This document shows positions 1 through 42,844 of a stretch of 42,844 bases of DNA, piece after piece. Below the pieces are notes generated by a model. The model was not told where the DNA came from, searched no databases, and saw only the letters and a program-made list of their open reading frames with translations. Both the position numbers and the translations under genes were made by a program. The first letter of the stretch is position 1; the number at the start of each line of letters is the position of its first letter. This DNA is from Stramenopiles sp. TOSAG23-2 (lineage: Eukaryota), in NCBI GenBank assembly GCA_900128395.1, contig LT649298.1:1-42844 (forward strand), in the 5' to 3' direction.

Positions 1-668
1 TCGTCGCTTCGCTCCTCAAGAGTGAAGTGCACGAAATAGACGAGGGCACCGTGTAACGCTATACGAGGCCATCATCACTTTTACACACCATTTACCTTAA
101 ATGGATGGAATTTGGTTGTTCGACGTCTGTTTGTTCTCTGATTTCAATCCTGTCTTCATGCTGTGGCCTCTTAAAAAAATATTAAAGAAATCAATTGAAT
201 ATTAACCTTATCATTTATTCGTAGTTTCTACTGAATTGATTATTTGCTGAGAGTGTTCATAACTTTGAGAGTAATAATTAAATTTTTTATATCCTAAAAT
301 ATAAGTAAGAGAATATTATATATATAAATGTATTTTGTAATTTTAACCATCTTATTATGAATTATATTGTTTGAATGTTTTGATAGGAATTTGTAATTTT
401 TGTACTTAAATACGGAGAGAATAGATTGATTTTTGTTAAAATTCTTATAAATATTATTTATTTATAAGAATATTCTTATCGAATACTGATGGACATGTTG
501 TGTTCCTGCTAAAATAACCTATTAATGGTGTGTGTATGTATCCTTACAATTCTCTTACAATTTGAAGAAAATAAATATAGCTTCTTCTTAAAATAATAAT
601 AATAATAAAATAATAAACATTTTTTTTAGTAATAATTATTTTATAAAATTACAAACACATATGAATGT

Positions 669-959
669 TTAATCACCTGGACTTGGTGGTATTTTAACTC
701 TTTGTTTTTTCTTCTTTGGCGTTTGAAATACCTTTGGTTTTTGTTTTTTTTGGCGTTCAGGTGTTAACAACTCGCCAGGTGAAGGAGGAATGCCCACACG
801 TCGTGGATTTCTCGCTGGCGTCTTTACCTCTTTTACCGAAGGTTGGCCATCATCGTCAGAAGATGAACTTACATATGAATCCACTTTCTTGTCGGCATAA
901 AAATCGTCTTCATCGTCTATATCTACCACATCTTTTTTATTATGTTTTTTTGTTATCAT
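669..959 (-). CDS. Small hypothetical protein (96 aa), acidic N-half and basic Pro/Lys-rich C-half
   Basis: ATG-started ORF with biased composition (DIDDEDD; TPAR, TPER, TPKKKK, PPSPG twice), divergent from the carboxypeptidase gene. No recognisable domain. Confidence 0.45.
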   Translation of the reverse strand: MITKKHNKKDVVDIDDEDDFYADKKVDSYVSSSSDDDGQPSVKEVKTPARNPRRVGIPPSPGELLTPERQKKQKPKVFQTPKKKKQRVKIPPSPGD

Positions 960-1277
960 GTCTATTACCGATTGAAGGGTTTCTTGCTTTGATAGTGATA
1001 AACCGTGTTAGTATGGAGTTTTATGTCAATTTCCATAGTAAACAATTATAAATGACGGACAACGGCGTTTTCCATTTTGCCAAAAAAATTCACAACCGGC
1101 GACGGATTCCAGAAAATCCACGGATTGTAGCCGTCGGTGATGTCCGTGGCCATCACTAAGCATCCTTTCTGGCCACAGTTTGTATATAGATACATACAGA
1201 AATAGAAATGCAATAATATAATATTCTTTTGCTTACATAAAAAGTAAAAAAAACAGATACAAACAGAATAAACAAAT

Positions 1278-2924
1278 ATGGTAAAAAATTTATGTATAAA
1301 TATGCTAGCAATAGCAATGCTATTTCAACTAATAGCAGCTGCTACACCACCATCCAAGTTCGCAGTAAAATCGTTACCTGGCTGGACCGACGAGTCTGGT
1401 AATCCAAAACCTTTACCTTCTGCATGGTATACAGGTTATATTCCAGCAGGTACTCCACCTAGTGGCGAAGGAACAATGTATTTTCATTACATTATGATTG
1501 AAAGTGAACGCGATCCTGCAAATGATCCAGTTTTGTTTTGGTATAATGGTGGACCAGGTGCTTCATCATTATTTGGCATGTTGCAAGAATGGGGTCCATT
1601 ACATCTAAACCAATTAAGCTATGATGAAAAATATAATATAACAGGTATACCATCCCCAGTATATAATATGTATCGCTGGACGGAGACGCACACGTTAGTA
1701 GCAATAGACTCGCCCCCACCAATGGGATTGTCCTTTTGCTCGACAGATGGCCCAGCTGGCTCACCTACATCATGTGGTCCATGGACCGATACTACAGTAT
1801 TTGCTGCAAACCATGCTGCTCACATGAGTTTTTTCAATCATATCTTTCCAGAGTTGAAAAAAAATCCAATATTTTTTACGGGCGAATCATATGCCGGTGT
1901 TTATGTACCAGGGTTTGCAATGGAAATGTTGAAAGATAAAAATGCAAAGGACATTAATTTTCAAGGTATTGCTGTCGGTGATGGATGGACTGGTTGCAAA
2001 CCTAAACATGGTGAGCCAGCTGATTGGTGCATCGATTTAGATAATGTTGGCGTTTTTAAATATCCAAATGTGCACCCTGGGCCATGGTACGATATTGAAT
2101 TTTTTCATGGACACTCTCAATTTTCAAATGAATTATATAACGAGATTCAAAGCACATGTACGGAGGAAGAATTGAAAGGCACTGTGACAATGGGCCCAGC
2201 ATGTTTAGCGTTGATTGGAGAGATGAGTGATGAAATTGGGTATTGGTTTCCTTATAATTTGTACAATGCATGTCCAGCTGGTGCAATGTTAAATAGCAAA
2301 AATATTAATAAACATGGAATGAATCGTGCATTAAAAGCTAGGCGTGAATTTGGCAAAGCGATGAAATACAACAAACATCTTGCAAGTGACATACCATCAG
2401 CAGGTAATGGGGATTCTGGTCTTGGTAGCCCTTGTCTTGGACATGCGATGTCAACATGGTTTACATTAAATGAAACATTGGAAGCGATAGGTGCACCGCT
2501 TGATTCAAAATTTATCAACCTTGACAATGGCCATGGCTTCAATTACACTAGCAATCAACCATTTGTTGGTCCTATTTATGAAGCATTGATAAAAGCTGGC
2601 AAACGGGTTTTAATATATGAGGGTGATATGGATGCATGTGGTCTTCAAACTTCACCAGTAGAAGACATTTTTGTGCCGTTTTTTAAATCTATTGGGATGA
2701 ATAAAACTGAAAAATGGCGCCCGTGGACATTGGACGGGGCGACACAAATGGGTGGATATACAATTGATTGGAATAATGGCGCTGCAAGGTTTGTATCTAT
2801 TCGTGGTAGTGGACATTTAGCACCGTTAAATAGACCGCGTGTGACACAAAAGATGATGTTGGATTTTATTAATGATAAAGATTTACCACGGTACAATCCA
2901 CCATCGTTATCATCAGATTTGTAA
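1278..2924 (+). CDS. Secreted serine carboxypeptidase, family S10
   Basis: Signal peptide; motifs YTGYI, WYNGGPGASS, catalytic GESYAG, YEGDMD and RGSGHLAP (His). Confidence 0.96.
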   Translation: MVKNLCINMLAIAMLFQLIAAATPPSKFAVKSLPGWTDESGNPKPLPSAWYTGYIPAGTPPSGEGTMYFHYIMIESERDPANDPVLFWYNGGPGASSLFGMLQEWGPLHLNQLSYDEKYNITGIPSPVYNMYRWTETHTLVAIDSPPPMGLSFCSTDGPAGSPTSCGPWTDTTVFAANHAAHMSFFNHIFPELKKNPIFFTGESYAGVYVPGFAMEMLKDKNAKDINFQGIAVGDGWTGCKPKHGEPADWCIDLDNVGVFKYPNVHPGPWYDIEFFHGHSQFSNELYNEIQSTCTEEELKGTVTMGPACLALIGEMSDEIGYWFPYNLYNACPAGAMLNSKNINKHGMNRALKARREFGKAMKYNKHLASDIPSAGNGDSGLGSPCLGHAMSTWFTLNETLEAIGAPLDSKFINLDNGHGFNYTSNQPFVGPIYEALIKAGKRVLIYEGDMDACGLQTSPVEDIFVPFFKSIGMNKTEKWRPWTLDGATQMGGYTIDWNNGAARFVSIRGSGHLAPLNRPRVTQKMMLDFINDKDLPRYNPPSLSSDL

Positions 2925-3027
2925 AAATTTTGGGCCCAAATATTTAATACGAGTATTTTTAAAATAAATAATATGCATATATATACACATTTTATAAAAA
3001 TGGAAATAATTTTTCCAATATCTTTTT

Positions 3028-5190
3028 CTAAACAAAATCTTCGTCTTGCTGTTCCGCATTTTCACCCATGCCTGTTTCATCTGCAACCACATATTTTTCC
3101 GATGATTCCTGTGGTTGGTCCTCATCAACAGGAACTGTTGAAGCACCTTTGCCACCACCAAAGATATTCGTTTTCATTTTTTGAAAAGTCAATCCACGTA
3201 CAGGGCCATACTCTTCGCCATCTTCCTCTTCACCTTCTTTGAATTCACCATGGCCACCAAATCGTTGGTTAATTTTTAAATTTGCAAATATCATCGGAAA
3301 TCCAAATATACCTGCTAAAAATGAATAAAGTGCTAATTGTAACACGGACACTAGAAAGTCTCCACACAAAGCCTCGCCAACATTATAATATTGAGTTTTA
3401 ATAAAAACACAATTTCCTCCCTCGGATATTAACATAGCAGAATCTACAATTGCATTTGCATATGGTTTACTACCGGCTAGATCCGTTTGAAATTTTACAG
3501 TTAAATTTTGCAATAAATTCATTTTATATTGAATATGATCAATGTCTTCTTTCATCCAAGCAACTGTTTTTATACTGTTGTTTTTTACTGTCTTCAATTC
3601 ATTTGCAACTTGCGTTTGACCGAGAGCCTCAGCATTTGCTATGTCATCATCGATTGAGGTACCAGGAGCAGAGAAATTTTTATAGGTTAAACTATGTACT
3701 GTAGCATGCATTGCATCAAACTTGGAAAAAGAAAAAGAATCAGTACTGTTGAAATTATCTGATCCGCCAAAACTAAGTGAATCTTTAAAAGAAAATGCAC
3801 TTGTCATATTTAATATGTCAAATAACGAACCATTCTTGAAACATCCATCAAGAATACCAGCTGGTGTCGTGCCAGCTAATTTCATATTCCCCATATGAGG
3901 GCCTAAAGTTCCTTCAAAACTTGGATGTGGCATATCTTGTATTAAAACACATGCATCAGAAACAACGACGCCAAGCGGCAATAAAATAGCACAGATGACA
4001 AATAGAAATATTATAAATATAAACGAAAAGCACCATGCAAAATATATAAACCATGCACCTAATTTATCATCTAAAGTATCGATACATTTTATTTTGGTAC
4101 AATTTGTATATTTTCCACATAGTTCAAAGAATATGCCAATCGCAGTGAATGCCATAACAATAAATGCTACACCGAAAAACATAGAACCCATTGTAATAAT
4201 TTGGCCACGTATCGGATCTGCATTTGTCATTGTTCCTTTAACCATTTCTTTCCATGGCCCCTTAATAAAGTCAAACAAAAAGGTAGTTGATTGCGTAGCT
4301 GCATTTACAACGCCTATAATAGTTAAATTTGCCCCAACAAGTTGTACGTTTAATGTCGTTGCTGTCCCTTCCATCTCTGCAACACCTGGCTTTACATTTG
4401 CTTTCATTTCCTTTACGGTTTGATTACTATCAGATGCAACACCTTGACAAAAAGCACAAGTATAATTTGGATGAACATTTATATTTCCAACGTCACTTGA
4501 ATAATTTTGAAACAGCCCGATCACTTCGTCAGCATCATTGCCAACAACATCTGCTGGGCCTAGATTTGAATCAATGTAATTGATATTTGTTACACCTGTA
4601 GTTTTCAAATTGTTTAGCGGTTGTAGCATTGTGTTGAAAAAAAGCAAAGAAGCTATACGAAACTCTTCAAATACACATAAAATATCAGAGAGCCCGTTTA
4701 CAAATCCCGTCAAAGCTACTATTCCAAGAATACAACAAATACCGCAAGCAATTGCAAATACTGTATATACGACAACGCATGTCAATTTTTCTTTCTTTGT
4801 ATATACTTTCGAAGGTTTAAAACAGCATTTGCATCGGCACAAACGACCAAGGTTTGTACATACACAGCATAAAAAGGTGACCACAGCAAAGAAAATACCC
4901 CAAGCTGCATATGAACCAATGCCTGCACCATATGTCTGCATGTTTTCCTCTTTTTTCAACACCTTCATCAATCTATTTTCACCCCTCCATTCTTGCATAG
5001 ATTGAACAACGTCTGTATTAGTATTCGCAGTACTGGCCAATTTATTTGTGTTTGTTCCTCCCAGTTGATTTCCTGTATTCGCTGCAAGCGATACATCTTT
5101 ACAAAATTCCTCAACCTCCACTGCTTTTATTGTTAGTAAAAGAAGAATTTGTAAAAAACATAATGATTGTATTAGGTTTAGTAATTTCAT
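3028..5190 (-). CDS. Prominin/tweety-like pentaspan membrane glycoprotein
   Basis: Signal peptide, TM1, Cys-rich loop (CCVCTNLGRLCRCKCC), TM2, large N-glycosylatable loop, TM3-TM4 followed by VVSDAC, second large loop, TM5, acidic tail. Confidence 0.7.
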   Translation of the reverse strand: MKLLNLIQSLCFLQILLLLTIKAVEVEEFCKDVSLAANTGNQLGGTNTNKLASTANTNTDVVQSMQEWRGENRLMKVLKKEENMQTYGAGIGSYAAWGIFFAVVTFLCCVCTNLGRLCRCKCCFKPSKVYTKKEKLTCVVVYTVFAIACGICCILGIVALTGFVNGLSDILCVFEEFRIASLLFFNTMLQPLNNLKTTGVTNINYIDSNLGPADVVGNDADEVIGLFQNYSSDVGNINVHPNYTCAFCQGVASDSNQTVKEMKANVKPGVAEMEGTATTLNVQLVGANLTIIGVVNAATQSTTFLFDFIKGPWKEMVKGTMTNADPIRGQIITMGSMFFGVAFIVMAFTAIGIFFELCGKYTNCTKIKCIDTLDDKLGAWFIYFAWCFSFIFIIFLFVICAILLPLGVVVSDACVLIQDMPHPSFEGTLGPHMGNMKLAGTTPAGILDGCFKNGSLFDILNMTSAFSFKDSLSFGGSDNFNSTDSFSFSKFDAMHATVHSLTYKNFSAPGTSIDDDIANAEALGQTQVANELKTVKNNSIKTVAWMKEDIDHIQYKMNLLQNLTVKFQTDLAGSKPYANAIVDSAMLISEGGNCVFIKTQYYNVGEALCGDFLVSVLQLALYSFLAGIFGFPMIFANLKINQRFGGHGEFKEGEEEDGEEYGPVRGLTFQKMKTNIFGGGKGASTVPVDEDQPQESSEKYVVADETGMGENAEQQDEDFV

Positions 5191-5581
5191 GATAATACGT
5201 AATAATACGACCAGAGATTTGTGAAAGTCGACGACGTATGTAATAATGTTTAATTTAATGATATCGCTTAGATATGTCTATTTTGTTATAGTTTTTTTCA
5301 TAAATATTTTGACAACAGTCTTTTTATTAGTCATATTTACGTTTATATATCTATTGCAATATGTGTAGTAAGTATTATTATATGTTGTTATAATAGATGA
5401 TTATTATTGGTTATTTTTTCCAGCAGCTAAATACCTGGTACTATAAGAGAAAAACCTGTTGAATAATGTACATTGATTGAATAATAATATTATAACGGTG
5501 TTGGGCAAGCCAGGCAAGCCAGGCACGCAAAATAGCAACAACTGATACACAGTATTAAAAATATACTGGTATAGCTATAGT

Positions 5582-5815
5582 TACTATTAATACCTTAAAC
5601 ATAAAAAACTACTATAAAAGCTAAAGTGCTAAAGCTTCTAGAAAAATAACTTTGGTTTGCACCTTTCTGCTTTTTTTCCATATCACATGATTCATCATTA
5701 ATACTAGCTACTACCTTAAAAATAAAAAACAAGAGTCTGACGACGCAGACTAGAGAAGCTATATATAAAATAACTTTGCGCCTTTTCTTCTGCTTTTCCA
5801 TATCATCACATGATT
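5582..5815. repeat. Diverged ~120-bp tandem duplication
   Basis: 5582-5700 and 5702-5815 share TACCTTAAA(C/A)ATAAAAAAC and AAAATAACTTTG...TTCTGCTTTT..CCATATCA..CATGATT. The second copy carries the GC hairpin at 5734-5751. Confidence 0.75.
5731..5753. repeat. Short GC-rich hairpin element, copy 1
   Basis: AAG-AGTCTG-ACGACG-CAGACT-AG; related copies at 22885-22905 and 32505-32531. Confidence 0.7.
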
Positions 5816-5818
5816 ATA

Positions 5819-6853
5819 TTATATAGCTTCATCATTGTTATCTTCTGCTTCTATTATTATTTTTTCATTTACATCTATGTTTTTTTTTTCACCATCATCA
5901 TCTACATTTTCTACTATACCTTCCCCATCAACTTCTTTAATAGCAGCATCTGGTCCTCCATCGTGATCTACGCCAACTTGTGTTTGTTTTACTTTACTAA
6001 ACATAGTCTTAGCCGATTTACCTGCTTTAAATTTATCTTTAAAAGAAGTCCATTTGGACTTTGCAGATTTAAATGTTTTTGCATATTTTTGTTCTAATTC
6101 TTTCCTATTTAAAGATGGATTCGCCGTGACATCCCATTTGTCTCTCTTATCAATTGTTAGACGCTTTGAGAAACCATCCCATTTTGAATTTATATATGCG
6201 TTTGATATTCCGTTTGCAAATGAATCTCCCTCATATAAAACTCCAACGCCTTCATCATCATGAGCAATTAATTCAACTTCATCATTTCTATTTGATCTTT
6301 GCATTGTAACTTTGGATTTTTTTAATTTTTCATTTAATGTATTCCATTCTACCCTTTCTTCATGCTCCGTCGCTTCCATGACTTCGCATGTGATTGGTAT
6401 TTTGTATAAACTTCGTTCAGTAATGATCTCAAGTACATTTGTAAACTTTCCAATTGTTTGACCGTAGATACCGATTGTAACAAATTGGCTACAACCTGGT
6501 GCTAATGTGAGTGCCTCTTTCGATATAACATATATACATTCCTCGTCAGAACATAAATGTTTTGGTTTAAATGCTTTGAGACGAGCTCTTGCTGTGAAAT
6601 TACTTTTATTCATTAATTTAACTTTTAATCGATATGTATGTTCTGCCAATATTGGCCCAAAATTTAATTTACCAGGACTTATACGAAAAACTGCCTCATC
6701 AGCAACATTTTCCCAACTTGGGTTATTACTGTAACGTTTTGTTTTATCCCATCCACTAGCAGTAGTCAATAGACGAGGTTCATAGCCTAATGACTTCTGA
6801 AATTTATATGATTCATTTTGTTTATATGGTTTTGCCGTTGTGCGATGGTGCAT
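5819..6853 (-). CDS. Flagellar-associated PapD-like/ASH-domain protein
   Basis: FRISPGKLNFGPILAEHTYRLKVKLMNKS...LAPG...LEIITERSLYKIPITCEV resembles the Ig-like ASH/PapD-like domain of ciliary proteins such as the SPAG17 C-terminus. Confidence 0.7.
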   Translation of the reverse strand: MHHRTTAKPYKQNESYKFQKSLGYEPRLLTTASGWDKTKRYSNNPSWENVADEAVFRISPGKLNFGPILAEHTYRLKVKLMNKSNFTARARLKAFKPKHLCSDEECIYVISKEALTLAPGCSQFVTIGIYGQTIGKFTNVLEIITERSLYKIPITCEVMEATEHEERVEWNTLNEKLKKSKVTMQRSNRNDEVELIAHDDEGVGVLYEGDSFANGISNAYINSKWDGFSKRLTIDKRDKWDVTANPSLNRKELEQKYAKTFKSAKSKWTSFKDKFKAGKSAKTMFSKVKQTQVGVDHDGGPDAAIKEVDGEGIVENVDDDGEKKNIDVNEKIIIEAEDNNDEAI

Positions 6854-7353
6854 GTTGATCTTTTTTTGTTTTGTTTTTTTGGAATAGCTTTCGTATATAT
6901 ATATATATATATATATATAGGAGTGGAGAGATACAAACTTTTTGAAATGTGATTGTTATTTTTATTATTATAATTGTGGTTGTTTTAATGTGGTATACAT
7001 TATGTTTTGACAGCATTTTTTTTGGTTATTTTGTGATATATACTAATTTGGTTAATACTGGTATATATAACTGATATAACGTGTTGTTGTATAGTTGTGC
7101 TCACTATATTATAATACTGCAAGCTCTAGCTATTTATTTCTTATTTGTACTGTGCTACTGTCCTCCTCTGCTAGTTTCTTTTTTCTACCTGCTATTCCCT
7201 TGCTCTATGTTAAGGCTATGCTGGAGAATCATTGTGCTGTATGCCTGCTATGTGCTATTTCCATGTTAATTTATTAAAGACTACTTATATCAAGAAATTA
7301 CAACTTTTTGTAACAATCAATAGCTTGCAAAGGTCAAACTTTGCATCTGATGC

Positions 7354-7512
7354 GTCAACTTGGCCGAGTGGTGTACGTGTAATCTAACAAATATAAAAAT
7401 TGTAGATCGGTTCTCTAACAACAAAACACCTTAATTTAAAAAAATGCAGCTAAGGCGCCAGTTTCAAGCACTGGTATTTTCGAATGCGTGGGTTCGAACC
7501 CCACAGTTGACA
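7354..7512 (+). tRNA. tRNA-Leu(CAA) with a 77-nt GT-AG intron in the D-loop (exons 7354-7372 and 7450-7512)
   Basis: Joined exons give an 82-nt cloverleaf: acceptor GTCAACT/AGTTGAC (7/7), D-arm GCCG-AGTGGT^CTA-AGGC, anticodon stem CCAGT/ACTGG with loop TT-CAA-GC, long variable arm TATT-TTCG-AATG, T-arm GTGGG-TTCGAAC-CCCAC, discriminator A, followed by TTTCTTTTT. Confidence 0.95.
7373..7449 (+). other. Putative spliceosomal (U2-type) intron inside the tRNA gene
   Basis: Starts GTACGT, contains TTCTCTAAC (7411-7419) and AATCTAAC (7381-7388), ends ATGCAG. Exact GT..AG removal restores the canonical Leu D-loop AGTGGTCTAAGGC. Confidence 0.8.
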
Positions 7513-7521
7513 TTTCTTTTT
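7513..7521 (+). terminator. Pol III oligo-T terminator of tRNA-Leu
   Basis: TTTCTTTTT immediately after the discriminator base. Confidence 0.75.
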
Positions 7522-7869
7522 GCTTTTGCGGACACTGTTTTATCACTTCTTCTTGTTCTGCTGGTATCAGTGTTTTTTTTTTTGCCCTGGTTGTTGTTTT
7601 TTTGGCCTGTGTATTTTCTTTTGCCTGGTTTTGTTTCATTTCATTTTGTTTGCCATTCTGCTTCCCCTTTCTTCTGATAGTTGTCTCTTTCTTCTGCTCT
7701 TCCTTTTCTTCTCCCTACGAAACAAAAAACAAATAGAAACAAATAGCTATTATAGTTGTGAAATTTAACTCTCTCTCTCTGATCTATCAAAAAGAAAGGA
7801 CGGCCCCTTTTCGTCGCCTCCTTGGTACAACCCTATAATCTAACCTTCTCTAGTTTCTATTTTATATGT

Positions 7870-8061
7870 ATTCTTATAGTAATTATATGTTCCTAGTTAA
7901 TATTATTTCTATGTATTATTATATGTATTATTAAGTATTTATATGTTGTCTGTACCTTAATATTTATATTGTATTGTTATATGATTATATGTTAATGTTT
8001 CCTATTTTTAAGTTATTTGTCTGTTTTTCAGTACGAACCTATTCGTAAGAATGTTTTGGGA
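7870..8061. mobile_element. Dispersed AT-rich repeat, MITE-like, copy 1
   Basis: Aligns with 17351-17522, including the identical run AATGTTTCCTATTTTTAAGTTATTTGTCTGTTTTTCAGTA and then GAACCTATTCGTAAGAATGTTT. Ends show an inverted ATTCTTA...TAAGAAT. Confidence 0.7.
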
Positions 8062-8292
8062 TCAAAAAAAAAGCTCACATCTTCTCATCATCACATCAAA
8101 ATAATTGATAATTGTATGGATACACGTACACATTATTCCAATACACAATCAAACACACATAAACATTATGTGTAAATATACCAGATATATCACATACAAA
8201 AGATAATATAATAAACACAAAAGTAGACTTTATATTGACATTATTAAAAATATCCCTTATAAAGTAATCGCCCTCACAAACAAGTGTTATAT

Positions 8293-8652
8293 ATGAATGA
8301 TAATCAAAACATATATGCCACACCTGCTGGATCTAATGCAGTCAATAATAATAATAATAATAATGATATTATTAACATTACAAATAATGGGGTTTCACCC
8401 TCTCCACGCACACCACAAAGTACAAATATGAACTCTTTCTCCAATAGTAACTTTCCATTCCCAACACCACCTCCTAATTTAGGACAACGAACATATGATT
8501 TTGATGGGAAACCGGAAGAATGGAAAAAATATCAACCAAATGGTAAAGGAGTCTTGCTGCGTAGAAGATTGACAGATGGATTTCACGAAGTGGAATTAAA
8601 TAATTGGAAAGGAATTTTATACATCAAAACACTTTCAATTGATTTACCATAA
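8293..8652 (+). CDS. Hypothetical protein (~119 aa)
   Basis: ATG at 8293 after an A-rich leader; Asn/Pro-rich N-half like other genes here; compact C-terminal segment (GKGVLLRRRLTDGFHEVELNNWKGILYI) suggesting a small beta domain. Confidence 0.6.
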   Translation: MNDNQNIYATPAGSNAVNNNNNNNDIINITNNGVSPSPRTPQSTNMNSFSNSNFPFPTPPPNLGQRTYDFDGKPEEWKKYQPNGKGVLLRRRLTDGFHEVELNNWKGILYIKTLSIDLP

Positions 8653-8912
8653 AAGTAAAAAAATAGAAAAAAAAGAGAAGTGTGTGTGTGTGTGGTTGTG
8701 AAAAAAAAATGAACACGGGTATAAAAAATGTGGCACCACGTGTAATTTATAAATTTTTAATATATTAGTATAATTAATAACCATCATTATTATAAAAAAA
8801 TTAATTTAAAAATATCATATTAATATTACACGAAGTATCATACGAGTAATTATCTTTATTAATACATAGAGTACGAGTCGTACTGACATTAGTTTAAAAC
8901 TCTCTCAGAAAG

Positions 8913-8916
<4 letters not shown>

Positions 8917-8947
<31 letters not shown>

Positions 8948-8950
8948 CTC
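8917..8950. repeat. (AC)n/(CT)n microsatellite
   Basis: ACACAC... run followed by CTCTCT just 3' of the TTC12 stop codon. Confidence 0.9.
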
Positions 8951-8964
8951 TTGCCACTCTCCTC

Positions 8965-11727
8965 TTACAATCCTAATTCTTTGCCAAGTGTCATTAATAT
9001 TTCAACTCCCCTTAATTGACGTATTTTTTCATTCAGTTTTGGATGCCGACATAATCTTGCTAAAACAATAGCAGTATTTTTTCGTGTTGGCCCATCTCCA
9101 CAACCTTTTAATACTTCAATAACATTTTCTATTAATCCCATGTCGGCCATTTCTTCTATAATAGGATCCTTTACATCCTGTACACATGGTATCAACGTCT
9201 TCATGGCGTTACCTACTAAATTAGACATTTCTTTATTTTTTTTCAATTTTCTGTTTTTAGCTAAATCACCAGCAGCTTTAATAATCTCGACTAATTTATT
9301 TCCTCCTTTCTTTTTACGTAAAATTTCCCGCAAAGATTTTTCTCCATCTTTCATGCATACGGCAACTACACGAATCAAATGACCTAATGTATCTCCTTCT
9401 GACATCACAACGACATCGACTAATAATTCAAATGCATGTGGTTCGCAAAGTTTCTGGCGTCCTTCAAGATCCAAAGAACACCGTGCAAGCAAACCTGCAG
9501 AACGAACATATACATCTTGTCCATGTGTCAGCCCTTTCATACCGAGGAGCAGAAGCAATAATGGTACTGCTCCTTGTTTTACAAGAAGTGAGCGTACTCC
9601 TTGATAAACAGTAGCTGGAGTATCCTCTTGTTGGACTGCACCATTCATCAACGCTGCAAGTGCGTTTGATTGTGTTATTTCACCATCTACTTTCCCGCCA
9701 GCACCGCCAAGGACGGTCAGTAAGCCACGGATAATATCAGCTTTCGCTAAATGTTTCCTAAATTTAGCATTTATCATTAAATTAGCTAATAGCCGTGTAA
9801 GCGCTTCTCGTGCCGTCGGTGTCAACGATGTATTTTTTGAATCAGTAGTTGATTTCAACAACAATGTCCCACTTATTTCTACAAGATCCCGTTTGAAAGA
9901 TGAAGTCGCGTCGTAAAAAAAATCCCTATCGACTGACGTCAAAGCCAATGTACTTAATGCACCTGCGCAAGCGGCAATTACTTTCGAATTTTCCGTCCCA
10001 ACTAAAAGTTCAACTAAGCAAGGGATAATATCCTTATATTTCGGTTTATGAAGTTGCTTTTGTGTAAAGGTGTGTTCAACAGTAGTTTCAAAAAATAAGC
10101 CAATGGCAAGTGCAGCGTCAACATCAATTTTACCATCTTCGGTTGATATAACAGCTACACAACGTGAATTGCATGCTGCCAACGCTTGCTTTTTAATAAA
10201 CAATTGCTGGTTTTTTCGATTGATGCAACTTGATGTTAATACTTTCAACAAGGCAATATCAAATTTTCTGCGTTTGCTTTTGACAAATGAAGCATCTTCC
10301 AACAAGAAGAGTTCCAACAATTTCTCAAAATTACCAGATGATCTAAAATATATTCGTGAATTTTCTTTATCCGACAATACATCAGCCAATGCATTAAAGC
10401 TGGTTTTTATGGCCGTTGCATCTTTACTATTTAACTTCTCCATCAATTTATCAATTAAACCAAATTCAGTTGGTCGTTTTGGAAGCGCTTGTGAGCTCGT
10501 TGTTGTTGTTGCTGCTGCTGCTGGAGGTGGTGGCGCTGTTGTTGAAGCCGTAGTGTTTACTTCAACAGGTTCTTCTTTTTTCTCATCATCTTTTATCTGT
10601 TTATTGCCCATATTATTATTATTATTATTATCATTATTATTATTACTTTTAGTTTCCATCGTTGTACTAGTTGCAGTTTTTCCCGTCATCTTTGTATCTT
10701 TTAAATTTTTAGATTTCTCAAGGGAATTGCTATTTGCTTTCTTTGCATCCTCACTGACCTGAATTGCATTTTGTACAAACAATTCACCTTTCACTTCTTC
10801 CCATTCTTCCATTAATTTGACTCGTTCTTTTTGCAACGATTCATTTTCTGGTTCAAATTTCAAACCTTCATCCAAATCATCTAATGCTTCCTGATACATT
10901 TTTTTTCGTCGTTTGGCTAATGCGCGTCTTGAATATGCTTTTACCCATGTTGGTTTTAAAAATAATGCACGCGTACAGTATTCGATCGCATCATCATAAT
11001 TTTTCAATTTGAGATGGCATTGTGCCATATTTGACAATACAGGTACTAAATATGGTATCTCATCCAGGGCTTCTTGATACCGTCTTAATGCCTTTTCATA
11101 ATCGCGCTTTTTAAACGCTTTATTGCCTTTTTGTTTTTGAACCTCTGCCGTTGTTGCTTTTCTGGTCTTCGTTTTTTCCCTTTTTTTCATATCGTCAATA
11201 AAATTATTACAAAACTCAGGATTATTTTTTTCAAATAAAGCATCTTTTCCTTTATTAATTTCTTTCTCCTTTGCTCTTAGTTCTTCCAATGACACTGGAT
11301 CATCCGGGATCCATTTTTCCCACATGGAATAATCAAGGCAATCTTTGCCTTTTTGCTTTGGTTGTGGGAATTTATAACCTTCGATTTCAACTGGCTCTAC
11401 AACTTCTCGTTGATTTTTTTTTTCCTCAAGGTCTTCCATTCTATATCGTGCACCTTTCCACCATTTTTCATGTTCTTCCTTTTTCTCCTTAGCTTTACGC
11501 TCAGCCTTTTCTTTCGCTCTTCGAGCTTTTTCCTCAGCTTCTTCTTGCAATTCCTCAGGTGTTTTTTCGCCAGGAACCCTAACATCTTCCGGCTTCAATT
11601 CCCCACTTTGCAACATATCTAGTTGCCTTTGCACATCGTTTACTTTGGATAAAAACGCATTAATATCACCATCTTTCACACCAGTACGTTTTTCCAAATC
11701 TAATAAATTATCAACATTTAATGACAT
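8965..11727 (-). CDS. TTC12: TPR + armadillo-repeat protein, TTC12-like (dynein assembly factor family)
   Basis: N-terminal DINAFLSKVNDV helix, three TPRs (KQKGNKAFKKRDYEKALRRYQEAL; LSNMAQCHLKL; VKAYSRRALA), long ARM region ending RKNTAIVLARLCRHP...IRQLRGVEIL. Confidence 0.85.
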   Translation of the reverse strand: MSLNVDNLLDLEKRTGVKDGDINAFLSKVNDVQRQLDMLQSGELKPEDVRVPGEKTPEELQEEAEEKARRAKEKAERKAKEKKEEHEKWWKGARYRMEDLEEKKNQREVVEPVEIEGYKFPQPKQKGKDCLDYSMWEKWIPDDPVSLEELRAKEKEINKGKDALFEKNNPEFCNNFIDDMKKREKTKTRKATTAEVQKQKGNKAFKKRDYEKALRRYQEALDEIPYLVPVLSNMAQCHLKLKNYDDAIEYCTRALFLKPTWVKAYSRRALAKRRKKMYQEALDDLDEGLKFEPENESLQKERVKLMEEWEEVKGELFVQNAIQVSEDAKKANSNSLEKSKNLKDTKMTGKTATSTTMETKSNNNNDNNNNNNMGNKQIKDDEKKEEPVEVNTTASTTAPPPPAAAATTTTSSQALPKRPTEFGLIDKLMEKLNSKDATAIKTSFNALADVLSDKENSRIYFRSSGNFEKLLELFLLEDASFVKSKRRKFDIALLKVLTSSCINRKNQQLFIKKQALAACNSRCVAVISTEDGKIDVDAALAIGLFFETTVEHTFTQKQLHKPKYKDIIPCLVELLVGTENSKVIAACAGALSTLALTSVDRDFFYDATSSFKRDLVEISGTLLLKSTTDSKNTSLTPTAREALTRLLANLMINAKFRKHLAKADIIRGLLTVLGGAGGKVDGEITQSNALAALMNGAVQQEDTPATVYQGVRSLLVKQGAVPLLLLLLGMKGLTHGQDVYVRSAGLLARCSLDLEGRQKLCEPHAFELLVDVVVMSEGDTLGHLIRVVAVCMKDGEKSLREILRKKKGGNKLVEIIKAAGDLAKNRKLKKNKEMSNLVGNAMKTLIPCVQDVKDPIIEEMADMGLIENVIEVLKGCGDGPTRKNTAIVLARLCRHPKLNEKIRQLRGVEILMTLGKELGL

Positions 11728-12553
11728 ATTATCAAAAGCACCAATTTATTTATATGAGTATTCAATATGGTTCTCTCTGTCTGTGTGTGTGTTTGTGTGT
11801 ATATGTCGTACGTTACTTCAATTATTCTTTTATTCAATAATGTACATACATATATATATATATATATATATGAATCAGTTGTGATTTCGTGTTTGTTATC
11901 TGATATTATATGTTATCATATCTATTTAACCGATGATTTTTTTTTGAATTGCTGTGCTAATTTAATTTGCATGCAATTATCATTTTTTGTCATCATAATA
12001 ATATCGCCTTGTAATCCCCTGGTATTTTTGAAATCAAAAAATGTTTCCAGAAGGAATACAGTATAGTACCAAAGTAGAATGTAGATCCAGCAACTATTGT
12101 GTAAAATACAGTATGACTTTTAAATCCTCTCTCTACCTTAAACTATCATCAAAAGAATGGAGAGAAATGGTGGAAGAGGAGGGCCAGGTTAAGGTACAGA
12201 GGAGTGAACAAAATAATGGATCACAATTATCATTTCTACTACTATCGGATTCAAAATAAAACCACATACTGGGCATACCAGCATACCAGTACTGTAATGT
12301 AATATTCTTCTTCGCTCTAATATGCCTATACAGGTACTATATTGCCACACGCCATGTGGATTGTTGCGCTACTATTATTCTTCTTCATTATTAATATTCA
12401 ATATTTTTTTTTCTAAATATATATATATTTTAAAATTAATTTATAGACAAAACAACACATGAACAAAAACAATACAATACGATATCATCAAGTATAATAT
12501 TTACAAAATACAAGAGACAAACAAACAAAAATTCTAAACAAAAGAAAATCAAT

Positions 12554-13225
12554 ATGGGAATTTTTGCATCAAAAGATAAGAAAGGAGATAATCGAAAGCG
12601 TCCAGTAGATCAATCGAACCAAATGACACAACTTGACAAGTCAAAGTTAGAAGTGAAACGTGGTAAAAATAGGATATCAAAATTTAGTAAAAAGTTAGAA
12701 CAACAGATTGTTAAATTGGATCAAGATGCAAGGAACTATGTGAAGAGCGGTAATAAGAAGAAAGCGCTGTACACTCTCCGTTTGAAAAAATTGAAAATTA
12801 AGTCTCTAGATGATGTTGAACAGAAAATTTTATCACTAGAGAAAATATTATTGGAAATTGAATCGACGGAAATGACGCAAGAGTCTTTAAACGCTGTACA
12901 AAATGGCACAAACGCATTAAATGAAATGCATCGTATTATGTCTGTGGAAGATGTTGAACAAATTATGGCTGATAATGAAGAAGCTCTTGATGAGGCAAAC
13001 GAAATTGCATCATTGCTCTCTGGTGAAAGTTTTGATCTTACTGATGAAGAGGAGCTTGAAGCAGAACTGAATGCTCTTAGTGGAAATGTAAATAATAAAA
13101 ATGATACCAAGGTAGAAATACCTAATATGCCAAATGTACCAACAAGTAAAATTCAACTTAAAAATGATGAGGATGCAAATACGGAAGCAACAACAGAAAA
13201 GAAGAGAGTATTACTAACATCATAA
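12554..13225 (+). CDS. VPS20: ESCRT-III subunit Vps20/CHMP6
   Basis: Snf7-family coiled coil, N-terminal MG myristoylation motif, KKKALYTLRLKK, VEDVEQIMADNEEA, EEELEAELNAL, PNVP. Confidence 0.9.
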   Translation: MGIFASKDKKGDNRKRPVDQSNQMTQLDKSKLEVKRGKNRISKFSKKLEQQIVKLDQDARNYVKSGNKKKALYTLRLKKLKIKSLDDVEQKILSLEKILLEIESTEMTQESLNAVQNGTNALNEMHRIMSVEDVEQIMADNEEALDEANEIASLLSGESFDLTDEEELEAELNALSGNVNNKNDTKVEIPNMPNVPTSKIQLKNDEDANTEATTEKKRVLLTS

Positions 13226-13588
13226 ATAAAAATTGTTTTTAATATTATGCTATTACTTTTCATATTATATTATATGTGTACGATTTCGTACGCTTCGTAT
13301 ATTTTATGTCCCGTATTTTTTTACCGAACGTGTCTAATATGTATGATATGTGTCTGCTCTGTGTATTCATATATATATGCATATATAAAAAATTCTCTTA
13401 TTTATAAGTCATATATATATATATGATATACCTCTATTTGTTTTTATTTTTATGCCTATTAATAATATGATATGACTAGATGATATATAAAATGTTCTCT
13501 TACTCATATATATATATATATATATATATACGTGTGTCACAAAATATCATCACTGCACACCACAAAATTTCCAGCATTTCAATATAGT

Positions 13589-16500
13589 TTACGCACTTGT
13601 ATCACGATTCATACTAGCAGCAGTTTTAGCTCGTTGTTCTTTTATCCAATTATCAATTTTTTCTTTCACATCTGTTGCTGGTACCAAATCATCAACAGTT
13701 AACTTTTCTCGTGTAAATGGATTTAATTCATCATTTAATAAATGTTGCTTAATACTATTTCGATCCATCACATGTCCACTTGGCAAGCGAACAGGATCTG
13801 TCATTATATCACACAAAATAGGATCCAAAAATTCATCAGGGGCATCATCCATAAATGCATCTTCACCTCGCATTTCATCAATTAAAGCACATAAAGTAGC
13901 GCTCATTGCTGCCCATTTATTTATATCAGCTGTTGTCAATAAATTCATCCTTGTCAATAATTTATTTGTCTTACTAAAGATGGCAACATCATAAAAATCT
14001 TGCGAAAACTCTTTTGAAACTTCATTTAAAAATGCAGCTTCTGTACTCATATTTAAATATACACTTGCTATTTGTTTCAACATAATCTTTGGTTTAAAAT
14101 GATATTTCTCAGGGTCATCAACTTTCAATTGCAATCCACCCCTTCCAGCCAATTTGACAAGGACACTATTCAACGTAGATGCTAATCTACCAAGTAATTC
14201 AGATGATAGAAAAGGCGCTTTAATTTCAACAGTTAAATATGTCAACATATCTAGTGTCTCATTGGACATCATTAATGCTGATTTTACATGTTGTTCGTCT
14301 TCATCTAATTTTTCTTTTATATGCTTTCGTTCCTCCTCTGATTTACGAAACCATGCTTCTTGATCTTTCATTTCATCTTGAACTTGTTTAATGCTTTGTA
14401 ATTTCCCCATACTATCACTAATCAATGAGTTGATTTGATTTAAAATTCCATTTGCAAATGTTATAAATGAAAACCCAGAAAACGCGGAGGAGGAGGATAC
14501 ATTTGTAGCATCATCCACATCCATCATCATCGCCGCTTTTCGGATAGAAGTTTTATGTACATCAAAGGTCCATAAATATTTCAATACATAACTGATTTTC
14601 AAACGATGCGTAGTTTTATCGTAAAATCCAGTATTCTCTACATCGCCATACAGTGCAAGTAACGATGGTGCCAATGACTGCAATGCCAATGTGTTTGTGC
14701 ATAGTAAATTAGACGTCCCTACAGCATTAAACACTTGATTGTTAATCATGACATTTGAATGCTCGAATACGCCTCTCGATTTAGGAGGTACGAACGCGTA
14801 TAACATCAAATCGCCAAATTTAGCTCTTAAATGGGGCGATGGGAAATATGTCGCTCCCGTTTTCAAGACAACTGTTACAAAACTCAACAAAATATCTAAT
14901 TTATCAATAGCACTACTTAGCATAGCATTGTCTGTCTGCGCAATAAATGCTAAAACATCTGCGATATTTTCAACTAATGAAATTGGTATATTTGAACATA
15001 GTTGATTCGGCGTTGCAGATGCTGGAAATTGATCAAACGTTGTCATTGCATCATTGGCATCCATGCCGATCATGCAGCGATATATCCACCCAGCCATGAA
15101 TGTAATGAAATCTAATGATTTTAACATTAGATTTGGATCGCATAGTTGAACATCACGAGAAAATTTCAAAGAAAGCATGGATTCAAACATCCCTTGATTT
15201 CCTTGATTTCGTACGTGCGACATATGACGTTCGAACAATCCAGCTTTTCGTACACCGACGATTAAACCAACATGCTGCGCTTTCACGGTGAAGAAAAAAC
15301 ATCTGGTAACAAAATTGAAATTACTAGCTTCCTCATCATCACTATTGCTCTTTTTCCCATCGCACGTAATCGTTTTGCCACCAATACCTTGGTATTTACC
15401 ATCATCACCAAACAGGGTACCAATTTCATTTGATGATAAATACTTTAAATTGATTAATTTCATTTTTGGCCATGTCATAGTACCATCATTATTATTCTGT
15501 ACTTTCTTCATTTTTGTAAATGGTTCACTCAACCGTAGTAATACGTGATTAAAATTTAATGCAAACGAATCATGGATTTCTACCATTGGATTTGGACGAT
15601 CTTTCATACGCCCATTTGACAAAACTAAAGCCCTGCAAATCCATTTTTGAATATTTTTCTTCGTTATAGCAGCACCAGTGCCCTTGACAACTAACATACT
15701 TTTGATTAAATCATGTCCACATTTCACAACTGTTTCCACCTGTCTTCTCAATGTTAAAGATGCATGTTGTATCTCAGATAATGAGCGACGGCCAGGATTG
15801 CTGAAATATTGATTGGCAACTGCACTTTCAATGTTCCCGCCATATGCTCCCATCCTCTGTACCCCTCCGCATGTTCCAATGCGTAAAATATTGCCTATCA
15901 ATGTACTTTGCTCCACTTGTTGTCCCGTTGCATTCGGATTGAATATATCGAACGAAGAAAATGCTTGCAGTTTTATCAATACTCGTGCTGCATGGGGTAA
16001 CCGTAACATTTGTTTTAACATGTTGACTGCATGGGCAAATGGCTCTAAAATTACTGGAGTTGGCATATTATTATTGCTGTTGTTGTTACCCATAAGGAAC
16101 GCAAATGGATTTTGCTGTTGCTGTTGTGATTGTTGTTGCTGCCCACTTTTTTTACCATTGAAACTTGCTCCTATTTGTTGAAACAATGGTTGTAGTATGT
16201 TCACACGTTCTTCATCATCATCTAGTCGGAACAAATCATCAGCATCATCATCATCATCATCATCATCGTCTCCTTTTAATACAGCACTTAGTAACCATGT
16301 TGTTGCTTCTGACAACTTTGCTGAATGGAACAAAAGCCCGAATAATTCTGATGGTTGTTTGTTATTATTACCTTTTTGTAAACTTGGAAAAATTTCAGGA
16401 TTTTTTACTGTCGTATTGAAAAAATTGGATACAAACGTTTTTAAACTCTTTATAAATGCCAAAGCTTTTTCATCCTTACTTCCATTGAGTTTTTTCTCTT

Positions 16501-17041
16501 CCACTAATATACGTGAGTAACAATGAACTAAATATGGCAATGGATTCATCGTAACATTTTCCTCGGATAAACGTGAGTATAATATTGAATCAATCATATC
16601 AAGACTGAATTCAGTCGTAGAATCAGCTAAATCTTTCAAGTAATAAAAGCCATTATTGTCGCTTTCATTTAATGTGACTTGAAAAACTCGCTTTATTATA
16701 GCATTTGGTAAAAATATCTTCTTAGAATTGTCTTTTTTCTTTTTTGTCGTTGGTTTTACTTCTTTTGTTGGTGTTTTTGATTTTTTTGCAGCAGATGAAG
16801 TAGAAAGGCTATTTGCTTGTGGATCTCGCTTTTTTAGATTAAGATCCTTCGAAGCACCATCTACCTTCGTTGGCACTGTAGATTCGCTAATAGCATTGTC
16901 GCTCGCATTATCTTTTGTTGTAGTTTTACTTTCTAAAAGTTTTAGTCTTTTTTCGCGTATAGTTTGTGCATTGTCCTCCGCATCAACATTCATCGCTTGG
17001 TCATCTTCGGTGTTTTCAAAGAACGAATTGAGAAAATTCAT
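13589..17041 (-). CDS. UFD2: Ubiquitin conjugation factor E4 (Ufd2 core + U-box)
   Basis: NFVTRCFFFT, SPHLRAK, LKVDDPEKYHFKPK, C-terminal U-box PDEFLDPILCDIMTDPVRLPSGHVMDR...HLLNDELNPFTRE. Confidence 0.96.
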   Translation of the reverse strand: MNFLNSFFENTEDDQAMNVDAEDNAQTIREKRLKLLESKTTTKDNASDNAISESTVPTKVDGASKDLNLKKRDPQANSLSTSSAAKKSKTPTKEVKPTTKKKKDNSKKIFLPNAIIKRVFQVTLNESDNNGFYYLKDLADSTTEFSLDMIDSILYSRLSEENVTMNPLPYLVHCYSRILVEEKKLNGSKDEKALAFIKSLKTFVSNFFNTTVKNPEIFPSLQKGNNNKQPSELFGLLFHSAKLSEATTWLLSAVLKGDDDDDDDDDADDLFRLDDDEERVNILQPLFQQIGASFNGKKSGQQQQSQQQQQNPFAFLMGNNNSNNNMPTPVILEPFAHAVNMLKQMLRLPHAARVLIKLQAFSSFDIFNPNATGQQVEQSTLIGNILRIGTCGGVQRMGAYGGNIESAVANQYFSNPGRRSLSEIQHASLTLRRQVETVVKCGHDLIKSMLVVKGTGAAITKKNIQKWICRALVLSNGRMKDRPNPMVEIHDSFALNFNHVLLRLSEPFTKMKKVQNNNDGTMTWPKMKLINLKYLSSNEIGTLFGDDGKYQGIGGKTITCDGKKSNSDDEEASNFNFVTRCFFFTVKAQHVGLIVGVRKAGLFERHMSHVRNQGNQGMFESMLSLKFSRDVQLCDPNLMLKSLDFITFMAGWIYRCMIGMDANDAMTTFDQFPASATPNQLCSNIPISLVENIADVLAFIAQTDNAMLSSAIDKLDILLSFVTVVLKTGATYFPSPHLRAKFGDLMLYAFVPPKSRGVFEHSNVMINNQVFNAVGTSNLLCTNTLALQSLAPSLLALYGDVENTGFYDKTTHRLKISYVLKYLWTFDVHKTSIRKAAMMMDVDDATNVSSSSAFSGFSFITFANGILNQINSLISDSMGKLQSIKQVQDEMKDQEAWFRKSEEERKHIKEKLDEDEQHVKSALMMSNETLDMLTYLTVEIKAPFLSSELLGRLASTLNSVLVKLAGRGGLQLKVDDPEKYHFKPKIMLKQIASVYLNMSTEAAFLNEVSKEFSQDFYDVAIFSKTNKLLTRMNLLTTADINKWAAMSATLCALIDEMRGEDAFMDDAPDEFLDPILCDIMTDPVRLPSGHVMDRNSIKQHLLNDELNPFTREKLTVDDLVPATDVKEKIDNWIKEQRAKTAASMNRDTSA

Positions 17042-17350
17042 GATATATCCTTGCTTGTATATTCTAAATTTGTTTCTCTGTCTCTCTTTACTATATACTA
17101 CTAACTTTCTAATTTTTCTGAAAGTCTTCCTTGTGTTCTAAGAATTTTAATTAGACTATATCTTCTTCTTCTATAAATAAATATTATTAAATATAAAGTG
17201 TTTTGTGCTTTTCTAATTCAATATATTTTTTAGTTGTTCCCAGTGTGGCACAGTGCTGCTCCGCGACGAATAATTCTTCGCTCACATCTCCACACACGAG
17301 TTTTCGGATATTTGGTTTTGATGCAAAAAAACGTCAAAATGGATATACCT

Positions 17351-17522
17351 ATTCTTAGAGTAATTATATGTTCCTATTTCTATGTATTATTAAATGTATT
17401 ATTATGTTGTATGTACCTTAATATTTATATTGTATTGTATTATTATTATGTGTAAATGTTTCCTATTTTTAAGTTATTTGTCTGTTTTTCAGTAAGAACC
17501 TATTCGTAAGAATGTTTAGGGA
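17351..17522. mobile_element. Dispersed AT-rich repeat, MITE-like, copy 2
   Basis: Same orientation as and highly similar to 7870-8061; lies in the divergent UFD2/REV1 intergenic region. Confidence 0.7.
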
Positions 17523-17749
17523 AAGTGATTAAACAAATGAATTATTATTGATGACATGAAAAAAACCCGCGAAAGGATGAATGCTGGAATGGATAAAGAA
17601 AAAAAAATACTATAAGATGAATCAGAATAAAATTTAAAAATAAAAAATATAATAACAAAAGAACAAGAAAGAAAATTTCCAACACCTTGTGTTTATTCAC
17701 GACATTTATTAATCAATTCTTTGATTGCTTATTTAGCCCATTTGTGACA

Positions 17750-20245
17750 ATGGCTACGCGCCATGGTACGTTCAAATTAGCGAATGAATTGTATCAACGG
17801 AAAGGAGATATTGATACTTCGCAAAAAAAATCATCCGTACAAACGACTTTAATTTCAAAAAATAATCATGCAGCTACTAGTGCTTTATTTGGCACTGAAC
17901 ATGAGGGTAGCCACTCAAATTATATGAATGCAAAAGTTGCAAAATTACGCCAAGTACAAGATAAACATGTAGAATTTCTTAATCAAAATAATACTCTTGC
18001 CAAAATTTTTAAAGGGTTGTTTTTTTATATTAATGGAAGACAACATTTACAACTCGTAGCATTAAAGCAACTAATATTACAACGTGGTGGAATGGTAGAG
18101 ACATATCATACAGATATTGTAACACATATGGTTTGTCAAGAATTGTCCGAGTCAAAAGCACAGAAATTAAGAGAGCAATATTTGAAAAAGAATTTCCCCG
18201 TCCAAGTCATACGTAGTGAATGGATCACAGATTCCATTGATGCAGGGAAATGTTTACCAATAGAAATGTACAAACCAACATGTGTTGATGAAACTGGTAC
18301 CGATCAACAGAAAATAACTTCCTTCGTAAAAAAAAGTATCATCAATAATAATAACAATAAGAAACACGATGTAAATAACAATTGTAATAACAATAATAGC
18401 AGTAGTAATAGTAAGAAGAGCAATAATAATAATAGAAATAATAGTGGGAAAAAAAACAATGGCGATGTATGCATATTGCCAACAACAATGCCAAACATAT
18501 CTTCCACTGCGACTACGACTACTACCACCACCACCACTTCAGAAATTCTTAAAACAAATGTCAATAAAAATAAAAAAATGCAAAAAACAAGTGAATCAGA
18601 TTTAAATTTTGTGAATAATTTTTTCGCAAATTCACGTCTTCATCATATTGGTAGATATAGAGCTCATTTAAAACCTCTGATTTTGCAATTGCAAAAAAGT
18701 AAAATATTGTCTCTAAGTGGACAAGGTTTTCATAATAGTTCTGGATTAGAAAAGGATCATCGTAGAATTATTGCCCATGTCGATATGGATTGTTATTTTG
18801 CATCTGTAGCGCTTTTGAAAAGACCAGAGTTGCGAACAAAGCCTGTATGTGTAGCCCATGGAAACGGTAATACTAGTGAGATATCTTCTGCTAATTACGT
18901 TGCTAGGGAATTTGGTTTACGAGCTGGGATGTTTATGCGTAAAGCAAAAGAATTATGTCATGAATTAATCATATTGCCATATGAGTTTGATGAATATGCA
19001 AGAATATCGGAACTTGTTTATTGTACATTATACAAATATGCTGATAAAGTCGAAGTTGTATCTTGCGATGAAGCTTACATTGATATTACCAATTCAGTAT
19101 TTACAGTGTCCTACGGGGGTAGCAACGATAGCAATGGCAGTAATAACATTAGTGTAAATATACAACGTCGGGTCACAGCATATTTACAAGATATACAAAA
19201 AAGTATTTCAGAAACAACAGGATGTACTGCATCGTTCGGAGTTGGTCGCAATAAATTAGTTGCAAAATTGGCAACGTCCTATGCAAAGAAAAAAGACGGG
19301 CCAAATAGCCATTGTGCTCTTATTCACAATGATATAGAAATAGAAAATAAAAATGTCGAAGACTTTATTTCCACTTTATCGATTACTACAATGCCATCAA
19401 TTGGTTGGAAAAGGAGACAAGTAATGGAAGAAAAAGGTATTGAAAAGTGTGGTGATATAAAAAACTGGTCGGAAAAAGATTTGGCAAAATTATTCAATGG
19501 AGATCAAATAGGTAAAAATTTATATGAAGGCATACGAGGTATCGGATCGAATCAACTTGAATCGTTTTTTCAAATGCAAAAATCTGTAAGTGCGGTGATT
19601 AATTATGCCGTACGTTTTATAACAGAGAGAAGATTTTTGGAAGTAATGAAAGATTTATCCGACAATGTAACGTTACGCTTGAAACAATGTGGCGAGAACG
19701 GTGGGATGACGGAAAGTGTCACCGTAAAATTAAAAATTGCAATACAAGGATGGAAGGAACCAGGAAAATTTCTAGGTCATGGTCATTGTCGTGATGTAAC
19801 AAAGAGTCAAAAAGTTCAAACGCCAATATGTACAAAAGAAGATATATTTAAAGTTGTCAATAATATATGCCATGGGATATTAAATACGTATTGTTATACT
19901 AAAGTAAAACGGGCTAAAGATAATGGATTTACAATATCAGATATTCGTGGTATAGGAATACAATTAAATCATTTAATTTCATACGATTCTCAAGAAAATG
20001 CAAAGACTACCACATTATCTCAAATGTGGCAAGGAAATGCAAATAATAATAATAATAATAATAATAATGGTGATGATGATGATGTAATTGATATAACTGA
20101 TAATATTATTACCAAATTGAATAACGATTTGCACAATTCCAACAATGAAATTATTGCCATGAAAATATATAAATCACCTGCTAGACCTTTGAAAAGAAAA
20201 AAAGAGAAAAAGACAACACCAATAAGAAACTTTATGATTATGCAT

Positions 20246-20278
<33 letters not shown>

Positions 20279-21163
20279 ACGACAACTAGTGAGAACGGTG
20301 GTGGTAGTAGAAAACGAAGGAAAAAATGCCCCAAAAAGAAACAAGTTAATATTCGTTCTTTTATTCCAAACAAACGATTATTGGAAAAAATTCAACAGAT
20401 TCAAGGTCATTCTCAAGCTATAGATGAAGAAACATTCAATCAATTGCCAATGAATATAAGGTCTGAATTGACACGAGCTGCTCAACGAGATAATCATAAA
20501 AATAAAAGTAATGGTAATAGTGTCAATAGAATTGGAAGAGCTACGAACAATAATAATAATAATAACAACAATAATATAGTACATGCTAATAAGAGAAGTA
20601 GGAAAAATTATCCAACAATAAATACAAACAACAATGTACTTAATACCAATACAAGAACAAGAACAAGTACCACTACTACAACTGCTAATGAAAGCAATCA
20701 TACAAGATCATCAAATATTAATATAGGTAATCAAAATTTAATGCTTTCATTGCCGGTTGAAGAGACAAAAATAACCAATGGAGAAGAAATAAATTTGTTA
20801 AATAGTCTTGGTTATAATGATTTAGCATCAATTGTCAACACAAAAAAATGGAATTTAAATTGTCGTATGAAAATAAAAGAATTTTTATCTCACTTTAAGA
20901 ATCAAGTTAATAGCCAAGGCACAGAAGGAATATGTTTATGTAGTTTAGTTTTTATATGTCAACGGAAGTTAAAAGTTTTACAATCTATGGTAAATTATTT
21001 TCTAAGTCTATGCAAAAATGAAGTATACATGGATACATGGGGACGTAAAAGTTTATTTATCATATCATGTATTCAGGATATGATGGAAAAAAAATGTGGT
21101 GGAAGATTGAATTTGGAGAACGATCATATATTTTTAAAAAGTACGAACCGTATTTCGTATTGA
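17750..21163 (+). CDS. REV1: Y-family translesion polymerase / dCMP transferase REV1
   Basis: BRCT domain (IFKGLFFYING...WITDSI), N-digit SRLHHIG, HVDMDCYFASV, SCDEAYID, UBM-like SQAIDEETFNQLPMNIRSEL. First ATG is at 17750. Confidence 0.96.
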
Positions 21164-21280
21164 AAAAAGAAAAGAAGTGTGTTTTTTTTACTAAAATCAT
21201 ACGAAGTCGTATATTTTTATATTTTTTATTTAACGTGCCATATAATATCACGTGTGTGGTTTCTCTCCCCCCTAACGAAT

Positions 21281-22714
21281 TTATACGATATTAAACATAT
21301 GCATATGTTTTCTATGATGTTGATTATAATAAGTTTTATGATGATCGTTATGTTTTGATAACATCATTGATGAACGTTTATGAATTAATCTGATCTCAGA
21401 TCCATATTTTGATAGATTTTTTTCACCTCTTTCTTCTATCTCTACAACTTTTAATCCTCGATCAACTAGTTTTCCCATTGCATAAAACCGAAATATCATT
21501 GCCGGTGTATAAAAAACAAAACTGGCCAATAAACAAACCGTATTAAAATGCTCCGGGCCTCTAAATTTTGGTGATATTTCAACTGTAGTTAACACAACTT
21601 CCATTACTAAACAAATTAAGGTTACAACAGCTAATCCTAATTCTAAAATGCTTGTACGGGCATTTAAAATGTCATAAACAGATAATCGGCATACTCTTAA
21701 CAAAATTTGTGATGTTAATACAAGGATCACTGGTTCTACTGCTTGCAACATTGTATATAGAGCATGAAATTTTAATGGTACTTCCGCTTCAATTGAAGCT
21801 TGCAATTTCATATCAGCCCCGGTAACAACGATGCGTGGGTAATAGTATTCTGTTTTACTAATCAATTTTCCATCAATCTCAATATCATTTGTACAATTGC
21901 CGTACATCCACGTATATTGGCGATCTTTACTAGTTTTATCATCAGTAGGCAATGTTGCCCCAGGCATGTAAGTGCAAGTTTGTACATGTAGTTCAGGGTA
22001 ATTGAATGCCATGCTAAATGTTTCAAAAGATAATATTGCTATTACTGGTACTATAGATACTAGTTTTCCGACTAACTGTGTTGATAATAAATTTAAATCT
22101 TCTTGATGCGTGTATTGTAAAATTTTTGCAAATTTTGTTAATACATGTGCTATATAATAAAATAGAGGGATTGTTATTATGTTAATAAACCAAAAATAGC
22201 CTCCATATCGTTTATCAACTAGTTGTTGGCGAATACAGGCCACGATAATAAAAAAGATGTATAAAACTCCAATGCTTATGTATGTGTATTGCCTAAGAAG
22301 TTTCAATTCAAGTATTAAAGTCCTAGCCCATATTAATATAATAACATATATACTAAATGGAATTACAAACCAAGTCAATTCATAACGAAATTCTGTATGA
22401 AATGTAATTACCCAGCTTACTATAATGACCAACGTATTAAAAATCAAACAGGTATGAGCAAATTTTATTACTTGTAATTCTTGTTCCTCTTTAACAATTT
22501 TAAGTAACTTATTTCTTATATCATTATGAAGATGATTTTTATAATGCCACCATTTTTGTATTGTTTCAGCCGCTTCTTTTCTACGTATACGTTCATCAGC
22601 TGTACCAACAAATGCAAATTCAGACAGCTCCTTTTCCTTTTTGTCTGCAGTCAATTTTACACTTATTTTTACTTCGTTTGTGGTTGTTGTTGTAGCCATA
22701 TTATTTTCTGTCAT
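21281..22714 (-). CDS. IQ-motif multi-pass membrane protein
   Basis: IQ-like AAETIQKWWHYK followed by about 8 hydrophobic segments. Family not recognised. Confidence 0.75.
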   Translation of the reverse strand: MTENNMATTTTTNEVKISVKLTADKKEKELSEFAFVGTADERIRRKEAAETIQKWWHYKNHLHNDIRNKLLKIVKEEQELQVIKFAHTCLIFNTLVIIVSWVITFHTEFRYELTWFVIPFSIYVIILIWARTLILELKLLRQYTYISIGVLYIFFIIVACIRQQLVDKRYGGYFWFINIITIPLFYYIAHVLTKFAKILQYTHQEDLNLLSTQLVGKLVSIVPVIAILSFETFSMAFNYPELHVQTCTYMPGATLPTDDKTSKDRQYTWMYGNCTNDIEIDGKLISKTEYYYPRIVVTGADMKLQASIEAEVPLKFHALYTMLQAVEPVILVLTSQILLRVCRLSVYDILNARTSILELGLAVVTLICLVMEVVLTTVEISPKFRGPEHFNTVCLLASFVFYTPAMIFRFYAMGKLVDRGLKVVEIEERGEKNLSKYGSEIRLIHKRSSMMLSKHNDHHKTYYNQHHRKHMHMFNIV

Positions 22715-22884
22715 TTCCTTTATGTCACTGTATATATATATATATCTCTCTCTTTCTCTCTGTTTGTATTTATATTATTCTATTTCTAATAATAAATCAA
22801 ATTTCAAAAAAAAAAAAATTCGGAATCAGGTGTTACCTGGTGGCCAAGGTGTAAGTCCAGGTGTTAGTGTTGTATCCTTAAAAA

Positions 22885-22905
22885 AAGAGTCGTCTACGAG
22901 ACTAG
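22885..22905. repeat. Short hairpin element, copy 2, flanked by a 10-bp direct repeat
   Basis: AAGAGTCGTCTACGAGACTAG, with GTTGTATCCT at 22869-22878 and 22905-22914. Confidence 0.6.
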
Positions 22906-23236
22906 TTGTATCCTATGCTAAATAGCAAATCCAGAGAGATAACGCAAATCGATGAAAAAAACCCTTAAATTTAGCGTAAAATATCATAATAGAAGAAGAA
23001 AGAAGAAACTCACTATCATCATATATTCTTTTTTAAAAACGTGTACATTTGTTAGTGGAGAGAGTAAAAGTGAATCATCATATACATAATAATTTCAATA
23101 ATACATTGTTCTTCGATAAAAAAAACATCATTATCATTATCAAGTTAAGTGGCAACCCTTATCAAATAAATTACATTCGATTAATATTTTTATATATTTT
23201 ATATAATTTTATTTATTTTGTATCTTTCTATCATTT

Positions 23237-24081
23237 ATGTCTCTTCCTTTACGATTGTGGGCACCTCCACATTTAGAAAGACAATTAAATAAATTAGGTT
23301 CATCATTTAGAAATCATGTATTAGATATTAATCTTCAACAAAATAATAAAACAGTAACAATTGTTTTAGATGATTATGGAATATTAGGGATAGTTGTTGA
23401 TTCAAACGACCAGACTTTAAATAAATACGTCAAATTCTCAGGGAATAACAAGGTTTTATCTAATAACTTAACGCAAAGCATTGTAAATGAGCATTTTTTA
23501 TTGACAGCGTCTGAAATTTCAGAAATTAGTTTTATTTTGGTGAGAGCAAATAGTAATAGTTCAATATTTGTACCAATTGGTAGTGGACAAATTAATTTTA
23601 ATGAATCAATTGCACGTAATCATCTTGAAGAAAGAAAGAAAAAGACTTTACACTCACCGGTTGCTAAGAAGATTGTCAACGGTATTTATGAATATTACAA
23701 AACACAGATTTTAGAACCCTCTGTTCGTGGGTTTTTATTTATCCTGGAAAAACAATTTCCAAGAAATGATTTATATTTATTTGAATTGCTGCAAAATGCT
23801 GTTGATGATGGGGCATCTTTTGTCAGCTTTAAGTGCATGCACAATTTAAATGGTGGGACTGTTCGCGTTACGCACAATGGGCGTAGATTCACACCTTTAG
23901 ATGTAATAGGCTTATCTAGTGTTGGTTTATCAACGAAGACATCTAATCGTACTGTTGGTTTTATGGGAATTGGATTTAAAGCTGTATATAAGCGTTTTCA
24001 TCGTGTGCATATATCCGATGGAACTTTTAGTTTTCAATTTGAAAATCCACAAAGTAAAAACAACAATAATAATAATAATAA

Positions 24082-24114
<33 letters not shown>

Positions 24115-27100
24115 CAGCGGCAGCGATAACAACACTGGCCGTAAAGGGAAATCGAATCATGGCTGGGTAATGTTGCCACATTGGATTGAAAATAAACATG
24201 TTAAAAGAGATATTGCTGACAGAGCTTTATGGTGTCAATTTGATTTATCTAGATGTGTTGGTGGCATCAGCGCAGCTGAAAAAGATTTGCAATATATTCC
24301 ATTTACTTGTCCACCGCTACTTGGACGTACAGCATTGAAAAATAGTAATGATACGAATGTAAATACATGGACACTTGATTGGAATGGAAAACAATTCCAA
24401 GTTACAAATTCGACTATGGCCAATAATATTGATAATGGTGGGAAACAAGCCGTTTCATATTCAGATACATCAGAAAAATATATAGTTCATGAATTAAATA
24501 ATAATGGGGGGAAAATTAAGACATCGGAATGGATATTTATAAAAACAAAATTTAAACCAGGTAATAGCGCGATTAACGCATTTGCTACTCACACCAAAAA
24601 ACAATATGGATCAAATGGGGAAGAGGTATGTATATTTTTTAAATTGAGCTCAAAGTCTGGGGCTCCTCTTCGCCCGAAATACAATAGTAATAGCAGTAAA
24701 AAATCTGTTAGCAAGAAATATAATAATAGTAGCAAGAATAATGTGAATAATAATACTAGAAATTATATCAATGGCGGAGGCCTTTTACATTCCGTCCTTC
24801 CAACAAAGATTAAATTGCCATTTGGATTTCATTTACAAGCCAGTTGGCTATTATCTGTTGATCGGCAAGACATACAAGATTCTTTTGAAAATGATTGGAA
24901 TCGTGAACTTATACAACAAATTCCTGATTTATTATTATATTACTTGAATTGGATTAAACAAAATGTAGAAACAAATGATCCAAGAGTATTGTTACAAACT
25001 TACGAAATGTTTCCGTGTGATAATATTGAAAGAAGTCGAAAAAATCAACCATGTATTTTGAAATTAATTGGTGTACCAACTAATTTAAATTTAATAGAAA
25101 AGGCACTATTGACTACAAAATTATTGCCAGTACGTAAAAATATCGATGACAACGGTGAGGATAAGAAACATAAATTAACAATAGATTCGTACGAATTTGT
25201 GGAAGGGAGTAATTGTATACTATTGCCTGAAAGTTTTATCAAAAGTTTGAATGTCAACTTTTTAAAGTCATGGCTTGTTTTTCATCCGGTTGATACAGTA
25301 GCGTTAGGTCAGTCATTCAGTTCATGCGCACTATTTGATAAAATTAGAGTATTGACACCTGAAATCTTTAAATCTAGAGCTCAATCATTGTCTATGTTGT
25401 TTGTAAAATATGGTGTAAGTCACTTTATTGATTTATATGTAGCGTTTGGAGAAGCAATAGCTACTGTAAATGGTGGTGATGGTGGAGGAGGTATTAAGAA
25501 CAATAGTTCAATCGTGAAAAATATGGTGATGGATGATGATATTGACAAAAATGAAAGTAATAGTAGTAGTGCAAGCAATATCGGAAGTTTTCTAGAGAAT
25601 ATAGAACAATGGTATATATTTCCATCCATTGGAAATAACGTTGTCAGTTGTAACGATCTTCGATTTCCAGATGACGAATACCATAAACTATCAATTGAAC
25701 AACAACAAATTTTGCAAAAGTATATCACAAGGCCAAAGGATTATGTCGAAAAACTTGAAAAGTATAACCAAGACCTTCGTCGTTATAACAACGAAGAGGA
25801 GGAGCGGAACAGGCGCAATAATAACAATAATAGAAGAAATTATTACAATAAGAAAGGAAAAAGGCGTGGTGGATACAATCCAAATAATAGAAGCAATAGA
25901 GCACAAATAGGTACTAAACCAAAGAAGCCTAGAGAGCCTACTATGGTGCATCAAGAATTGTGGACTGAAATGAATAAGATTGTATCTGATTCAGTATCAT
26001 CTTCTTATACGAACTTCCATGTAAAGAAATACATGTCAATTTTCTTAAATGTAATTACTGAAAACTCTAAATCGGAAGTTCAAACCATTGATTTAATTGA
26101 TTCTTTATTTGAACACATTGCTTCATCCAGAGATATGACAATTGATGCGTCATTGGCAAAAACTCTAATTGAATTTACTATATTTAAATATAAACGTAAT
26201 TCGACAATAAAATATGTCTTATGCAATATTGATACAACAAAGGAAACGTACAAACTAGTGCATGGTCATAAAGCGTTTTTATCGCCAATTTATGGCACAA
26301 AATCTAGTAAAGATTTGAAAATTTTTTGGGATAATATTAAAGATATTCCATCCCGCTCGTCTACAATTGCTATAAATTTTGTCAGTGATGTGTATTTTAC
26401 ATATAGCTCAAGTGTTGATTGGTTGTTATTATTTAAGCATATACATGTTAATGATGGTTTGCAATTAATTCCAATAAAACAAAGTTACAGCAAGCGTCAA
26501 TTGACGGAAACAAAACGAGCTGCAAAGGAAAAAATTGAGATTAGAAAATCAAAAAAAGAAGTCACTTTACCTTATGGTCTTGGAAATTTATCACATAAAA
26601 CGGGAAGGGTTGATATTGATATTGATTTTGCTGATATATTCATTTGGTTTTTAGAACAAACTTCTACCCAACTAGTAATAAATCGAAAAAGGAAGAAAGT
26701 GAGTGCAGACAGCAAGGATAGAAAACATAATAACAGTAGCAGTAGCACTAACAAAGATGAATATGGGCTTGGACAACTTCTTGTAGCAGCTAATGCTTTT
26801 GCATCTTTACTTGGATATCTTGAATTAGATTTGGATATATTTGAGTTTGAGGGGTTTTTAAATGAAAATAGAAAGCAAATACGCATACGCCGTGAATTAA
26901 GACCATGTGTTGATGGAATATTAGATACTGGAACAGATGGGAGTGTTCCAATACCTTTGATAGTAAATACAAAAAGCATACCTACTAGAAAGCGAATATT
27001 TTACTTACCACCGAAGAAACCTGGTGTTTCGATACTTGATTCAGGAGATAATGCAAAATGGATTGATAGGCTAATTCATAATTCATGGGTACCAGTTAAA

Positions 27101-29638
27101 GAAGAGAATCAAAAAATTACGCTTGTCTCACCACCTGCTGCTCAATTTGTTAAACCTCGGGAAAAACTGATATCACACTTGAAGGAAATAGATTTACCTT
27201 TCAATATTTTACACTCTTTATTAAAAAGCAAATTGTATGAAATTGTGGAATTCCAATCTAAAAATCCACCTAGTCCTATGGAATCATTTTTGACATTTGC
27301 TAAAAGGGTAGAAGCAGTTGGATCTACAACTTTAAGTGTTGAAGAAATTACATCAATTTGGTTAAATTTATTTAAAGAAGATGACACCCATATTTTATCT
27401 GCACAAGACAAGTTACTTATCAAAATAAAAAGTAAAAAAACTGCGTTACTACCATATTTATATTCTGCACCATCGGTTGAGGAAAAAAAAGATAACAGTG
27501 AACTCGTGCTTTTGTCAACCCTTCGATGTTGTAGTGGTAGGAAAAATTCCTTGGGACAAAATGTTGGAGGAACAGAGAAGCAAATTGAACTAAGAAATGC
27601 GTTGATTGAGTCAAAATGGTTAGTAGATTTAAGCGAGACGCCATTAAGTTCCATTGCACATAAAATATCCCCAATCCTAGACTTAAAATGTTGGACAACA
27701 AGTGATCAATGTGAATCATATTTAAATTGGATGTTTGAAACGATGCCTTTGCCAGATAAAGTTCCTGGCATATCAATTGGCTATTCCATGGCATTAGAAA
27801 AATTGCTTTATAATGATAATAATGCTAGACTTCGAAAACCGCCAACAAAAATTTTTAGAAATTTGAAAGTTTGTTTGTATTCAAAGAAAGAAAGAAATTA
27901 TAAATGGGTTGATTTTGAAGAAATTAAATCAAAAGCGGTTAGAGTCTATGTAAATAATAATTGGAAGGTCGAGTTGTTGCTAAAGGACGTGTTGAAAGAG
28001 AAAAAAATCATGAAAGTTGTTTTACCAAGCATTGATAATAAATTTATTAATAATATGAACAACAACAACAATAGTTCAAAACTTAGCATTGATAGTGCTT
28101 GGAGTATTATTCGTGTCTTAGATTTACCATGTTTGAATGATAAAAAATATTTTTCTGTCGGCATTAAGAGTGAAGGTCAAACAATGGAGCTCCCGAATGA
28201 GTTGTATCATTTAAAAAAAGTCGTTGATATTTACATGAATAATCAAGACCAACAATTGGTAGGTAATCAATCATCATCGGCTATTGGTGTGAAAATTCCC
28301 TTGAAATTCATTCGATGTGAAAACTTGTTTAGAATTTATCGTATATATAACGATTTACCAATACGAAAACCATGTTGGTGTGCATGGTTAGGTAGTACAG
28401 CTATTAAAGTACAAGGTGACGCAGAAGATTATGTTGCTGAATTAACTGAAGAATTACTGAGAAGATTGCCTCGTAAATTGGTACCACCAACACCAAAATT
28501 ACTGAATTTATTGTACTATGTAAATGATAAGCATAAATTTAATAAGTTTGCACGACGATATTTTAATTACGTAGACCCAAATGATGTCATGGGAGAAGAA
28601 GAAGAAAGCACCGGAGGAGACAAAAAGCGGAAAAGGGATGATGAAGTATTGGATAATGAAACAAAAGATGAAGAACAACAAAGTAAAAAAATACGTGCTG
28701 ATGGGGGTGGGAATTCCATTCCAGTTTGGATACAGGACAAGATGGCAGGTGTACCAATAGGTGTAAAGCCAGAGGAAATTCCTTCAAGTAGTGTTGGTAG
28801 AGGAAGAGGTGTAAACAATAGACCTGCTTGGATGCTTAGTGATGGAAGTAGTGATGCTGCTACTAGGGTCTCTGGGATCACAACAAAAGGCACTACTAGT
28901 ATTGATAGTAATGACAATACTAATGACAGTAATTCTCCTACTATTACGAATGTTGATACGACTATAAATGATATTGGTGTTATGCCACACGGTGTTTCAA
29001 CAAGCAATGTCATCGGTAGAGGAAGAGGTGTAAGCAACAAACCGGCTTGGATGGTGGATGGTGGTATTGTTCTGGGAAAAGTGCCATCTGCTGAAGAAGA
29101 AATACAAAATGACACTAAAAACGTTTCAAATAATAATAATGGTAGTAATAATGATAAAATGGACATTGAAGAAGATGATGGACAGAAAACTTCGACTGAA
29201 ACAACTGCACGTGAGATCGCCATGTTCCTGAATAGTGTTGAATGTGATCAGTCTGCGCTATCTACATCACTGAATCAGAAAGAAGAAGAAGAATTTTCTC
29301 CCCCAACTTCCACATCATCAGTTGGCAGAGGAAGAGGGAGAGGTTTGACTATTCCAGCATGGATGAATGGCAATAATATGGATGTTCAAGAATCAGAAAT
29401 GATGACAAACACCACTACAACAATCGTGACGGGAGGTCAAATAATTGGGCGAGAGGCAAGTCCAGCAGTCGCTCTATTACCAGCATTAGCATTGTTACAA
29501 GATGGTAAAATGCATCGTGTACACATATCTAATGAATCAATTGATTATGACATTAAATTAATTGTTGAAAAAAGTATTGTGTCTATTGGAAATGGAATGA
29601 GTGTGGCAGTGCTTTTACAAGATAAAAAGAAGAATTAA
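23237..29638 (+). CDS. Large sacsin/NO VEIN-like GHKL ATPase-domain protein
   Basis: GHKL motifs LFELLQNAVDDGA, HNGRRFT, GLSTK, VGFMGIGFKAVY; downstream LPT..KLPFGFHLQASWLLSVDRQDI...WN; C-terminal GRGRG..PAWM repeats. Confidence 0.85.
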
Positions 29639-29993
29639 TTGAAAAAATATTTTTCAATAAAATATAATAATTTCAGATTACTCGCGCTTTAAAAAAATAT
29701 ATACGGTCGTATTAAATGTATATCCTCCCCTCAGTAAGATTCTGTGTATATATCAAATTTCTTTTCATTACCAAAAGGCTTATAATATCCGAGAGGTATA
29801 CGACTCGTATTAGTTTTTTAAAAAAATATACGTATACACACAACAAAATATTGGTGTGTGCCGAGATTTATTTAAATATATATAATGTATTGATTTGAGA
29901 TGTTAATTTCCGGGAGTAAAAGAAATTTATATAATATATGAGTAAGAGAAAAATAATATATATACGTCGTGCAAATGCCAATTATATTGCATA

Positions 29994-31022
29994 TTATAAA
30001 CGACTGTTAAATTCTGCAAATGGAGGATTGTATTCAACTGGATTATCATTTACAAATTCAATCAATAATTCACACATCAATTCTGGTGCATCTTCTTGAA
30101 CAAAATGACCTGCATCAATAATTTTATGCTTTTGGCCTTTCGCCCCTGGGCAATTTGCTATCCATATTTTTTCTCCACCAGTTGATACGTTGTCATGTTT
30201 GCCAAATATTGTAATTAATGGTTTTGTAAATCGTGAAAATACACGTCTCCATGCACCTTTATTTTCTTCTACTGACATATGTTCATCTGTTTGTGGAACC
30301 AGCTGCGGGTATATTCTTGTTGCTGGTTTATATGATTCATCTGGATATGGTGCATTATAAACTTTTTTCTCATAATCAGTAAGTTTCCTTCCTGACACAG
30401 CTCCTGCCATCATTTCTCCCCAGTCAGGCATTTGCTGTGATACAACCGATGCCCAAAATTTAAATGGTTTTGTTGCTACTCCACCACCAATTGGCATTCC
30501 AGTATTTGACACAACAACCCTCAAGAAACGTTCGGGTAAACGTGCTGTTACACGCAAGCCAACCAATCCACCCCAGTCTTGGCAAAAGATGTTAACATTG
30601 TTTAATTTCAAACCAACTACAAGATCCGTCATCCAATTTACTTGTCTTTCGTATGAATAATCGTTTCTATCCGCAGGTTTATCGGACCTGCCAAAACCAA
30701 CTAAATCCGGGCAAATGCAACGAAAACCTTTTGCTGTTAAAATAGGAATCATATGCCGATATAAAAATGACCATGATGGCTCACCATGCATTAAAAGCCA
30801 TGTTTCTTTTGCATCTTTTGGACCCTCATCCAGATAATGGATTCGTACAGTACCATGTGTGTGTGAATGGATATAATTTGGTTGATATGGTAAATTTAAC
30901 CCTTCAAATCGTTCTTCTGGAGTTCGCAATATTTTTTTTATTGGATTTAGTGGCTCTTGAGGTATTACAAACGGTATTGCATCACCATTTAACATATCTT
31001 TCATATTGCTATTATTAGACAT
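29994..31022 (-). CDS. Haloalkane dehalogenase (HLD-I/DhlA-like alpha/beta hydrolase)
   Basis: LRTPEERFEGL, HYLDEGP, HGEPSWSFLYR, PDLVGFGRSDKP, QDWGG nucleophile, FGKHD acid, AGHFVQED base. Confidence 0.93.
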   Translation of the reverse strand: MSNNSNMKDMLNGDAIPFVIPQEPLNPIKKILRTPEERFEGLNLPYQPNYIHSHTHGTVRIHYLDEGPKDAKETWLLMHGEPSWSFLYRHMIPILTAKGFRCICPDLVGFGRSDKPADRNDYSYERQVNWMTDLVVGLKLNNVNIFCQDWGGLVGLRVTARLPERFLRVVVSNTGMPIGGGVATKPFKFWASVVSQQMPDWGEMMAGAVSGRKLTDYEKKVYNAPYPDESYKPATRIYPQLVPQTDEHMSVEENKGAWRRVFSRFTKPLITIFGKHDNVSTGGEKIWIANCPGAKGQKHKIIDAGHFVQEDAPELMCELLIEFVNDNPVEYNPPFAEFNSRL

Positions 31023-31598
31023 TGTGTTGTGTGTGTGTGGTTTAACTTTAATATTTTGTTTGGAGTTGTATATGTGATCCTAAAGGATGAAGAATGTATA
31101 GATATTGTATATATCTCTTTGTACCTTTATATACATAGAAAAGATATTTTTATTTACACATAAGACTTTTCTGGTTTTTGTCTAACCAGATGTGCAGCTG
31201 TAAAGAATTAATCGCCTCAAATATATATATCTTTTACACTTTTTCCGATTTTTGATATCATCTTAGAAGAAATAATATTTAATATTGGTATAGGACTGGA
31301 ATAATATTAATAGGAGAAGGCCAGGAAGGACACTAGCGAGCTACTGTACCTACTGTACCACCTGGTAATACTATGGTACTATAAATAAATCAGTTATACA
31401 CATTCTTCTTCAACTACTTTACCAGGTATTATTTTTTTATATGTTAATGTGTACTATTATATTATAATACATTAATTCAATTATTCAATTAATAACATCC
31501 ATAAATAAAAACCATACTAGACGACTATATCCAAACATATAAATACTGACACCCCACAAAACAAAACAAAACAATATCCATACAAGAATATAAAAACA

Positions 31599-32120
31599 AT
31601 GAAACAAAATACTTCCCCAAAGGAACAAAAAATATCCAAGCAAAAACCTATAATAATAGATGAAATAAACAACCATGATGGAAATGAAAGTGATAGTGAT
31701 ATTTCAGAACATTATATGGATGTACGTCAATCCATGTCAGTTGATGAAGTACTTGATGAAATGCCCCCAAAAATATTTGACATAAAACATGTTATGAAAA
31801 AAAAAAGGAACCAACGTACCATAGAAGAAAACAATGCCATTAAAGATTTTGTTGTATCTGTTAAATTTTTTCGACAAGCTATTCATACTGGACAAGTATC
31901 AATAGATGCAATGGATGATATCTGTGCTAACATTCGAATGAAAGTCTATGAAAAAAACTCAATTGTATTTCGTCAAGGAGATCCAGGAGATGCATTTTAT
32001 ATAGTCGTTGAAGGTTTAACACATGTATTGATAAATCCCGAGGGTGGTTTTAGTAAAACTGATGATGAAAAATTTGCAGAGGAAGTCATGAAAGATTTTG
32101 AAGAGGAGTTGTTGTCGTAG
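31599..32120 (+). CDS. Cyclic-nucleotide-binding domain protein, apparently 3'-truncated
   Basis: KKRNQRTIEE helix and VFRQGDPGDAFYIVVEG; the ORF stops before the FGE...R phosphate-binding cassette. Confidence 0.7.
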   Translation: MKQNTSPKEQKISKQKPIIIDEINNHDGNESDSDISEHYMDVRQSMSVDEVLDEMPPKIFDIKHVMKKKRNQRTIEENNAIKDFVVSVKFFRQAIHTGQVSIDAMDDICANIRMKVYEKNSIVFRQGDPGDAFYIVVEGLTHVLINPEGGFSKTDDEKFAEEVMKDFEEELLS

Positions 32121-32504
32121 TATTGTTTCCGTACATTTCTTGATTCATTATTATTGATAATTGCCTGATAGTGACGATGTTTTATGATATGATTGTTGTC
32201 GTCTATTTAGAGAACATACATAATCTATCTTTTTTCCATTGTTTAACAACCTATCTATATTTTCAATCTATTTTGGACACATTTTTTCAGTACTTTTTTC
32301 ATATTATTACACATCACACGTGCACACACACGCGGTGCTTTTCAAAAAACAAAACTAAATACGTATTTATTGGATTAACACAGTACTACTACCAGTGGTA
32401 TACTACACAGTACAAATTAGCACCAAATATTTCTCCCTTAAAATGAAGGTCTATATTCTATTATAAAAAGTACATCAAAGGAAATACGATTGTTGAATTC
32501 GAGA

Positions 32505-32531
32505 AAGAGTCGTCTGACGACGCAGACGACT
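32505..32531. repeat. Short GC-rich hairpin element, copy 3
   Basis: AAG-AGTCGTCTG-ACGACG-CAGACGACT: perfect 9-bp stem with the same loop as copy 1. Confidence 0.7.
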
Positions 32532-32768
32532 AAAATGTTGAATTAAAATGATTAAAAATGATGTGCCAAAAAAAAGAGACGAAAAGCGAGTGCAAAAAAA
32601 CAAAAAAAATGAATTTTAGCTCGTTTTTTAGGGACATTGACATCCATAATAATCCAGGGAAAAAAATAATATCAACATAGTCGATGTATATATATACTGT
32701 ATATATATTTGAAAAACTTTGAGAACAAAACTTGGACAATCATCGCGATTGGTATATATAATGCAAAG

Positions 32769-33971
32769 ATGAATACTAACAACACTAACAATATGATACG
32801 AAAAAAGACAAAGAAAAAATCAGACCATGCATGGGAAAATGTGGAAGATGTAAATGGCATGTTGCAAGCAGTCACATCGCAGGAAAGTCTTTATCAAAAT
32901 GAACGGTTGAAAAGGAAAAGAACTTTAGAAAAAGCAAATGTTCCACAAAATATTAGACGTGGTATCATACGTTATTTGCAAATTATTGTAGATCTGTCGG
33001 AAAGTGTCGTTAGTAACGATTTGAAGCCAACACGATTGCAGGTTTTAAAAGAAGAGTTAGATGGTTTCGTAACGAATTATTTTGATCAAAATCCATTATC
33101 TGAAGTTGGTTTAATTACAACGAAAAATCAAACAGCAGAAGTTAAAGTAAGTTTTGAGCAAGCAAAGTCTTTGAGAGGAAATTTTTTTAAAAATCAATTG
33201 GGAACAACTGGTGAAGGACGCCCATCATTACAAAATGCTTTAGAGCTAGCAATAGAAGAACATAAACGTGTACCACCATATGGCACAAGAGAAATCTTAA
33301 TCATACAAAATGCATTATGTACAAATGATCCAGGTGATATAAAGGAAACAATTCAAAAATTAATTAATAATAAAATACGTGTGAATATAATAGGTTTAGG
33401 TGCCGAGATGTACATATGTCGTAAAATAGCCATGGATAGCGATGGCACTTATGAAGTTGCATTAAATCGACAACATTTAAGAATGTTAATAAGTAATTTA
33501 CAAGTTCCGCCACCAATAATGGATGATCATGGTGGTAAATATGCACGTCGAATTCCAGTGGGCTTTCCAACTATAACTAATAACAGTATTGTCTTGTCAT
33601 CAACAAATAGTAATAACAATGCAAATCTAACAAAAGTGATCTGTCAACCTAACGAAGAATATTGTAATGATGGATTTAAATGTCCAAAATGTGAAACTCA
33701 TATTAAGACTGAATTGCCATACAAATGCAATGTATGTAATTTATTTTTGCTAAGTTCACCGCATTTATGTAGAAGTTATCATCATTTATTTGGAATTGAA
33801 CCATTTGAAGAAGTTACAACTTCAGAATTAGGAAGAAAATGTTATTGTTGTGGAATGTCATTAGATAATAAATTACAAATGCAATGCATGAAATGTAAAA
33901 AAATATTTTCCTCGGAATGTGAAATCTATATTCGAAAATCATTGCATAATTGTCCTGGATGTTGTCAATAA
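32769..33971 (+). CDS. GTF2H2: TFIIH subunit p44/Ssl1
   Basis: RRGIIRYLQIIVDLS vWA start, DLKPTRL, YFDQNPLS, PSLQNAL, DPGDI, CPKC..ELP..C..C, SSPHLCRSYHHLF, LHNCPGC. First ATG is at 32769. Confidence 0.96.
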   Translation: MNTNNTNNMIRKKTKKKSDHAWENVEDVNGMLQAVTSQESLYQNERLKRKRTLEKANVPQNIRRGIIRYLQIIVDLSESVVSNDLKPTRLQVLKEELDGFVTNYFDQNPLSEVGLITTKNQTAEVKVSFEQAKSLRGNFFKNQLGTTGEGRPSLQNALELAIEEHKRVPPYGTREILIIQNALCTNDPGDIKETIQKLINNKIRVNIIGLGAEMYICRKIAMDSDGTYEVALNRQHLRMLISNLQVPPPIMDDHGGKYARRIPVGFPTITNNSIVLSSTNSNNNANLTKVICQPNEEYCNDGFKCPKCETHIKTELPYKCNVCNLFLLSSPHLCRSYHHLFGIEPFEEVTTSELGRKCYCCGMSLDNKLQMQCMKCKKIFSSECEIYIRKSLHNCPGCCQ

Positions 33972-34365
33972 ATCAAAAAGGAGACTGTGTGATTATATAT
34001 ATATACATAATATATGCATATACCAGAAGATACAAAGATTCTGTGTGTGTGTGTCTGTGTTTAAATATGATGGTTAAAATCTAATAAAGTTATATATATA
34101 TATACACATACGAACGTAGAAGGGTATGATAGTGTAAAATTATATACCTTCGTACTCGTATATTTAATACATAACTCTATGAGGAAAGAAAAATTTTCAT
34201 GAGAATATTAAAAATTTAAAAATTTTATATATATATATATATATACGAAGTATAATTTTTTTGAATAAATTATTATGGTGAATATAAACACAAAAAAGAA
34301 ATTTTTAGATTTATTAAGTGTGTGTGTGGTCTAATTATCATAGATTCCACACAATATTTATTCCA

Positions 34366-35052
34366 TTACTGCATTTCTGCCATCAAATTATTAAATGCTG
34401 CTTCCTCATCTTCATCAAGATTATTGTCTTGAACTTTTGGTTTCTCGTTAGGTACATTTGGCATATTAATTTGATCGACGACATTATTCTCTTCTACTAC
34501 ACCAGGCTTCATCATTTCCTCTTCCATTAATTCTTTCTCCATGTCATCTAATTCACCTAATAACTCATCATCATCCACCGTATCTCCCATTTGTTGTCCT
34601 AGCGCATTAGAAATCTCTTCTCCCATATCCATATTCTCTTGAAGATCATCCATTAATTCTGTGACATTATCGACATCCATACTAGCGGTAATTGATTGCA
34701 ATCCAGCTTTCGATTCTTGCATGGCGCCAACTACGACAGCATTAGTAGCTGCATTTTCCAATGTGAATTTCTGTTGTTCCAAAGTAGCTAATATATTGTT
34801 GATTTTATCAACTTCAGCTTGATACATTTTTTTACGTTTTAAACATAAAATTGCACCACGTTTATCACCCTTTGCACTTTTAGCTTTTGCTAATTTTAAT
34901 TGTTGCATAATTTTCGTATTTAAATGTGCTTCACGCTTTTCATTTGATTTAATTGTATCATCAATTACTTTCATGGATTCTGCCATACTTTTTGGCTTTT
35001 CTGCTTTGGTTACTTTCTTTGGTGCACGACCAAATATATTAAAAGACGCCAT
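34366..35052 (-). CDS. SNF7: ESCRT-III subunit Snf7/Vps32/CHMP4
   Basis: KREAHL, KRGAILCLKRKKMY, TLEQQKFTLE, MDVDNVTELMDDLQE, EISNAL, DDDELLGELDDM, MPNVP. Confidence 0.94.
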   Translation of the reverse strand: MASFNIFGRAPKKVTKAEKPKSMAESMKVIDDTIKSNEKREAHLNTKIMQQLKLAKAKSAKGDKRGAILCLKRKKMYQAEVDKINNILATLEQQKFTLENAATNAVVVGAMQESKAGLQSITASMDVDNVTELMDDLQENMDMGEEISNALGQQMGDTVDDDELLGELDDMEKELMEEEMMKPGVVEENNVVDQINMPNVPNEKPKVQDNNLDEDEEAAFNNLMAEMQ

Positions 35053-36110
35053 TTTTTATTTTATTTTTTTTTTTATATACTACAAATACTAAATTTATTA
35101 TTTTACTGTGCTTATATACCTGATATTTAAATATATATATATATATGAATATACGTAACAAGGTAATTGTATACTGTTTTTATTTCTTACTTTAACAAAT
35201 AATAACGATAATATCAAACTTCTTTTTCTCTATAAACGTTTGACTGATTTGTATATTTCTATTTACTTTGCACCATTGTGTGTTTTTAGTTCATGATTTT
35301 ATTCACACATAAAATATATAAGAAAATATATTGAAGATGAATGTTGTAGTGTGTTGGTCTAGTTGTCGAGTTTTGTCGATTGATAGGTGGTTTTGACAAC
35401 TAACCACTTATTCAACTAGTATAAAAAATAATAGAATATAGTACTTCGTCGTATCCTTAAATATTATTTCATTTTTATAGGTGTCTATACTAATTACAAT
35501 AAGAACAAAATAATCATTTGTAGACTTGCAAGACTAAGATCCTATTTAAAAGTGGAAAAACACTAAAAAATATGAAAAAAATAACACTATTCAAATGGAT
35601 GTGTTGGCGTTCTGGACCAGAGCATTGTTCGACTCACCAAATGCACATTTTAAAGCAAAACGATTATTTCAATTATTATAAGCGCAAGTTTTAATAATCG
35701 CAGTTTGTATATCTCTACATGTAGTAGAAATCCAATTAGAAGATATTATATATATCATATAATTTATATATATAATATATATAATGTAGGAAACAGATCT
35801 ACAACTTTATACATTAAGAATGAAAAAGAAGTGGTTTGTCTAAACGAGAAGAATTGTCAATCTAATTCATCAAATTCGGACGAGGATTTATCTATAGAAT
35901 ATTAAAGTATACTAAATAAATACATATTACTAGTGACCCTGTAAAAAAAACTTTATTATTAAATTATATGTAAGAGAAAATTTTTATATTTAAATGTTAT
36001 TGTCTATGAATAAGGACGTTAACTAAATTAATAAAAATACAAAGAGTAACTAATTAAATTTAAATACAGAGAGTACGTCGTATTTTATAAATATTACGTT
36101 CGTATATTTA

Positions 36111-39100
36111 CTACTTTAGCATTGGATTTTTTACTATCATCATTGACTCCCTGGTAAGACTACTATCTTCCCATTCTTCTTCTAACCTTTGTTTGGTTAG
36201 TCTTTTTCGTAGGATTTGCATATCTTTTGCTTGGCTTTTGTTATCATCCCGTAGATCTTTAATATCATCCCGTAGCTCTTTAATATCATCCAGTAGCTTA
36301 CTGTTTTCATCTCGCAGCTTGTTATTTTCATCCTTTAGCACGGAAATATATTCTTTTTCACCACCAACCATACTGGAACGGACAATTTCATTCAACTCAA
36401 CACTTTTATCCAATGGATTGGTAACCCATTCAACCTGCGAAGCTCGTAACCATATTCCAATTCCTTTACTGCAACAAGGGCGGCAAATGCGCCAAGAAGC
36501 GATGGTAGCACACACATTTTTTGCCGAACCAGTGAGCCTGCCGCGATTCTCCATCCACGAAAGCCATACATATGTACCCAATCCTACAAACGAACAGATA
36601 ATGTTCATTGCCAGAACAACTGCCTCCCCGACGAGACAGATATAGTGCGCCAACGACTCTTCTGACCGGCATTGCGGATAAACGACGAAAATTCCACCAA
36701 TCCACAAGGTCAGAAAGCAGCAAGTCAGTAACAATATCTCTAACCGCGACAGCATTTTTGTCTGAAAAGGTTGTGCCAGCACCGTGTGCACCAACAACAT
36801 ACCCACCACACCTATAGACAGCAAGACTTGTAGCTTTCCAACGAAGATGCCAATGACAATAACAGATACCTTTCTGACGACCACCCACACTTCGTGCATG
36901 TAATTTTCACGCTTAAACCCATCATAGAGCAATCCTAGACGTATGCGCGTCCTCGGCTCGTTTAGCTTGTTACGAAATTTGTAGAGCAATGCTACGGAAG
37001 CCAATGGCAGCCCTATGACGTAGCCCAGAATACCGGGTACGCCGACTCCCCATACCCATGCTTGATGGGTTGGATCATCGCACAAGGTTTCTGGGTCAAC
37101 AATGAAGATGGAGCCAACCCCCTTCACCTCTTGACATCTCCACAAGGACAACACACTGGAGCAAATGGATGGATAGACCAAATATAACAAGAGTACAATG
37201 GTGCCTGTTAGCATTGCTCGCCGTTTTGATGCGTGAATCACTCTACCGCAAGTGCACCAACCTATCACAGACAGGCATGCCAACACAGGGGGAAGAAGTA
37301 CATAAGCAAGTGTCTTGTAATATTCTACAGCTGCAATGGAGATAGGCTCGTCCATTGCACAACGAACATCAATAAACTCTTTTCCCACTGAAGAAAGCAT
37401 GCTTTGAACTTTAAAGACCGCTAAATAGTTGCCAGGCCATGGAATCTGCATGGTTGTAGACAGCGCAGCCAGCTGGAGGAAGGAAATAAAGATTTTCTTC
37501 GCACCATCAGAGTTTTTAAATGCCCCACCACGTTTTACCACCGTCGTCCATACCAAAAATAGAAGACATAGGAGCAACATAAACCCAAACACAAAAGGAA
37601 GCGTTTTGTTCAGTCCACGCTCGCCGCATTGTTTACATTTTCCCGTCCCATCTCGGCTGTATCCAGGCAAGCAATCAGCACATAGAGTAGAATTAGCACG
37701 GTATCCAGAGCTTTCATGACAACCTTCTGGATGATTTTCATTTTTCACCACTGGGTCTTGGCATTTTCCGTGCGGGTTGACAGCCCCTAAACAGGCACAT
37801 GCATACAAACAGGGTATAAAGTCAATCGAATTTGGAACGCGCCAGTACCCTGTCAAAGCCAAGATACCGGAAGCATCCGTGCCTCCTGGGCAGAATGCCC
37901 CCACCGGGCAGGTAATGCATTGTCTGTTTTCCAGATACTGGTTTGGAGGACATGTATTGGGGCAATAATTTTCCACCGTTCCCGTTGCATTCGACATCCC
38001 ACCGGGCAGGTAATGCATTGTCTGTTTTCCAGATACTGGTTTGGAGGACATGTATTGGGGCAATAATTTTCCACCGTTCCCGTTGCATTCGACATGCCAG
38101 GTTCGTTACCATATCTTCCTGCTGGGCAGGCGAGACAGGCAGAACCCATTACCGATTGACCCGTGAACGCTCCAAATCTAGCCACTGGACAGTCTACGCA
38201 AGCGCTAGATTCAAGACTTTTTTCAACTAAATTGGATATTTTTTTGCCATATTTGCCTGATGGACATGGGGTTTTCAAACCGTTGCTGCAATAAAAACCA
38301 TCCGGACAGACCAAACAGTCACTTTCAGAGGTCTGACCAATGTGGGAGCCATACTTTCCACGTTCGCATATAAATTCACAAACTTCTTCAAGGGTGGTTT
38401 TACCTGTTGCATCTCCGTACCGACCCAACGGGCATGTGTTCAGACATCCTTTGTCTACAGAAGAAGCTCCTGTGACATTTCCATACCTTCCACCAGGACA
38501 TTTCAGCAAGCAGGAGGTTTGACCTGTGGAAGGGTTGTATCGCCCTACAGCACAGCTTACACATGCTTTTGACTCCAGAATTTTGCCCGCCTTGGTTCCA
38601 TAGGTACCTGTTGGACAGTCGTGACAGGCGGATACGTTGGCTCCATACTTTCCTGGCTGACATCCGACAAAGCATATGACGCCTTCATTCGGGTTGGGTT
38701 TGTTGACGCAGATGGGGTTTGTGTACCCATTGGAGACGCACAGGGTCGGGGTGCATCTGGTGGGAGGGATGAACAAAGATGCACTTTGATGGTCACTTAT
38801 GTTTTCCCCCAAAAACTGTTTTCCCGTTGCATTTACATATGAAAATTCAGCGTTAATCAGTGTAATCGATGGGGTCCCCTGATTTGGTCCTTTAGTCATC
38901 ATCTGATGTCCACGCCCGTTACTTGCCTCATTTAGTAGAAAGAAAGAATCATAAGCTGTCAAAACCGCCGAACGCATAAGGTATATTCCTCCTCCTCCGT
39001 ACAGACTAGTTGCATCCGTCTGCATGTTTTGGGTTAAATTGACGTTTCCTAAGATTACATTTCCATTGCTTATAAAGATACCGCCACCACGACCGGTGGC

Positions 39101-42100
39101 TTGATTGTTCCTAATTGTTGAGTTAAAGATTTGCCCTACAGCATTTTCTACTACAGAAATTGCCCCGCCAGTAGCTTGCATTGCTTGATTATTAAAGAAA
39201 AGGCATTTGTTCGCGTAAAGTCTGGAACTAGTGCCGCTGATGAGCACAGCACCACCACTCCCCACTCCACCCGTCAGGTTCAAACTCTTCAACACCAGTT
39301 CCCCACCGCTCTCGAGTTTAAAGAGACGGTTGTGACCCGCACCTATCAATTTTGGCAGCACCCCTTCAGCATTTGGCACTCCCGTCACATTCAATTTTTC
39401 CGTCACGACAATTTCATAGTACATGACGCAATCGCTGGTGATGGTAAAATTTCCCGCTCGTAGAATGGAACACGGCGGGGGTAGATTCTCACAGACCACA
39501 CCTTCGTCTTTGTTTGGCTTGTCTACACAGTATTGGGTGTACAAAGGGTTGTCGGCGTTGACGTTTTGGAGGGCTGCTCCGTTGGTGAATGAAATGTCGG
39601 ATAAGTCCTCGAAAGTATTGTCATTTATATTTATAAGATGCAGTTTGGACTTAGAACAGCACAACGATATTGCCTCGCCAGATTTTGTTTCGCTTTCACT
39701 AACTACTAATTTGTTGCCAGTGAATGAAGAACCTTGTCCCAGAATGTAAATGTAATTTTCGAAAGCTCCGTCTTCCCAACTTTTAATTGCCCCACCAGTT
39801 CCTGGGGGATAATATGTATAATTCGACCTCGCAACATTATTTGAGTATATTGTATCCACGCTCACCAATGTACAGCTTCCTATAAGCAAAGCTCCACCCT
39901 GACCAGCAACATTTTTATCTAAAACACATTTGTCTAATTTCAACACACCATCACATTGAATTGCCCCGCCACTGTGACTGTTGATACCCCCAGTCAACTC
40001 CAAACTCTCTAGCACCAATTCACCCCCGTTTACATAAAAAAGACGATTCGACCCACCTCCATGCACTTTGGGCAATCTTCCATCCGCGCTGGGAATCCCA
40101 ACCACTTCTAAAAAATCAACCACGGTGATTTGCGTTGCCTGAATACAATCTTGCGAGATAGTGAATCGTCCAGAGGTGGGAATGTTGCAGGGCGGTTTAC
40201 ATAATACTCCTTCGTTTTGGTTGGGTTTGTCTGCACACACGTAGGAAGCTGGGTAGTCATTGTCTTCGCACTGGGTTGGGGTGGCGGAGCAATCAGAAGG
40301 CTTTTGTCCTTCGAACGAACCGTCATAGTAGCTATTGATGAAATAAACGTCTGCTGTGTCAGCGACAATTCCCCCCCCAAAAGATAATGTTACGTCTTTT
40401 AATTGTCCAATATATTTTCGAGTACCTTCAGACCAATCGCCAACTAAAATATTTCCTGGTGCATCTGCAATTGTTATTGGGGCATCCTTTGTGCCCATGT
40501 GTACTCCATCTACATACAATGAAAACGTTCCGCCATTACCGGTATGGTTGCATACAACTTCATGCCAGGCATCAAGTGATACATTGCCAGAGGCAATAGA
40601 ATCACCCGAAAGACTTCCCATTAAATAACATCTTATTTTTTGTTGTAACAACAATACTTCAAAACCATAATTGGTCTTAGATTTAGCAACAATTTCCCTG
40701 AAATGCGTACTCGCATGGTTGCTAGAAATTTTCATGGAGAACGATATTGACCTCAGTTTATTGGCATGAAAATGTATGCCTGTGTCTATGTAACCATTTC
40801 CGTCGAACGTTAAAACACCATTTGCATCGGTTTGTACACTATTGGTACCCCCTTCGACACTCATACTACTTTTCACAGCGTCGTTTGCAATATAATAATT
40901 TTCTGCAGTTCGCACTGCTGCACTTGTATGCTCCCCCCCCGTCAAGTTCAAATACTTCACCACCAGTTCCCCGCCACTCTCGACTTTGAAAAATCGGTTG
41001 GACCCTCCGCCGATGATTTTTGGCAAGTTTCCTTGGGCATCTGGGATACCCGTGACGTTTAATTTGCCCGTAACATGGATTTGGTTGTAGAGGATGCAAT
41101 CGCCGGTGATAGTGGCGGAACCGCTGGTGGGAATGGGGCATGTGGGCTTGGGACATGCATCGGTCTCGGAGGTCTTTCCTTCTACTGCTCCATATTTACC
41201 GATAGGGCAAGTTGATGGGCAACCTTCGGCTTCCGTTGTTTTATTAATTAAATTGCCAAACTTTCCAGCTGGGCAGGAGGTACACGTGCCTGTGGATGAG
41301 GGTTGAGTATGTCGATTGCTCGCTGTCATGATAGTAGTTGGCAATTTTGTTCCATATGTTCCCGGTAGACATGGAAGCGTTATGTATGAAGTACCATCGG
41401 TTGAAATTACACTTTCTGCGGTCGACAGTGCTCCTGGATAACTAACACCTTGGTTATTTGCGACAACAGACCTTTCATTGACATAGCATTTCGATTTGTC
41501 ATAACAATGAAATCCACCACCCGAATTTGCTTTTGTTGCTTCATTCTTTGTAATAATAGTCGCATTAAAAACGCATTCTGCGCTAGAACGACAGTCTAAA
41601 CCACCACCTTGGCCAGCGCTTACATTATTTTCAGAAACAACCGAGTTTACCATGGTCAATTTGGCACCAGAAATAGCAAGCCCACCACCACAGTGCTCTG
41701 CCCAATTTTTTTCTACGATTGAAGATTCTATATTAAGAGTAGCAGAACCGCGTCCGTAAATCGCACCCCCACATCGCCCAGCTTTATGATTATCAAAAAT
41801 ACTATTGTAAGCCAATAAAACACTTGTGGGTCCGGCAATATAAACGGCACTACCCATCCAACAATATCCACACGACGAGAGACTAGTTGTATCACCCCCT
41901 GTAAGCCTTAAATTTCTTAAAATTAGCTTTCCAGTTTCAAAAACGGTAAAAAAGCGATGCTTGGTGGAGGTATCCGCTCTTGATATTGTTGCTAAGTCTT
42001 TTCCTAACTTTGTGCCATTGATTTCTAGTCTACTACTGTTGATACATACTGAACTTTGGTGAGTGTAACGCCCAACAACGCAATCCCCAACACTTAGCGC

Positions 42101-42229
42101 ACAATCTGAACTCAGGAAAAAAGCACCAGATATTTGAGGGCTGGAACAGTCCCACTCCGTTTGCGCACCCACCGTGCCTACGCATATCGTGACCATAAAA
42201 AATAATATGTTGTATGTTGGTAATTTCAT
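36111..42229 (-). CDS. Giant modular surface protein (signal peptide, Pmp-like beta-helix repeats, LamG/ConA-like domain, GCC2/GCC3 Cys-rich repeats, ~7 TM, coiled-coil tail), frameshifted by a 98-bp duplication
   Basis: ORFs 37853-42229 and 36111-38063 join into one 2006-aa frame (6119-98=6021 nt) if one duplicated copy is removed. GGAI/F..N.A repeats, C..CP.G.YG repeats and GLLYDGFK...HEVWVVVRK in the TM region. Confidence 0.85.
36238..36340 (-). repeat. Degenerate 21-bp coding repeat (heptad coiled coil)
   Basis: Encodes KDENNKL-RDENSKL-LDDIKEL-RDDIKDL-RDDNKSQ. Confidence 0.8.
37900..38095. repeat. Exact 98-bp tandem duplication
   Basis: 37900-37997 equals 37998-38095 (CCCACCGGGCAGG...TTCGACAT). 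Confidence 0.97.
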
Positions 42230-42538
42230 ATTTTTTTTCTTTTATTTTAAATGGTTCAAAGGTTTTTTTCTCGCGTCAATACTCTTACATTCTGCTCAAA
42301 AAACAATCCGCAACTCTGCGTATTCTTCCACGCTCAAGAGATGTGTATATAAATATTTATGTTTATGTAATGGTTATCGATTATGAATTATTATTTATTA
42401 CTTATTATTAATTAATAAATTATAACACATGCATCATTATATTACATGCATGCGTAATATATATATATATTAAATATTAAATAATGATTAATTATTAACT
42501 AATAATTATATTTAATACTGGACACCCATTGCCCCATT

Positions 42539-42805
42539 CTATGCATCGGTATATCGTTCAACAACATTTACATTTTTCACCATTCTTTTAACAACAACAT
42601 CGATATCATCCTCATCCTCAGGATCATCGCTAACTTCAATATTGGAGAGACTAAAAAACTTTACCACATTACGACGTTTTTTGTAAATAAAAACATATCC
42701 AGCAAATACAATTAATTCGACACAAATGGATAAAAAAATTGTTGTAATTACAATAACAGTAATCGGATTTTTTCCCTTCAAGATCATTTTCTGTACCTTT
42801 ATCAT
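42539..42805 (-). CDS. Probable 3' end of a single-pass membrane protein, possibly frameshifted
   Basis: TM helix (ITVIVITTIFLSICVELIVFAGYVFIY), stop-transfer KKRR and acidic tail. An in-frame TAA lies just upstream (42818-42820) within A-runs. Confidence 0.45.
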   Translation of the reverse strand: MIKVQKMILKGKNPITVIVITTIFLSICVELIVFAGYVFIYKKRRNVVKFFSLSNIEVSDDPEDEDDIDVVVKRMVKNVNVVERYTDA

Positions 42806-42844
42806 TATTTTTGTTTTTTACCATTGTCTTGCAAGGTATACGCC

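Follow-up and report, generated by a model that had tools for sequence, protein, structure and literature searches.

A tRNA-Leu(CAA) gene of an uncultured marine protist is interrupted in the D-loop by a 77-nt insert that carries the sequence hallmarks of an ordinary messenger RNA intron. The insert starts with GTACGT, has a CTAAC branch motif 31 nt (branch A) before its end and terminates in CAG. Exact in silico removal restores a perfect 82-nt tRNA. A homologous insert is found at the same position in a tRNA-Leu(AAG) gene, a second insert is found in the T-loop of a near-identical haplotype of the first gene, and three further contigs of the locus lack the D-loop insert precisely. These results suggest that the inserts are genuine U2-type spliceosomal introns in tRNA genes (probability about 0.62), although the evidence is at the sequence level and not at the RNA level. 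No precedent was found in the literature searched, which covers few subscription journals and did not include supplementary files such as the appendix figures on atypical tRNA introns of PMC13578239.

Results

A tRNA-Leu(CAA) gene split by a GT-AG insert

The window, i.e. the whole stretch of 42,844 nt of DNA analysed (contig LT649298.1), was examined for the structure of the interrupted gene. Joining the two exons in silico gave a tRNA-Leu(CAA) which was called by ARAGORN with a full cloverleaf, having a 7-bp acceptor stem, a 3-bp D stem, a 5-bp anticodon stem, a long variable arm and a 5-bp T stem. The exon letters on either side of each junction differ from the ends of the insert, and thus no other cut points give this product. 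The A box, the B box and the T runs following the gene are all intact. The sequence-only reading, which had described an intact tRNA-Leu interrupted in the D-loop by a spliceosomal-type GT-AG intron and had expected standard tRNA finders to miss or mis-call it, is confirmed as to the observation. ARAGORN found no tRNA gene in the raw sequence of the window and, when introns were allowed, mis-called a tRNA-Val(AAC). Rfam detected nothing at gathering score, and with a loose threshold the 3′ part reached only 22 bits against a cut-off of 29. As a chance control, the frequencies of the three signals were multiplied over all 85,534 77-mers of the window, giving a product of 1.8e-7. The only 77-mer carrying all three signals is the insert itself.

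Features of the interrupted tRNA-Leu genes. L001 and L002 are the metagenome contigs described in the text.
Sequence	Position	Strand	Feature	Remarks
Window	7354..7372	+	tRNA-Leu(CAA) exon 1 (19 nt)	Acceptor 5′ strand, D-stem 5′ strand, and D-loop up to nucleotide 20
Window	7361..7371	+	A box	tRNA positions 8-18; assigned by reading the sequence
Window	7373..7449	+	D-loop GT-AG insert (77 nt)	Between tRNA nucleotides 20 and 20a; ends TGCAG; A-rich (A 35, T 21), no run of four T
Window	7373..7378	+	5′ splice site GTACGT	GTAAGT in L001 and L002
Window	7384..7388	+	Upstream CTAAC	12-16 nt into the insert, kept in all 3 D-loop inserts; probably too close to the 5′ site to act as the branch (inferred)
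Window	7415..7419	+	CTAAC branch motif	Branch A at 7418, 31 nt before the 3′ site
Window	7447..7449	+	3′ splice site CAG	First AG after the branch motif
Window	7450..7512	+	tRNA-Leu(CAA) exon 2 (63 nt)	Rest of the D-arm, anticodon arm (anticodon 7465-7467), long variable arm, T-arm, acceptor 3′ strand and discriminator A
Window	7491..7501	+	B box	
Window	7495..7496	+	Empty T-loop site (nucleotides 56/57)	Carries the second insert in L001
Window	7517..7527	+	T5 (7517-7521) and T4 (7524-7527) runs	Directly after the tRNA; terminator-like for Pol III (function inferred)
Window	7241..7733	+	Smallest span covered by the spurious ORFs P0162, P0166 and P0201	From other public contigs that lack the D-loop insert; either a long spliced transcript or insert-less DNA alleles
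L001	753-829		D-loop insert (77 nt)	Starts GTAAGT
L001	876-938		T-loop insert (63 nt)	GTAAGT...CTAAC...TAG; between nucleotides 56 and 57, splits the B box
L001	1195-1792		598-nt element with inverted ends	Absent from the window (7753/7754)
L002	2735-2888		tRNA-Leu(AAG) gene	
L002	2754-2825		D-loop insert (72 nt)	GTAAGT...CTAAC...CCAG

Homologous and additional inserts in related contigs

To find relatives of the interrupted gene, metagenome contigs were scanned with exon 1 plus GT, a gap, and AG plus exon 2, and two contigs were obtained. The first, L001 (2058 nt), is the same locus in a close haplotype. It is 98.8-99.6% identical to the window downstream, and about 95% identical upstream and in the first 30 nt of the insert. 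L001 carries the D-loop insert and a second insert in the T-loop, and removal of both gives a tRNA identical to that of the window (82 of 82). The second, L002 (5023 nt), carries a tRNA-Leu(AAG) gene with a homologous insert at the same D-loop position, and its flanking genes are unrelated to those of the window. Single excision restores a perfect tRNA in this gene also. The D-loop inserts of L001 and L002 are identical at 59/62 positions over their first 62 nt, while the exons of the two genes differ much more, exon 1 at 3 of 19 positions and exon 2 at about a third. The inserts are therefore young or homogenised, and intact exons do not prove function. Exon conservation between the window and L001 (0/82 differences against 5/77 in the intron, Fisher p=0.025) is likewise weak evidence, because divergence changes sharply along the region.

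Single and double GT...AG excision followed by ARAGORN, carried out on both strands of the window, L001 and L002 (1904 and 1140 variants), revealed only the three Leu genes. No other copy of either insert occurs in the 50 kb of this organism's DNA examined. The exon/GT...AG/exon pattern and an exact 23-mer of the insert gave no hits in collections of genome contigs and viral contigs, which are not expected to hold this organism.

The inserts carry spliceosomal signals and lack bulge-helix-bulge geometry

All 4 inserts, representing two independent positions, start with GTA[A/C]GT, carry CTAAC with its branch A 31, 31, 26 and 18 nt from the 3′ end, and end in YAG. In 4 of 4 this AG is the first after the CTAAC. 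The bulge-helix-bulge (BHB) geometry needed by the tRNA endonuclease was tested in both possible registers. The central 4-bp helix forms 0-2 of 4 pairs for 4 of 4 inserts, the outer and inner helices mostly fail, and minimum-free-energy folds do not place the two cut sites in bulges. The inserts lie at 20/20a and 56/57, and not at position 37/38, one nucleotide 3′ of the anticodon, where canonical eukaryotic tRNA introns are found. With lengths of 63-77 nt they are also far from group I or group II introns, which have a conserved catalytic core of several hundred nt and usually lie in the anticodon loop, and Rfam gave no intron family even at E<=1 on window 7000-8000, L001 or L002.

The inserts have no terminal inverted repeats, and comparison of the T-loop insert with the empty site in the window shows at most 1 shared nucleotide. 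In contrast, the 598-nt element of L001, a true transposon polymorphism 240 nt away, does have inverted ends. The inserts are A-rich on the sense strand (for the T-loop insert 33 A to 12 T, binomial p=0.002). The longest T run in the 4 inserts is 2-3, but as background segments of the same length lack a run of four T 43-49% of the time, this is only suggestive.

Contigs from which the D-loop insert is precisely absent

A protein search with a spurious open frame running from the last codons of the insert through exon 2 (7435-7674) returned gene-caller proteins from other public contigs of this locus, and a full phmmer search and a cluster look-up added two more. The other 34 of the 38 phmmer hits are frames over ordinary tRNA-Leu genes of other organisms and match only the tRNA part, as judged from seven that were inspected.

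Spurious proteins encoded by other public contigs of the locus.
Protein	Length	Source	Contig	D-loop insert	T-loop insert
P0162	138 aa	ENA	944 nt	absent	absent
P0166	77 aa	ENA	552 nt	absent	present, read through in frame
P0201	143 aa	ENA	1008 nt	absent	present, read through in frame
P0163	136 aa	NCBI	5820 nt	3′ end present	absent
P0164	131 aa	ENA	875 nt	3′ end present	present

P0162 reads the upstream flank, exon 1 and then exon 2 directly. Its residues 1-41 match window 7250-7372, and residue 42 onward matches 7450 onward. P0166 is 60/60 identical to the in silico D-spliced form of the window and 71/76 to the D-spliced, T-retained form of L001. P0163 and P0164 start in the last two codons of the D-loop insert, so their contigs hold at least its 3′ end. 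Over seven contigs, the D-loop insert is present in 4 (window, L001, P0163, P0164) and absent in 3, the T-loop insert is present in 4 (L001, P0164, P0166, P0201) and absent in 3, and all four combinations occur.

The insert-less contigs are either spliced RNA or DNA without the insert, and these could not be told apart. All 3 contigs over 2 kb (window 42.8 kb, L001 2.06 kb, the contig of P0163 5.8 kb) hold at least the 3′ end of the D-loop insert, whereas all 3 insert-less contigs are short ENA contigs. ENA contigs of the Ssl1 gene of this organism are mostly 1.6-2.9 kb with complete ORFs, and look like transcripts. The occurrence of all four combinations over a 46-nt exon is easier to obtain from partial splicing than from recombination. 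On the other hand, the sharp change in divergence inside the insert indicates that recombination happens here, and the insert-less contigs differ from the window and from each other in their flanks, so they come from other haplotypes. RNA was judged the likelier origin, but only to a degree. Either way, the absence is exact at the predicted GT and AG, as would be given by an intron through splicing, through reverse-transcriptase-mediated loss, or as the state before gain. If the contigs are RNA, the molecule is long, reaching at least 113 nt upstream and 220 nt downstream of the tRNA, past the T runs, and would be a Pol II-type transcript rather than a Pol III pre-tRNA. The T-loop insert is retained in 2 of 2 insert-less-for-D contigs from T+ alleles (P0166, P0201), and nothing shows that it is ever removed. 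Fourteen marine RNA sequencing runs hold 0.44-0.53 of the sampled words of window 5800-11800, which by itself is no evidence about splicing.

Genomic context and host introns

The window is 33% G+C, and about three quarters of it consists of long single-exon ORFs for ordinary eukaryotic proteins, namely S10 carboxypeptidase, Snf7 (two copies), Ufd2, a REV1-like polymerase, TFIIH Ssl1, a hydrolase and a PapD-like flagellar-associated domain protein. A viral origin of the window was not supported, as no relatives of Ssl1 were found among viral contigs and the gene content is cellular. The closest relatives of Ssl1 (99, 85 and 80% identical) are environmental sequences, some with EukProt-style gene names, and the best named hits, from plants and oomycetes, are only 38-39% identical.

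Motif and open-frame scans for mRNA introns gave no convincing case in about 14 genes of the window and 2 genes of L002. A candidate at 962-1197 (minus strand) was rejected, since the upstream 'exon' is AT-rich non-coding sequence and the downstream ORF starts at its own ATG. The cNMP-binding ORF 31521-32117 is a truncated fragment and not a spliced gene, and the Ssl1 gene is colinear with 4 database proteins. In 12 ORFs with 799 Leu codons, UUG makes up 27% and CUU+CUC 15%, so both tRNAs are in demand.

Discussion

The D-loop insert is best explained as a genuine U2-type (GT-AG, CTAAC-branch) spliceosomal intron inside a nuclear tRNA-Leu(CAA) gene of an AT-rich, intron-poor protist. It belongs to a small set of such introns in the tRNA-Leu genes of this organism, one at nucleotides 20/20a in both a Leu(CAA) and a Leu(AAG) gene, and another at nucleotides 56/57 that is present in some haplotypes and absent in others. 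In the inferred mechanism, U1 pairs with GTA(A/C)GT and U2 with CTAAC in the transcript of the locus, the first AG downstream is used, the intron leaves as a lariat and the exons are joined exactly. RNase P and RNase Z would then trim the ends, and CCA addition would give the tRNA. As no host mRNA intron was found for comparison among the genes scanned, a working spliceosome in this host is assumed. The transcript that gets spliced may be a long Pol II-type RNA running through the gene rather than, or as well as, a Pol III pre-tRNA. The sequence-only reading, which inferred that the pre-tRNA is matured by the U2 spliceosome, is partly supported. Its core, a spliceosomal-type intron rather than a BHB/TSEN intron or a dead random insertion, is backed by the sequence evidence. 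That an intact A box, B box and terminator imply a Pol III precursor is not shown, and supply of the tRNA by an intron-less copy, which that reading had named as a refutation, stays possible because the insert-less contigs could be DNA. The introns probably entered, and moved between Leu genes, through reverse splicing or gene conversion, but this is speculation.

A less likely explanation is that the inserts are young, intron-like sequences, introner-like or reverse-spliced, which landed recently in tRNA-Leu genes and disable the copies they hit, the tRNA being supplied by insert-less alleles or copies. The T-loop insert varies between haplotypes that are 99% identical around it, destroys the B box, and is retained in P0166 and P0201. 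Insert-less versions of the locus exist, all four combinations of the two inserts are seen, and the D-loop inserts of two different isoacceptor genes are about 95% identical, which implies recent spread. However, the same exact position in two different Leu genes is not expected of a random inserter. The inserts have no transposon ends or target duplications and no other copy in the 50 kb examined, and no introns were found in about 32 kb of coding sequence against 1-2 in an 82-nt gene. At least the 3′ end of the D-loop insert is present in 4 of 4 contigs that are not insert-less, representing at least 2 upstream haplotypes, and the restriction of the D-loop-insert-less state to short ENA contigs fits RNA better than DNA alleles.

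Removal by the tRNA splicing endonuclease and a ligase through a relaxed BHB, or by another endonuclease-ligase route of the IRE1 type, appears very unlikely. D-loop and T-loop positions are where ectopic BHB-type introns occur in Cyanidioschyzon merolae, Chondrus and the Guillardia nucleomorph (PMC3978253, PMC13578239), and tRNA introns in all eukaryotes described so far use this enzyme (PMC12530127, PMC10275265). However, the BHB test fails for 4 of 4 inserts, no CNG|CNGN loop motif is seen at either junction on reading the sequence, and the GTAAGT, CTAAC and first-AG signals at two independent positions would be an unexplained coincidence. An assembly artefact is refuted by the presence of the same insert in L001, a homologous one in L002, and its 3′ end in the contigs of P0163 and P0164.

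The closest known systems are the mRNA-type introns in snRNA genes, in U6 of Schizosaccharomyces pombe and many fungi, and in U1, U2 and U5 of Rhodotorula hasegawae (PMC5855946). These also have canonical 5′, branch and 3′ sites inside a small structured non-coding RNA gene. In S. pombe the Pol III transcript of U6 is spliced by the spliceosome, and fungi have up to four such introns per U6 gene, which come and go between species. Reverse splicing is their proposed origin, and what determines insertion into non-coding RNAs is unknown. Like U6, the gene in the window combines Pol III promoter elements and terminator-like T runs with an insert lacking an internal T-run terminator, though in L001 the B box is split. 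A tRNA is not part of the spliceosome, so closeness to the catalytic centre cannot explain insertion here, and the same intron sits in two different tRNA-Leu genes. Section 14 of that paper lists snRNA and rRNA genes as hosts and does not mention tRNA. Spliceosomal introns in rRNA genes of lichen-forming fungi (Bhattacharya et al. 2000, cited in PMC5855946) likewise lie in a gene not normally transcribed by Pol II, but the RNA class and the polymerase (Pol I) are different.

The ectopic tRNA introns of C. merolae, Chondrus crispus and the Guillardia theta nucleomorph also interrupt nuclear tRNA genes outside position 37/38, including at 20/21 in the D-loop and in the T-loop, sometimes with several introns per gene, and are missed by standard tRNA finders. 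Those introns are flanked by a BHB and cut by the tRNA endonuclease, whereas the inserts described here carry GT/AG ends with a CTAAC motif. The tRNA introns of P. tricornutum are listed for eight amino acids, none of them Leu (PMC3531208), and the one phrase hit in the literature was to 'non-spliceosomal tRNA introns' in a Mesodinium preprint. Introners without transposon features, which are short (<200 nt), non-coding intron families of algae and fungi possibly spread by the spliceosome (PMC11146597), share with the present inserts the lack of TIR or TSD, near-identical copies in different genes (here only two tRNA-Leu genes), variation in presence between close relatives and a marine source. 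For the D-loop insert, such variation is only possible, and holds if the P0162-type contigs are DNA. Known introners, numbering tens to thousands per genome, sit in protein-coding genes, while only tRNA-Leu genes are seen in the 50 kb examined here.

Nuclear tRNA introns are described in reviews as removed only by the protein tRNA endonuclease and a ligase, and spliceosomal, tRNA and XBP1-type introns are treated as three unrelated classes (PMC12530127, PMC10275265, PMC13578239). A spliceosomal intron inside a tRNA gene would break that separation, would extend the U6 precedent to an RNA that is not part of the spliceosome, and would mean that genome annotation misses functional tRNA genes in some protists. 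It is possible, though this can be held only tentatively, that this lineage carries a new class of tRNA intron, true spliceosomal introns at several positions of tRNA-Leu genes, which are still being gained, lost and copied between tRNA genes within a species complex, the tRNA being made by spliceosomal splicing of a long Pol II-type transcript (or of a Pol III transcript) followed by RNase P/Z release. That would make it a natural system for watching spliceosomal intron gain in a structured non-coding RNA. As the inserts vary in presence between near-identical haplotypes and are shared by two isoacceptor genes, the locus could show how new spliceosomal introns arise, and also whether a tRNA can be produced from a spliced Pol II transcript.

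Variation at the tRNA-Leu locus

The window was compared with L001, a metagenome contig carrying the same locus in a near-identical haplotype. An element with imperfect terminal inverted repeats is present in L001 and absent from the window, in flanks that are otherwise 99% identical. It looks like a MITE-type insertion polymorphism, possibly with a 2-nt target duplication. Divergence between the two haplotypes drops sharply about 30 nt into the D-loop insert, from about 5-7% (14 mismatches in 278 nt, all in the upstream flank and the first 29 nt of the insert) to 0.4-1.2%. This change suggests a recombination or gene-conversion boundary inside the insert.

Coordinates of the features in the window and in the metagenome contigs L001 and L002 (the latter carrying a tRNA-Leu(AAG) gene).
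Sequence	Position	Strand	Feature
L001	1195-1792		598-nt element with imperfect terminal inverted repeats
Window	7753/7754		Position compared with L001 1195-1792; element absent
Window	7219-7402		Segment of higher divergence (together with 7403-8018, against L001 599-2058)
Window	7403-8018		Segment of lower divergence (together with 7219-7402, against L001 599-2058)
L001	876-938		T-loop insert
Window	7513-7527		Sequence after the tRNA-Leu(CAA) 3′ end
L002	2889-2905		Sequence after the tRNA-Leu(AAG) 3′ end
Window	31521-32117	+	Cyclic-nucleotide-binding ORF
Window	37900-38099		98-nt tandem duplication (2.0 copies, 99% matched)
Window	36114-38105 and 37856-42241	minus	Two long overlapping ORFs

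The T-loop insert was also compared between L001 and the contigs behind P0164, P0166 and P0201, which are gene-caller proteins from other public contigs of this locus. The A-run near the start of the insert differs between the four contigs and, as inferred from the translations, is A7 followed by C, A9, A10, or A6 plus two extra letters. The difference is either neutral variation in a non-coding segment or homopolymer error. Public protein collections hold many such spurious proteins that are translations across tRNA-Leu genes, as seen with P0167 (1098 aa) and 33 other hits of the protein search. One has 7 repeated tRNA-Leu-like stretches, probably a tandem tRNA array. Such entries can be used to recover variants of non-coding loci.

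The sequences downstream of the Leu(CAA) and Leu(AAG) genes were compared as well. The first 10 nt after the tRNA 3′ end are identical in the two genes, although their 5′ leaders are unrelated. This could be a shared terminator context or the trace of a common origin.

Protein-coding genes and gene density

The 98-nt tandem duplication lies where the two long overlapping ORFs change frame. This part of the window (36-42 kb) is 44-46% G+C against about 33% elsewhere, and encodes a large Laminin_G_3 / ephrin-receptor-like protein. The cyclic-nucleotide-binding ORF stops in mid-domain. A 718-aa environmental homologue (P0001, 63% identical) matches only its residues 29-157, and nothing further in the window continues it. 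It is probably a gene fragment or a short paralogue. No spliceosomal intron could be found in about 14 protein-coding genes of the window or 2 of L002, and about 75% of the window is single-exon ORF, which is unusually intron-poor and compact for a free-living marine protist.
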